A stretch of DNA of 55,765 nucleotides, taken from assembly GCA_019313505.1 (NCBI GenBank), contig JAFDBA010000001.1, forward strand, positions 1-55,765, written 5' to 3'. The stretch comes from Deltaproteobacteria bacterium. GTDB lineage: Bacteria; Desulfobacterota; Desulfobacteria; Desulfobacterales; UBA11574. The notes below the pieces were generated by a model. The model was given only the letters and a program-made list of their open reading frames with translations. It searched no databases and was not told where the DNA came from. Position numbers and translations under genes: made by a program. This document shows positions 1 through 55,765 of the stretch, piece after piece; position 1 is the stretch's first letter; every line of letters begins with the position of its first letter.

Positions 1-16
1 TTGAACACAGAGCAAT

Positions 17-44
17 AAAAAAAGCCGGGCAATAACCCGGCTTT
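17..44 (-). terminator. Rho-independent terminator downstream of CDS 79..489
   Basis: Stem GCCGGG (24-29) / CCCGGC (36-41) with a 6-nt loop. On the minus strand it is followed by a 7-U run (plus-strand A17-A23). Confidence 0.7.
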
Positions 45-78
45 AGTTGTTTTATAGCAATCCCTGAACTCGGCTTAA

Positions 79-489
79 TTAAAGTTCATATTTGCCTTCC
101 ATTTCAAGAATGAATTCACCCGGAACTTCTCCTGATGTGACCTTGAATGTCCCCTTGCCTTTGATGTTATCCAGCTTGCCTGTCCCTCTATAGGTTTCCC
201 ACGTGCCGGTTGTGAGTTTGCTTTCCCTGTCACGATCACCTTCAAATTTACTGTAAACCGAACCGTACTGGAAATTCGTTACCGCATAACCCTGCATGGG
301 GCCGCTGCCTCCTATGCGGTCATGGAAATTGACACTGCGGCGGGAGACGAATTCACCGGCCACACCCACCTCATAGTGAAGGGGCTCACCTTCCAATTCA
401 ACCAGCATAAGCGAATGGCCGTACTCATCATGGACATGGAGGGCTTCTCTACGTGTAACACGAACTTTGTATGTAGATTTTCGAATCAT
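79..489 (-). CDS. Hypothetical protein, 136 aa, no family recognised
   Basis: ATG at 489 is preceded by the AAAGGAG SD. The unit has its own promoter-like element (538-566) and terminator (17-44). The sequence looks beta-rich, with no motif I can name. Confidence 0.6.
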   Translation of the reverse strand: MIRKSTYKVRVTRREALHVHDEYGHSLMLVELEGEPLHYEVGVAGEFVSRRSVNFHDRIGGSGPMQGYAVTNFQYGSVYSKFEGDRDRESKLTTGTWETYRGTGKLDNIKGKGTFKVTSGEVPGEFILEMEGKYEL

Positions 490-537
490 AATTTTTCTCC
501 TTTCACTAATTTTTATTGAAAAATTAATAATAGAAAA

Positions 538-566
538 ATTTTAATCGCTAATTTCTCAATTGTCAA
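538..566 (-). promoter_or_regulatory. Sigma70-type promoter candidate for CDS 79..489
   Basis: Minus strand reads TTGACA (566-561), a 17-nt spacer, then TAAAAT (543-538), about 45 nt upstream of the ATG. Confidence 0.55.
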
Positions 567-594
567 CATTGAAATGGTCAGGACACCTCTCGTT

Positions 595-2472
595 TTAATA
601 GCTACCCAGAATTTTAAGATAATCTGTTTTTTCTTCAAGTAAATCGAATGTCGGTTTTAATGTTTCCGATCCAGCATCCGCCTCAAGGTCCACATAAAAC
701 ATGTATTCCCATGGTTTCCCATGGATGGGCCGTGATTCGAGCTTCACCAGGTTAACATGGTTTTCGGCGAATATTTTCAAAACCTCATAAAGGGCTCCCG
801 GCTGGTTTCCGGTTGAAAAAATGAGAGACGATTTTTGCCGTGGCCCTTTTTCGAGTTGATCAATACCTATGACAACAAAACGGGTGTAATTTCGCGGATT
901 TGTCTCTATTCCTTCCTCAATGACCGCCATCTCGTGCATTTCGGCGGCCTCCTTGCTTGCAATAGCTGCATCGACAGGATTAGCCGATGCGCTAATCTTT
1001 TTAACAGCTCCGGCAGTGTCCTTGACAGGTACCAGTTCCCAGCTTTCATGGCGATCAAGAAACTGACGGCATTGCTGAAAAACCATGGGGAGAGAAAATA
1101 CCCGTCCGATGGTGTCAGCCCTGGCTTCAGGATGGCCGATCAGATAATGTATAATGCGCAATGTGATTTCCCCCACAATTTTCAAATCATATTCCAGTAG
1201 AAAATCGTAGTTCTCATGTATGCTGCCCGTGAGGGAATTCTCCAAAGGCACCACACCGAAATCGACTTCCCCATCTTTTACCGCCTCGAAAATAGCCTTG
1301 AATGAAGGTGCAGGCACGGCTGCTACCTGGGTCCCAAAATACTGAGTACAGGCCTTATGACTGAAAGTGCCTATTTCACCCAAGAAAGCAGCCCTTTGTA
1401 TTCCTGTTCCGTTGGTTTTACTTAAGTGGTCGACGGCTTTAGCCTTATCCAGATAGTCAAAATCGAGTTGTTTTCCGACAACCGGTGCGATCACATAAAT
1501 GTCCCGCGTCAGTTGACCGAACTGTTTTGGGTAAAGGCTCTGGGGGCCATCGGAAAGTGCCCGATCCGGGTCATGATGCACTTCTATCATCAATCCGTCT
1601 GCACCTGCAGCAATTGCAGCCCGTGACATGGGACTGACTTTTTCACGGATACCGGTTGCATGGCTTGGATCGATAATCACCGGCAAATGGGTCAGTGTCT
1701 TAAGTACAGGGATTGCGGAAAGATCAAGAGTGTTACGGGTATAGGGTTCAAAGGTACGAATTCCCCGTTCACATAAAATAACCTTTTCATTTCCCTCCGA
1801 AAGAATATATTCGGCGGACATCAGCCATTCCTCAATAGTGGATGAAAGCCCTCTTTTTAAAACCACCGGTTTTCCGATACGACCCACGCACTTTAAAAGT
1901 TCAAAGTTCTGCATGTTGCGTGCCCCAACCTGTACGACATCTACATACTTCATCATCATGTCCGCCTGAGCGGGTGACGTTATTTCGGTAACAACACCGA
2001 GACCGGTAACTTCCCGGACTTCGGCTAAAATTTTGAGCCCCTCTTCCTGCAACCCCTGGAATGAATAAGGGGAAGTTCTCGGTTTGAAGGCGCCGCCGCG
2101 AAACAGAACAGCCCCGTATCTCCTTACCTCTCTGGCAATGGTCAGGGCCTGTTCCCTGCTCTCAACCGCACACGGTCCGGCAATAATAGTAATACGTTCT
2201 CCACCCACAACCACATCCCCAACCTGGACAAGAGTATCTTCGGTATGCAACTGTCTACTTACAAGTTTAAACGATGTGGATATTGGGATTACTTTGGCTA
2301 TGCCGGGAAGCTGTTCGAAAAAATCGGATTTTTTGCTTCCCTTGCCCACCGCTCCCAGTACGTTCTGTCCAGCCTCGGACATTTCACGAACAATATAGCC
2401 CTCACTGAACAATATGCTCCGGATATTGCTTTTTTGATCCTGCGTAATTCCCTTTTCCAGTACCAGAATCAT
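595..2472 (-). CDS. Fusion protein: N-terminal ferredoxin-like/ACT-like regulatory domain, type I-beta 3-deoxy-7-phosphoheptulonate (DAHP) synthase, prephenate dehydratase, C-terminal ACT domain (625 aa)
   Basis: DAHPS/KDO8PS-type motifs are present: [38 protein letters not shown]. After a linker comes a PDT domain ([31 protein letters not shown]) and a PheA-type ACT domain ([18 protein letters not shown]). ATG at 2472 has the AAGGAGGG SD. Confidence 0.85.
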
Positions 2473-2500
2473 GGTAACCCTCCTTTGAATTAAGGTAAAG

Positions 2501-2527
2501 AAACCTGGCCCAAAGGGCCAGGTTTTT
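2501..2527 (-). promoter_or_regulatory. GC-rich hairpin in the 5' UTR, about 28 nt upstream of the DAHPS-PDT start codon
   Basis: CCTGGCCC (2504-2511) / GGGCCAGG (2515-2522) with a 3-nt loop. The stem is extendable by the flanking AAA/TTT. The U tract on the minus strand is weak (UUUCUUU). Confidence 0.5.
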
Positions 2528-2546
2528 CAGGACAAAATAAACCCCA

Positions 2547-2580
2547 TAAAAAAAGCCCCGAGATTCTATTTCCCGGGGCT
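2547..2580 (-). terminator. Second terminator-like hairpin in the DAHPS-PDT leader
   Basis: Minus strand reads AGCCCCG, a 13-nt loop, CGGGGCU, then seven U. It lies 3 nt downstream of the attenuator U tract. Confidence 0.5.
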
Positions 2581-2582
2581 TT

Positions 2583-2624
2583 AAAAAATAAACCCCGGAC
2601 AGACCGGCTCTGGTCCATCCGGGG
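2583..2624 (-). terminator. Attenuator terminator of the Phe leader
   Basis: Minus strand 2624-2593 (CCCCGGAUGGACC-AGAGCC-GGUCUGUCCGGGG) folds into a 13-bp stem that includes 2 G-U pairs. It is followed by UUUAUUUUUU (2592-2583). Confidence 0.7.
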
Positions 2625-2686
2625 CGTTGTAACTTTAGGCGCTACGCAACCGGACGGACGCTTCTAAAACTAAAAAAGAAACGTCC
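2613..2686 (-). promoter_or_regulatory. Alternative pairings of a leader-peptide attenuator (1:2 hairpin and 2:3 antiterminator)
   Basis: Hairpin 1:2 pairs GGACGUUUC (2686-2678) with GAAGCGUCC (2664-2656). The antiterminator pairs GUCCGUCCGG (2659-2650) with CCGGAUGGAC (2622-2613) over 10 bp, one of them G-U. That pairing sequesters the 5' arm of the terminator and overlaps hairpin 1:2 by 4 nt. Confidence 0.55.
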
Positions 2687-2725
2687 AAAATCGTATTGAA
2701 ATCTGTTGAGATAGCGTATTAGCAT
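2642..2725 (-). CDS. Phe-rich leader peptide, 27 aa: MLIRYLNRFQYDFGRFFFSFRSVRPVA (below the ORF-track size cut-off)
   Basis: ATG at 2725, with AGGA SD at 2739-2736 (10-nt spacing) and stop TAG at 2644-2642. It contains 6 Phe and 2 Tyr codons. The run UUC UUU UUU AGU UUU spans 2680-2666. The ORF lies between a TTGACA promoter and the terminator, upstream of a Phe-pathway gene. Confidence 0.6.
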   Translation of the reverse strand: MLIRYLNRFQYDFGRFFFSFRSVRPVA

Positions 2726-2757
2726 CAAATTGGTTTCCTAATCGATATTCTTATATT

Positions 2758-2786
2758 TCTTTACTCAACTATTTTACGGCTGTCAA
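2758..2786 (-). promoter_or_regulatory. Sigma70-type promoter candidate for the leader and DAHPS-PDT transcript
   Basis: Minus strand reads TTGACA (2786-2781), a 17-nt spacer, then TAAAGA (2763-2758). This predicts a leader of about 275 nt. Confidence 0.4.
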
Positions 2787-2983
2787 GTACTGTTTTTAAA
2801 ATTAAGACCTGAACCCAGATCTAATGATCAATTGTTAACCGTTGTTTATTAACTATTATTTCCTGCACCTTGAACAGGGAACGATTTTTATATGTTATAG
2901 GCTTACATTAATTTATTGTTGCGGTTTTCACATGTTTTTGTCAAAATAACTATACGAAAATACTAAAAAAGTGAGGACATATA

Positions 2984-4012
2984 ATGAAAACCCTTGAAAT
3001 TCATGGCAGTTCAAAAAATTCAACGATACGGGTCGGCGAGAAATTGCAGAATCTGGGCAACTACATCCCTGGGGAGAATGTTGTTATTATCACCGATGTT
3101 AATGTAAAACGTTTTTATCAAAATAATTTTCCGTTACATCCCGTCATAACCATCCAAACCGGTGAGAAAATAAAAAATCTCGATACTGTCCGCAATATTT
3201 ACGGGAAACTATTAGAGCTTGGAGTTGATCGTTCAACTTTTATCATCGGAATAGGCGGAGGTATTGTCTGTGATATTACCGGTTTTGTAGCATCAACCTT
3301 TTTGCGCGGTATGAAATTCGGTTTTGTCTCCACAACCCTTCTTTCACAGGTTGATGCCAGTGTGGGTGGAAAAAACGGTGTCAATTTCAAAGGATACAAA
3401 AATATGGTCGGGGTTTTCAACCAACCCGAATTCGTCATCTGCGATCTTAATCTTTTAAGCACCCTGCCTGAAAAAGAGGTTTTATGCGGACTGGCGGAAA
3501 TTGTAAAACATGCGGCCATAGGAGATGCGGATCTGTTTCAATATCTTGAGGAAAATTATCAAAAAGCGTCAGCGCTTGATGCCGCAGTCATAGAAAGACT
3601 TGTTTATGATTCTGTCGTAATCAAGTCAGCCATTGTAAGTCAGGATGAAAAAGAAAAAGGAGAGCGCCGCAAGCTCAATTTCGGTCATACATTTGGGCAT
3701 GCTATTGAAAAAACAATAGGCGTTCGCCACGGAGAGGCTGTAAGTGCCGGTATGGTTATGGCTTCGAAACTTTCCGTTAAAAAAGGACATTTGCAGGCCA
3801 AAGATGCCCAAAGGATCAAAAATTTACTACGGGATCTTAAACTTCCCATCAGTCTTCAGGCAGACAGAAAAACGGTGCTTGACGCTTTGCGAAAGGATAA
3901 AAAACGTCAGGGAGATCTTATAAACTTTGTGTTGCTTGAAGGTATCGGCAAACCATTTGTGGATAAAATTTCCATAAATGAACTGGATAATGTACTAAAC
4001 GATTTTTATTAA
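2984..4012 (+). CDS. aroB: 3-dehydroquinate synthase
   Basis: 342 aa. It carries the typical AroB glycine-rich GIGGGIVCDITGF, the metal/substrate motifs LNFGHTFGHAIE and RHGEAV, and a GTGAGGA SD. It is transcribed divergently from the DAHPS-PDT gene. Confidence 0.9.
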   Translation: MKTLEIHGSSKNSTIRVGEKLQNLGNYIPGENVVIITDVNVKRFYQNNFPLHPVITIQTGEKIKNLDTVRNIYGKLLELGVDRSTFIIGIGGGIVCDITGFVASTFLRGMKFGFVSTTLLSQVDASVGGKNGVNFKGYKNMVGVFNQPEFVICDLNLLSTLPEKEVLCGLAEIVKHAAIGDADLFQYLEENYQKASALDAAVIERLVYDSVVIKSAIVSQDEKEKGERRKLNFGHTFGHAIEKTIGVRHGEAVSAGMVMASKLSVKKGHLQAKDAQRIKNLLRDLKLPISLQADRKTVLDALRKDKKRQGDLINFVLLEGIGKPFVDKISINELDNVLNDFY

Positions 4013-4054
4013 AACAGTGAATAGCAGTGGAATTGATAATAAAGGTAGTTAATA

Positions 4055-4666
4055 TCAAGGGAAAGTGCCCAGTTGTTTTACTCTAAGCAACCCAGGGCTG
4101 TTATGCAGGTACATCAGGGGTGAAGAATATCCCGCGTCCATGAAATAAAGTTCAAGATCATCAAAAAGGACCGGCCGGTCCGGCCAGGTATACAGCTTCT
4201 TGCGTTGTTTTAGTTCTTCCCAGGCATCTTCGGCCCATGCTTTTTTCCTGAACACCTCTTTCTTGGCCTGCTCACAGAGAAACATCTCACAAACTATCGG
4301 TTTAACACGCCATAAACAACCATTATTCCCGAGATAAATACATTTAAATCCGGTGTTGGGTTTTTGCAGCGCCTCCAGCAGGGCATTGATCTCTTCGTTG
4401 CAAGAGGCCAGTGTATTGACGACCATGTCTCCGAAAAAGGTAATGATGCCTTCACGAGAGCAGCAGGCACTGAGCTTGCTCTCGTAGCACTTTTTCGTGC
4501 ATAGATTGCTAAAATGCTCGGACAGAAAAGTATCGACTTCATCTCGGAACAACAGATAATCAGCAATTTTCACCTCGAGTACCTGTTTTTCGGATGGGGA
4601 AAGAGTCGCAAGGCAACGTTGCACCATGGTCAGCGATTCGGCCTGTTCTTGCTGGTATGAATTCAT
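4055..4666 (-). CDS. Cys-rich hypothetical protein (203 aa)
   Basis: Intact ORF with an ATG start. It has several Cys pairs (CTKKC, SACCS, NNGCLW, CEMFLCE) reminiscent of metal-chelating YkgJ-like domains, but I cannot assign the family. Confidence 0.5.
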   Translation of the reverse strand: MNSYQQEQAESLTMVQRCLATLSPSEKQVLEVKIADYLLFRDEVDTFLSEHFSNLCTKKCYESKLSACCSREGIITFFGDMVVNTLASCNEEINALLEALQKPNTGFKCIYLGNNGCLWRVKPIVCEMFLCEQAKKEVFRKKAWAEDAWEELKQRKKLYTWPDRPVLFDDLELYFMDAGYSSPLMYLHNSPGLLRVKQLGTFP

Positions 4667-4781
4667 AGTTTAGACACCGTCAAATAGTTGATAAACTCGT
4701 AAAAAGTTGACTGAAAAATGATGTCTTGTATATCCGACCGATGCGGAACTTGCAGACTTTAGACAAAGGGTTGTCTGAAGA

Positions 4782-6470
4782 CTATTTTTTACCCAAAATC
4801 TCCCTTATCTTCTCTGACAGAACCTCAATATTAAAAGGTTTCTGGATAAAATCGTTACAGCCCCGTTCGAGTATTTTTGTTGCCTGACCATTGATGCTGT
4901 GACCGCTGGACAAAAGGACGTTTATATCAGGATTCATCTTTTTTAATCTGTCATAAGTGTCGCCACCGTTCATTTCAGGCATAATCATGTCAATGATGAC
5001 TATATCAATCTTATCCTGGTTTTCCTTGTATATCTCGAGTGCATCCTTTCCGTTTCTGGCTATCGAGACATTATATCCCATTTTAGTTAACATCTCCCTG
5101 CAGCCTTCAACAACCATATCCTCATCATCTACAAGCAGTACCGTCTCGTTGCCCTTTATAATTTCTACAGGCAACTCTTTTTCTTTTTTTACTTCTTTTT
5201 TGGTGGCCGGTAGATAAATATTGAAAGTTGCACCGTAGCCCTTTTCAGAATCAACATCTATATATCCACCATGTCCCTTTATTATGCCATAAGCGGAAGA
5301 CAATCCAAGGCCTGTGCCTTTGGAAAGACCTTTTGTTGTAAAAAATGGCTCAAAGATGTGTTCTCTGGTTTCTTTGTCCATGCCTGCACCGGTATCTCTA
5401 ACCGTCAACAAAACATAGTTCCCGGGCTTTGGATTATAGGGCTTACCGGATATATCCTTATCTGTAACATTTATCGTTTTTAAAAAAAGGTCCCCTCTTT
5501 TAGGCATGGAATCTGCAGCATTAATATACAGATTCAATAGAACCTGCTCAATCTGTCCTCTGTCTGCCTCTATTCCATATAAATTATCAGAAAAATTTTG
5601 ATGAATTATGATTCCCTTTTTGGCTATTTTAAAAGTATCGGAGGTTTCTTTCAGTAATTGGTTTAGATTAATCGTCTTGACCTTATATCTGCCAACCCTC
5701 GCATATCCGGTAAGCTGACTTGCCAGCTTAGATCCATTTTCAACCTGCTTCTCAATGTTCTTTAAATATTTATAATGCTGATGATCCGAATCAATATCTA
5801 AAAGCATTATAGATATGTTTGCGATGATTCCCATAAGCAGGTTGTTAAAATTATGGGCAAAGCCGCCGGCCAGTGTACCTATAGCCTGCAATTTATGTGC
5901 TTGCTGAAGCTGTGCTTCCAGTTTGTTTTTTTCTTGAAGTGCGAGTTTTTCTTCGGTGATATCCCTTCCAATAGATTGATATTCTACCAGATGATTTTGA
6001 TCGTCAAAAAGAGCCCGGTCGGTCCATTGCTGCCATCGAATTTCCCCATCCGGTGCTATGACTTGATGTTCATATGTTATCGTAGGTCTTTTTTGATCCA
6101 GGGACATGAAATGATTTTTTACTTTGTTTTGCTCTTCCTTAAGGATAAACTGGAAAAGATTTTGCCCTATCAATTCTTCTTCTTTTTTGTTAAAATAATT
6201 ACAATAGGCACTATTGACGAAAGTTAATGTCCCATCACAACGGAACCGGCAAATCATCGCGGGCATGTCTTCTACTACTGTACGATATCTCTCCTCGTTC
6301 TCCCGCAGTTCCTCCTCGGCCTGTTTACGCCATAAAATAAGTTGTGATAACGCTTCCGTTTCTCTTAAACAAATGCTTCCGGTTTCTTTTGCAATTTTTT
6401 TATAATGTTCAATTTCTTTTCTTGCTTCTTTTAACTTTTGTTCCAATTCGATTTTTGCAAATTTTTTCAT
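4782..6470 (-). CDS. Hybrid sensor histidine kinase (coiled coil, PAS, HisKA, HATPase, C-terminal receiver)
   Basis: PAS-like region (YRTVVEDMPAMICRF ... GRDITEEK). H-box is GGFAHNFNNLL. N/G boxes are LLNLYINAADS, DTGAGMD and GTGLGLS. REC domain has VLLVDDE, IIDMIMPEMNG and FIQKPF. Confidence 0.85.
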   Translation of the reverse strand: MKKFAKIELEQKLKEARKEIEHYKKIAKETGSICLRETEALSQLILWRKQAEEELRENEERYRTVVEDMPAMICRFRCDGTLTFVNSAYCNYFNKKEEELIGQNLFQFILKEEQNKVKNHFMSLDQKRPTITYEHQVIAPDGEIRWQQWTDRALFDDQNHLVEYQSIGRDITEEKLALQEKNKLEAQLQQAHKLQAIGTLAGGFAHNFNNLLMGIIANISIMLLDIDSDHQHYKYLKNIEKQVENGSKLASQLTGYARVGRYKVKTINLNQLLKETSDTFKIAKKGIIIHQNFSDNLYGIEADRGQIEQVLLNLYINAADSMPKRGDLFLKTINVTDKDISGKPYNPKPGNYVLLTVRDTGAGMDKETREHIFEPFFTTKGLSKGTGLGLSSAYGIIKGHGGYIDVDSEKGYGATFNIYLPATKKEVKKEKELPVEIIKGNETVLLVDDEDMVVEGCREMLTKMGYNVSIARNGKDALEIYKENQDKIDIVIIDMIMPEMNGGDTYDRLKKMNPDINVLLSSGHSINGQATKILERGCNDFIQKPFNIEVLSEKIREILGKK

Positions 6471-6654
6471 GATTTCATTTACTCTTTAATTATACCTGAA
6501 GGGGTAATATTTTCAAAACCGTCTAAATCGGACTTTTTGTGAGTTTATCACTTTTGACCTTAAAATCATTGTTCACGACGCAAAATGTGTGACCAGTTAT
6601 TCTTGCATGAACTATCGGTAACCGATTGAATGTTTGGTTTGCGGGAAGGTAAGG

Positions 6655-7587
6655 CTAAGCATTGTTATCTTGATCAGAAGCTGGCTCAACAAAGAGGGAG
6701 GAAATTCTATTTCGGCCTTTGGCTTTTGAATTATACATTGCCTGGTCAGCTCTTTTAATAAATGTTGATCGTTGTTCTTTTTTAAAATATTCAGTAAGAC
6801 CTATACTTATGGTTATTGTTGAAATTTTATCGGGTTCCAGAAAAAATCTTTCTAATTCCACAGCAGTCTTTATCCTGTTGGCGACATTTTTTGCCTTTTT
6901 ACCTTTTGTTTCCGGCAGGATAACAGTAAATTCCTCTCCGCCATATCTGTAGGCGGAATCCATGTTTCTGAGGCATGACTTAATAATCTGGCTAAGCCTG
7001 ACCAGTATTTTATCACCTTCAAGATGGCCATATGAATCATTATACACTTTGAAGTTATCAATGTCCAAAAGCAAAAGTGAAAGTGAATGGCCGTAGCGAT
7101 TACTCCGGCCAATCTCGACTTCGAGCTGATTATAAAAGTGCCTTAAATTATATAGTTTTGTGAGACCGTCTGTTATTGCAAGTTCCTCTAGTTTGTCGAC
7201 TACCCGGGCACGATCTTGGAGTACTTGCCGATTTTTCAATACTTTTTTTAATCTTAGCAGCAGTTCTTCGAAACGAAAGGGTTTGAAGATAAGATCGCTG
7301 GCTCCTTTGTTTATGGCTTCCGAATAAGAATAATCGTTACTGTAACCTGTCATCACAATGACATCTATATCATGATTTTGTTTTACAAGGTCAGTGAGGT
7401 GGAGACCATCCTCGCCAGGTAGCATTATATCAGTTATTATCACATTCACACGGTTTGATTTTAACAATTCGAGCGCCTCTTCCGCACTGGAAGCCGTTAA
7501 AGAGTTATATCCTGACCTTTCTATAAATTCGTGTATCGAATCTTTTATGGCAGTATCGTCGTCGACTATTAAAATGTGTTCATCCAT
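6655..7587 (-). CDS. Response regulator with GGDEF diguanylate cyclase output
   Basis: REC domain (ILIVDDD, ITDIMLPGEDG, LIFKPF) is followed by a GGDEF domain with the active-site motif RYGGEEF. Confidence 0.85.
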   Translation of the reverse strand: MDEHILIVDDDTAIKDSIHEFIERSGYNSLTASSAEEALELLKSNRVNVIITDIMLPGEDGLHLTDLVKQNHDIDVIVMTGYSNDYSYSEAINKGASDLIFKPFRFEELLLRLKKVLKNRQVLQDRARVVDKLEELAITDGLTKLYNLRHFYNQLEVEIGRSNRYGHSLSLLLLDIDNFKVYNDSYGHLEGDKILVRLSQIIKSCLRNMDSAYRYGGEEFTVILPETKGKKAKNVANRIKTAVELERFFLEPDKISTITISIGLTEYFKKEQRSTFIKRADQAMYNSKAKGRNRISSLFVEPASDQDNNA

Positions 7588-7831
7588 TTCTTTTGTATCC
7601 GCCCAATTTCTTTTTATAGGAATATATGTTATTTTTTCGTGAGTCCTAGTACCGGGGTTGACATATTTAATAACAATTTGATAAAAGACGTCTTCTTTGC
7701 TTTAATTTATCGAAAATCGTCGCAGAACCGCAGTATGGTCCTGTTAAAAACTAATATTGTAACTTTAAATCCAGATTGTGTCAACAGACTTTTGATTTCC
7801 GCAGCTGTACAAAGAGGTATTATTAACTATA

Positions 7832-9628
7832 ATGAAAAACATACGAAATTTCAGCATTGTAGCCCATATTGATCATGGCAAATCGACTCTTTCCGATCGC
7901 CTGATACAGGTGACCAATGTGGTTATGGACCGGGATTTTAAAGATCAGATACTAGACACCATGGACATCGAAAGGGAACGGGGTATTACCATAAAAAGCC
8001 AGACGATTTGTCTGCCTTATAAATCAAAGAATAATCAGACCTATTCCTTAAATCTCATAGATACACCCGGACACGTGGACTTTACTTATGAAGTTTCCCG
8101 GGCACTTGCTTCTTGTGAAGGGGCATTGCTTTTGATAGATGCCAGCCAGGGAGTGGAGGCTCAGACCCTGGCCAACCTTTACCTGGCCCTTGAACATGAC
8201 CTTGCAATTATACCCATAATCAATAAAATAGATCTGCCATCGGCTGATGTTGACTGGGTAAAAGAACAGATAAAAGAAGACTTGGGACTGGATCCGGAAG
8301 CTGCCATACTTATATCAGCCAAGGAAGGCATTGGCATCGAAGATGTACTTGAGGGTATCGTAAATTATCTGCCGCCTCCCGCAGGAGATCCGGATGCGCC
8401 CTTTAAAGCTTTGATTTTTGACTCCCACTATGATCCTTTTCGGGGAACCATTGTTTACTTTCGGGTCTTTCAGGGAAGAGTAAAGCCAAAAGATCTAATT
8501 ACTTTTATGTCAAATAAGGCCGTTTATAAGGTTGAGGAAGTCGGGATTTTTCAGATCAACCGTATACCACAGAAAGAAATTTCAGCAGGCCAGGTAGGCT
8601 ATATGATAGCAGGTATAAAGACGGTCAGCGACACCCGATGCGGGGATACCATTACCTTAAAAGACCGCCCCTGTGAAATGTCCATGTCCGGATTCAAGGA
8701 AGCAAAACCGGTTGTTTTTTCTTCGATTTACCCGGTTGCTTCTGATGGCTATGAGGAACTGGCCACGGGTCTGGAAAAACTGAAGCTGAATGATGCTTCC
8801 CTTATTTATGAAAAAGATACGTCCGTGGCTCTGGGATTCGGCTTCCGCTGCGGCTTTTTAGGGCTACTCCATCTTGAGGTTGTTCAGGAGCGTCTTGAAC
8901 GTGAATACGATCTTTCTTTGATACTTACGGCGCCTTCGGTCAGATACAAGATTGTCATGAATGACGGCTCCACATTAACTATTGACAATCCGGCTTTATA
9001 CCCGGATCCTACAAAGATTGAAAGCACAAAAGAGCCGATTATCCGTGCCTCCATTATAATACCGGATCGGTATATGGGAACGGTTATGAAGCTCTGCCTG
9101 GATCGAAGAGGGATTAATAAGAATTATCAGTATATGACCAATAATCGGTTGGAGATGATATTTGAACTTCCGCTGGCCGAGGTTGTTTATGATTTTTACG
9201 ACATGCTTAAGTCTATTACCCAGGGGTATGGATCTTTTGACTACGAATTGATAGATTTCAGGGAAACCGACCTTGTCAAGGTTGACATTCTGATCAACGG
9301 GGATCGTGTTGATGCACTTTCCCAGTTGGTGCATCGGGACAGGGGGGTTGAACGGGCACGGCGCGCATGTGAAAAACTGCGGGATGAAATTCCGCGCCAG
9401 ATGTTTAAAATAGCCATCCAGGGTGCTATTGGCGGTAATATTATTGCCCGGAAAACGGTTTCGGCGTTTAGAAAGGACGTCACGGCAAAATGTTATGGTG
9501 GTGACATAACCCGAAAACGTAAGCTCCTTGAAAAACAGAAAAAAGGGAAAAAACGGATGAAGATGGTAGGTCAGGTAATGATCCCCCAGTCTGCATTTTT
9601 ATCCGTGCTGAAAACAGACACAGATTGA
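7832..9628 (+). CDS. lepA: Elongation factor 4
   Basis: 598 aa. GTPase motifs are AHIDHGKST, DTPGH and NKID. The LepA-specific C-terminal region is present (YGGDITRKRKLLEKQKKGKKRMK). Confidence 0.95.
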   Translation: MKNIRNFSIVAHIDHGKSTLSDRLIQVTNVVMDRDFKDQILDTMDIERERGITIKSQTICLPYKSKNNQTYSLNLIDTPGHVDFTYEVSRALASCEGALLLIDASQGVEAQTLANLYLALEHDLAIIPIINKIDLPSADVDWVKEQIKEDLGLDPEAAILISAKEGIGIEDVLEGIVNYLPPPAGDPDAPFKALIFDSHYDPFRGTIVYFRVFQGRVKPKDLITFMSNKAVYKVEEVGIFQINRIPQKEISAGQVGYMIAGIKTVSDTRCGDTITLKDRPCEMSMSGFKEAKPVVFSSIYPVASDGYEELATGLEKLKLNDASLIYEKDTSVALGFGFRCGFLGLLHLEVVQERLEREYDLSLILTAPSVRYKIVMNDGSTLTIDNPALYPDPTKIESTKEPIIRASIIIPDRYMGTVMKLCLDRRGINKNYQYMTNNRLEMIFELPLAEVVYDFYDMLKSITQGYGSFDYELIDFRETDLVKVDILINGDRVDALSQLVHRDRGVERARRACEKLRDEIPRQMFKIAIQGAIGGNIIARKTVSAFRKDVTAKCYGGDITRKRKLLEKQKKGKKRMKMVGQVMIPQSAFLSVLKTDTD

Positions 9629-9666
9629 GACCTTTGAAAAAAGGTTTCAGATGAAAAGGGGAACAA

Positions 9667-10953
9667 ATGGGAAAAACCATAGCCGAAAAAATTTTTAATG
9701 CTCACCATGTTGATAACCCTGCAGAAGATATTCATGTAATCCGTCTGGACGCAGTATTCTGTCATGAGATTACAACACCAATGGCAATCAATGATCTGGT
9801 CACCCGCAACAAGGACCGTGTTTTTGATACGAATAAAATCAAGGCTGTTATTGATCATGTTACGCCGGCAAAAGACTCAAAGACCGCCGAGCAGGGCAAA
9901 ATCCTCAGAGATTGGGCCAGGCGTCACAATATTCTTGATTTTTTTGATATTGGCAGAAACGGGATCTGCCATGTGCTTTTCCCTGAAAAAGGATTTGTAC
10001 GCCCTGGTTTTACGGTGATTATGGGTGATTCTCATACCTGTACTCACGGTGCATTCGGTGCATTTGCCGCCGGAGTCGGGACCACAGATCTTGAGGTGGG
10101 AATTCTTAAAGGCGTTTGCGCCTTTCACTATCCTTCAACCATTAAAGTAAACATCAGCGGCCAGATGCCTGGAGGTGTCCTGGCCAAGGATATAATCCTT
10201 TCTGTAATTGGTCGTCTGGGAGTTAACGGTGCCACCAACAAAGTCCTGGAATTTACCGGGCCGATTGTGGATGCCATGACCATGGAATCGAGGATGACGT
10301 TGTGCAATATGTCTGTTGAAGCCGGTGCAACCTCGGGGATCTGCCTTCCTGACATGACAACGGTTGAATATTTATGGGAGTTCATTAAAAATGAATATTC
10401 CGATAAAAAAGAAGCTCTTGATGATTTTGGCCGGTTTCTTTCTGATGCTGACGCCCGGTATGATCAGGTAATTGAGCATGATGTAAGCCGCCTGGAACCT
10501 ATGGTTACCTTTGGATATAAACCCGATCAGGTAAAACCGGTCAAGGAAATGGAAGCCATAAAGGTGGACCAGGTATACATAGGGTCATGTACTAATGGAA
10601 GAATCGAAGATCTTAGGGTTGCTGCCAATGAGCTTGCCGGCCAAAAGATCAGCAATTCCGTGCGGGGCATTGTTTCTCCGGCTACACCAAAGATCTACCG
10701 CCAGGCAATGGAGGAAGGGATTCTGAAAATATTTTTGGATGCCGGATTCTGCGTTACAAATCCCACATGTGGGGCCTGTTTGGGTATGAGCAACGGTGTA
10801 TTAGCCCAAGGCGAAGTCTGTGCATCCACAACAAACAGAAATTTCAACGGACGCATGGGCAAAGGAGGTATGGTGCACCTTGTAAGTCCTGCTACAGCGG
10901 CAGCTACAGCCATCGCGGGTTACATTGCAAATTCCAGACTTTTCAAAGGTTGA
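9667..10953 (+). CDS. leuC: 3-isopropylmalate (or homologous 2-alkylmalate) dehydratase large subunit, short aconitase-family type
   Basis: 428 aa. Aconitase-family motifs are MGDSHT, IGSCTNGR and the Cys ligands in TCGACLG. It is followed by the small subunit. Confidence 0.8.
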   Translation: MGKTIAEKIFNAHHVDNPAEDIHVIRLDAVFCHEITTPMAINDLVTRNKDRVFDTNKIKAVIDHVTPAKDSKTAEQGKILRDWARRHNILDFFDIGRNGICHVLFPEKGFVRPGFTVIMGDSHTCTHGAFGAFAAGVGTTDLEVGILKGVCAFHYPSTIKVNISGQMPGGVLAKDIILSVIGRLGVNGATNKVLEFTGPIVDAMTMESRMTLCNMSVEAGATSGICLPDMTTVEYLWEFIKNEYSDKKEALDDFGRFLSDADARYDQVIEHDVSRLEPMVTFGYKPDQVKPVKEMEAIKVDQVYIGSCTNGRIEDLRVAANELAGQKISNSVRGIVSPATPKIYRQAMEEGILKIFLDAGFCVTNPTCGACLGMSNGVLAQGEVCASTTNRNFNGRMGKGGMVHLVSPATAAATAIAGYIANSRLFKG

Positions 10954-10963
10954 AGGACATATC

Positions 10964-11488
10964 ATGAAAAATTTTAGTGGAAAAGTACTCTTTCTTGATA
11001 GAAATGATATCAACACCGACGAAATTATTCCGGCGAAATATCTTTCAGAGATTTCCAAGCAGGCACTTGGGCCCTATCTTTTAGAAGATATCAAGCTCGA
11101 TGGATTCATGCCCCGAACTGATATTCAAGAAAAGAACGTTGTCATCACAAGGACAAACTTCGGATGCGGGTCTTCCAGAGAACATGCAGCATGGGCACTT
11201 GAGGTGAACAACATTAACCTGGTTATAGCAGAAAGTTTTGCCAGAATTTTCAGACAGAACATGTTTAACTGCGGTATGATGGCAGTGGAACTTCCGGCTG
11301 AAGCCATGGACCGTATCTTCAGAGATTTTGCCGACAAAGAAACCAATCTTGAAACCAATCTTGAAAAAAATATATTCATCATAACCACTAAAAATCACCA
11401 TTTAGAGGTATCTTTTTCAATTTCCGAATTTGATCGTGCTCTGGTAATGACCGGGGGGTGGGTGGAATATGCTGATTCGAAATATTGA
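10964..11488 (+). CDS. leuD: 3-isopropylmalate dehydratase small subunit
   Basis: INTDEIIPAKYL and NFGCGSSREHAAWAL motifs. I prefer ATG 10964 (GAAGGA SD, 10 nt after the leuC stop) over the track start at 10925, which overlaps leuC. Confidence 0.8.
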   Translation: MKNFSGKVLFLDRNDINTDEIIPAKYLSEISKQALGPYLLEDIKLDGFMPRTDIQEKNVVITRTNFGCGSSREHAAWALEVNNINLVIAESFARIFRQNMFNCGMMAVELPAEAMDRIFRDFADKETNLETNLEKNIFIITTKNHHLEVSFSISEFDRALVMTGGWVEYADSKY

Positions 11489-11585
11489 TGGCGTCGTAAA
11501 AAGTCCCATCTACTACGCCTTGTATATGAACCTTTTTACTTAGCCGTCAAGATTGAGACCTTTGCAAAACTTCCGGTGTTACAAT

Positions 11586-12422
11586 TTACTCTTTTACCAC
11601 TTTATTGATAATGGTGCCGATCTGTTCAATACGGCATTCGACTACGTTTCCCGGCTTTAAAACTACCGGCGGATCCCGGAATATTCCGACTCCGGCAGGG
11701 GTTCCGGTCGAAATTATGTCGCCCGGAATAAGGGTGATATCCTCGCTAATGTTCTCTATTATGGCAGGAATGTCAAAAATCATATCCCGGGTATTTCCGT
11801 CCTGCATGATTTCGCCATCTACCACAGCGGTCAGCCTCAGGTTATTGACATCATCAATCTCATCCGGAGTTACAATGAAAGGACCGACCGGTGCAAAGCT
11901 GTCAAACGATTTTCCTCTGAACCATTGGGAATCAGAAAACTGAGCCTCCCGCCCGGACACATCATTCATGACGGCAAATCCTGCGATATAATCGAATGCC
12001 TCTGTTTTATTAATTCTTTTTCCTTCTTTTCCAATGATCACAGCAAGCTCCACCTCCCAGTCTACCTGGCTGCTGCTTCTGGGAAGTATTATGGGGTCAT
12101 AAGGTCCACTCAAGGCATTGGGCGTTTTGCAAAATATCAGCGGTTTGTCGGGATTTTCAAAGCCTCCTTCTTTGGCATGTTCGGCATAATTCTTTCCAAG
12201 ACAGATGATCTTGGACGGGCGATGAATCGGGCTTGCAATTCGCGCCTCAACTTTACGGCCAGAATTCTTAACCCCGGCAACCTTTTCAAGCCATCCTTCT
12301 TTGAAAAATGCTTCGCTTATATCAGGAATCTCAGGGAAGATATCTCTCAAATCGACGATTTTGCCATCTTTCCACAGTCCAGGCTTCGCCTTACCCCTTT
12401 GACCAAATCTGACTAATCTCAT
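11586..12422 (-). CDS. Fumarylacetoacetate hydrolase (FAH) family protein
   Basis: 278 aa. FAH-fold signatures are ICLGKNYAEHA, DWEVELAVIIG, NDVSGRE and GDIISTGTPAGVG. Confidence 0.8.
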   Translation of the reverse strand: MRLVRFGQRGKAKPGLWKDGKIVDLRDIFPEIPDISEAFFKEGWLEKVAGVKNSGRKVEARIASPIHRPSKIICLGKNYAEHAKEGGFENPDKPLIFCKTPNALSGPYDPIILPRSSSQVDWEVELAVIIGKEGKRINKTEAFDYIAGFAVMNDVSGREAQFSDSQWFRGKSFDSFAPVGPFIVTPDEIDDVNNLRLTAVVDGEIMQDGNTRDMIFDIPAIIENISEDITLIPGDIISTGTPAGVGIFRDPPVVLKPGNVVECRIEQIGTIINKVVKE

Positions 12423-12515
12423 GGGTTTCCTTTTTGGGAAATCTTATTTGGGGTCTTGAATGCGAACCCAAAACCGGCATAATCTTGGGGGATTTATTAT
12501 TTTCTGAGGCCCTTA

Positions 12516-13301
12516 TCAATATTCTTTATGCTCCCCCGTTGCTTGATTTTGCCTCATCCCCTGCCCGTCCCCATAGCACTTCTTTCCATACCAGTCGATC
12601 TGCCTGCATATCCCACGGATAATACTGACCTCTTTGGCACGAAGCTGAATCCTGGAAAAAAAACGACGTAACTTGTTGATCCAGTAATCCGGATTTTCAG
12701 GATTGATATAGCTTATCCTGACCAGTATATCTTTAAGCTGATCATACATCCCATCGAGTTCGTGCCGGCTGGCAAGACGAGGCGTAAATCCCGTATTTTT
12801 CTCAAGACCGGCAATAAAAATTTCATAGCATGTGATCATTACTGCCTGGGCCAGATTTAAGGATGAAAATTCGGATGTGGGGATATTTACAAGCCCATGA
12901 CAATACCGGATGTCATCGTTGGAAAGTCCCCGGTCTTCCGGACCAAACAGGATAGCGATACGATTTTCAATGGAAATGGGAACCAGTTTTTGAGCCAGTT
13001 TAGAAGGGGTGTTCACGACCTGCCGCTGTCCTCCCAGCCGAGCCGTAGCACCGACAACATAATTAAAATGGGAAAGTGCGTTCTTAAGATCTGCGTAAAT
13101 GATAGTTTTATCAACTACATCTGAAGCGGCATGAGTCGCCAATTTCTGGATTTTATTCAGGTCATAGTCCGGGGGGTCGATGACCACAAGCCGACTGAAG
13201 CCCATATTGCACATGGCACGGGCAACGGACCCGATATTTTCAGGATGTCGTGGCTGGTGTAATACTATAGTGATGTTGTCAAGATTGATTCTTTTGAACA
13301 T
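12516..13301 (-). CDS. trmJ: SpoU/TrmH-family tRNA 2'-O-methyltransferase, TrmJ-like
   Basis: N-terminal IVLHQPRHPENIGSVARAMCNMGF and FGPEDRGLSN motifs. Its ATG overlaps the ndk stop (ATGA at 13298-13301). Confidence 0.75.
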   Translation of the reverse strand: MFKRINLDNITIVLHQPRHPENIGSVARAMCNMGFSRLVVIDPPDYDLNKIQKLATHAASDVVDKTIIYADLKNALSHFNYVVGATARLGGQRQVVNTPSKLAQKLVPISIENRIAILFGPEDRGLSNDDIRYCHGLVNIPTSEFSSLNLAQAVMITCYEIFIAGLEKNTGFTPRLASRHELDGMYDQLKDILVRISYINPENPDYWINKLRRFFSRIQLRAKEVSIIRGICRQIDWYGKKCYGDGQGMRQNQATGEHKEY

Positions 13302-13726
13302 CAGTCGTTAACTTCATAACTGTTGAAAAAGAAACCTATTTCAGAGGCGGCATTCTGGGGGGAATCTGAACCGTGCACGATATTTTTTTCGATATCAGTT
13401 GCAAAATCCCTCCGAATAGTCCCTTCAGCCGCTTCCCTGTAATCGGTGGCACCCATTATGTCACGATATCTGGCTATGGCATCTTCTCCCTCAAGAACCA
13501 TAACCACAATAGGTCCGGATGTCATGAAATATGTCAGACTTTGAAAAAACGGCCTTTCTTTGTGCACCGCATAGAAACTTTCTGCCTGGTCTTTGGTCAA
13601 TCTCAACATTTTCATGGTAATGATCTTGAGTCCGTTGCTTTCCAAGCGTTTAATAACGTCGCCGATCAGTCCTCGGGCAACACCGTCGGGCTTGATAATA
13701 GATAATGTTTTTTCCATAACTTTCAT
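13301..13726 (-). CDS. ndk: Nucleoside diphosphate kinase
   Basis: [10 protein letters not shown] and NIVHGSDS (catalytic His) motifs. The start could instead be the ATG at 13717. Confidence 0.9.
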
Positions 13727-13841
13727 TTTCCTTTAATGGATTTTATTAATTGCCGTTTCGATACCAAAAGGGATATTACAAGTCAATACGAGTAAAAAAT
13801 AAATGAATTACAAGAAAAAATATGGATTACAAAGAAAGAGA

Positions 13842-14270
13842 TTACTTCTGTTTATGGAGGGTTTTTCTAATGAGACAGGCACTTTCAGTAGTCTTTTTAA
13901 GACGTGTGGCAAGGCTGGTCAGAACTGCCTGAAAACCGGGGGACAGTTTGTTGAACTCCTGTTCAAAAAAAATAGGATCGATAATTCCTACAGTTGTATT
14001 GTCGACTGCCGTGGCTGTGGCGGTACGGGGGGTTTTGGTGATAAAACCCAGCTCCCCGATAATTTCTCCGGGCTTTAGTACCACCATTACCACCTTTTCC
14101 CCGCCAATTTTTTTGGAAATCTCCACGGCACCAGATTCAATTACATAGATCCAGTCTCCCGAACTTCCCTCCTTAAAAATAATTTGCCCATCCGTGTATT
14201 TTTCTTCTATTGCAGTTTGAAACATAATTCCAATCTTTTTCCACGTCTTCGTAAAGGTTGATCGTGACAT
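13842..14270 (-). CDS. Stand-alone cyclic-nucleotide-binding (CAP effector-type) domain protein
   Basis: 142 aa with FKEGSSGDWIYVIESG and GEIIGELGFI...RTATA motifs. The start could instead be the internal ATG at 14225. Confidence 0.7.
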   Translation of the reverse strand: MSRSTFTKTWKKIGIMFQTAIEEKYTDGQIIFKEGSSGDWIYVIESGAVEISKKIGGEKVVMVVLKPGEIIGELGFITKTPRTATATAVDNTTVGIIDPIFFEQEFNKLSPGFQAVLTSLATRLKKTTESACLIRKTLHKQK

Positions 14271-14313
14271 GGACTTTTATAATACGATTTGATTCCCGAT
14301 TTTTGTCCTACTT

Positions 14314-14538
14314 TCAACCCGGATCATTTTCCAACTGAGATATACAGATCATAAAATCATCTGCAAAGGCCGCCTGAATCTCTTCCTCCTGTCCGAACTC
14401 GGAAACGTCGTTTGCCACATTTTTCCCGATTCCATATTCAACATCCCAACCCTTTTCTTTCAAAAGTTCAATCAATTTTTCAGCCTGCTCCTTTGTGGCA
14501 TCGTCTCCTATATTTTGTTCAGCTATTAAAAATTTCAT
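14314..14538 (-). CDS. Small acidic hypothetical protein (74 aa)
   Basis: ATG at 14538 with the GAGAGGA SD. No family recognised. Confidence 0.5.
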   Translation of the reverse strand: MKFLIAEQNIGDDATKEQAEKLIELLKEKGWDVEYGIGKNVANDVSEFGQEEEIQAAFADDFMICISQLENDPG

Positions 14539-14737
14539 TTCACTATCCTCTCTTTCCTATATTCTGTACATTTTAGGCCACCATTCAGCCACTAAGACAC
14601 CAAGAGATAATAGGTTTGAATTGAGCCCCTTGTCTGCCAGCCGGGCAGGCGAAGAAAAAAATAAAATCCTTTGTGTCTTGGTGGCAAATAATTGTTTGTT
14701 CTCTTTAAAACTCAGGCCGGCTTGTCCGGGTTAGGTA

Positions 14738-15514
14738 TTACAAAACATCGGACACATGGACCAGTGAGATATCAGAATCTTTAATATTTTTTACAAACCG
14801 GCCGATGGTATGTACTGTTTCCGGAAACGGGTGTCCGATTCCTACTGCATGCCCGTATTTTTTTGAATGTCTTTTTAGTTTGTTGAGTTGATCATAAATG
14901 GCTGATTCATCATGAAGATTATCCAGAAAAATGTTCCTGCCTGTAGCGGCCATATGAAGCTTTCTTGCGGTTCTATACCCCGTAGAAAGGCTTGATGTAA
15001 GACTGTCAACAAAAAAAAGACCTTTTTTCTTTATATTTTCGAGCACTTCTCTAGTTTCTTTATATGCTTCCGTAAATCTTGACCCCATATGATTGTTCAC
15101 TCCAACGGCATAAGGTACGCCGGCAATATTCTCTTCTAGAATTCTCTCGATCCTGTTGGGCCCATCTCCGACGTAGAGTGCTCCGGGCCCTGGATCAAAA
15201 GAATCAACGTTGTAAGGTTCCATGGGTTGATGAAGCAAGATTTCATGGCCGTTATCATGAATCTCAAGGGCCAGATCATAAGAATATGCCAGTCGTGGCA
15301 AGATGGCAAAAGTAATGGGAATACTCAGATTCAGGAATTGTCTTGCGTGGGAAAGGCTATATCCGATATCATCGATAATCAGTGCAATGCGAGGCTGATC
15401 AACCGTGTGATTTCGATGTTTTTCCATGGCAAAGGCCTTTGAAAAACTGTTCAGCCCCAAAAAACTTCCCATCAACCAACCGGCACTTTTCAGCAAAAAG
15501 TTCCTTCTATTCAT
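14738..15514 (-). CDS. Divergent polysaccharide deacetylase (YibQ-like) with N-terminal signal sequence
   Basis: PRIALIIDDIGYS and NNHMGSRFT motifs. I prefer ATG 15514 (MNRRNFLLKSAGWLMG..., signal-like) over the track start at 15652. Confidence 0.7.
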   Translation of the reverse strand: MNRRNFLLKSAGWLMGSFLGLNSFSKAFAMEKHRNHTVDQPRIALIIDDIGYSLSHARQFLNLSIPITFAILPRLAYSYDLALEIHDNGHEILLHQPMEPYNVDSFDPGPGALYVGDGPNRIERILEENIAGVPYAVGVNNHMGSRFTEAYKETREVLENIKKKGLFFVDSLTSSLSTGYRTARKLHMAATGRNIFLDNLHDESAIYDQLNKLKRHSKKYGHAVGIGHPFPETVHTIGRFVKNIKDSDISLVHVSDVL

Positions 15515-15818
15515 GTGCTTATCCTTTTTTAAACGATTAAACAAGAATATTATGCCACAATGATCGACGGGTCGAATGCCGCTAGGCTGACAACGTATGG
15601 TATCAAATACCCATATCAGGTAATTTATGCAATATGTTGGGGTTAATGTCAATAAAAAATACCATATATGGATAAATTAATTTATTTAAATTAATATAAT
15701 CCACTAATAATGATGGCTTCGTAAAAAGTCACTTTTTGACTTTTTATGAAACTCAATGATAAGATTCCGAAATATAGTTCGTGTCCGGATTGTATCACCC
15801 GTTGAAAGGAGACTGTAG

Positions 15819-16229
15819 ATGAAAGAGAATTTTTATGTTTTTCCTGTGGGCATTATAAAAAAACAGGATGAAAAGATATGGATTGAAATATATGAGAAAT
15901 ATCATGGGGCTCTTTTGGGTTTGGATGAATTTTCTCATATAACCGTATGTTACTGGTTTCATGAGAATGACACCCCTGAAAAGAGGAAAGTATTGAAGAT
16001 CCATCCGAGGAGAAATAAGAAAAACCCTTTAACAGGGGTGTTTGCGACCCATTCCCCGTTACGGCCCAATCTGATTGCCATATCCATATGTAAGATACTA
16101 TTGATACAAGGAAATACTATTCACATCGACAAGATCGATGCCTTTGACGGGTCCCCGGTTATAGATATAAAATGTTTCATTCCCAGCAGAGCCTTAAAAC
16201 AAGATATACGGTTGCCGGACTGGGTATAA
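15819..16229 (+). CDS. TsaA/YaeB-like (TrmO-family N-terminal domain) putative methyltransferase
   Basis: 136 aa. FSHITVCYWFH, GVFATHSPLRPN, IDAFDGSPVIDIK motifs. GAAAGGAG SD. Confidence 0.7.
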   Translation: MKENFYVFPVGIIKKQDEKIWIEIYEKYHGALLGLDEFSHITVCYWFHENDTPEKRKVLKIHPRRNKKNPLTGVFATHSPLRPNLIAISICKILLIQGNTIHIDKIDAFDGSPVIDIKCFIPSRALKQDIRLPDWV

Positions 16230-16239
16230 GGACAAGATT

Positions 16240-18411
16240 ATGCTTACGGAGCTTTCCGGCCAGATTGAAAAAATTACATACATGAACGACGAGAACGGTT
16301 TTACCATTGCCAGAGTTAAAGTTCACGGGCAAAGGGATCTTGTAACCGTTGTGGGACACCTCATATCGCCGGCTCCCGGTGAAATTCTCAATATGCGTGG
16401 GGAGTGGGTTAATCATCCCAAATTTGGCGAGCAGTTCAAGGTTGTGGAATCCAAAACCACGGTTCCTGCAACCGTTTATGGAATGCGCAAATATCTGGGT
16501 TCCGGACTCATCAAAGGGCTCGGACCTGTTATGGCCGGCCGAATCGTTAATAAATTTGGAGAACAGACACTGGAAGTCATCGAAAATGAAATCGAAAAGC
16601 TTTCCCGGGTCAACGGTATCGGCAAAAAACGTATCGCCATGATACAAAAGGCATGGGATGAGCAGAAAGATATTCGTGATGTCATGCTGTTTCTTCAATC
16701 TCACGGAATCAGTTCCGGCTATGCCACAAAAATATTTAAACAATATGGAAATCGATCCATTGCAGTGGTGACAGACAACCCCTATCGTCTTGCAACGGAT
16801 ATTTTCGGAATAGGATTTGTGATTGCCGACAGTATCGCCTCAAAGCTTGGATTCCCTGAAGATTCACACTTGAGGGTTGAAGCGGGTATTCTCTATGTCC
16901 TCAATCAGCTCTCAGATGAGGGTCACGTCTTTTACCCATATGAACCCCTTATAAAAAAGAGTCGGGAAATCCTTGGCGTTGGAAGAGATGTGGTTGTCGA
17001 GGCGCTCGGTAATATCGCCGCTAAACGGAAGATAATTGTTGAAGATATAAACAAAAAAATCGAAGAGTTTAAAGAAAACAACAAAGCCGTATACCTGGCC
17101 AAGTTTCATTTATGCGAAACCAGCATCTCCGACCGGTTGAAGATACTTCTGACAGCTCCAAAATCTATTCGCCATATCGCATCAGAAAGGGCTATTGATT
17201 GGGTCCAGAGACAGCTGAATATTACCCTTGCAGCAAATCAGGTCAGGGCCATACAATCCGCTCTTTTAAACAAGATCATGATCATTACCGGCGGACCGGG
17301 TACAGGTAAAACTACAATTATTAATGGGGTTTTGAAAATCTTTGCCAGGCTAAAAGTGAGAATTATGCTGGCTGCACCCACGGGCAGAGCAGCAAAACGG
17401 ATGAGTGAAACAACGGCTCATGGGGCCAAAACCATCCACCGACTCCTTGAGTTCAGTTTTATCAAGGGAGGATTTCAGAAAAATGAAGAGAAACCCCTCA
17501 ATTGTGACCTTCTCATATTAGATGAGGCTTCCATGATAGACACTATTTTAATGCACCACCTGTTAAAGGCCATTCCACCCTTTGCGACTGTTATTCTTGT
17601 GGGAGACGTGAATCAGCTGCCATCAGTGGGAGCGGGAAATGTTCTCAATGATATTATTACATCAGGTGCGGTGCCGGTGGTGGAACTCAACGAGATTTTC
17701 CGTCAAGCCAAAGCGAGCAGGATTATTGTTAATGCTCATAAAATCAATAACGGTATCCTGCCCTCATTTGAAAACGATTTACCCGACAACGATTTTTATT
17801 TTATCCCTCAGGAAGACCCTCAAAAGGTTCTTGAAATTATATTGGAGTTGACAAAGACACGTATCCCCAGACGCTTTGGTTTTGATCCGGTCGACGATAT
17901 TCAAGTTTTAACGCCCATGCACAAGGGGGTGGTGGGAGCCGAAAACCTCAATATGGAACTGCAGAAAACACTCAATCCGGTTCAAGATGGAATCATACGG
18001 GGAAATAGGAGCTTTCGAATCAACGATAAAGTAATGCAAATCAGGAATAATTATGACAAGAATGTTTTCAATGGTGACATCGGTAGAATTACCGGTATCC
18101 AACAGGAAGAATATCAAGTGATTGTCACGTTTGACGGCAGGGATGTTGCCTACGAATTTTCCGAGCTTGATGAAATCGTTCTGGCCTATGCGATCTCAGT
18201 TCACAAATCACAGGGTTCAGAATATCCGGCAGTAGTGATCCCCATTCTTGCCCAGCATTATATCCTTCTGCAGCGCAACCTGATTTACACAGCCATAACC
18301 AGAGGCCGGGATCTGGTTGTTATGGTTGGAACAAAGAAAGCCCTGGCGATCGGTGTCAGGAATGATAAAACCCAGAAGCGATATACGTATTTGAAATATA
18401 GGTTGAACTAA
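16240..18411 (+). CDS. recD2: RecD2-type SF1B ATP-dependent DNA helicase
   Basis: 723 aa. The N-terminal region is typical of RecD2 (ITYMNDENGFTIARV) and includes HhH-like repeats. Walker A is ITGGPGTGKTT and Walker B is LILDEASM. Helicase motifs are VGDVNQLPSVG and AISVHKSQGSE. Confidence 0.85.
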   Translation: MLTELSGQIEKITYMNDENGFTIARVKVHGQRDLVTVVGHLISPAPGEILNMRGEWVNHPKFGEQFKVVESKTTVPATVYGMRKYLGSGLIKGLGPVMAGRIVNKFGEQTLEVIENEIEKLSRVNGIGKKRIAMIQKAWDEQKDIRDVMLFLQSHGISSGYATKIFKQYGNRSIAVVTDNPYRLATDIFGIGFVIADSIASKLGFPEDSHLRVEAGILYVLNQLSDEGHVFYPYEPLIKKSREILGVGRDVVVEALGNIAAKRKIIVEDINKKIEEFKENNKAVYLAKFHLCETSISDRLKILLTAPKSIRHIASERAIDWVQRQLNITLAANQVRAIQSALLNKIMIITGGPGTGKTTIINGVLKIFARLKVRIMLAAPTGRAAKRMSETTAHGAKTIHRLLEFSFIKGGFQKNEEKPLNCDLLILDEASMIDTILMHHLLKAIPPFATVILVGDVNQLPSVGAGNVLNDIITSGAVPVVELNEIFRQAKASRIIVNAHKINNGILPSFENDLPDNDFYFIPQEDPQKVLEIILELTKTRIPRRFGFDPVDDIQVLTPMHKGVVGAENLNMELQKTLNPVQDGIIRGNRSFRINDKVMQIRNNYDKNVFNGDIGRITGIQQEEYQVIVTFDGRDVAYEFSELDEIVLAYAISVHKSQGSEYPAVVIPILAQHYILLQRNLIYTAITRGRDLVVMVGTKKALAIGVRNDKTQKRYTYLKYRLN

Positions 18412-18550
18412 GGGTTCTAGCAAAAATAACTTCGCAGAATTGGTTCAGGTTTGGCTGACCCCCATTCGGTTTTCTCCTTAAAGGAATCCGCAGATTGTTT
18501 GAAAGGATATAAATAATACACAGAAAAGGATAATACGCCTCAGTCTGTCT

Positions 18551-20236
18551 TTAATCCCGGGTCAACTGGCGATACTTGATCCTTCGAGGAATGTCGGCCT
18601 CGGCGCCCAGCCTTTTTTTGCGATCCCCCTCGTATTCCGAATAATTCCCTTCAAACCACGACCATTGGCTGTCCCCTTCAAAGGCCAGGATGTGCGTGGA
18701 AATACGGTCCAGAAACCAGCGGTCGTGGCTGATCACCATCGCGCATCCGGCGAAATTTTCCAGGGCCTCCTCCAGGGCCCGGAGGGTGTTCACGTCGAGA
18801 TCGTTGGTGGGTTCGTCCAGGAGGATGAGGTTGGCACCCTGTTTAAGCATGCGGGCCAGGTGCACGCGGTTGCGTTCGCCGCCCGAGATCTGTGTGACCT
18901 TCTTTTGCTGGTCGGACCCGGTGAAATTAAATCTGGCCACGTAGGCCCGGGATTTCACCGACATGTCGCCCAGTTCGATTATGTCGTCTCCGTCTGAAAT
19001 CACTTCCCAGATCGTCTTTTCCGGGTCGAGGCTTTCTCGGCTTTGATCCACGTAAGCCAACCAAACGGTTTCGCCGATACGGAATTGACCCGTGTCCGGT
19101 GTCTCCTGTTCCGTGATCATCCTGAACAGCGTGGTCTTGCCGGCGCCGTTGGGACCCACAACGCCGACGATGCCCCCCGGCGGCAAATAGAATGACATGT
19201 TTTCCACCAGAAGCCGGTCGCCGTAGCCTTTGGAGACATTTTCAGCTGCCACCACCTGTTTGCCCAGCCTCGGTCCAGGCGGTATGTATATTTCAAGATC
19301 CCTTCTCCGGGACGCGCTCTCTGTGGAAAGCAGTTGTTCATATGCGCTGATGCGGGCTTTGGATTTGGTCTGACGGGCCTTCGGGGTCATTCTGATCCAC
19401 TCCAGCTCCCGCTGAAGCGTCTTCCGGCGGTGACTTTCCGCCTTCTCCTCACGTCGGAGACGCTCCTGCTTCTGTTCGAGCCAGGAGGAGTAATTGCCTT
19501 TCCAGGGGATGCCGTGGCCCCGGTCGAGTTCCAGTATCCAGCCGGCCACATTGTCGAGAAAATACCGGTCGTGGGTCACCGCGATCACGGTCCCTTCGTA
19601 CTGCTGAAGGTGATGCTCCAGCCAGGCCACGGTTTCGGCATCCAGGTGGTTGGTAGGCTCGTCCAGGAGAAGAATGTCCGGTTTACGGAGCAGTAGCCGG
19701 CAGAGCGCCACCCGGCGTCTCTCGCCCCCGGACAGCACTTTTACCGGCGTATCCCCTTCGGCGCAGCGCAGTGCGTCCATGGCCATCTCTATGCGGGAGT
19801 CCAGGTCCCAGGCGTCGACGGCATCCAGTTTTTCCTGGACCTCTCCCTGTCGCTGGATCAGGCGATCCATCTCGGCGTCGGACATGGGCTCGGTGAACTG
19901 TTCGTTGATTCGGTTGAATTTATCTATCAGGTCAACGGTTTCCTGCACGGCCTCTGCCACGGTTTCCCGGACTGTTTTGGCGTCGTCGAGGAGTGGTTCC
20001 TGTTCCAGGTATCCCACGGTGTGACCGGGCGTTAGAATCAGCTCCCCGTTAAACTCCGTGTCCACACCGGCCATTATCCGCAAAAACGAGGTTTTCCCCG
20101 AGCCGTTCAGCCCCAGAACCCCGATTTTGGCGCCGTAAAAATACGAAAGCGATATGTCCCGGAGGACGGGTTTTTTATCATAATACTTGCTCACTTTAAT
20201 CATTGAGCATATGATTTTTTCCGGTTGGTGACCCAT
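18551..20236 (-). CDS. ettA: ABC-F translational throttle ATPase
   Basis: 561 aa with two ABC cassettes (GLNGSGKTS and GPNGAGKTT; LSGGERRRV and ISGGERNRV). It is collinear with E. coli EttA from the N terminus. GAGGGAGA SD. The gene is GC-rich. Confidence 0.85.
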   Translation of the reverse strand: MGHQPEKIICSMIKVSKYYDKKPVLRDISLSYFYGAKIGVLGLNGSGKTSFLRIMAGVDTEFNGELILTPGHTVGYLEQEPLLDDAKTVRETVAEAVQETVDLIDKFNRINEQFTEPMSDAEMDRLIQRQGEVQEKLDAVDAWDLDSRIEMAMDALRCAEGDTPVKVLSGGERRRVALCRLLLRKPDILLLDEPTNHLDAETVAWLEHHLQQYEGTVIAVTHDRYFLDNVAGWILELDRGHGIPWKGNYSSWLEQKQERLRREEKAESHRRKTLQRELEWIRMTPKARQTKSKARISAYEQLLSTESASRRRDLEIYIPPGPRLGKQVVAAENVSKGYGDRLLVENMSFYLPPGGIVGVVGPNGAGKTTLFRMITEQETPDTGQFRIGETVWLAYVDQSRESLDPEKTIWEVISDGDDIIELGDMSVKSRAYVARFNFTGSDQQKKVTQISGGERNRVHLARMLKQGANLILLDEPTNDLDVNTLRALEEALENFAGCAMVISHDRWFLDRISTHILAFEGDSQWSWFEGNYSEYEGDRKKRLGAEADIPRRIKYRQLTRD

Positions 20237-20665
20237 GATGTGTCTCCCTCAATCCTGTGTGTGGCAGAAGCAGTACCCCAAAACACCAGCTTCGCTTATT
20301 CTAATATTTCCAAATGCAGACCTCGTCATTTATTTCCGAGAAATGGCTATAACCTATTCAATAGAAGCAGATTTCTTTATCCCGCACATTTTGTGCCATA
20401 TACTTTGTAAGCAACAACCTGTCAATATCAGAGTATATTAAACTTTTAAAAATGTAGATGCGGGCACTGTTTTTGTTACGCTTCAAGCAGTTACGATCCC
20501 CTTATTGCTGACCATGTTTTTAAGGCCTTTTTGGATTGTGCTGAAACTTCGGGAATTTTGCATATGGCGTTGACACGCGGTGTTGTGATTTATTAATGTT
20601 ACAAGGATCTGATTATCTTTAAATTCGACCAGAAACGGCCGGCGAAAAACAGGAGGTAACATATA

Positions 20666-22546
20666 ATGGCCTACACAGAGAAGATTCTGGAAAAAAGCAT
20701 AGATCCCAGTGTTCACAAAATGCTGGAACGTGCGGAGCAGTTAAATCTGGAGACCGTATGGGACAGATATGAGGCAATGCTTCCGGAGTGCGGGTTCGGT
20801 GAACTTGGTGTTTGCTGCCGCAACTGCAACATGGGGCCCTGCCGGATCAGTCCTTTTGATGACCATGGCCCAAAGAAAGGTATTTGTGGCGCCACAGCAG
20901 ATATTATCGTGGCGCGAAACCTGGTACGCATGATTGCCGGCGGGGCCGCCGCCCATTCTGACCATGGCCGTGACCTTGCCCACACCCTCTTGCTGACTGC
21001 TGAAGGAAAAGGGGGGGGATACGAAATTAAGGATGAGGGAAAGCTGAAAGCGCTTGCCGGTGAATACGGTATTGAAACAGAAGGCCGTTCAAAGGAGCAA
21101 ATCGCTCTGGACCTGGCCCGGGCGGTTTACGGGGAATTCGGCAAGCAGGAAGGATTTGTGCAGTTTACCCGACGTGCGCCTGAAAAAAGGGTGGCGTTGT
21201 GGAAAAGCCTGGGAATAGACCCGAGAGGTATAGACCGTGAAATCGTGGAAATTATGCATCGCACCCACATCGGCGTGGACAACGATCCGGTCAATTTAAT
21301 CCTCCAGGGGCTCAAGGCCTCCATTGCCGATGGATGGGGCGGATCGACCATTGCAACGGATCTGTCGGACGTGCTCTTCGGCACGCCCATGCCGGTACGC
21401 TCCCAGTCCAACCTCGGTGTTTTAAAGCAGGACCATGTCAACATCATCGTTCACGGTCATGAACCGGTTCTTTCGGAAATGATCGTGGCCGCTTCAAATG
21501 ACCCGGAACTTGTAGCTCTGGCGGAAAAGGTCGGCGCCAGGGGTATAAATGTCGCGGGCATCTGCTGTACCGGCAACGAGATCATCATGAGACACGGCAT
21601 TCCCATAGTGGGAAATTTTTTGCAGCAGGAGCTCGCCGTCATCACGGGGGCGGTTGAGACAATGATTGTAGACGTTCAGTGTATCATGCCGTCACTCGGG
21701 CCCCTGAGCGAATGTTTCCATACAAAATTCATTTCCACATCTCCCAAGGCCAAGTTTCCGGGTGCCACTCACATGGAATTCAGTGAAGAAAAAGCATTTG
21801 ATATTGCCAAGCAAATTGTTCAGGCGGCGGTGGAAAACTATAGCTATCGCATCCCGGAAAAGGTCCTTATACCGGAAGACAAGACCGAATGCATGGTCGG
21901 TTTTAGCGCCGAAGCCATCGTCAAGGCTCTGGGTGGAACCCTGGATCCTCTGTTGAACGCGATCAAGTCCGGAGATATCAAGGGAATCGCCGGTGTGGTG
22001 GGATGCAACAATCCCAAAATCAAGCATGATCACGGCCACGTGGCTTTGGTCAGGGAGCTGATCAAAAACAATGTGTTGGTGACGACAACCGGCTGCAATG
22101 CCATCGCCTGTGCCAAGTCAGGCCTGATGCTTCCCGAAGCTGCCGACCAGGCGGGTGACGGGCTCAAGGGCGTATGCCGGAGCCTGGGTGTTCCACCGGT
22201 TCTGCATATGGGCTCCTGTGTCGATATCAGTCGCATCCTCACGTTATGCGCTGCGATAGCCAATGCACTCGGGGTTGATATCAGCGATCTTCCCGTGGCG
22301 GGTGCTGCTCCGGAGTGGATGAGTGAAAAGGCGGTAAGCATCGGTGCTTATGTGGTATCGTCGGGGATCTTCACGGTGCTCGGGACCGTACCTCCGGTCC
22401 TGGGAAGCAAGGTTGTCACCGAGGTGCTGACCCGCGGTGCAAATGAGATGCTCGGTGCCGCCTTTGCCGTTGAACCCGATCCTGTCAAAGGCGCCGGCCT
22501 GATGATCGCGCACATTGAAAAGAAACGCCAGGCATTGGGAATTTGA
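20666..22546 (+). CDS. cooS: Monofunctional Ni-Fe carbon monoxide dehydrogenase catalytic subunit
   Basis: 626 aa. N-terminal Cys motifs are GVCCRNCNMGPC and GICGA. Also present are IIVHGHEP, AGICCTGNE, GCNNP, MGSCVD and APEWMSEKA. CAGGAGG SD. Confidence 0.9.
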   Translation: MAYTEKILEKSIDPSVHKMLERAEQLNLETVWDRYEAMLPECGFGELGVCCRNCNMGPCRISPFDDHGPKKGICGATADIIVARNLVRMIAGGAAAHSDHGRDLAHTLLLTAEGKGGGYEIKDEGKLKALAGEYGIETEGRSKEQIALDLARAVYGEFGKQEGFVQFTRRAPEKRVALWKSLGIDPRGIDREIVEIMHRTHIGVDNDPVNLILQGLKASIADGWGGSTIATDLSDVLFGTPMPVRSQSNLGVLKQDHVNIIVHGHEPVLSEMIVAASNDPELVALAEKVGARGINVAGICCTGNEIIMRHGIPIVGNFLQQELAVITGAVETMIVDVQCIMPSLGPLSECFHTKFISTSPKAKFPGATHMEFSEEKAFDIAKQIVQAAVENYSYRIPEKVLIPEDKTECMVGFSAEAIVKALGGTLDPLLNAIKSGDIKGIAGVVGCNNPKIKHDHGHVALVRELIKNNVLVTTTGCNAIACAKSGLMLPEAADQAGDGLKGVCRSLGVPPVLHMGSCVDISRILTLCAAIANALGVDISDLPVAGAAPEWMSEKAVSIGAYVVSSGIFTVLGTVPPVLGSKVVTEVLTRGANEMLGAAFAVEPDPVKGAGLMIAHIEKKRQALGI

Positions 22547-22579
22547 TAAGAAAACCAATACAAGTAAAAGGAGCAGGCT

Positions 22580-23086
22580 ATGTCGCAGCCAAAAGAAATA
22601 TTTGTAAAAACCGATCGATGCGTTGGATGCCTCTCCTGCACGATTGCCTGTGCGGTGGAACATTCCAAAAGCAAACCCCTGTTTGGCGCCATATCTGAAA
22701 CACCTGTTCCCAAGAGCCGTGTTTATGTCCAATGGGTGGAACCTGAGGGCAAGGTGCCCCTGGTCTGCCGGCATTGTGAAGAAGCACCCTGCATGTACGC
22801 TTGCATCAGTGGTGCCATCAGCCGGGATGAAAACGGGGTTGTCATCACAGACAAGGACAAATGCATAGGCTGCTGGACCTGTGTGATGGTATGTCCATAC
22901 GGGGTTATCGGCCGTCATCTGGAAGAACACAAAGCCTATCGCTGCGATCGCTGCCCGGACAGAGAGATTCCTGCATGTGTGAGCGCATGCCCCACCGGGG
23001 CGCTTGTTTATGATACTGTGGACTCCTTTTCAGGCAAGGTTCGTAAACATGCATCCCGGGAGTTGCTGCTGGCAGAAGGGGGATAA
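22580..23086 (+). CDS. cooF: CooF-like 4Fe-4S ferredoxin
   Basis: 168 aa with four Cys clusters: CVGCLSCTIAC, CRHCEEAPCMYAC, CIGCWTCVMVCP and CDRCPDREIPACVSACP. It lies 33 nt after cooS. Confidence 0.75.
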   Translation: MSQPKEIFVKTDRCVGCLSCTIACAVEHSKSKPLFGAISETPVPKSRVYVQWVEPEGKVPLVCRHCEEAPCMYACISGAISRDENGVVITDKDKCIGCWTCVMVCPYGVIGRHLEEHKAYRCDRCPDREIPACVSACPTGALVYDTVDSFSGKVRKHASRELLLAEGG

Positions 23087-23087
23087 T

Positions 23088-24347
23088 GTGACGGAAGAAA
23101 AAAGCAAATACATTATCGTCGGGGGAAGTGCTGCGGGCATGGCTGCCGCCCATACCATCCGTCTGCATGATTGGAAGGGCCCTGTCACGGTGCTTTCAGA
23201 GGAACCGGACACGCCCTATTTCAGACCCCTGATTCCTTTTCTGGTGTCCGGGAAAAAGTGTGCGGAAGACATGGTCCTGGCTGGTTGTGGCCCCTATACC
23301 GGCCGGGATATTTTCGTAAGGACCGGTGCCAGGGTGGAATCGGTTAACACCGCCGAAAAAACCGTTTCCGTGCAGGGAAACGGCGGTATGGCCTATGAAA
23401 AGATACTCTTTGCCACAGGAAGCCGCCCTTATATTCCGCCGGAAATCAAAGGCACTGATGCAGCCGGCGTTTTTGCTTTAAGAACACTGGCCCATGCGAA
23501 AAACATGGCCAAAAGAGTCGAAATATCGGATCATGCGGTGATGTTAGGGGGGGGGCTTTTAAACCTGAAGGGCGCATTTGCCCTTCTTGAAAGAGGTTTG
23601 AAGGTTACTCTGGTTGTCTATTCACCCGAGGTGCTTTCTCAGCTCATGGAACCTGAAGATGCATTCCTAATCCGTAAAGCCCTGGACACAGCCGGGCTTA
23701 CAATCAAAACAGGATGCAGTGCAACCCATATCATCGCAGACAGTACCGGTGTTACCGGGGTTGCCCTTGACTCCGGCGATGAGATGTCATGCCAGATGGT
23801 CTGTATCGGTAAAGGGGTGCGTCCCAATGTTGAGTTTCTCGATGGCAGCAATGTTCGGATTGACGGGGGAATTGTTGCCGACCGGTATACGGCCTGCAAC
23901 GCCCCGGATACGTTTGCCGCCGGTGATGTTGCCGTGACCTTCGAGCCTGTCTCGGGAGACAGAATTATGACGGCCCTCTGGACAAACGCCGTTGAAATGG
24001 GGCGGTGCGCCGGGCGAAACATGGCGGGCGTAAAAACAGCCTATTCCGGCACTTTCGGCATCTTGAACGCAACCCAGGTGGCAGACGAACCGTTTGTTTC
24101 AATGGGCCTGGTTCATACAACAAACCACGATTTCGAGGTATACAGACATGCCACGGAAACGACTTACCGCAAGGTAGTCTTTAATCCGGGCGGCACCCGG
24201 CTCATCGGGGCCATCTTTATCGGGGATATAACCAACGCGGGGCTGTATCGCTATGTTATCCGGGAAAAGATGCCGGTAATGAATATCAAGCGGTATATCA
24301 TTGATCATACCCTGCATTACGGGCATTTTGTGACCGGCAAAAATTAA
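23088..24347 (+). CDS. FAD/NAD(P)-dependent pyridine nucleotide-disulfide-family oxidoreductase partner of CooS/CooF
   Basis: Dinucleotide folds are IIVGGSAAGMAAA and VMLGGGLLNLKGA. GTG at 23088 has the GAAGGGGGA SD and starts 2 nt after the cooF stop. The track start at 23004 overlaps cooF. Confidence 0.75.
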   Translation: MTEEKSKYIIVGGSAAGMAAAHTIRLHDWKGPVTVLSEEPDTPYFRPLIPFLVSGKKCAEDMVLAGCGPYTGRDIFVRTGARVESVNTAEKTVSVQGNGGMAYEKILFATGSRPYIPPEIKGTDAAGVFALRTLAHAKNMAKRVEISDHAVMLGGGLLNLKGAFALLERGLKVTLVVYSPEVLSQLMEPEDAFLIRKALDTAGLTIKTGCSATHIIADSTGVTGVALDSGDEMSCQMVCIGKGVRPNVEFLDGSNVRIDGGIVADRYTACNAPDTFAAGDVAVTFEPVSGDRIMTALWTNAVEMGRCAGRNMAGVKTAYSGTFGILNATQVADEPFVSMGLVHTTNHDFEVYRHATETTYRKVVFNPGGTRLIGAIFIGDITNAGLYRYVIREKMPVMNIKRYIIDHTLHYGHFVTGKN

Positions 24348-24495
24348 GTTTAAAACAGCTCACATGCCTGATTCAGGAAGTCTGTCGAGAGCTGCAACGT
24401 TGGTTTCATTTTGCATAGGCTCTACCTTTCGGCTGCAAACGATGTTGCACTTATGGGTTGAATTCACATATTTAAAAATAATTATAAAAAGACAA

Positions 24496-24527
24496 AACCC
24501 CTTATCTCTTTAATGAGTTAAGGGGTT
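24496..24527. terminator. Bidirectional terminator between the convergent oxidoreductase and alkD-like genes
   Basis: AACCCCTTA (24496-24504) / TAAGGGGTT (24519-24527), a 9-bp stem. It is A-rich on the left and has CCTTTT on the right. Confidence 0.55.
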
Positions 24528-24531
24528 CCTT

Positions 24532-25275
24532 TTAATCATATAATTCTCCACCGCGTATGGTATAATCTCTTTTTAAATATTTTTGTCTTTTTGACTCCGG
24601 AAATTTTTCAATGGCATACCGCAACATGGTGCGAGGCATCTTTTTATAATGTTTCTTCAAGAATATTTCTTCGGTGAGCATATGACGCTTGCCTATCTCG
24701 CGAAGCATCCATCCTACTGCTTTGTGAATTAAATCTTGTTCATCGGACAGCAGGGTTTTTGAAATTTTGAGTGTCTCTGCATACTTATCATGCTTAATAA
24801 AATGGAACGTCGACAATATTGCAATTCTCCGTTCCCACAAATTATCAGATTTTGAAAGACGGTAAATAGGTTCTTTGCTTTTGTCCATTAAGAAGGCACC
24901 GACAATATGTGGAGCCGACCCGTCAACAAGATCCCAGCTATTTATAAATTGTGTATTTTGCAAGTACAGCTCATAAATTCTCTTTTTGACAGCTTCATTC
25001 CCTTTTGAATATTTACTTACCAGTATCAAGAGTGCAAAAAACCTTTCCTCATGAATCGTAGAGCTGAGTAATTGCACTACTTCCTTTATGGTTATGTCCG
25101 GATATTCTTTGAGCAGTTTCCTTAATTCAGGAACCCTGACCCCTATAAAAACATCACCTTCACCATATTCACCGGGACCGGTTTTAAAAAACCTTCGTAA
25201 GACTTTAGCTTTGTCCTTGCTCCCAAGTTGTTGTAATTTTTTTCGAATATTTTGCACCTTCATGGTATTAAACAT
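24532..25275 (-). CDS. DNA alkylation repair protein (AlkD-like HEAT-repeat family)
   Basis: N-terminal RRFFKTGPGEYGEGDVFIGVRVPELRKL is a close match to this family. Also WDLVD and GWMLRE motifs. Confidence 0.75.
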   Translation of the reverse strand: MFNTMKVQNIRKKLQQLGSKDKAKVLRRFFKTGPGEYGEGDVFIGVRVPELRKLLKEYPDITIKEVVQLLSSTIHEERFFALLILVSKYSKGNEAVKKRIYELYLQNTQFINSWDLVDGSAPHIVGAFLMDKSKEPIYRLSKSDNLWERRIAILSTFHFIKHDKYAETLKISKTLLSDEQDLIHKAVGWMLREIGKRHMLTEEIFLKKHYKKMPRTMLRYAIEKFPESKRQKYLKRDYTIRGGELYD

Positions 25276-26200
25276 TTCTTCCGAGAGGAAACGGGGGGAT
25301 CTGTCTTTTCTGCCTGAAGTTAACCACCAGAATACCTGCTGCGATCAAAAACAGGGCGATAAGAATATTAACCGTAATCGGTTCCCCCAAAAGCAATCCT
25401 CCCAGCATAACTCCTGAAATTGGCATAAAGAAAATAAAAGAATGCAGTGCAACGGCACCGTATTTTTGCAGCAAGGTAAGCCATGCGACAAAACAAAAAG
25501 AAGCCGTTACAAGGCCCTGGTACAAGAGCGCACAGAAAACTTTTGCGTCAACATGGGCGATCATGGTGCTGTCCCATATAAATCCTTCGAGAAAAAAGAA
25601 TGGAACCGAAAATATCATTGGATAAAAGACCATATGAAACGGTTTGAAGGCGTGAATAATCCTTTTGGTATACACTGCACTGCAGGCCCAGAGAAAAGCT
25701 GCGAAAAGGATTATTAGATCCCCGACCTGAAAATCGGCTGTGACTCCTTTTTTTTCCATAAATACAAAAATCACTCCGGTAAACCCAAGCATGATACCCA
25801 GGGTTTTTCGTTTGGTAATCCGGTCTCCGGAAATGAAAAAATGTGCCAGAAAAAGTATAAAAAAAGGTTGTAAGTTAAGCATCAGTGTCGCTCGGGAAGC
25901 ATTACTTTTGCTGATTCCGAGATAAAACAGTGATAGTTGCACGATAAACACCGTAGAGATAATCAGTAGCTGACGAAGCTGTCCTTTCTTGATCTGAAAG
26001 GATCTGCCGGTAATTCGAGCCCATATAAAAACCGCAACCGAGGCTATACTGAAACGGAGCCCGGCGGTGGTAAATACACCCAGTCCGGAAAGACTGATTT
26101 TAATAGCAACGGCATTGGCACCGAATAATGCGCACAGAAATACGGTAAAGATGGAGGTTAAAAAGGGAAGTTCCTGATTTTGGGGCGTATGGTTGATCAT
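25268..26200 (-). CDS. EamA/DMT-family transporter
   Basis: 310 aa with about 10 predicted hydrophobic helices arranged as two EamA-like halves. Confidence 0.7.
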   Translation of the reverse strand: MINHTPQNQELPFLTSIFTVFLCALFGANAVAIKISLSGLGVFTTAGLRFSIASVAVFIWARITGRSFQIKKGQLRQLLIISTVFIVQLSLFYLGISKSNASRATLMLNLQPFFILFLAHFFISGDRITKRKTLGIMLGFTGVIFVFMEKKGVTADFQVGDLIILFAAFLWACSAVYTKRIIHAFKPFHMVFYPMIFSVPFFFLEGFIWDSTMIAHVDAKVFCALLYQGLVTASFCFVAWLTLLQKYGAVALHSFIFFMPISGVMLGGLLLGEPITVNILIALFLIAAGILVVNFRQKRQIPPFPLGRNV

Positions 26201-26208
26201 TATCTATA

Positions 26209-27789
26209 TTATTCAATATGAACCGTATCCCCGGGTTTGGGAACAATTGCTGAAAAACCTTGATTGTTTAAAAATTTTGCAAAGGACAGTGATTGATCTT
26301 CTTCACCATGGACCACGGCAATCTTATTAACACGCAAATTAGATTCCTTTAGAAAACGAAACATTTCATTTCTATCCCCATGGGCGCTGAAACCGCCCAA
26401 TTTCACCACGTGGGCTTTCAAAGGATATTCTTTGTTGAGAAATTTCAGCAAGGGCGGCGGACCGTTACGACCGGATTTCTCATATTTTGTGCCCTGTTCA
26501 AAAATACGACGTCCCAGGGTATTTTGAGCCATATATCCGACAATCAGAATTGTATTCCGAGGGTTATGGATTTTATGCCGCAAATGATGCAGAACCCGCC
26601 CGGCTTCACACATTCCAGAGGCTGCGATGACGATATGGGGTTTCTGATCCCGGTTCAAAGCCATGGATTCTTCGACCGAACCCACAAAATGAATTTTGTC
26701 AAAGAAAAACGGATTTTGACCTTTTGCAAGGAAGGTTTCATGAGTTTCGCGATCATAAACCTCAGGATGCTCTCCGAAGACACGTGTAATATTGGTTGCC
26801 AGAGGGCTGTCCACAAATATTGGAACCGGCTGAACTTCCTTATCATTATACAGTTCGTGCAGTATATACAAAAGTTCCTGAGTACGACCGTATGCAAATG
26901 CAGGTATAATAACCGTTCCGCCCCGTTCAACGGTATCTGTAAGAACCTTTTTTAATCTGGGTTTTAGATCTTGCAACGGTTCATGAAAGCGGTTTCCGTA
27001 AGTGCTTTCCATAATCATCAAGTCGATATTCCGGTCGGTCTCTTTAAAATCAAGCGCCGGATCTTTTATAATCGGTTTGTCAAATCGACCGATATCACCC
27101 GTATAACAGATCGTGCGTTGACCACCGTTGTCAATGACCTTGATTATGGATATCGCAGATCCTAAAATATGACCTGCTTCGTAAAGGGTGCAGCTCGAGT
27201 CTTTTCCGATGACTGTGGGGCTGCGATAAGGATGACCTTCAAAGAAATTGAGGGCCTGTTTTGCATCCTCGGTGGAATAAATCGGACGGACGGCGTCTAT
27301 GTGATGTTTTTGGATAAGTTCGTTGATTTTTTCCATGTCAAGTTGATAACGGTCTTTTTTTAAAATTTTTTTAAGATCATTTAATTCTCTTTTTGAGTTT
27401 CTTTTTCCGCCATGTGACATTTTCTTCTGGAATAAAAGGGACCTCATAGTTTTATAATTGAGATAATTGGCATCTGATTCCTGTATGTGAGCCGAATCCA
27501 TCAAAAGGTATTCACATGCATCTTGAGTTGCGCGAGTACAGACAATCCGCCCAATAAAATTGTTTTTAGTCAGCAATGGAATGCGTCCGGAATGATCGAT
27601 GTGAGCATGTGAAAGCACGAGACTGGTGATGGTTTGTGGATCAAAGGGGAGTCGCCTGTTTTTTTCTTCGGTTTCTTTCCGTCGCCCCTGAAACAGTCCG
27701 CAGTCCAGCAGTATGCGATCATGTTCAGTGGCTATCAGGTGCATGGAACCGGTAACTTCCCGAGCAGCGCCGTAAAACGTTATATCCAT
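26209..27789 (-). CDS. Metallo-beta-lactamase / beta-CASP family RNA-metabolising hydrolase
   Basis: MBL motif LSHAHIDHSG, plus a beta-CASP region and a C-terminal His (FSAHGD). I prefer ATG 27789 (GAGGAGA SD, MDITFYGAAREVTGS) over the track start at 27861. Confidence 0.75.
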   Translation of the reverse strand: MDITFYGAAREVTGSMHLIATEHDRILLDCGLFQGRRKETEEKNRRLPFDPQTITSLVLSHAHIDHSGRIPLLTKNNFIGRIVCTRATQDACEYLLMDSAHIQESDANYLNYKTMRSLLFQKKMSHGGKRNSKRELNDLKKILKKDRYQLDMEKINELIQKHHIDAVRPIYSTEDAKQALNFFEGHPYRSPTVIGKDSSCTLYEAGHILGSAISIIKVIDNGGQRTICYTGDIGRFDKPIIKDPALDFKETDRNIDLMIMESTYGNRFHEPLQDLKPRLKKVLTDTVERGGTVIIPAFAYGRTQELLYILHELYNDKEVQPVPIFVDSPLATNITRVFGEHPEVYDRETHETFLAKGQNPFFFDKIHFVGSVEESMALNRDQKPHIVIAASGMCEAGRVLHHLRHKIHNPRNTILIVGYMAQNTLGRRIFEQGTKYEKSGRNGPPPLLKFLNKEYPLKAHVVKLGGFSAHGDRNEMFRFLKESNLRVNKIAVVHGEEDQSLSFAKFLNNQGFSAIVPKPGDTVHIE

Positions 27790-27837
27790 AGTAGTTATCT
27801 CCTCTAACTTGATAGTATAGGAATTTCCTTTTTTGGG

Positions 27838-27903
27838 ACACAGATGAACACAGATTAACAATTTTTTTATATTATAAATAATAATACTATCTGTGTATAT
27901 CTG
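27838..27903. promoter_or_regulatory. Operator-like array: ACACAGAT x2 (10-bp phasing) facing ATCTGTGT / ATCTG (10-bp phasing)
   Basis: ACACAGAT occurs at 27838-27845 and 27848-27855. The inverted copies are at 27889-27896 and 27899-27903. An AT-rich 33-nt spacer separates the two pairs. The array lies 49-114 nt upstream of the beta-CASP start. Confidence 0.35.
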
Positions 27904-27921
27904 CGAAAATCAGCGTCCTAT

Positions 27922-28533
27922 TTAACTTGTCATTTGATTTGTCCATTCAACATCAAAATCGTTTTTGACAATAGATGCAATGTGTTCGTCGAAATAAAAG
28001 TGTTCTATGAGCCACTCTTGGTTCCGGTAGTCTATTACCAGATGATTATCGTCAATTATCTGTATAATGCGACATTTTGAAAGATCTTTGATACCGGTTC
28101 CTGAAGCCTTTAATACCGACTCCTTTGACGTCCAGTAGCGATAAAAAAGGATGAATGGGTCTGTGTCTGAAAGTTCCCATTCATTGTCATGGGCTGTTTT
28201 TTTGAAAAGAGCTTTTGAACAAGGCCGGATCTTTTCGATATCAATACCGATCGGTGCTGGAGCAATCACGGCCGCAACATATTTGAGCTTGTGAGTAAGG
28301 GACCAGTAATACCCATTAAAAGGCAAAGGGACACCTTTTTCATCTTTTTTAAGTTCGTTTAATTTGATGTGGCTCTTTTTAGCGGATATTTCAAGGGCTT
28401 CTCTGGCATGTTTGCTTAGAAAGGAAACCTTTTCCCTTCCTTTAAGCTGTTGTTCTTTATCAGGGACAGGCAAAATTACCGGATAAATAATCGGGTTCCT
28501 GGTTCCTGGTTCCGGATTTGGTATTGTTTCCAT
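27922..28533 (-). CDS. Sfp-type 4'-phosphopantetheinyl transferase
   Basis: WSLTHK, GIDIEKI and WTSKESVLKASG motifs. Confidence 0.75.
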   Translation of the reverse strand: METIPNPEPGTRNPIIYPVILPVPDKEQQLKGREKVSFLSKHAREALEISAKKSHIKLNELKKDEKGVPLPFNGYYWSLTHKLKYVAAVIAPAPIGIDIEKIRPCSKALFKKTAHDNEWELSDTDPFILFYRYWTSKESVLKASGTGIKDLSKCRIIQIIDDNHLVIDYRNQEWLIEHFYFDEHIASIVKNDFDVEWTNQMTS

Positions 28534-28534
28534 A

Positions 28535-29440
28535 TTAATTCGAATTGTGATTTTGGCCCTGCATCTTGCGCCTCAATTTCAATGCCTCATCATATACCTT
28601 GTTTTTCGGAAGACCGTATTTTTGGGCGATAATTTTGGAAAGTTCTGAAAGTTTGCTTTGTTTTTTCTCCAACGCTTTACTTATCTCGGTTCTAACGATA
28701 TTAATAGAAACTTCTTTGTTTTCTTCACATCCCGTTAAAAGAAGCGTGCATTCGCCTTTTATTACCGCTCGTGCATTCAAGCTGGAAAGAATTTCAGATA
28801 AAAAGCCCCTAATAAATTCCTCATGCAACTTGGTCATCTCCCTTGACAGCACACCGTACCTGTCCCCCATAACAATTATAATCTCCTTTAAAAATGTTAA
28901 AATGCGCCTTGGAGATTCATAAAATACCATGGTTCTGCTTTCACCGGCAAGGACTTGAAGTTGCTTGAGCCGTTTTGCTTTCTTTTTAGCGGGGAATCCT
29001 ATGAAAACAAAGGAATCGGTTGGCAGTCCTGAAACACTGAGAGCGGCAATGACAGCAGACACACCGGGAATGGGAATAACTCTAATACTGTTAGCAATGG
29101 CCTCTTTTACGAGCCTATAGCCCGGGTCGGACACTGATGGTGTGCCTGCATTTGATACCAGGGCCACCGATGATCCGGCTTTGAGCCTGTTAATAAGATC
29201 AGGCGTACGCTCACTTTCATTATGTTCATGGCAAGAGATCATACGACATTTGATATTGTAATGTGCCAGCAGTCTGCCTGTATGTCTTGTATCTTCTGCT
29301 GCCACAAGATCGACGTGCCCGAGGATATTGAGAGCTCTTGCGGTTATATCGTCCCTGTTCCCTATGGGAGTAGCAACCACGTAAAGATTGCCCATTTTAT
29401 CCGTATATTTCGTATCATCTATATGCGAGTTCGAAGGCAT
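28535..29440 (-). CDS. rsmI: 16S rRNA (cytidine1402-2'-O)-methyltransferase
   Basis: LYVVATPIGN, AEDTR, SDAGTP-like (SNAGTPSVSDPG) and YESPRR motifs. The start could instead be the ATG at 29395. Confidence 0.85.
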   Translation of the reverse strand: MPSNSHIDDTKYTDKMGNLYVVATPIGNRDDITARALNILGHVDLVAAEDTRHTGRLLAHYNIKCRMISCHEHNESERTPDLINRLKAGSSVALVSNAGTPSVSDPGYRLVKEAIANSIRVIPIPGVSAVIAALSVSGLPTDSFVFIGFPAKKKAKRLKQLQVLAGESRTMVFYESPRRILTFLKEIIIVMGDRYGVLSREMTKLHEEFIRGFLSEILSSLNARAVIKGECTLLLTGCEENKEVSINIVRTEISKALEKKQSKLSELSKIIAQKYGLPKNKVYDEALKLRRKMQGQNHNSN

Positions 29441-29786
29441 TTTTAACGATCTCTATATCTGGGTTCTTTTCTGCGGAAACTATGCTTACCACGTCAAACC
29501 TTGCTTTTACATTATGTTGTTTTGAGGCTTTTAGATAGTAGAGTGCCACCATGGAAATTTTACGCTGCTTTTTAGGTGTTATGGCCCATTTAGGATTCCC
29601 GAAAAGACCGGATTTTCTTGCTTTGACCTCGACAAAGACAAGTGTATTTTTATCTTTTGCAATAATGTCGATTTCGCCCAGCTTGTTACGATAATTCTGC
29701 TCCAGAATCTTGTATCCGTTCTTTTTAAGGTATCTGACGGCCACGGACTCACTTTCTTTACCAAATTGCTGCCGCTTGTTTACCAT
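29415..29786 (-). CDS. yraN: YraN-family (UPF0102) endonuclease-like protein
   Basis: 123 aa. GEIDIIA and LVFVEVKAR motifs. Confidence 0.8.
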   Translation of the reverse strand: MVNKRQQFGKESESVAVRYLKKNGYKILEQNYRNKLGEIDIIAKDKNTLVFVEVKARKSGLFGNPKWAITPKKQRKISMVALYYLKASKQHNVKARFDVVSIVSAEKNPDIEIVKNAFELAYR

Positions 29787-29866
29787 TAATTTTAAAACCT
29801 TTGATCTTTTATAGACGATTTATTTCATGAGATGGCATTTTCTAACACTTACATGGACAAAGGCTT

Positions 29867-30355
29867 TTAATCACTTTTGTTTGATGGATCGCCTTCAGCA
29901 ATCATAACATTCATTACGTCTTTTTCTTTAGAACCTGGTATGATGCCTTTTAGAAATGCCACGACAACAATGGTTCCATCTTGATTCTTGTATTCTGCCT
30001 TTGCAGAAGCCCAACCACTATCTTCAATATCTGTAATAGTAAAATCACATATGACTTTGTCCCCAAAATAAACTGGCTTCTTAAAGCTCAAATTCATTTC
30101 CGAGGCCAACCACCCAATTTGTCCTCCAATTTCGGAGATCATACTTGCCACCAAAAGCCCATGGCAGATAAGACCTTTGAATTCCTTCACCTCTGTAAAT
30201 CGTTCGTCAAAATGAACTGGGTTGTAATCTCTGGTAATATCAGCAAACAAAATCACATCCCTTTCTGTGAATTTACGCGAAACAGAAAACGTATCACCTA
30301 CATTTAATCCCTCAATAGCTTTCTTTCTGATATGTGTCATCCAATTAAACCTCAT
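29867..30355 (-). CDS. MaoC-like hot-dog fold dehydratase
   Basis: DYNPVHFDERF and ICHGLL motifs. 162 aa. Confidence 0.7.
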   Translation of the reverse strand: MRFNWMTHIRKKAIEGLNVGDTFSVSRKFTERDVILFADITRDYNPVHFDERFTEVKEFKGLICHGLLVASMISEIGGQIGWLASEMNLSFKKPVYFGDKVICDFTITDIEDSGWASAKAEYKNQDGTIVVVAFLKGIIPGSKEKDVMNVMIAEGDPSNKSD

Positions 30356-30592
30356 TGCGAATATGAAATTACATAGCGGGCGCTCATCTCACGCTCGTTC
30401 GCACCGCAGGTCGACTTTCCTATTAGAATAATCCCTATCAGCCGTCAACCAATATCCAAATTAGCATCCCCAATATTTCTACTTGTTATATTTTATTATC
30501 AGTCGGCGGGTCAATATGATTATTTAATACACCAGAACTTATTGAGAACTTACCATAGCGATACTCAATGGGCTGGAAATACTCAATAAATA

Positions 30593-33121
30593 TTATATTC
30601 CCGTGATAGTGGGCTTGATTGTAAGTGTTTGACCGTCCGTGGACATGGATACGGCGCCATTGCGGGCGGTGCCGAGTATGCGACATCCCTTTTCCTTATA
30701 CCTTTGTAAAACCGATGGGTGTGGGAATCCAAATCTGCTTTTCCAGCCGGATGAAATAATGATTACTTTAGGGTTGACTTTTTCTATGAACATTTCACTG
30801 CTCGATGTTTTGCTGCCATGGTGTGGCGCTAAAAGGACCGTGCTTTTTAGCTTGTCACCGGCAATTGCAGCCAGTTCATATTCCGCTCGGATCTCGATAT
30901 CCCCTAGAAACAGGAAGGACTCTGATCCGAAGGATGCTTTTAAGACCAGGGAATTGTTATTTACATTGCGCCACCTTTCCACCTTTCTTTTCTTAATGAA
31001 ATCGACGGACGGATAGTATATGTCAAGATGGACTCCGTTAATGTCGTGGATGCCGGCTACCTCTTTGTATTCAGGCATATAAATTCTATTTTTTTTAATA
31101 GCTTCCATGAATTTTTTATATCCTAAAGTGTTTGCTGCTTCATTATTCGTCCATACATTTTTCACATTAAAATGTTCGGCAATATATATGAGCCCGTTTA
31201 AGTGATCACTGTTTGCGTGGGAAAGCACAAGGGTGTCAACGGTTTTGATCTTTTTTTGCCATAAAAATGGAGCAATGATCCTGGCCCCTATATCAAAAAC
31301 GCTGTTATCGGAAAAACCCCCGCCATCTATTAAAATGTTATAACCTTTCGGAAGTTCCAGAAGGGCCGCATTCCCATGCCCCACATCTATCATCGTTACC
31401 CTGAAATCGTCATGCCAGAACCGGTTGTTCAACCAAAAACAGGCATCGGCGCTCAAAGCCGAAATAGCCAGCAGGACAACGATTGCTGCCGGTTTTTGTA
31501 TAAAACTTTTGCCCGGCACGTTGTCTTTTTCGCCCGGGACGTTATCTTGTCCTGTCGATGTTTTTGAAGAAACATATCTTAGGTTTAAAACAGCACAAAA
31601 CAGGATATAAAAACAGCCAATCTCAAAATAACTTGGGGTTACAGTTTTTACAGCTGCAAAAGGCAAATCGGCAAAAAAATTAATAACACAGATGGACTGT
31701 GTTAGAACAAAAGCACCTGCTTTGAGGCACCCTAAAGCCACTGAAACGGTCAACGGATATAAAAACACGGCCAGCAATCCCAGAGGAACCACCACAAAAC
31801 CGATCAGGGGAACAATAATAAAGTTTGCGAGAAGTCCTATTAGAGAAATCTGGTTAAAGTAAAACATGGCAAGGGGCATGGTGCCGAGGATAGCAAAGAA
31901 AGAAGCCATAAAAAAATAAAATAGTTTTGTTGCGACTTTAAAACTTTTCGGCTTCTTTATCCCGCCTGATTCAGATACCCATGGGAATTGTACTCTTAAA
32001 AGGCCGTATATTATTGCAAGAACAGCTGTAAATGAAAGCTGAAATGAAATTGAAAATAGCGACGGCGGATGAACAACAAGGATGAGCAGTGCCGCAACTA
32101 CAAGTGTATTCATAGGGTCATGTTCTCTTTCAAACAAAAATGCCATTAAAAACACTGTAACCATGATGACCGCTCTCTGGGTAGAAGGCGACATCCCTGA
32201 AAGCAGACCGTATATAAATACAGGAATAACAGATAAAATTACGGCCCCCTTTTTAGTCCATGCATGCCACAACAAAAATTTGATATGAGAAAGGATATAC
32301 TTGAAAAATAAAAATGCAGCGGTCGCTACAATGCCGATATGAAGTCCTGAGATGGCCAGAAGGTGACCGATTCCTGCCCGGTTAAATGCTTCTTTTAATT
32401 CTTTAGAAATTGAGTTTCTGTTCCCGACGATAAGTGCTTTTAATACACCTTGCTCCTTTCCCTGCCCTGTTTGGTCGATGAGATCAGAAATTTTCCTGCG
32501 TGCATTCGCTATAATCATGCCGATCCCTGTTTCTGCATTTCTTTTGAGCAGGGTAAGCTTTTGCGCCGAAACATAGGCAGTTCCATAAACTTTCCTAAAA
32601 GCCATATATCTCTTATAATCAAATCCTCCGGGGTTATTGAAATTTCTGATCGATTTCATCCTGCTGGAAAAAACAATCCGGTCTCCCATAGAGAGTTTAA
32701 GACCACGCCCCGAGATGGTTACACGAATCTTTCCGGTCACAGGAAAAGACTTCTTATTCCACTCAAGAGTCTCGGTGCGCAGAATGAATTTTTGTCGATG
32801 GGAATATGTTGCAACCGGTGTGTCAATAACACCGGCAATTTTCCATGGATGAGTATCAAAATAATGTATTACATGGTTTGGGGGGAAATCTGGCATCACC
32901 CATGATTGTATGGAAAGATATCCAAGGACAACAAAAAGAACCATGGGCAATATAATAACGGCTCTGTTCTTGCGTATGGCAAGGAAGATCAAGCAGATGG
33001 ATATAGAAACAACAACATAAGCCAAGACATCATGACCTGGAAACCAAGAGCCTGCGGCGATACCCGATATCATCGATAACAGCAGGGGAACAACGGGTCG
33101 GAAGTAAATATTATCTGTCAT
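30593..33121 (-). CDS. comEC: ComEC/Rec2 DNA internalisation channel with C-terminal MBL domain
   Basis: 842 aa with a polytopic membrane core (AGIGHLLAISGLHIG). The C-terminal MBL domain carries VLSHANSDH and APHHGS. Confidence 0.85.
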   Translation of the reverse strand: MTDNIYFRPVVPLLLSMISGIAAGSWFPGHDVLAYVVVSISICLIFLAIRKNRAVIILPMVLFVVLGYLSIQSWVMPDFPPNHVIHYFDTHPWKIAGVIDTPVATYSHRQKFILRTETLEWNKKSFPVTGKIRVTISGRGLKLSMGDRIVFSSRMKSIRNFNNPGGFDYKRYMAFRKVYGTAYVSAQKLTLLKRNAETGIGMIIANARRKISDLIDQTGQGKEQGVLKALIVGNRNSISKELKEAFNRAGIGHLLAISGLHIGIVATAAFLFFKYILSHIKFLLWHAWTKKGAVILSVIPVFIYGLLSGMSPSTQRAVIMVTVFLMAFLFEREHDPMNTLVVAALLILVVHPPSLFSISFQLSFTAVLAIIYGLLRVQFPWVSESGGIKKPKSFKVATKLFYFFMASFFAILGTMPLAMFYFNQISLIGLLANFIIVPLIGFVVVPLGLLAVFLYPLTVSVALGCLKAGAFVLTQSICVINFFADLPFAAVKTVTPSYFEIGCFYILFCAVLNLRYVSSKTSTGQDNVPGEKDNVPGKSFIQKPAAIVVLLAISALSADACFWLNNRFWHDDFRVTMIDVGHGNAALLELPKGYNILIDGGGFSDNSVFDIGARIIAPFLWQKKIKTVDTLVLSHANSDHLNGLIYIAEHFNVKNVWTNNEAANTLGYKKFMEAIKKNRIYMPEYKEVAGIHDINGVHLDIYYPSVDFIKKRKVERWRNVNNNSLVLKASFGSESFLFLGDIEIRAEYELAAIAGDKLKSTVLLAPHHGSKTSSSEMFIEKVNPKVIIISSGWKSRFGFPHPSVLQRYKEKGCRILGTARNGAVSMSTDGQTLTIKPTITGI

Positions 33122-33144
33122 GTAACATTTTGGCTCAGGCGATT

Positions 33145-34713
33145 TCAGCGGTTTTCATCATCGTATATGATCAGGTTTTGGGCGGTCATTTCCACCGGTA
33201 TATCCAGCCCCAGCAAAGCCAGAACCGTGGGTGCTATATCCGAAAGCTTGCCACGATCGAGAAGCTGCTTGCCCGGTGAATCGCCGGCCACGTATATCAA
33301 CTCCACAGGATTGAGGGTATGGCTGGTTTTAACCATGCCGGTCTGATAATCAACCATCTGTTCCGAGTTACCGTGGTCAGCGGTAATGAGGGTATGCGCA
33401 TCAAGTTCGAGGAGATAATCGACAACCTTACCCACGCATTCGTCCACGATTTCGGTTGCTTTGATCGCCGAATTCATGTCCCCGGTATGGCCGACCATGT
33501 CACCATTAGCGTAGTTTACCACAATGAACCCGTAAGGATTGTTCCGGAGGCGACTCAAGAGTTCTTCCGTCACATTGTATGCCTCCATCTCCGGGTGGCT
33601 GGCAAAAGTGGCCGGATCAAAGCGGCTCGGGACTTCAACCTGGTCCTCGTTCCTGTATGGTGTTGTTGCTTTGCCGTTAAAAAAACTAGTTACATGCCGG
33701 AACTTCTGCGTCTCGGCGATGCGCAGTTGACGCATGCCGGTATTGGAGATGACTTCGCCGAGCAGGTTTTCCATACCACCGCTTTTGCCCATGGCCCCCA
33801 GCATATATTCTGTAAACTCGTCCCAATAACGGGTTAGCCCAACGTAAGTCACCGTTCGCCTTGTCTTGAGTTTGCCCGGATAATTTGGATCGATAAATGC
33901 CATAGAAAGCTGGATGGCACGATCCTGGCGGTAATTCGTGTGCAAAATGGAATCACCGTCCCTGACACCGTCATAGTCTTCGATCACATAGGGAGGGACA
34001 TATTCGTCGACCATCTCAAAACCGTCCGGAGTTTTGTCCCGGTTATACGACTCTCTGACCGCAGTTTCCGCGTCGGTGGATTTGCGACCTTCACAGGCAA
34101 CGATACAATGATAGGCCATGTCGGTAAGGTCCCAGTTCTTGGAACGGTCCATGCTATAGTACCGGCCCATTACCGTGCCGATGGTGCAGCCATCAACTTC
34201 CTCCATCACGGTTTTAATCTTTGCCAGGTATTCCATGCAGCTGCGGGGGGGGGTGTCGCGTCCGTCTAAAAAAGGGTGGATGATGATTGGGCCCCTGGGA
34301 TATTCTTGCCGGGCTCGGCGCATAATCTTGAAAAGATGTTCCTGATGGGCGTGCACTCCTTCGTCCTGCAAAAGGCCAAAGAGGTGAAGACGGCTTTTGT
34401 GCTCCTTCCAATTGGCAATGAGCTTCTTCCAGTTTTCTACTTCAAAGAGTTTACCGGTGCGCAAGCCGTCATCAATGCGCTTGAGTTCCTGGATCACGAT
34501 CCGTCCGGCTCCCATGTTGAGGTGGCCCACTTCGGATGACCCTTGATAGCCGTCCGGAAGTCCAACAGGCTCACCCGCACATTCCAGAAGTGTCCACGGA
34601 TAGTTGTCTTTGTATCTGTCTATATTCGGGGTTTTTGCCGCAATAACGGCATTGCCTTCTTTTTTTTCGCTATACCCCCACCCATCACGAATTATCAGGC
34701 ATACGGGTCGCAT
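33145..34713 (-). CDS. gpmI: 2,3-bisphosphoglycerate-independent phosphoglycerate mutase
   Basis: 522 aa. IIRDGWG, SEVGHLNMGAGR, DGRDT, NYANGDMVGHTG, ADHGN motifs. Confidence 0.85.
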   Translation of the reverse strand: MRPVCLIIRDGWGYSEKKEGNAVIAAKTPNIDRYKDNYPWTLLECAGEPVGLPDGYQGSSEVGHLNMGAGRIVIQELKRIDDGLRTGKLFEVENWKKLIANWKEHKSRLHLFGLLQDEGVHAHQEHLFKIMRRARQEYPRGPIIIHPFLDGRDTPPRSCMEYLAKIKTVMEEVDGCTIGTVMGRYYSMDRSKNWDLTDMAYHCIVACEGRKSTDAETAVRESYNRDKTPDGFEMVDEYVPPYVIEDYDGVRDGDSILHTNYRQDRAIQLSMAFIDPNYPGKLKTRRTVTYVGLTRYWDEFTEYMLGAMGKSGGMENLLGEVISNTGMRQLRIAETQKFRHVTSFFNGKATTPYRNEDQVEVPSRFDPATFASHPEMEAYNVTEELLSRLRNNPYGFIVVNYANGDMVGHTGDMNSAIKATEIVDECVGKVVDYLLELDAHTLITADHGNSEQMVDYQTGMVKTSHTLNPVELIYVAGDSPGKQLLDRGKLSDIAPTVLALLGLDIPVEMTAQNLIIYDDENR

Positions 34714-34727
34714 GGCTGTTCCTTTCT

Positions 34728-35981
34728 TCAGATTTTTACCCGTTTAATGGCGGCTCCAAGTTTCGCAAATTTTTTCTCGATGGTTTCATATCCTCGATCC
34801 AGGTGGTACACTCGATTAATTTCGGTTGTACCCACAGCAGACAGACCGGCCAGAATCAGTGAAGCGCTGGCCCTTAGATCCGTAGCCATTACTGGAGCAC
34901 CGGAAAGTGCCGGTTTTCCTGTGATCATTGCTGTATTCCCTGTTATTTTAATATCTGCCCCCATCCGTTTGAGCTCGCTGACATGGATAAAACGGTTCTC
35001 AAATATGGTTTCAGAAATAATACTAAACCCCCTTGCAACCGACATCAGCACCATAAACTGGGCCTGCATATCAGTGGGAAATCCCGGATAAGGCTGGGTT
35101 TTTATATCAACACTTGCAATTTCGTCTGCCCCAACAATTCTTATGAGCTTGTCTTCTACAGTTATACGGGCACCGGTAAGCCTCAGCTTGTGGATAACCG
35201 CTTTAAGATGGTCGGGTTCACAGTTTAAAAGGGTCACATCACCTCCAGTCAGGGCTGCCGAAACCATAAAAGTGCCTGCTTCTATCCGGTCGGGCATTAT
35301 GGAAACGGATACCGGCTTCAGGGAAGAAACCCCTTCTATGGTAATGACCGACGTGCCGACTCCCTTTATCTTTGCGCCCATTTTTATCAAAACGTCGGCA
35401 AGCGCAACGACTTCAGGCTCCCGGGCCGCATTCCTCAGCACTGTAGCCCCTCTGGCAAGAACTGCCGCCATCATAAGATTTTCCGTACCGGTTACGGTGG
35501 GTATGTCCAGATAAATTTCGTTCCCTGTCAGATGGTCGGCGTAAGCTTCCACGTAACCGTGTTTTAATTCAATCGAAGCGCCAAGACGGGCAAGTCCTTT
35601 TAAATGCAGATTGATGGGGCGTGCGCCGATGGCACATCCTCCCGGCAGAGATACCCTGGCCTTTTTAAGCCTTGCCACAAGCGGACCCAGGACCAGAATA
35701 GAAGCCCGCATTTTCCTGACCAGATCATAGGACGCCTCATGGTTACACATGCCACCGCCGTTTATTTTAATGATATCTCCATCTGATTTTATACTTGCCC
35801 CAAGACTCGAAAGCAAAAGTTTTGTGCTTTGTATATCTTTCAGATCCGGAACGTTGGAATACGTATTCCATCCATCCGCAAGAAGGGAAGAAATAAGAAT
35901 CGGAAGGGCGGCATTTTTTGCACCGCTTATCCTGACCTCTCCTTTTAAAACACGTCCCCCTTGAATTACGATTTGATCCAT
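34728..35981 (-). CDS. murA: UDP-N-acetylglucosamine 1-carboxyvinyltransferase
   Basis: [18 protein letters not shown] (catalytic Cys) and TDMQAQ motifs. ATG 35981 (MDQIVIQGG) fits the family N terminus. The track start at 36032 adds 17 aa. Confidence 0.9.
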
Positions 35982-36062
35982 ATAAACCCCACGCAAACAA
36001 AAAAGCGCTTCCCCGGTTTCATGATGAGGCAAACGCTTTTAACCTTGAAAATTTTCGGCATT

Positions 36063-36221
36063 TTAATGGTGATGTTCGTCATTCCCTCTGGATGCATCAA
36101 TGGCAGATTTGATAATACAGTAGGTCATACCAATGCCCAGTATGGTGAGAGCGTACCAGAGACCACCCATGAAAACCACATGACCCATATCCCATATCCA
36201 TTCAAAACTAAATGGAAACAT
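36063..36221 (-). CDS. Unannotated small membrane protein, 52 aa: MFPFSFEWIWDMGHVVFMGGLWYALTILGIGMTYCIIKSAIDASRGNDEHHH
   Basis: ATG at 36221 is preceded by AGGAGG (7-nt spacer) and lies 27 nt after the NrfD-type gene stop. It has one clear hydrophobic helix. Stop is TAA at 36065-36063. It is below the ORF-track size cut-off. Confidence 0.55.
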   Translation of the reverse strand: MFPFSFEWIWDMGHVVFMGGLWYALTILGIGMTYCIIKSAIDASRGNDEHHH

Positions 36222-36248
36222 AAATAGTCCTCCTAACCTCTTTAAGCC

Positions 36249-37571
36249 CTAAGCTTCAGCCGGCTTTAATTCCTGTTCCAAATCAACCGACGGTTCAACA
36301 GCTTCCTCTTTTTCAGTTTCTTGGGCCGGCAACGTTTCCATGGGATTTAGTTCCGGCTCATTAGGAAATACCGGTAGATAACGGTATGAAATTGCGATGA
36401 GGATAACACCGTATGCCACCGGAAGTATTGTTGTTGCAATTTCCTGCCAGCTCGGGAAATACATGAACCAGCTTTCAAACGTCAGGACCGGTACCGCCAT
36501 AACCTGCAATACCATAACCCATCGATTGATGCAAACCCCGATAGTAGCCAGGGTGATAGCAATCCAGAGGGCCAAAGAATTTTTACGCCCTTTTTTGGTA
36601 ATTAAAATAAATGCCGGAACAAAGCCGCAAATTGCAATTTCCAGAATCAGGATCCAGATTCCGTATAAGGGGTTATTGGAATAAAAATCCATCAACGTTT
36701 GTCCCATGGAAGGAGCTGTGACAGTTGCCCAGTACCAGGTATCGGCGGTCTTGGCAATACTGTAAGTTAGAAGCATCCACCCTGAAATCTTGGCCAGAAG
36801 CTCTATGGCGCTATCCTTGACCAGCTTTTTGCGGGTAACTGTTTCGGTAATTTTAGTAATCAGAATTGTAAAACATGGTCCACAGGCCGCGGCTGACCAG
36901 GTAAAAAGAAAGAAGGTCCAGGGCCAGATCAAGATCCCTTCCCGAAAGGCGAAGGGTCGTCCGAATAGGACACCGGCAACACCGCCCAGAGACCCCTGGT
37001 GGAAAAAGGAAAGAAACGCACCGGTCGCTGCAAATACCGCCATTGTTTCGTGCATGTTGTGGCCGAGATGATGAAAAAACGGCACCCTGTCAATCTGGCG
37101 GTTTTCAAGAATAAGCGGAATATATTCGATGGTCAGAACCCCAAAATAGCAGGAAAGGCAGAATGCCACTTCAGTCAGCATGGAGTGAACATTGGCATGC
37201 CAGAAAATAAACCATCCCCTTAAAGGCTGGCCGATGTCGATGGCCAAAATCAGCAAAGCCGAACTGTAGCAGATGAAACCTATCAGAACTGCATAATTAA
37301 TGATATTCTTCAGATCATCCTTGCCAAAGATATATCTTAATAAACCGGTAAAAAAGGCGCCGCCGCCCACAGCGATCACCGCAAGGTCGGCCCAAATCCA
37401 TAATGCAAACCCGTAGGCATCGTTCATATTAGTCTGGTTAAGCCCCTTGAACCAGCAAAGCAGCATGGCGTAAACGCCCCATAACAGAACAGCACCCACT
37501 ATGGCGACAAACAAAATAAATTGTGGAAATGGGCAGCGTTTAACTCCCCTGGGTATTAATGCAGAATCCAT
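36249..37571 (-). CDS. qrcD: NrfD-family integral membrane quinone-interacting subunit (QrcD/ActC-like)
   Basis: 440 aa and polytopic (about 10 helices). It is the last large gene of the cytochrome / molybdopterin-family / FeS cluster. Confidence 0.65.
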   Translation of the reverse strand: MDSALIPRGVKRCPFPQFILFVAIVGAVLLWGVYAMLLCWFKGLNQTNMNDAYGFALWIWADLAVIAVGGGAFFTGLLRYIFGKDDLKNIINYAVLIGFICYSSALLILAIDIGQPLRGWFIFWHANVHSMLTEVAFCLSCYFGVLTIEYIPLILENRQIDRVPFFHHLGHNMHETMAVFAATGAFLSFFHQGSLGGVAGVLFGRPFAFREGILIWPWTFFLFTWSAAACGPCFTILITKITETVTRKKLVKDSAIELLAKISGWMLLTYSIAKTADTWYWATVTAPSMGQTLMDFYSNNPLYGIWILILEIAICGFVPAFILITKKGRKNSLALWIAITLATIGVCINRWVMVLQVMAVPVLTFESWFMYFPSWQEIATTILPVAYGVILIAISYRYLPVFPNEPELNPMETLPAQETEKEEAVEPSVDLEQELKPAEA

Positions 37572-37632
37572 GCTTTATATACTCCTTAATTATAATTTCA
37601 CCACCAACTTTGGTTCACTTTCGTCACTATGC

Positions 37633-38451
37633 TTACTCGTGATGTGCAGGTTTTTTAGCTATACTCTCATTTTCAAGATAATTATCACCGGCCCGCCGGA
37701 CCCACTCTCGACTTGAAAGATAGTAGACCTTGGGGTTGGTACCCAGCCTTTCCAGCAACCGGAATGCATGGGGGTTGGTCGGCCGACCGTGGTGTTTAGG
37801 GTCGGGTTTGGCCATCCGGTATACGGCATGATTCGGATTATTCAGATCACCGAATGTAATGGCGTCGGCGGGGCATGCCTGGGTGCAAGCCGTTTGATAT
37901 TCATCCTCTTTGAGCTCGCGCCTTCCTTTCATGAATGCCTTTTCCTTTGCCAGCTGGTACTTGTGGAAGCAAAAGCTGCATTTTTCAACCACGCCTCTCA
38001 TGCGGGGTGAAACATTGGGGCTCAAATATTTTTCCATGCCGTCCGGCCAGACCGGATCCCACCAGTTAAAATAACGGGCATGATACGGACATGAAGCCAT
38101 ACAATACCTGCATCCGAAACAGCGGGTATAAATCTGGCTGACAATTCCGGTTTCAATGTTGTAGTCCGTTGCAATGGCCGGGCAAACCGTTACACAGGGT
38201 GAATGTCCTTCATGTTGGCCTTCACAATGCATGCACGGCCTTGGGAGATAGCATATATCTGTATTAGGAAACGGTTTCCCGTTGGTCAACTTGTAGACCC
38301 GCATCCATGTTATACTGAGAAGTTTGTTTGATTCATCCTTCCGAAAGGGCACGTTATTTTCAGCCATGCAGGCAACCATGCAACTGCCGCAACCGGTACA
38401 CTTATCCAGGTCTATGACCATTCCATACTTTTTGGCTTTCTTGTGTTTCAT
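37633..38451 (-). CDS. qrcC: Periplasmic 4Fe-4S cluster subunit (QrcC/PsrB-like)
   Basis: CTGCGSCMVAC, CMHCEGQ...CVTVCP, CFGCRYCMASCP and CSFC...CTQACP motifs. I prefer ATG 38451 (AAGAGG SD, MKHKKAKKYGMVIDLDKC) over the TTG at 38514. Confidence 0.65.
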   Translation of the reverse strand: MKHKKAKKYGMVIDLDKCTGCGSCMVACMAENNVPFRKDESNKLLSITWMRVYKLTNGKPFPNTDICYLPRPCMHCEGQHEGHSPCVTVCPAIATDYNIETGIVSQIYTRCFGCRYCMASCPYHARYFNWWDPVWPDGMEKYLSPNVSPRMRGVVEKCSFCFHKYQLAKEKAFMKGRRELKEDEYQTACTQACPADAITFGDLNNPNHAVYRMAKPDPKHHGRPTNPHAFRLLERLGTNPKVYYLSSREWVRRAGDNYLENESIAKKPAHHE

Positions 38452-38504
38452 CAGAACCTCTTTGGATTGACAATTATTGATAATATGGCGAGCCACAATA
38501 TCTG

Positions 38505-38532
38505 CAATAGTCAATCTTCAATAGTCAATATA
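38505..38532. repeat. CAAT-heptad array (CAATAGT CAATCTT CAATAGT CAATATA) immediately after the qrcB-like stop
   Basis: CAAT occurs at 38505, 38512, 38519 and 38526 in exact 7-bp phase. The array contains AATCTTCAAT (38513-38522). Confidence 0.7.
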
Positions 38533-38533
38533 A

Positions 38534-40759
38534 TCAAACTTTGGCCAGTTTGACCCTGATTCCCCAGGCAGTATCCAAACCTGAAACAGGATCTTCAACC
38601 GGGCCTATGAGTTCATTAAAATTTATTCCCTTACCTGCCAAATAATCGTCGAATGCCGTATGACCCAGTCCTCTGGGCAGGGCAACAAGCCCGGGCATGA
38701 TACCGTCAAAAAGATGTACTTTGACTTTTGCTTTACCCACAGGCGTGCTTAACATGGCAAGCTGGCCTTCGCGCAGGCCCTGTTCTCCGGCTGTTTTCGG
38801 ATTAATCTCAATAAAAACATTGTTGCCTTTGAGAACCGTATCATCAACAGATTTCATAACAAACGGAGGATTACCGATGACACCGTTGGCTAATCTGATG
38901 GAATCATAAGGCATAAGCAAAAGAGGATAATTAGTTTTGTCACCTTCAATATTAACCGGTTTAAATTGTTTCAAGGATCCGGTTTCTTTAGATACAAATT
39001 CGAATTTTCCGGAAATCGTATCAAACGATTCTTCATGGGTTTGAACAAAAAAATCGGGATAAGACCAGAATCCTTTTTTAATCATGACCTGCCACTTATT
39101 GCCCAAAGTTTCTTTAAGACATGCATCATAACTGTTCCACGCAAAAGCGTCCGCTATATTTCCTCCCATGGCTTTTGCTAACAAAATTATGATATCTCCG
39201 GTATGTTTGGTATTCAACTGGGGCTCAACCACCGGCCTCGTGAGGCTGATAACAGGCTTGGGCATTCCTGGGGGTGTGGGTATATCTTCATATCGTTCAA
39301 GATAGGCATGGTTGGGAAGGATCAGATCGGCGTTTTGAGCCGTTTCATTCATATAAGAAGAAAAACTTACCACAAACGGCACCTTGTCAAAGGCCTTTTT
39401 CACCGCTTTGCTATCGGACATTGTGTATAACGGGTTTGCATCTCCGACAAAAAGTGCTTTCAGGGGATATTTTTCTCCTGAATTGATGGCTTGGGGGAGA
39501 CGGTTCAACAGGTACCTGGAAAATGGATACTTTTTACTTCCGGCGCCATCCAATCGATCTTTTTGCATTCCGATTGCTGCCGTGGCATCCATCTCTACTT
39601 CCGGCCAGTTGATATAATCAGGTTCTGCAACAGCAAAGATCCCTCCTTGTTTGTTGATATTGCCGACAAGAGCGTTTAATGCATGCACCGTTGTGCATTC
39701 ATCAAGACTTCCCGGTGTGGTTCCCTGACCGCGGCCACAAATTGCCAGGGGCTTTGATGCACGGGCAAAGCTCCGGGCAAGAGCAATGATTGTTGTGTTA
39801 TCAATTCCTGTAATTGTTGCAACGCTGTCCGGACCGTACTTGTCGAGGACAAAACGTTTCCAATCCTCAAATCCTGCAGAATAATTATCAACAAACTCGG
39901 CATCGTATAATGATTCTTTAATAATTACATGGGCGATCCCCAGGGCAAGAGCCGCCTCGGTCCCGGGATTGGCGGGGATCCATTTGTCTGATTTGGCCGC
40001 GGTATTAGAAAGGCGTGGTTCGATCTGAATTATTTTCCCGCCGGTATTACGCCAGGCGCTGTTGGCCCTGAACATCCTTACCGGCGATCCCCATCCATCT
40101 ATTATCCCGCTTCCAAAGCTTAAGATAAAATCGGCATTTTCAAAATCGAATCCGGGGGAAGCCTGAACGCCCTGCATCAGGTGAAGGGTAAGCTCATAGG
40201 AATCGATAATTGACGATGTACGCATTAGATTGGGAGAACCATAAACGGTCAGAAACCTTTCAAATAGACGAGGCACTGTCCCGCGATCGGAATCTGAAAT
40301 ACAACCGACAGTGTGCGATTGGCCTGTTGATCTTAAGTCACTGAGAATTTTGGCAACTTCTGATATGGCATCTTTCCATGAGATTTTTTCCCAACTTCCC
40401 TGGCCTCTTTTTCCCACTCTTTTCAAAGGTGTCTTGACTCTCGTGGGACCATATAGAAGCTGAAGGCCTGACAGTCCAAGAATGCACAGGCCGCCATTAT
40501 TTACAGGATGCCCTTTCATGCCCTCTATTTTAACAGCCCGATCATCAATTTTGCGGACAGTAATACCACAACCACCGGGACAGAGGGTGCAGGCAGAATT
40601 GACATAACTGGCTTCACCATCCTCCGGAACAGGAGTCCACGGCCACATTTGTGTCCATATGGAACTGTCATCCATCAATTTCCATGGTAATGGTGAAAGG
40701 GCTGTGCCCGCCCCACCACCAATTAAAAAGGACAGAAAACTTCTTCTATCAATCTTCAT
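38534..40759 (-). CDS. qrcB: Tat-exported molybdopterin-oxidoreductase-family subunit (QrcB/PsrA-like)
   Basis: 741 aa. Twin-arginine signal is MKIDRRSFLSFLIGGGAG. N-terminal FS0-type motif is CTLCPGGC-x27-C. The family-typical domain order is present. Confidence 0.65.
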   Translation of the reverse strand: MKIDRRSFLSFLIGGGAGTALSPLPWKLMDDSSIWTQMWPWTPVPEDGEASYVNSACTLCPGGCGITVRKIDDRAVKIEGMKGHPVNNGGLCILGLSGLQLLYGPTRVKTPLKRVGKRGQGSWEKISWKDAISEVAKILSDLRSTGQSHTVGCISDSDRGTVPRLFERFLTVYGSPNLMRTSSIIDSYELTLHLMQGVQASPGFDFENADFILSFGSGIIDGWGSPVRMFRANSAWRNTGGKIIQIEPRLSNTAAKSDKWIPANPGTEAALALGIAHVIIKESLYDAEFVDNYSAGFEDWKRFVLDKYGPDSVATITGIDNTTIIALARSFARASKPLAICGRGQGTTPGSLDECTTVHALNALVGNINKQGGIFAVAEPDYINWPEVEMDATAAIGMQKDRLDGAGSKKYPFSRYLLNRLPQAINSGEKYPLKALFVGDANPLYTMSDSKAVKKAFDKVPFVVSFSSYMNETAQNADLILPNHAYLERYEDIPTPPGMPKPVISLTRPVVEPQLNTKHTGDIIILLAKAMGGNIADAFAWNSYDACLKETLGNKWQVMIKKGFWSYPDFFVQTHEESFDTISGKFEFVSKETGSLKQFKPVNIEGDKTNYPLLLMPYDSIRLANGVIGNPPFVMKSVDDTVLKGNNVFIEINPKTAGEQGLREGQLAMLSTPVGKAKVKVHLFDGIMPGLVALPRGLGHTAFDDYLAGKGINFNELIGPVEDPVSGLDTAWGIRVKLAKV

Positions 40760-40843
40760 CTATTTTACCTCTTTAGATAGAGTCAAAAACTTTATTAGCA
40801 TTCTTTTTCTTTAAAAAATTGAAAGTATCTATTAAATCTTCAA

Positions 40844-41647
40844 TTACTTATGGCATACAAAACATGCATCCCTTTCTGTCTGAACACTACCCCCCTTGTT
40901 GGATACTGATGTGCCGGGAGAAACCAGGTCTATGATATGGCCGATCAGTCTGTTTGTGGGAGTTTTAACACCTGTTCTTGAAATGTTGGCGGTATTTTTT
41001 CGATGGCATTCAGCACAGTCGTCCATTTTCATCCTGTCCCAGGTATTCTTTTTGAAACCGCCTATGCTTTTCCCCCAGATATCACGGCTGTAACCCGTAA
41101 TCCGGCTTTCTTCATAAATCTTTAAATTTTCGGATTCCCCAATATGGCCGTGACAGGTAACACAGTCGATTTTTGCAGCTTTGACATGGGCGGCATGGGA
41201 AAAGAATACACAATCAGGCTGTCGGGAGTATATCAACCACGGAACCTCTCTTCCTTTAGAGACATACTTCTCGACAAATTTGATCTCATCATGACTTATG
41301 CCCTGGATCTCATCATGGCAGTCAATGCACTGCTCAAGTTTCGGAACTCCGGAATATGTGCCGTCTTCACGGAAGAAATGGCAGCTTTCACACCCGTCTT
41401 CAACTTCTGCCACATGCAATACATGGTTAAAATCGATCGGCTGTTTTTTCTTCGAATAAAGCAGTTTTGGGAAAATGACCCATCCCAGGATAAGGCTTGC
41501 AAACAGTCCGATAATAAAAAACAGGATAATGGGTCCGCCGGCTCCGTTATCCTGTTCTTTTGTATTTATTTCCCGGGATGATGTTGCAATTTCCTCACCG
41601 CCGGCATCTTCCGCAATCTCTTTAGCATTATCATCCAAAGCACTCAT
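40844..41647 (-). CDS. qrcA: Membrane-anchored multihaem cytochrome c with five CxxCH motifs (QrcA/ActA-like)
   Basis: The five motifs are CESCH, CIDCH, CVTCH, CAECH and CFVCH. There is one N-terminal hydrophobic helix (PIILFFIIGLFASLILGWVIF). I prefer ATG 41647 (GGAG SD) over the TTG at 41716. Confidence 0.6.
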   Translation of the reverse strand: MSALDDNAKEIAEDAGGEEIATSSREINTKEQDNGAGGPIILFFIIGLFASLILGWVIFPKLLYSKKKQPIDFNHVLHVAEVEDGCESCHFFREDGTYSGVPKLEQCIDCHDEIQGISHDEIKFVEKYVSKGREVPWLIYSRQPDCVFFSHAAHVKAAKIDCVTCHGHIGESENLKIYEESRITGYSRDIWGKSIGGFKKNTWDRMKMDDCAECHRKNTANISRTGVKTPTNRLIGHIIDLVSPGTSVSNKGGSVQTERDACFVCHK

Positions 41648-41865
41648 AGAATCTCCGTTGTTAAAATGAACTTTAATCCCTGAATAGTGAAATAACTTGC
41701 GAGTTTGTATCTGCAAATCTATTTTTTGTCAAGGGAAAATCATTCTCATTTTGCGTTACACTTATGCAAGTGGTTGGTTACTAAAACCCAGGGAAAGAAA
41801 TATAAAAAGGAAAGAAAATGTGTTTATAAGGGATAGGCGTTGTGTATGAAAACGACTTGATAAAA

Positions 41866-43122
41866 TCACATATTTTCGGCCACTGAAACCGTCCGGTCGC
41901 CGAGAATATTAACATAACTTCCCATTTCATTATCGTACCAGCCGTATATTACAGCCTGTGTTATCGGTATTCTGATAATAACGTCCTGTAATGAACATAA
42001 AACTTCTTTTTCCAATCCAGGTACTTTTCCCAGATCAACGGTTTGATCGGCGGTACGGGTATGGGTTTCATGGCCCTCAATGACGGCAGCAGTTATGGGC
42101 AATCCAATGATATCCCCTGAAACATTCTGCTTTTCAGAATAGTAAAGGTAACCATAAGGATCATCGGATGCCGCTTGCCGGTATATATCGTTGAGCAGTT
42201 CCCTGCTTATCGGTTCACCGGAAAGTTCCTCCTGTAGATTCAACACCAGTATAATCAGAGAACCTGTGGAGATTGGTATTCTTACAGATTCCGCAATGAA
42301 TCCGATCTCTTTCATTTCCGGAATTACAAGTCTAAGGGCATTGGCAGCACCCGTGGTTGTTAGGATAATGTTGTTCATAATACTCCTGTTTTTCCTCAAA
42401 TCGGCGGCGCCTGCTTTTGGAAGCCTGTCCAATACTTGCTGTGATCCGGTGACGGCATGCACGGTTGCCATGGAAGCGGAAAGTATCTTTTTAGAACCCA
42501 ATGTGTTGATAAGGGGTTTTATCATATGAGCCAAACAGGTGGTGGTGCAGGATGCATTGGAAACAATCTTATGACGTCTGGGATCATAGACATTGTCATT
42601 GATACCCATCACCGTGGTTACCACATCGTCCGGCATGGGTTTGCCTTTAGCTTTTATCTTAAAGGGCGCTGAGACAATCACTTTTTCGGCGCCTGCTTCA
42701 AGATGGCCGCGCACAGCCCCTTTTGGATGATCCGGAGGAAGGGTCGGGTCAAGAAATTGTCCGGTAGTATCCACAACAAGTTTTACGCCATATTCTCTCC
42801 AGTTTATTTCAGTCGGATTCCTGAATGACCTTAAAAAACGAACCCTGACACCGTCTATATTCATGGATCCGCTTTTTTCATCCAGAGCACTGATTAGCGG
42901 TTCTGCTTTTTGACCGTACAGGAATCTTCGCAGCAGACCATAGGTGGAATCCCTTCCCATATAATGAGCAATATCTTCCAGCGATGTTCCGGCTTCACGT
43001 CCGATATTGACTATAATTTCACTAAAATATTTTCGGGCCACATGGTGCCAAACAGAAAGCTTGCCGATTCTGCCGAACCCGTTTATGCCGAGTTTTATGC
43101 CGCTATTAGTTTCGGTTTTCAT
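41866..43122 (-). CDS. Long, divergent glyceraldehyde-3-phosphate dehydrogenase-family protein (418 aa)
   Basis: INGFGRIGK Rossmann start, catalytic SNASCTTTC, TVHA His and C-terminal WYDNEMGY are all present. It is about 80 aa longer than canonical GapA, with several insertions. Confidence 0.7.
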   Translation of the reverse strand: MKTETNSGIKLGINGFGRIGKLSVWHHVARKYFSEIIVNIGREAGTSLEDIAHYMGRDSTYGLLRRFLYGQKAEPLISALDEKSGSMNIDGVRVRFLRSFRNPTEINWREYGVKLVVDTTGQFLDPTLPPDHPKGAVRGHLEAGAEKVIVSAPFKIKAKGKPMPDDVVTTVMGINDNVYDPRRHKIVSNASCTTTCLAHMIKPLINTLGSKKILSASMATVHAVTGSQQVLDRLPKAGAADLRKNRSIMNNIILTTTGAANALRLVIPEMKEIGFIAESVRIPISTGSLIILVLNLQEELSGEPISRELLNDIYRQAASDDPYGYLYYSEKQNVSGDIIGLPITAAVIEGHETHTRTADQTVDLGKVPGLEKEVLCSLQDVIIRIPITQAVIYGWYDNEMGSYVNILGDRTVSVAENM

Positions 43123-43217
43123 GGCCGCACCCCCATTTAAATTGATAATTTGCGATTGAAAATTTACGATTTATTGAAGTCGTTTTACCCCACTGTTTTG
43201 AATTGAAGTCCTTAAAT

Positions 43218-43240
43218 AATCAATCTTCAATCTTCAATTG
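43218..43240. repeat. CAAT-heptad array (AATCAATCTTCAATCTTCAATTG) immediately after the stop of the 1392-aa gene
   Basis: CAAT occurs at 43221, 43228 and 43235 in 7-bp phase, and AATCTTCAAT occurs twice (43222, 43229). Opposite-orientation ATTGAAG copies lie at 43173 and 43202, with GATTGAA at 43154. Confidence 0.7.
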
Positions 43241-43241
43241 T

Positions 43242-46200
43242 TTAGGCTTCTTTTACCCTTATTAAGTCTTGATAAACCGACCCTTCGCGACCATCAATAC
43301 TTATGTGGTCTCCGGATTTAAAAACCATTTCATTAAATCGACAGCTTTTATCTTTTTCCCTGCAGACAAGGTTGCCGCATCCGACAATGCAAGTTTTGCC
43401 GAGTCTGTGAGCAACAACGGCTGCATGGGAAGTTACTCCGCCACGGGCTGTAAGAAGGCCGTCCGCAGCATATATTTCCCTGATATCATCAGGAACGGTA
43501 TCATTCCTTACCAGAATTAAATATGTTTCGGGCTCCATGGTTCTCCATTGGTCGATTTCTTCCAGATCAAAAATGATCCTCCCGCTCATTGCTCCGCCGC
43601 TGACCCCAATACCATGCCCCACTAACTTATTCTCCGTACGATCTCCAAGGTCAAAAGTTGAAACTTTCTTTCTTTCTCGAATGGCCATATCCCGGCACTG
43701 GAGCAGATACAAATTTTTAGCACTGGAACTTTCAAAAGTGAACTCCATTTCCTGGGGGCTCCATCCCTTTATGTGAATCAACTCATTCGCCCATCCTTTC
43801 AAGGCGTTATAAATTTCAGGGAAATGAGTTTCAAGGGTTATATCGGTTTCTTTCATTTCGATATCCTGCTGTATAATCGATATCGGCAATGTATTAACAA
43901 GACCAGAGGCCACATCTTCACCCTGATTCCCGATAGTAAAATCACCCCAAAGTCTCAAACTGTCTTCCGACCATCTGGGATTATGAGTAAAGATGATACC
44001 GGCGCCTGATTGTCTGGAAATGTTTCCATAAACCATTCCTTGAATGGTAGCGGCCGTGCCCCAGTCATTGGATATTCCCATGATCTTACGGTAGGCTCTT
44101 GCTTTGGAAGATTCCCATGAGCCGAAAACCTTTTTAATCGTTAAGTAAAGCTGTTCAAAAGGATCATCAATAATATCAATCTCTGAATTCTTTATCATAC
44201 TTTTGTAAGTCATTGCCACTTTTCGCATCTGCATACCGGCAAATTCTCTTTTAAACCCGATACCCGCTCTTCGTTTCATTTCGCTGATAATGGCATCAAA
44301 ATCATCCCGTTCCAGACCAAAAATCATGCCATAACCTTGCAGAAACCGGCGATAACAATCCCAGGCAAACCAGGCATTACCGGTACGCTTTTCAATGCCG
44401 AGTGCAATTTCTTCATTCATCCCAACATTAAGTAAAGTATCCATCATTCCGGGTTGTGAAATGGAGGATCCGCTTCTTACGGAAAAGAGAAGAGGATTTT
44501 CTGGATTGCCAAAGGTCTTGCCGGTCTCCTTTTCAATATCAGCGATATGCTTCCCCAATTGTTCCTTGAAATTCTGTTTCGCCGGCGAATAATTGTCTAT
44601 TATTTCTCTACAGCGGAATGATTCCGTTGTTATGATAAAACCCGGCGGTACCGGCCAGCCGTAATTTTTTAGCCTGACCAGGTTCAACCCTTTGTTGCCC
44701 AGATTAATAATTCCGGAAACCCGCTTAGGAACGTTGTTGATAGACGTCATCGCCTTTTCAGGATCATAAAGGAGAAGTTGTTGGAGTTGATTCTCTGGCA
44801 GTTTATTCGATTGCTGAAACAGGGTGTTTAAAATTCGGCTTAAAAACAGATCCAACTGCCGGAGTCCTAACGAAAAGGCTATCCGTTCTCGAAAGAAAAT
44901 TTCCGAGACCCTGTGTTTTATCCCTTCGTTGTCTATTTTACCGTTATAGGGAATGTATTTCGGCAGGATCTGATCAACAGGTATCTGAGACAGAACCTGG
45001 TTTAGATTTTCTCCATGAATATTATTGAAATAATCATTAATGATATTCCTTACAGCCCGGGCGAATCCTTTAAAAATATCAAGGTACTGGGTAAAAGTAA
45101 ATCCTCTGGCTTCAAGTGAATGGGATAACATGTCAAGCTGACTTTCGATTTCTACTGATGATATTCCATCGAGCGTTAACGCTTTTAAAAACAATTTTAA
45201 TCGATTGTAGATCTGAAAAAAGGTGGCTTTTGTTATCAGGTTGAGATCAATATCTTCGACAAGTTCTTCAAAAAAAACATTGACCAGAGATTCTATCCGA
45301 AAAGTAAGTCCAAAGGCGTCAAATTTCATTTCGCGATAACTGCCGTACATGGAAGGGATATCTATGGTAATATGTCTTTTCTTATAAATGTCCTCCTTTA
45401 TTTCATATATCTGATCGGAAAGTATTATTTTTTTCAACTCTTCCAGACAATCGAGAAGCCCGTAAATCTTTTTATTTAAATCAGGCTCTGCCAGAGCTTT
45501 TTGCAGCCTTTCCAAATCAGGAAAGGCTTCCGACCTGAGTTGAGCAAGATAATTTTCCATTTCGATAAAATCGAGGTTGTATTTCTGGTTTAAAAGTTTG
45601 TAAAAGGTTATGGCAAGTTCCACCCTCCTCGAATCTTGCTCCGATACGCCGGACGCCCCGTCAATAAGACGCTTCATTTCATTTTCTTTAATTGTAATAA
45701 GTCCCTCGGGTAAAGAGACCCCCTCTTCTTTAAGATATGAAATTACCCTGTGAACACCATCTATGTGTGGACCATGAGTATCGATTTCTTCATAAATATC
45801 TGGTGGAACAAAAGGTTCCAAAGGAACTTTTTCTTTGGTTTTCCAGAAATTAAATATTTCTTTCATAAAATCCATGATCCGGTTACTGCTTTCCACATGG
45901 CTCTGCTTGCGCAAAAAATGTATAAGCGTGTCTCTTCGATGGGATATTTCATCAATTTCTGTTGATATATCCCTTAACTTCCCTTCGGCACCGATATCGT
46001 TAAAAAATACCGGGAAAAGTCGGCAAAGCTGCTTGGCCAGGTTATAGACAGGGTCGATGCCGCTGTTTAATAACCGGGTAATATCCCGGGGGAAAAGGTC
46101 TATATCTTTAATAAATACCCCGCAGACGGAAAGATGGATGATAAGGTATGAAAAAAGCCGGGTTGACCACATGGGATTCAGCTCAATCAGCTCAAGCCAT

Positions 46201-47420
46201 GTCCTTATATTTAAAATGTGGGCGGTATTAAACTCTATTTGCCAGTTGTTCCCGACACCTTTAATCATGGGTGACTGAAAGCCTAAATCGATTACATAAT
46301 CGATAAAAAATTTTACAAGGTCGCTGTCATCGGTTTTATAAACACCTTTCCCCATATTCAAAATACAGTTCAATGCGGTTGCAGGGTATTTACCGGCTCT
46401 GGTCTTTAGTATGGGAAAGGTTTTATGAATCAGGCTTCCGATATTCAGATTGCTCTCATGGGCAATGAGCCAGCTCAATGTTCTGTTTATGTCCCGTAGA
46501 GTTTCCTCATGGATCATCGACAGTCCGGAAATATTCATTATGTGGAAAAGAGAAATAAGCTTCCACCGGTTACCCGGAACGGTTTTAGTGCTTTCATCCA
46601 GGAGACTCTGAGGCATTTTCCGGTATGTTTCTACAAACTGGTCGTAACCAGGGAGCATTAATAGCCTTTTCAGAACATCTTCGGATTCAAGGTTTTTAGG
46701 CTGAGCGATCTTTGCAAGTCTACTTTTATACCGGTTGATCTGTTTATGGGATATGATTTGAAAAAAATTCTTCAAATTTTCCCGGTTATCAATTTTATCA
46801 GCCTCTTTTTCAAACCAGGTCCACGGATCTTTTTCAGACAGCCAGTAACTATAAATACGCTCATAGTATTTTATGAGAAGCAGATTGACGGCATTACAAT
46901 CTTCTTCAATTTCAGATGAATAATTTAAAAGCGCATCCGCCAGTTTCCTTATCTGATAGAAACTTTTAACAAACAAAAAGAAATTCTCCCCATCATACGC
47001 TCTAATACTATTAAATGAGTCATCGATCACCGGTTTGAATCTTGTGAAGTCGGAGCCAGATTCCTTTATGATTTTTTGAATAAAAAGGAGAAAGTTGTCC
47101 ACGGCATCAGCCCTGACCTCGATATCGCTTTTTGATTCAATTGCGCGCATAAAAATATCGACTAAAAGTTCTGTGGCTTCAGGTCCTTTTGGGTGGCTTT
47201 TTAAAAGATGAAAATAATCGAGGGAATAAACTCTCGCTTCATTAACAATAAATTTCCAATTTTTATAAGGATGCGAGAGTTCTTTCAGCAGGGTGTTCAA
47301 TCCTTCCAAGATCCCGTAATATTTAGACATTATCTCTTGCAGAATTGAATATTTTTCATCGATGGCGACATCGACATGGTAGTCTGCTATATTCACCTCA
47401 AGTGCTTTTGATTGTATCAT
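43242..47420 (-). CDS. 1392-aa protein: about 900 aa of unrecognised N-terminal region, then PPDK-type ATP-grasp nucleotide-binding domain, then phosphohistidine swivel domain; no PEP/pyruvate TIM barrel
   Basis: The last roughly 485 aa align by eye with the N-terminal two-thirds of pyruvate phosphate dikinase. Matching segments are [97 protein letters not shown] and QEMEFTFE. The swivel motif [26 protein letters not shown] follows. The ORF ends about 60 aa after that His. Confidence 0.8.
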   Translation of the reverse strand: [1392 protein letters not shown]

Positions 47421-47435
47421 TAAACTACCCTAATA

Positions 47436-47473
47436 ATTGAAGATTGTTGATTGAAGATTGTTGATTGAAGATT
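47436..47473. repeat. Tandem 14-bp repeat ATTGAAGATTGTTG x2.7 (ATTG heptads) 15 nt upstream of the 1392-aa gene start
   Basis: Units span 47436-47449, 47450-47463 and 47464-47473. ATTG occurs at 47436/43/50/57/64 in exact 7-bp phase. Confidence 0.8.
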
Positions 47474-47625
47474 AAAAATTGAATAACCGCAAAATTCACC
47501 TTAAATAATCGTCAACCTCCAATTTTGAAGGTTACCAGATTCAGTGTTTTTTTTCAAGAGAATTAGTGAGTTGCTCTTCGGCCCTCAGGACTCACGCCCC
47601 GGAGAACTCGGAAATGACAATAAAT

Positions 47626-47659
47626 TTCAACATTCAATCAACAATTTTCAATCTTCAAT
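47626..47659. repeat. Inverted copy of the heptad array (TTCAACATTCAATCAACAATTTTCAATCTTCAAT)
   Basis: CAAT occurs at 47635/42/49/56 in 7-bp phase. Its reverse complement (ATTGAAGATTGAAAATTGTTGATTGAA...) matches the 47436 array over 8 + 12 nt, with one extra heptad. Confidence 0.7.
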
Positions 47660-47692
47660 AAAAAAAGCCTCTCCAAGAGGAGAGGCTTTTTT
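47660..47692 (-). terminator. Rho-independent (bidirectional) terminator ending the acs operon
   Basis: GCCTCTCC (47667-47674) / GGAGAGGC (47679-47686) with a 4-nt loop. It is flanked by A7 on the left (U7 on the minus strand) and T6 on the right. It lies 25 nt after the acsE stop. Confidence 0.8.
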
Positions 47693-47716
47693 GAAAGTTC
47701 TTTGTAGAATTAAAAA

Positions 47717-48598
47717 TTAGAGTTCAAGCCATGAATCCGAGTAAAGGGATTTTCCGAGGATTACATTGGTAGTTTTAGCAAAATCCTGCATCTCTTTTGA
47801 AAGGCTCTTCATATCCGGTTTATCGCCGTCTATGATGCCGTAAATCAAATCCACGATATCCTGGCGCTTACCCCTGGCAATCGCTATCGTCAAATCGTCA
47901 AGGGGATCGGCAATCACCGATTCCATGCCGTATTTCTGGAGCATTACCGTGAAAGTCTGGTTGAGGATTGGCCGCAGATGGTCGGGCGGACCGTTTGATA
48001 TGTTCGACACTCCACATGTGCTCCTGACACCCGGCGCAATATCCTGGAGCATCCCGTTAAATTCCATCAGGCTTATTGCCTGGGGCTGCTGGATGTTGAC
48101 CGGAGTTACAATGCCGTCCACCCAGATCTTTTCATTGGGGATACCGGCCTCGTTGGCGACATGGAGAAGTTCAACTGCCAGGGCCGCACGTTCATTCTCA
48201 TCCCGCGGGAGACCTTCAGGGCCCCACAAAAGGGCAACGAAATCCGCATTGTATTCTGCAGCCATTGGGATCATCTTTTCATACCGTTCGGGTCTGCACA
48301 TAATGGAATTGATAATGGGAGTCAACTTGCAGACTTTTAGTGCGGCCTCAATGGCATTGATGTTGGATGTGTCCAGAACCAGTGGAATATCGTCAACCAC
48401 CTCCTGAACCGTTTCAACCACCCAGGGCATCAACTCGTGGCCGTCTTTTTTTGCCGGACCGAGATTAATGTCTATGTAATCCATTCCCTTTTCTTTTTGA
48501 AAAAGGGCTTCTTCCTGAATCGGCTTGGGGTCACGCTCCTTAAATGCCTTTCCGATCTTTTTACCTATTACATTTAAACTTTCACCTATAAGTATCAT
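47717..48598 (-). CDS. acsE: Methyltetrahydrofolate:corrinoid/iron-sulfur protein methyltransferase
   Basis: 293 aa pterin-binding TIM-barrel family protein (IGESLNV, YIDINLGP, LVLDTSN). It is the last gene of the CODH/ACS operon. Confidence 0.85.
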   Translation of the reverse strand: MILIGESLNVIGKKIGKAFKERDPKPIQEEALFQKEKGMDYIDINLGPAKKDGHELMPWVVETVQEVVDDIPLVLDTSNINAIEAALKVCKLTPIINSIMCRPERYEKMIPMAAEYNADFVALLWGPEGLPRDENERAALAVELLHVANEAGIPNEKIWVDGIVTPVNIQQPQAISLMEFNGMLQDIAPGVRSTCGVSNISNGPPDHLRPILNQTFTVMLQKYGMESVIADPLDDLTIAIARGKRQDIVDLIYGIIDGDKPDMKSLSKEMQDFAKTTNVILGKSLYSDSWLEL

Positions 48599-48735
48599 AT
48601 GTCCTCCCTTGTCATTTGTTCCTTCAGCGTATCATCAGCAACGATGAAATGCAAAGAATATCTTTCTAAACACCTAACCCGGATAAACCGAAAAAGCGCC
48701 TAAAGTGCCTGATAACCAGTGACCAAATATTTGTA

Positions 48736-48767
48736 AGCAGGATGGTCAAAGGGAAAACCATCCTGCT
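48736..48767 (-). promoter_or_regulatory. Intra-operon stem-loop between acsC and acsE
   Basis: AGCAGGATGG (48736-48745) / CCATCCTGCT (48758-48767), a 10-bp stem with no clear U tract. Confidence 0.4.
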
Positions 48768-48778
48768 CTATTTAACGG

Positions 48779-50119
48779 CTATTTAGATTTGAGAAATGCC
48801 GGAATATGAGCGGCTTCTCTTGGTCCTACGGTAATGGTCCAGCCCGGTAGTTCCTCTTCCACATCACCGGCAATGGCGGCCGCATAACCGGGTATAATCA
48901 GTTCCGTGTGCTTGACTTTATCCATAATGCCGCATTTTTTGACGAACATGCCCACATCATCACCTGCAAATTTGCCGGCAGACCAGGCTGTCAGTACGGA
49001 CAGACCTTCGGTATCTTTGATGAGCAGCCAGGAAGGTACCTTGCTCCCTTCAATTTCACCGCATACGATAAAGTATGTCAAGGCAAAATTGGTGGTAACA
49101 AGGACCGGAGAATTTTCATCCGGTTCGCCGATTTCATAGATGCCCTCTGTCACGGTCATGGGTCTCTGGGGATCGGTGAAGATGTTCAGCCGCTCAACCA
49201 GCAGGGCAAAAAGGCTGCCGCCCCAAAAATCGGATAGAATCGTAATACCGCCGTACTTGGCGATAAACATTGCAGCGATCAAGGTTTCCACATCCAGGTT
49301 TGAAGCCATTTCACAGGGGAATGTAATGGTGGGAAAACCCAAAGCCTTGTTTCCTGACTTAAGCGCTTCGCGGCGGATGACCACCTGGTCCTGGAATGCC
49401 TGCTTGATCTCTCTGGAACCCGAATCGATGACAAGATCTTTGATCCCCATTTCAGTCAATTTAGTTGTCAAAGGAATAACCCCTTCAACAGAATCGGCCT
49501 TTACCGCCAGGGGCAGATCGTTATCCTTGGCTATGGCACCGAAATCATCGATATTACCTTCGGTGGCAGCATAGATAAGAGGTCTTTTGAATTTACAGGC
49601 CTCGACGCCTGCCGTCATCACTCCTGCATCTTCCGACATCAAAACCAGGTTAAATTCCGAGGTTTCCGCAATGGTTTTGGCCACGTTGGCAAAAGCATCT
49701 TTATCGCCGTTCACGTCCTTTACGGCTACAAGCTCGGGTCTGAGATTAAAACCGACTCTTTCGAACTGGAAAGCGTTCCATCCCTTTAGCTTGCCTTCGA
49801 GGTCGGATTGGGCGATGTCGGAACCGACCAGGGCTCCGATGGGAGTCGGGCTAAAAAAAGTTTTTTCATGACGATACATAACGGTCTCACCGCCAATTTT
49901 AGCCTTTCTGACACCTTGTCCAAGAGAAATAGGACGGATGGGCGGCGCCGAAGCCTCGGCAAGCTGTTCCTTTGCCTCGTCAGACACATACGGGCAATCA
50001 TCTAATTCAGCCTTGCCCGATGCCAGATTCATGGCAAATGCAAGGCATGTGGGAACACCGCATTCTTTACAGTTGGTCTTTGGCAAAAGTTTAAAAATCT
50101 GAATACCGGTTAATGCCAT
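48779..50119 (-). CDS. acsC: Corrinoid iron-sulfur protein large subunit (gamma, CdhE-type)
   Basis: 446 aa. The N-terminal 4Fe-4S motif is LPKTNCKECGVPTCLAFA...CPY. Confidence 0.85.
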   Translation of the reverse strand: MALTGIQIFKLLPKTNCKECGVPTCLAFAMNLASGKAELDDCPYVSDEAKEQLAEASAPPIRPISLGQGVRKAKIGGETVMYRHEKTFFSPTPIGALVGSDIAQSDLEGKLKGWNAFQFERVGFNLRPELVAVKDVNGDKDAFANVAKTIAETSEFNLVLMSEDAGVMTAGVEACKFKRPLIYAATEGNIDDFGAIAKDNDLPLAVKADSVEGVIPLTTKLTEMGIKDLVIDSGSREIKQAFQDQVVIRREALKSGNKALGFPTITFPCEMASNLDVETLIAAMFIAKYGGITILSDFWGGSLFALLVERLNIFTDPQRPMTVTEGIYEIGEPDENSPVLVTTNFALTYFIVCGEIEGSKVPSWLLIKDTEGLSVLTAWSAGKFAGDDVGMFVKKCGIMDKVKHTELIIPGYAAAIAGDVEEELPGWTITVGPREAAHIPAFLKSK

Positions 50120-50191
50120 AATTGTCTCCTTGTTCTAAATTCAAACATTTTATGTTTTTGAATTTTACTTCTTTAATTTTAAAGGATTAAA

Positions 50192-50214
50192 GGAGCGGGA
50201 TCTGATCCCGCTCC
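50192..50214 (-). promoter_or_regulatory. Intra-operon stem-loop between acsB and acsC
   Basis: GGAGCGGGA (50192-50200) / TCCCGCTCC (50206-50214), a 9-bp stem with a 5-nt loop. Confidence 0.4.
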
Positions 50215-50236
50215 AGTTGCTCTTAATAAATTATTA

Positions 50237-52447
50237 CTACATAATCGGGTCCATTGTTAGGGCCGGATGACCGATTTTTTCGAGGAAAGGCATAATTTCT
50301 TCCTCGGTGATTCCCACGGTTTCGTCGGCGATCTTATCATACAGGTCGGGAACACCCAATTCTTCACCCCGCTTTTCAATTCGCTCTTTGATCTCTTCCT
50401 TGAGTCCCTTGGGCATCCAGACCATGCGCAGCAGTCCGCCGTCGCCGGTTATGAACTTGCGCTGGGTAATATTGTACTTGGAGTGACCCACAAAACCGGG
50501 TGAAGATGCTCCGCCGCCCATGACACCGGCCAGGGTGGTAAATTTCATACCGCAGGGGGTCTCACCAGCATACTCCCTGCCCACCGTCATGATGCCGTTA
50601 CAGGATGGAAGCAAAGCTGCAATGCATTCGCAGCAACCGCATGTGGTCATGGGATCGATCAGCATGGAGTAAAAGTTGTAATGGGTGACATTGCCCCGGG
50701 AGGCCTTGTAAACAAAATCATTGACACCTTTCCACTGGCCCAGATCAGGATCGAGACATTCGCCCTTTTCGATGGGCTGGTTCGGTCCTGTTGGGTTGAT
50801 CTCAAAAGACGCTTTACAGTCCATCCAGTTGTAAGCGCCGCAAAGACCGGTCCGCTCGGGACTCACAGTGCAAACATGGTTGGGCGCAAAAGACTGGCAG
50901 AGGGTGCATGAGTAAAAAATTTCCTCTCCCTCATCCGTCATGTTTTCAACCCTCTCGTCCCTGTGCTTGTAATCTGCCCGGGCCCTTTTAGTCAGCGCAT
51001 CAACATCTTTTTTCTTTGTGTACAGGGTAACCTGGACCTTGTCGAGGATATTGCCGAAATCCTGGTGAAACTTGGCATGAAGGACAACACCGATATCCTT
51101 TAAGGTAAATCCCTTTTCCATGGCTGACTTGCTTATGCGGAACCAGGAGATATCCCGCTGGCCGATGTGCATGATACCTTGAATATAGTTAACCAGATGG
51201 TGGATCTGACGCTCAAGAATCGGTTCAAAATCTTCCTGGAACTCACGGCCGGCGACCTGAATATAGATGCCCATCGGGAATGTGTCGCCTTCTTTGAGAT
51301 CAGTAATATCAGGACCGACGACCTCAACCTTGCCGTCCTCGATCTCCTTTAAATCGGCCATCTTACAAAGCTCGGTGCACTGGGTCTTGCCGCCGCCGCA
51401 TTGTGCGTAAAGATCCTTGCCCCTGACCCGCTCGCCCTCAAAGGCCGGGCCGAAGGATAAGGGAATGTCGATTTCGGTAACCGCAACTTTAAGGCCTCTG
51501 ACTTCAACTGACCTCTGACATATTTCATCATGGGGTACATTGGCTACCACATGCTCATAGGTACAGATACCGGTGGGCAAAATTTCGGGAATGTCGGTAT
51601 CGGCCAGGGTCGGGAAACCCCAGTTTACACAACCTGCCGCGGCACAAGCCCAGTGGGTGCCCACATCACCTAAAGCATTGACAAATGCAAAGATCCTGTT
51701 TTTATTATAAAGAAGCATACTTTTATAGTCACCGGCCTGAACATTGCCGAAGGACATTGCCGCCCGGTTGGCAAACCCTAAGGCAAATACGGCAGACGAA
51801 ATATCAGGACCAAAAGGTACGATCCTGGTACCCCAGCCAACCTGGACACCGGCTTCAATGAGCTGCTCAATGACCGATGTACCATTGTGGCTGGCTGCAC
51901 AGAAGATATATAGATTTTTCAACTGGTAGTCTTCGACTATCGCCTTTGCAATTTCGGGATTGGGTGCGGCACCAACAATGGCTGCAAAACCGGGCGCTGA
52001 GCCGTCCACAAATTCAACACCTCTCTTTCGCAGAATAACGTCGTCTGCAGGACCGGTCCAGATCTTGCCTCCATCTATATCCGGATCTTCGTGGGGGTAA
52101 TAAAAATCAGGGTCTGTAACACTGCGGATACCTTCTTTGATTTCATATGCAATAATTGCTGCCATGCCGGCATCCAGAAGGGGTCCTAAGTAAGGCAAAT
52201 GATTTACCCTTTTTACATGGGCCGGGAGCAGCCCGCGGGCAAATTCCATGGGTACTTGCAAATCTTCCAGGGTTTCAACCTTGTGACCTAAAAGAGAATA
52301 GATTACCGGCAGATAGTAGCCCGTATTCGGGAATTCTACCTTGGTATCTGCATTATAGGCCGCAAGAGTATTTCTCAACTCCCCTTCAACCTCTGAAACA
52401 ACATTGTAGCCGCCCTGAATGGCAGCAAATGCTACTAATTTCGACAT
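50237..52447 (-). CDS. acsB: Acetyl-CoA synthase (A-cluster subunit)
   Basis: 736 aa, a bacterial AcsB-length protein. A-cluster Cys region is CTLCQSFAPNHVC...CGA and ...TTCGCCEC. Confidence 0.9.
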   Translation of the reverse strand: MSKLVAFAAIQGGYNVVSEVEGELRNTLAAYNADTKVEFPNTGYYLPVIYSLLGHKVETLEDLQVPMEFARGLLPAHVKRVNHLPYLGPLLDAGMAAIIAYEIKEGIRSVTDPDFYYPHEDPDIDGGKIWTGPADDVILRKRGVEFVDGSAPGFAAIVGAAPNPEIAKAIVEDYQLKNLYIFCAASHNGTSVIEQLIEAGVQVGWGTRIVPFGPDISSAVFALGFANRAAMSFGNVQAGDYKSMLLYNKNRIFAFVNALGDVGTHWACAAAGCVNWGFPTLADTDIPEILPTGICTYEHVVANVPHDEICQRSVEVRGLKVAVTEIDIPLSFGPAFEGERVRGKDLYAQCGGGKTQCTELCKMADLKEIEDGKVEVVGPDITDLKEGDTFPMGIYIQVAGREFQEDFEPILERQIHHLVNYIQGIMHIGQRDISWFRISKSAMEKGFTLKDIGVVLHAKFHQDFGNILDKVQVTLYTKKKDVDALTKRARADYKHRDERVENMTDEGEEIFYSCTLCQSFAPNHVCTVSPERTGLCGAYNWMDCKASFEINPTGPNQPIEKGECLDPDLGQWKGVNDFVYKASRGNVTHYNFYSMLIDPMTTCGCCECIAALLPSCNGIMTVGREYAGETPCGMKFTTLAGVMGGGASSPGFVGHSKYNITQRKFITGDGGLLRMVWMPKGLKEEIKERIEKRGEELGVPDLYDKIADETVGITEEEIMPFLEKIGHPALTMDPIM

Positions 52448-52505
52448 ACTTTCCTCCTTCGTTGAGGATTTATTATAACCTCATATTAAAATATATCTTG
52501 CATCA

Positions 52506-54551
52506 TTATTTTTGATATGCAGCTTCCATTTTCATGCGATCATCCATATCCATAAGCACTCTTTCCCTGGCCTTGTCTATGCCTAATTCCTTGCGTTTTT
52601 TGTCTATATGGGCAATCATCAACCGGGCATGCTTCATCGGATCAGGCTCAATATCCCACATACCTCCGTAAATCTTTTCCAGATCCTTGCAAATGTAATC
52701 ATGGAAAACAGGAGCACCTGAAGTGGGCAGGGTGACACCAAAGACCGTATATACGCCGGATACAACAAAATAATGACCGATACTGATGGCCTTTTCACTC
52801 ATCCATTCGGGTGCGCTTCCGGCTACGGGCAGATCAGAAATGTCTTTTCCTAAGCCGCCGGCCTTGACAACTTCGGTTGCTGCCAGAAGGATGCGGCTGT
52901 TGTCAACACAGGAACCAAGATGCAGAACCGGTGGAATACCAACGACTTCGCAAACCTCGGCCAGACCAGGTCCGCAAAATACCTGGGCTGTTTCCGGTGT
53001 CAAAAGTCCTTCCATGGCGCAGGCGATCGCGTTGCAGCCGGTGGTCAGGACCAGCACATCGTTTTTGAGCAGCTCTTTAACTACCATAATATGGTCTCTA
53101 TTATGGACTGTACGGGCATTGTTGCAGCCCACCACGCCGGCCAAGCCCCGGATACGGCCATTGATGATATTGTCATTTAAGGTATAGTAGGTTCCCCTGA
53201 AGGTTCCACCCAGGTGGTATTCGATGGATTCAACACCAAAACCGGCAATCTGGACAGCTTTATGTTTGGGGATCATGACTTCTGCTTTCCGGTTCTTAAA
53301 GTTGTCGATGGCCATCTTAACGATCCGCTCGGCGTCTCTTACGGCATGATGCTCGTCAAACTCGATGTGGATCACACTATCCTGCTCCATTTTGGCAATG
53401 GGATGGGTGGTAATCAGGTGTGTATGAAAACATTCGGCCACGTTGGCAAGGTTCTGCATGATACACTGGATGTCCACCACCATGGCGTCACAGGCGCCGG
53501 TGATAATGGCAAGCTCCTGAGACAAAAAAGTGGTTGCACTGGGGATGCCGTGGCGCTGGAGGATCTCATTGGCCGTACAGCAGATACCGCTTAGCTGAAT
53601 TCCTTTGGCACCTTTTGACTTTGCATAATCTATCATTTTCTGGTCTTGTGTCACCGACACGATTATCTCGGACAGAACCGGCTCATGACCATGAACGATA
53701 ATGTTGACATGATCTTCCTTCATGACCCCGAGATTGGCCTCGGACTGTATTGGATAGGGGGTCCCGAAAAGAACATCCTGAAGATCAGTGGCAAGCATGG
53801 AGCCGCCCCAGCCGTCTGCTATGGCCGCCCGGCTACCCTGCTTGATCAGATTTTTAAAATCCTGATCAACACCCATATGGGTGCGGTGCATGATCTCAAC
53901 AATTTCCCGATCGATATTTCTGGGAATAACGCCGGCTTTTTTCCATTTTTCATAAAGGGGCGCAGGCGCTCTTTTTGCGTACAAAAGCTCACCCCCGTAT
54001 TTGCCCCATTCATTCATTGCGGCTTCAGCCACTTCAAGGGCGATGTCATCAGTTTTTCGGTTAACCTGCTCGCCGTCAACTTCAACCGTGGTTTCAACAC
54101 CGAGCCAGGGAGCGATCTGCAGGAGCTTTTTGACATCTTTTATCTTGTAAGCATCGGTTTCCTTTTTTGCAGCGGACATGAAAACTTCGGCAACGCAGCG
54201 ACCGTGATCTGAATGGGCTGAAGCGCCCCCTGCGATCATCCGGATAAAGTTACGGGCCGCAATGGTATTGGCTGTGGCTCCGCACAGGCCCTTTCTGGTG
54301 TCCTCGCCTTCGATTCCTGCTTTCGGGAGCGGGAGACGGCACGGCCCCATGGAACAATTTTTACAACAGGTGCCCTGCACACCGATGTTACAGGGTTTCA
54401 TTTGTGCCGCTCTGTCATAAACCGTATCGATTCCCAGTTCCTGAGCCCTGGCTTGCATCTGCTGAGTTGCAGGATCAATGGAAATCGCTTTCGGATCAGC
54501 CATCTTTTTCGGCTTTTTCGCCTTTACTACTTTTTTTTCTTCTTCTGCCAT
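52506..54551 (-). CDS. acsA: ACS-associated Ni-Fe CO dehydrogenase subunit
   Basis: 681 aa. GTCCKNCSMGPC, GLCGA, IIVHGHEP, SGICCTANE, GCNNA, LGSCVD and APEWMSEKA motifs. It is a paralogue of cooS at 20666. GAGGAGG SD. The N-terminal tail is Lys-rich. Confidence 0.9.
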   Translation of the reverse strand: MAEEEKKVVKAKKPKKMADPKAISIDPATQQMQARAQELGIDTVYDRAAQMKPCNIGVQGTCCKNCSMGPCRLPLPKAGIEGEDTRKGLCGATANTIAARNFIRMIAGGASAHSDHGRCVAEVFMSAAKKETDAYKIKDVKKLLQIAPWLGVETTVEVDGEQVNRKTDDIALEVAEAAMNEWGKYGGELLYAKRAPAPLYEKWKKAGVIPRNIDREIVEIMHRTHMGVDQDFKNLIKQGSRAAIADGWGGSMLATDLQDVLFGTPYPIQSEANLGVMKEDHVNIIVHGHEPVLSEIIVSVTQDQKMIDYAKSKGAKGIQLSGICCTANEILQRHGIPSATTFLSQELAIITGACDAMVVDIQCIMQNLANVAECFHTHLITTHPIAKMEQDSVIHIEFDEHHAVRDAERIVKMAIDNFKNRKAEVMIPKHKAVQIAGFGVESIEYHLGGTFRGTYYTLNDNIINGRIRGLAGVVGCNNARTVHNRDHIMVVKELLKNDVLVLTTGCNAIACAMEGLLTPETAQVFCGPGLAEVCEVVGIPPVLHLGSCVDNSRILLAATEVVKAGGLGKDISDLPVAGSAPEWMSEKAISIGHYFVVSGVYTVFGVTLPTSGAPVFHDYICKDLEKIYGGMWDIEPDPMKHARLMIAHIDKKRKELGIDKARERVLMDMDDRMKMEAAYQK

Positions 54552-54656
54552 TAGAGGTTCCTCCTCGTATTTATTTATTTTCTTTTTTGCATTCTGTTCA
54601 GCCGGCCCAACATCTTACTTGCTTGAAATTTTTTTCTGTGGCGCCTTCCCGGGTTC

Positions 54657-55703
54657 TTATCCCTCTATTGTCAGATCCGGTTCCGGAGCAAGGGATGCAA
54701 AATCGATGTCAATATCATCAAGTTGTTTGCTTATGGCCGCAACATCAGCAGCACTTCCGCCATCTAAAGACAGGTCGATAAAAGCCCTGGTCAGCCTTAC
54801 TGCTTCCGGATGCCTCATGATCAGAACATTTGCACCTGCCAGCAGATAAATTACGGCAGACACAGCTTCCATAAGGATGCCTCGTCTTTCCGGATCACCC
54901 AGCACCGGCGCTTCATCAACTGTTTGCTTGGCTTCCTTGCACTTCCATATTTCGTTGGCAAGGTTGTTGATAATCGGAAGCTGCAGCTTGTCATCACCCT
55001 GGGTCAACGCCGCCATGCCAAGCCGTTCCATTACGGAATAGGAATACTCCATTCCATAACCCAGGCCGCCGGTGGTGGGATCTACGATATTACGTTCCAA
55101 GGGCACTCCAAGGTTTTCAAGGAGAATGTTAACCTGCTTGGCAAGGTTAATATCGATGGGTGATGATGAAATAACCGTATGGCCGTATCCCAGAGCACTG
55201 GCACCGATTCCCTTATGGTTCTTGTCTTCTACAGGGCCTATGGTAAGGTTGGCGCCGAGGGTTTCTTCTGAAATTTTCTTTAAAACTTCCTCATCCTTTT
55301 CGATGTTGGCTGTCCCCCACAGGATTAACGGTACGTCAATTGCCTCAAGGACCTTTTTTACTGTTGCGGCAGCCTCTTCAGGGCTGGCATCATTAGCATT
55401 CGGGTCGGTGCTCTTTAATTGTAGAACAATCAAGTCGGCTCCGAATTCATCGACACATTTTTTGGCCCATGCAGCAGGATCTGAAAGCACATCCTTGAAA
55501 TGGCTGAGCGCGGCTTCCGGCCACTCATCCGGCTCTATATCCCACACTTCCATTGCGATTACCGGCTTGTGGGGCATGTCTCCTTCAAAAGTATAAAAAG
55601 GATAGCATGTCTCACCACCCACGGTAACGGCTTTGTCGCCTTTACCAAGGGTAATTTCCTTTATGGCGCCGGTATAAGATTCTTTGTATATTTCCAAGCT
55701 CAA
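54657..55703 (-). CDS. acsD: Corrinoid iron-sulfur protein small subunit (delta, CdhD-type)
   Basis: 348 aa and the first gene of the operon. The start codon is TTG (55703-55701), preceded by AAGGAGG with a 6-nt spacer. Confidence 0.8.
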   Translation of the reverse strand: MSLEIYKESYTGAIKEITLGKGDKAVTVGGETCYPFYTFEGDMPHKPVIAMEVWDIEPDEWPEAALSHFKDVLSDPAAWAKKCVDEFGADLIVLQLKSTDPNANDASPEEAAATVKKVLEAIDVPLILWGTANIEKDEEVLKKISEETLGANLTIGPVEDKNHKGIGASALGYGHTVISSSPIDINLAKQVNILLENLGVPLERNIVDPTTGGLGYGMEYSYSVMERLGMAALTQGDDKLQLPIINNLANEIWKCKEAKQTVDEAPVLGDPERRGILMEAVSAVIYLLAGANVLIMRHPEAVRLTRAFIDLSLDGGSAADVAAISKQLDDIDIDFASLAPEPDLTIEG

Positions 55704-55765
55704 TTTTTACCTCCTTTACACGATAAAAAGTTAACGATTAAAGATTGTTACATTTTAACATTCAT

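Follow-up and report, generated by a model that had tools for sequence, protein, structure and literature searches.

A probable leader-peptide attenuator with six segments and two terminators upstream of a DAHP synthase-prephenate dehydratase gene in Desulfobacterales

The 5' leader (2786-2546, minus strand) of a DAHP synthase-prephenate dehydratase-ACT fusion gene (DAHPS-PDT) in a Desulfobacterales genome probably acts, judging from its sequence and that of its relatives, as a ribosome-mediated (leader-peptide) transcription attenuator sensing charged tRNA-Phe, a reading to which we assign a probability of about 85%. The Phe attenuator module is composed of six segments with two terminators and is not restricted to the DAHPS-PDT fusion. 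The switch is a textbook mechanism and not a new one, and the principles of gene regulation are left unchanged by the finding. What was observed directly is the sequence anatomy of the attenuator, a conserved geometry of its ORF, and covariation in each of its five helices.

Anatomy of the leader

The features of the leader and of the regulated gene are listed below (all on the minus strand; positions are those of the window, the whole 55,765-nucleotide stretch of DNA that was analysed).

2781-2786, minus: -35 hexamer TTGACA, located ~60 nt 5' of the leader ATG in nearly all orthologous loci
2758-2763, minus: -10 candidate TAAAGA, after a 17-nt spacer; weak, 3/6 consensus positions
2736-2739, minus: Shine-Dalgarno (SD)-like AGGA, 10 nt 5' of the leader ATG; weak
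2642-2725, minus: leader ORF MLIRYLNRFQYDFGRFFFSFRSVRPVA, 27 codons plus TAG (ATG 2725-2723, TAG 2644-2642)
2701-2699, 2689-2687, 2680-2672 (three consecutive) and 2668-2666, minus: leader Phe codons
2655-2687, minus: hairpin 1:2, segment 1 UGGACGUUUC (2687-2678) with segment 2 GAAGCGUCCG (2664-2655); predicted -14.6 kcal/mol
2613-2659, minus: antiterminator 2:3, GUCCGUCCGG (2659-2650) with CCGGAUGGAC (2622-2613), one G-U; predicted -24.1 kcal/mol
2583-2625, minus: terminator 1 (3:4), stem 2625-2612 with 2605-2592, 13-14 bp; -27.8 kcal/mol
2592-2583, minus: U tract of terminator 1, UUUAUUUUUU
2572-2599, minus: relay helix 4:5, UCCGGGG (2599-2593) with CCCCGGG (2578-2572); predicted -16.4 kcal/mol
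2546-2582, minus: terminator 2 (5:6), stem 2582-2571 with 2563-2552; -19.9 kcal/mol
2551-2546, minus: U tract of terminator 2, CUUUUUUUAU
2501-2525, minus: third hairpin AAACCTGGCCCTTTGGGCCAGGTTT, within a ~40-nt insertion found only in this genome
~2485-2478, minus: SD of the DAHPS-PDT gene, AAGGAGGG
595-2485, minus: regulated gene, DAHP synthase (ferredoxin-like N-domain)-prephenate dehydratase-ACT fusion, 625 aa, ATG at 2472

This stretch of ~240 nt was previously without annotation. The coordinates that the original prediction had given for the promoter, SD, ATG, stop, hairpin, antiterminator and terminator were all exact when compared with the minus-strand sequence, which also bore out a 27-codon ORF encoding 6 Phe and 2 Tyr, while the end of the element, placed at 2583 in that prediction, was corrected to near 2546 by the second terminator. 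The proposed promoter, TTGACA-N17-TAAAGA, stood in its layout, a TTGACA-N17-TAnnnn arrangement being kept in nearly all orthologous loci (with TATAAT or TAATAA often as the -10); its own -10 matches only 3/6 positions and was not called at 2763-2758 by the promoter scan. An AGGA or GGA-type motif was found at comparable spacing from the ATG in most orthologous loci. The leader transcript would start near 2751, ~7 nt past the -10 hexamer.

Phe accounts for 6 of the 27 leader codons, compared with 4.2% in 30 long ORFs of the window, and the Phe run UUC UUU UUU AGU UUU occupies 2680-2666 of the minus strand. A rare-codon effect was rejected, since UUU is the preferred Phe codon (71% in the long ORFs of the window). 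The product of the downstream gene, predicted at the outset to be DAHPS-PDT, matched the Pfam families DAHP_synth_1 (4.8e-81), PDT (1.2e-61), ACT and DAHP_snth_FXD, and a homologue search with this protein returned uncultured or MAG proteins only. The encoded activities account for the first common step in making aromatic amino acids and for the one that commits the pathway to Phe.

Four terminator-like sites were found, relative to 0.9 expected. The third hairpin (2525-2501), present as a single copy in the window, was rejected as a part of the switch, as the closest orthologous leaders lack it and pass from terminator 2 directly to the SD. No second copy of the leader with three or fewer mismatches was found in the window.

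Conservation of the leader ORF

The orthologue set consisted of 75 Desulfobacterales loci with sufficient upstream sequence, and in 73 of these (downstream gene 68-95% identical) the leader ORF, antiterminator and terminator were present with the same geometry; the original prediction, which a lack of such conserved elements before orthologous genes would have refuted, thereby withstood this check. The ORF starts with ATG in 70 and is 27 aa long in 48 of the 73 loci, and its stop codon lies exactly 5 nt past segment 2 in 67 and precedes terminator 1 by 14-33 nt. The variable N-terminal half contained no stops in 820 in-frame codons, compared with 20 and 51 stops per 751 codons in the other two frames, and changes in loop length in L067, L073 and L076 were all in frame (3 or 6 nt). 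Since the frame stays open through unconserved sequence, the ATG is kept, the position of the stop is fixed and the loop indels are in frame, the leader ORF appears to be translated. Phe enrichment in the variable N-terminus (16.5% in frame 0) is weak additional evidence, the region being U-rich and frame 2 also giving 14%. Within the unpaired loop, the Phe codons are at least 90% conserved and the intervening codon varies (Ser, Ile, Gly, Asn, Tyr and others); an FFFxF run is retained in nearly all leaders, and the last two residues ahead of the stop are variable (VA, VV, DR, AV, EQ and others).

The same observations bear on the possibility that the leader is a switch made of RNA only, whose conserved hairpins recognise a protein, a small molecule or, in the manner of a T-box, a tRNA, and whose mini-ORF is accidental. 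Paired segments 1 and 2 encode precisely the conserved half of the peptide (G-R-F ... R-S-V-H/R-P), and codon third positions there are almost fixed (GTC, CCG, AGC), so that RNA constraints alone could explain the amino-acid conservation of the tail; from these sequence patterns, we attribute that conservation to RNA pairing. An accidental ORF would, however, hardly have kept its start codon 12-13 codons upstream, across an unconserved stretch in which only the other frames have stops, nor its fixed stop in 67 of 73 loci, its in-frame loop indels and its UUU codons in an unpaired loop with a varying intervening codon. The Rfam models for T-box, PyrR site and riboswitches also all remained below threshold, and a switch without translation is considered very improbable.

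The conserved tail could also be taken for a nascent-peptide sensor, FGRFFFxFRSVHPxx stalling the ribosome from within the exit tunnel on free Phe and not on uncharged tRNA. TnaC is a nascent-peptide sensor acting in this way for Trp. Such a role would be in keeping with a fixed stop codon position and with the conservation of the C-terminal 13 residues, which is unusual for a leader peptide and extends over at least six operon contexts, but pairing is retained where amino acids do change (in segment 2, Ser is replaced by Asn or Gly; the His/Arg alternation covaries with segment 3), the final two residues before the stop vary, and consecutive cognate codons are the characteristic mark of leaders that sense tRNA charging. 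A ribosome held in this way at the stop codon would, moreover, mask segment 2 and favour termination, giving a response of the same sign with no special peptide, and free-Phe sensing of this kind is judged very unlikely. That the tail (FGRFFFxFRSVHP) or the terminated leader RNA (~165-205 nt) has a second function of its own is also unlikely; this could take the form of a nascent-chain sensor of free Phe, or of a peptide or sRNA acting in trans, as peTrpL and rnTrpL do in rhizobia. If true, it would explain the occurrence of a near-unchanged module before at least six Phe-related operon layouts.

Pairing, covariation and folding of the switch

Pairing was quantified in two alignments (A1 and A2). 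The terminated state was paired in 95.7% (A1) and 95.9% (A2), relative to 29-58% in slid controls, with 14 and 11 pairs, respectively, changed on both sides, and the antiterminated state was paired in 98.6% and 99.2%, relative to 23-67%. Among the individual helices, hairpin 1:2 was paired in 94.4% of cells in A1 (4 pairs changed on both sides), while pairing in A1 and A2, respectively, reached 99.3% and 99.9% of cells for antiterminator 2:3, 97.1% and 99.2% for terminator 1, 97.6% and 98.3% for relay 4:5, and 95.3% in both for terminator 2 (6 and 10 pairs changed on both sides). Antiterminator pair 55/112 occurred as UA (33), CG (20) or UG (18), terminator 1 pair 112/136 as GC (40) or AU (33), and the covarying pair of relay 4:5 as CG (50) or UA (17) in A1 and as CG (46), UA (35) or UG (8) in A2. 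Where the segment-4 base is U in A2, its terminator-1 partner remains G (GC 46, GU 44), and the C-to-U change in segment 4 tracks a G-to-A change in segment 5 (UA 35 in A2). A three-way covariation joins segments 2, 3 and 4, and likewise segments 4, 5 and 6. The 1:2, 2:3 and 3:4 layout originally described was supported by both folding and covariation, but it was incomplete, as the leader has six segments and the second terminator (2582-2552) and the relay helix 4:5, which joins the 3' arm of terminator 1 to the 5' arm of terminator 2, had been missed. As a point against, arms of the CCCCGG and CCGGGG type are self-complementary, and a degree of 4:5 pairing is therefore to be expected between any two such terminators.

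Terminator 2 was called in 130 of 136 distinct leaders (in 118 of these together with a U-tailed terminator 1), and ~134 of the 136 had at least one called terminator. Helix 3:4 lacks a U tail in ~12 of the 136, leaving terminator 2 as the only terminator, and in these leaders the signal must therefore pass through 4:5. The 120 leaders from metagenomes were selected by a pattern fixing segments 1-2, and they count as independent evidence only for terminator 1, terminator 2 and 4:5.

A strong conserved -35 and two efficient-looking terminators would also give an abundant RNA of ~165-205 nt, as expected if the element were a constitutive gene for an sRNA or small protein acting in trans and DAHPS-PDT had its own downstream promoter; rhizobia offer known cases of an attenuator RNA and peptide acting in trans (rnTrpL and peTrpL). 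In the shortest orthologous leaders, however, only 19-35 nt (SD included) lie between terminator 2 and the gene start, which leaves no room for a separate promoter, the covarying 2:3 and 4:5 helices would have no role in a plain terminator, and the element is always located upstream of Phe-pathway genes on the same strand. An independent gene of this type thus has a very slight probability.

In line with the attenuator reading, the leader folded more stably than shuffled sequences (z = -4.0 for 2583-2760 and z = -5.2 for 2473-2760; 0/200 shuffles fold as well). Shuffle statistics are inflated by the phylogenetic relatedness of the sequences. The core of hairpin 1:2, in which GGACGUUUC (2686-2678) pairs with GAAGCGUCC (2664-2656) and the Phe codons are in the loop, was present in both the minimum free energy (MFE) and centroid structures. 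The two mutually exclusive structures proposed for the leader were both found by masked folding: terminators 1 and 2 formed when the ribosome was masked at the stop codon, and 2:3 was the MFE fold when segment 1 was masked and segment 4 was untranscribed. Once segment 4 was present, masking segment 1 did not give the antiterminated state at equilibrium, the MFE structure being that with both terminators. Antitermination must consequently be kinetic, and the case for it rests on covariation and transcription order instead of on MFE; kinetic antitermination lies beyond what folding programs can show. The overlap between hairpin 1:2 and the antiterminator strand amounts to only 4-5 nt, so that it would fall chiefly to a ribosome at the stop codon to block 2:3.

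Proposed course of attenuation and related leaders

The attenuation originally proposed to sense Phe-tRNA is supported by the conserved ORF geometry and the covariation; the response to Phe we infer, together with the transcription start, ribosome stalling and the kinetic order of folding. After initiation near 2751, a ribosome would translate the 27-codon leader. With plentiful Phe-tRNA it would reach the UAG at 2644-2642, and its footprint would cover segment 2 (2659-2650), leaving segment 3 to pair with segment 4 and form terminator 1 (2625-2592 followed by Us); a polymerase escaping this terminator would meet terminator 2 (5:6, 2582-2552 followed by Us), so that terminated transcripts should end near 2583-2590 or 2546-2551. 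With scarce Phe-tRNA, the ribosome would stall on the Phe codons at 2689-2672, which lie in and adjoining segment 1 as the geometry of stall masking needs, and mask segment 1; the free segment 2 would pair with segment 3 ahead of segment 4 synthesis, segment 4, displaced from segment 3, would pair with segment 5, and neither terminator would form. With both terminators disarmed, the DAHPS-PDT gene would be transcribed. If no translation took place, hairpin 1:2 would hold segment 2 and both terminators would form. The ribosome footprint sizes used for the masking geometry are general knowledge. Against this scheme, a ribosome halted at 2668-2666, the fourth Phe codon in the run, would shield part of segment 2.

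The leader resembles pheL-pheA of E. coli and other gamma-proteobacteria (Rfam RF01859, Phe_leader) in having a short ORF with a Phe run, a terminator with an overlapping antiterminator, a position upstream of a gene encoding prephenate dehydratase and, presumably, charged tRNA-Phe as its signal. It is not a member of that family, homology being undetectable (18.1 bits, E = 3.1, compared with a gathering threshold of 55), and it differs in having six segments and two terminators instead of four and one, a leader peptide of 27 aa instead of the 15 aa of E. coli PheL, a DAHPS-PDT fusion instead of chorismate mutase-PDT as the regulated gene, and a Desulfobacterales lineage. The six-segment relay is shared with the enterobacterial his leader (RF00514, His_leader), in which hairpins A:B, C:D and E:F make up the terminated state and helices B:C and D:E the read-through state, and the ~12 of 136 leaders with a 3:4 hairpin without U tail are like the his C:D hairpin in this respect. 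In contrast to the his leader, the regulatory codons are Phe and not His, and hairpin 3:4, in the middle, is a complete terminator in its own right in most members, including the one in this window. The likeness is architectural only, as RF00514 scored 22.8 bits (E = 0.26) relative to a gathering threshold of 49, and the leader is not a member. T-box leaders of aromatic genes (Firmicutes and some delta-proteobacteria) likewise allow terminator read-through in response to uncharged cognate tRNA, but they bind the tRNA themselves and do not contain a leader ORF. The T-box model gave no match at E <= 10 within 2300-3100 in Rfam.

The Rfam scan of 2300-3100 at E <= 10 gave nothing at threshold (the best being the trpB motif, 30.4 bits compared with a gathering threshold of 59), and that of the whole window at gathering thresholds gave no match. 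The weak matches (trpB motif, PyrR, His_leader and Phe_leader) were rejected as reflecting the two terminator hairpins only. A literature search returned no description of the leader beyond one sentence in Gurvich et al. 2011 (PMC3082878), according to which Desulfobacterium autotrophicum 'potentially' uses a pheL gene. This candidate belongs to the same order and may be of the same family as the Desulfobacterales Phe leader, and the text on it in that source comes without sequence, structure, conservation, a second terminator, a relay or a distribution over several operons.

In total, ~190 related sequences of the Phe leader family were found (orthologous loci and metagenomes), and in metagenomes the leader is also placed ahead of Phe-pathway operons of at least five other layouts. 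The layouts found 3' of the leader are DAHPS-PDT; DAHPS + pheA; pheB-like + DAHPS + pheA; pheB-like + pheA; pheA alone; and pheB-like alone. The ~190 examples, lacking any Rfam match, define a family of conserved regulatory RNA and leader peptide, which marks Phe-pathway operons across Desulfobacterales, a group known mostly from uncultured sediment genomes. On the strength of the sequence comparisons, classical ribosome-mediated attenuation would extend well beyond the gamma-proteobacteria, in which pheL was defined, and the leader would constitute a clean natural example of the signal of one sensor being passed from helix to helix until it reaches two terminators in series. Through this family, phenylalanine supply is also linked to the PheB-like ACT-pair protein and to a few nearby genes of unknown role.

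Features of the leader and adjoining genes

The minus strand was read from 3000 to 2400 for the elements of the original prediction, a Phe-tRNA-sensing, ribosome-stalling attenuator drawn from sequence alone. Its promoter candidate (TTGACA, 17-nt spacer, TAAAGA), its AGGA, ATG, TAG and Phe-rich peptide, and its hairpin 1:2, 10-nt antiterminator and terminator 1 with U tail were all present at the positions listed below, and two elements that it had missed, terminator 2 and a third hairpin, were added by a terminator scan. Segments 1 to 6 denote RNA strands, pairing as hairpin 1:2, antiterminator 2:3, terminator 1 (3:4), relay 4:5 and terminator 2 (5:6).

Features of the leader and of the genes on either side
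2984-4012, plus strand: 3-dehydroquinate synthase (aroB), divergent gene
2786-2781, minus strand: leader -35 hexamer TTGACA
2763-2758, minus strand: leader -10 candidate TAAAGA, 17-nt spacer from TTGACA
2739-2736, minus strand: SD-like AGGA
ATG 2725, TAG 2644-2642, minus strand: leader ORF, peptide MLIRYLNRFQYDFGRFFFSFRSVRPVA, 6 Phe and 2 Tyr
Minus strand: hairpin 1:2, GGACGUUUC with GAAGCGUCC
2659-2650 to 2622-2613, minus strand: antiterminator 2:3, 10-nt complementarity
2625-2592, minus strand: terminator 1 stem, tail UUUAUUUUUU at 2592-2583
2582-2552, minus strand: terminator 2, directly after terminator 1, U tract to 2546
2525-2501, minus strand: third hairpin
2472-595, minus strand: 625-aa ORF, DAHP synthase with N-terminal ferredoxin-like domain, prephenate dehydratase and ACT (DAHPS-PDT-ACT; Pfam)

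The leader features exceed chance, as judged from folding against shuffles (z = -4.0 and -5.2; 0 of 200 shuffles equally good), from 4 terminator-like sites in the region versus 0.9 expected, and from the excess of Phe (6 of 27 leader codons versus 4.2% in the window's long ORFs, n = 30). The window's ORFs at the locus include no upstream minus-strand gene that could own both terminators, and the leader is present as a single copy in the 55-kb window. The ferredoxin-like-domain DAHP synthase-PDT-ACT polypeptide occurs widely among Desulfobacterales, the genome collection having yielded matches to more than 566 relatives, and literature searches returned no description of this fusion. Two minus-strand ORFs without a Pfam match, of 136 aa (79-489) and 203 aa (4055-4666), adjoin the aromatic genes.

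Conservation and probable translation of the leader ORF

A protein-guided scan with one genome per species gave 80 loci with the same fusion (68-95% identity), all from Desulfobacterales or Thermodesulfobacteriota and for the most part from metagenome-assembled genomes. Conservation of an F-rich ORF plus terminator upstream of orthologues, which the original prediction had named as one of its checks, was borne out in 73 of the 75 loci with sufficient upstream DNA, and these 73 form the ORF table. Among them, the start codon is ATG in 70 (GTG or TTG in the remainder), the length is exactly 27 codons in 48, and the stop lies exactly 5 nt past segment 2 in 67 and 14-33 nt before the start of terminator 1 throughout. 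The N-terminal 12-13 codons were essentially unconserved, yet no in-frame stop occurred in 820 codons, compared with 20 and 51 stops in 751 codons for the other two frames. In L067, L073 and L076 (three orthologous loci) the loop differs in length by 3 or 6 nt with the frame kept, and the UUU codons of the unpaired loop were at least 90% conserved, with an intervening codon for Ser, Ile, Gly, Asn, Tyr or others.

The conserved codon run, floating in-frame start and fixed stop fit a leader ORF that is probably translated, a reading favoured over an RNA-only element, of which these features would not be expected. An RNA-only switch, T-box or protein-binding site is likewise opposed by this ORF geometry, and no Rfam model reached threshold (no matches in the whole 55-kb window at gathering thresholds). 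The leader falls outside the Rfam families of E. coli pheL-pheA, which works alike, and of the his leader, which has a similar architecture (18.1 and 22.8 bits against thresholds of 55 and 49, respectively). The strong conservation of G-R-F...R-S-V-H/R-P would be expected of a nascent-peptide sensor, but the conserved residues coincide with paired segments, base pairing survives the residue changes seen there (Ser replaced by Asn or Gly; His/Arg in covariation with segment 3) and the last two residues before the stop vary; such a sensor has a low probability and is not needed. A stand-alone small gene, with a separate promoter downstream for the structural gene, is hard to fit into the shortest leaders, in which terminator 2 is followed by the start codon after no more than 19-35 nt. 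We put the probability of a Phe-codon, ribosome-mediated attenuator at about 0.85, and infer the transcription start, ribosome stalling and Phe response from sequence and comparison.

In L013 a 1-nt loop insertion (TTTTTTATGTTTT) breaks the leader frame, through an error of assembly or because the leader is decaying, and in L063 the motif RFFFSFRRFFFIF is duplicated.

Alternative folds and a probable relay to the second terminator

Base pairs of both conformations were counted in the alignment of 73 orthologous leaders, with slid helices as controls. The terminated state (1:2, 3:4, 5:6) was paired in 95.7% of cells (controls 29-57%) with 14 pairs changed on both sides, and the antiterminated state (2:3, 4:5) in 98.6% (controls 23-67%) with 4 such pairs. 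Column 112 in segment 3 (A or G) covaried both with segment 2 (UA 33, CG 20, UG 18) and with segment 4 (GC 40, AU 33), a three-way pattern that marks a single strand as taking part in two alternative helices.

For the window's helices 1:2, 2:3, 3:4, 4:5 and 5:6, the predicted energies were -14.6, -24.1, -27.8, -16.4 and -19.9 kcal/mol, respectively. In masked folds, 2:3 was the MFE structure when segment 1 was masked and segment 4 untranscribed, and terminators 1 and 2 formed with the ribosome masked at the stop codon; without a ribosome, 1:2 stayed and restricted 2:3 to about 6 bp. These modelled folds behave as expected under classical attenuation. With segment 4 present, the terminators were the equilibrium fold even when segment 1 was masked, which is why antitermination would have to be kinetic, as in classical systems.

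UCCGGGG (2599-2593), which forms the 3' arm of terminator 1, can pair with CCCCGGG (2578-2572) in the 5' arm of terminator 2. As GC-rich arms are partly self-complementary, evidence beyond bare complementarity was sought for 4:5 in 91 independently collected metagenome leaders, for which the selection pattern covered segments 1-2 only. Helix 4:5 was paired in 98.3% of this set, its key pair being CG in 46, UA in 35 and UG in 8. Where the segment-4 base was U, its terminator-1 partner remained G (GC 46, GU 44), so this base tracks segment 5 rather than segment 3; the same segment-5 base covaried with segment 6 as well (AU 34, GC 30, GU 23). Both terminators were found in 118 of 136 distinct leaders, and in about 12 of the 136 the 3:4 hairpin lacked a U tail with terminator 2 intact, so that the signal could reach the sole terminator only via 4:5.

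A functional 4:5 helix within a six-segment relay is thus a likely reading of these comparisons, held somewhat less firmly than the attenuator itself, and the attenuator proposed originally, itself supported, was incomplete in that terminator 2 and the relay lay beyond its model. The his leader shares the six-segment relay; here, in contrast, the middle hairpin (3:4) doubles as a terminator in most members, including the window's. Tandem terminators would lower basal leak with inducibility kept. The leader would represent a well-documented example of a known regulator type, differing modestly in architecture in that a single sensor acts through the relay on two terminators; its use lies in annotation and in adding a new RNA family, and it would not surprise a specialist. 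No prior description was found in the literature beyond one sentence, on a potential pheL gene of Desulfobacterium autotrophicum, in the main text of Gurvich et al. 2011 (PMC3082878), which gives neither sequence nor structure there, and a Geobacteraceae leader appearing in PMC2700814 may be analogous or related.

Operon contexts and flanking sequences

The leader core TTCTTTTTTNNNTTTAGNNGCGTCCNNCCGG, used to scan metagenome contigs, gave at least 120 loci, the downstream genes of which were identified by tblastn and Pfam. Among the loci listed, a peptide with the same tail, ...FGRFFFxFRSVHPxx*, and a length of 27 aa in most cases, together with the terminators, precedes six layouts: (1) the DAHPS-PDT-ACT fusion; (2) a 271-aa DAHPS, then chorismate mutase-PDT-ACT (pheA); (3) an ACT-pair protein (PF19571, about 147 aa), then DAHPS, then pheA; (4) the ACT-pair protein, then pheA; (5) pheA alone; and (6) the ACT-pair protein alone. 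Because the same leader precedes all six, it appears tied to phenylalanine supply and not to one gene, which would make it a marker of an order-wide Phe regulon. The ACT-pair protein, which we take to resemble Bacillus PheB, is often encoded first under the leader (L135:4867-5304, L199:5460-5903, L138:12054-12509, L191:1327-1770 and others); sometimes it is the sole Phe-related gene, followed by a methyltransferase, AraC regulator or 2-hydroxyacid dehydrogenase. Leaders before the ACT-pair gene only (L135, L199, L128) carry about 100 nt of extra sequence, conserved and structured-looking, between leader stop and terminator 1, a distance that antiterminator 2:3 would have to bridge.

The original promoter call is supported by the orthologous loci, nearly all of which have TTGACA and, 17 nt further on, TAnnnn in the corresponding position; the window's own -10, TAAAGA, is poor and was not called by the promoter scan. 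Just upstream of the -35, a block TTTTAAAAACAGT(T/A)C (2787-2800, minus strand) is kept in many loci and may serve as an UP element, or as the operator of a second control layer. Some 160 nt upstream of the leader promoter is a better promoter-like site (TTGACA-N18-AACAAT, 10/12 matches), with a small terminator-like hairpin between the two promoters (2915-2944 and 2805-2822, minus strand); this site and the hairpin may belong to the divergent aroB control region.

Between terminator 2 and the SD, this genome alone has an insertion of about 40 nt (2501-2546, minus strand). The inserted sequence includes a perfect hairpin, AAACCTGGCCCTTTGGGCCAGGTTT, which a weak U tail follows, and an ORF of 6 codons (ATGGGGTTTATTTTGTCCTGA); the closest orthologues lack the insertion, and the window contains no second copy of it. 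Some close relatives have palindromic, MITE-like insertions with inverted repeats CCTAAATTGAGCG ... CGCTCAGTTTAGG between attenuator and gene start, the distance from terminator 2 to the gene being about 210 nt in L003, L004 and L012 and about 50 nt in L006 and L007. Since unrelated insertions of 170-420 nt share this spot in L011, L025, L031, L033, L041 and L060, the interval looks like an insertion hotspot.
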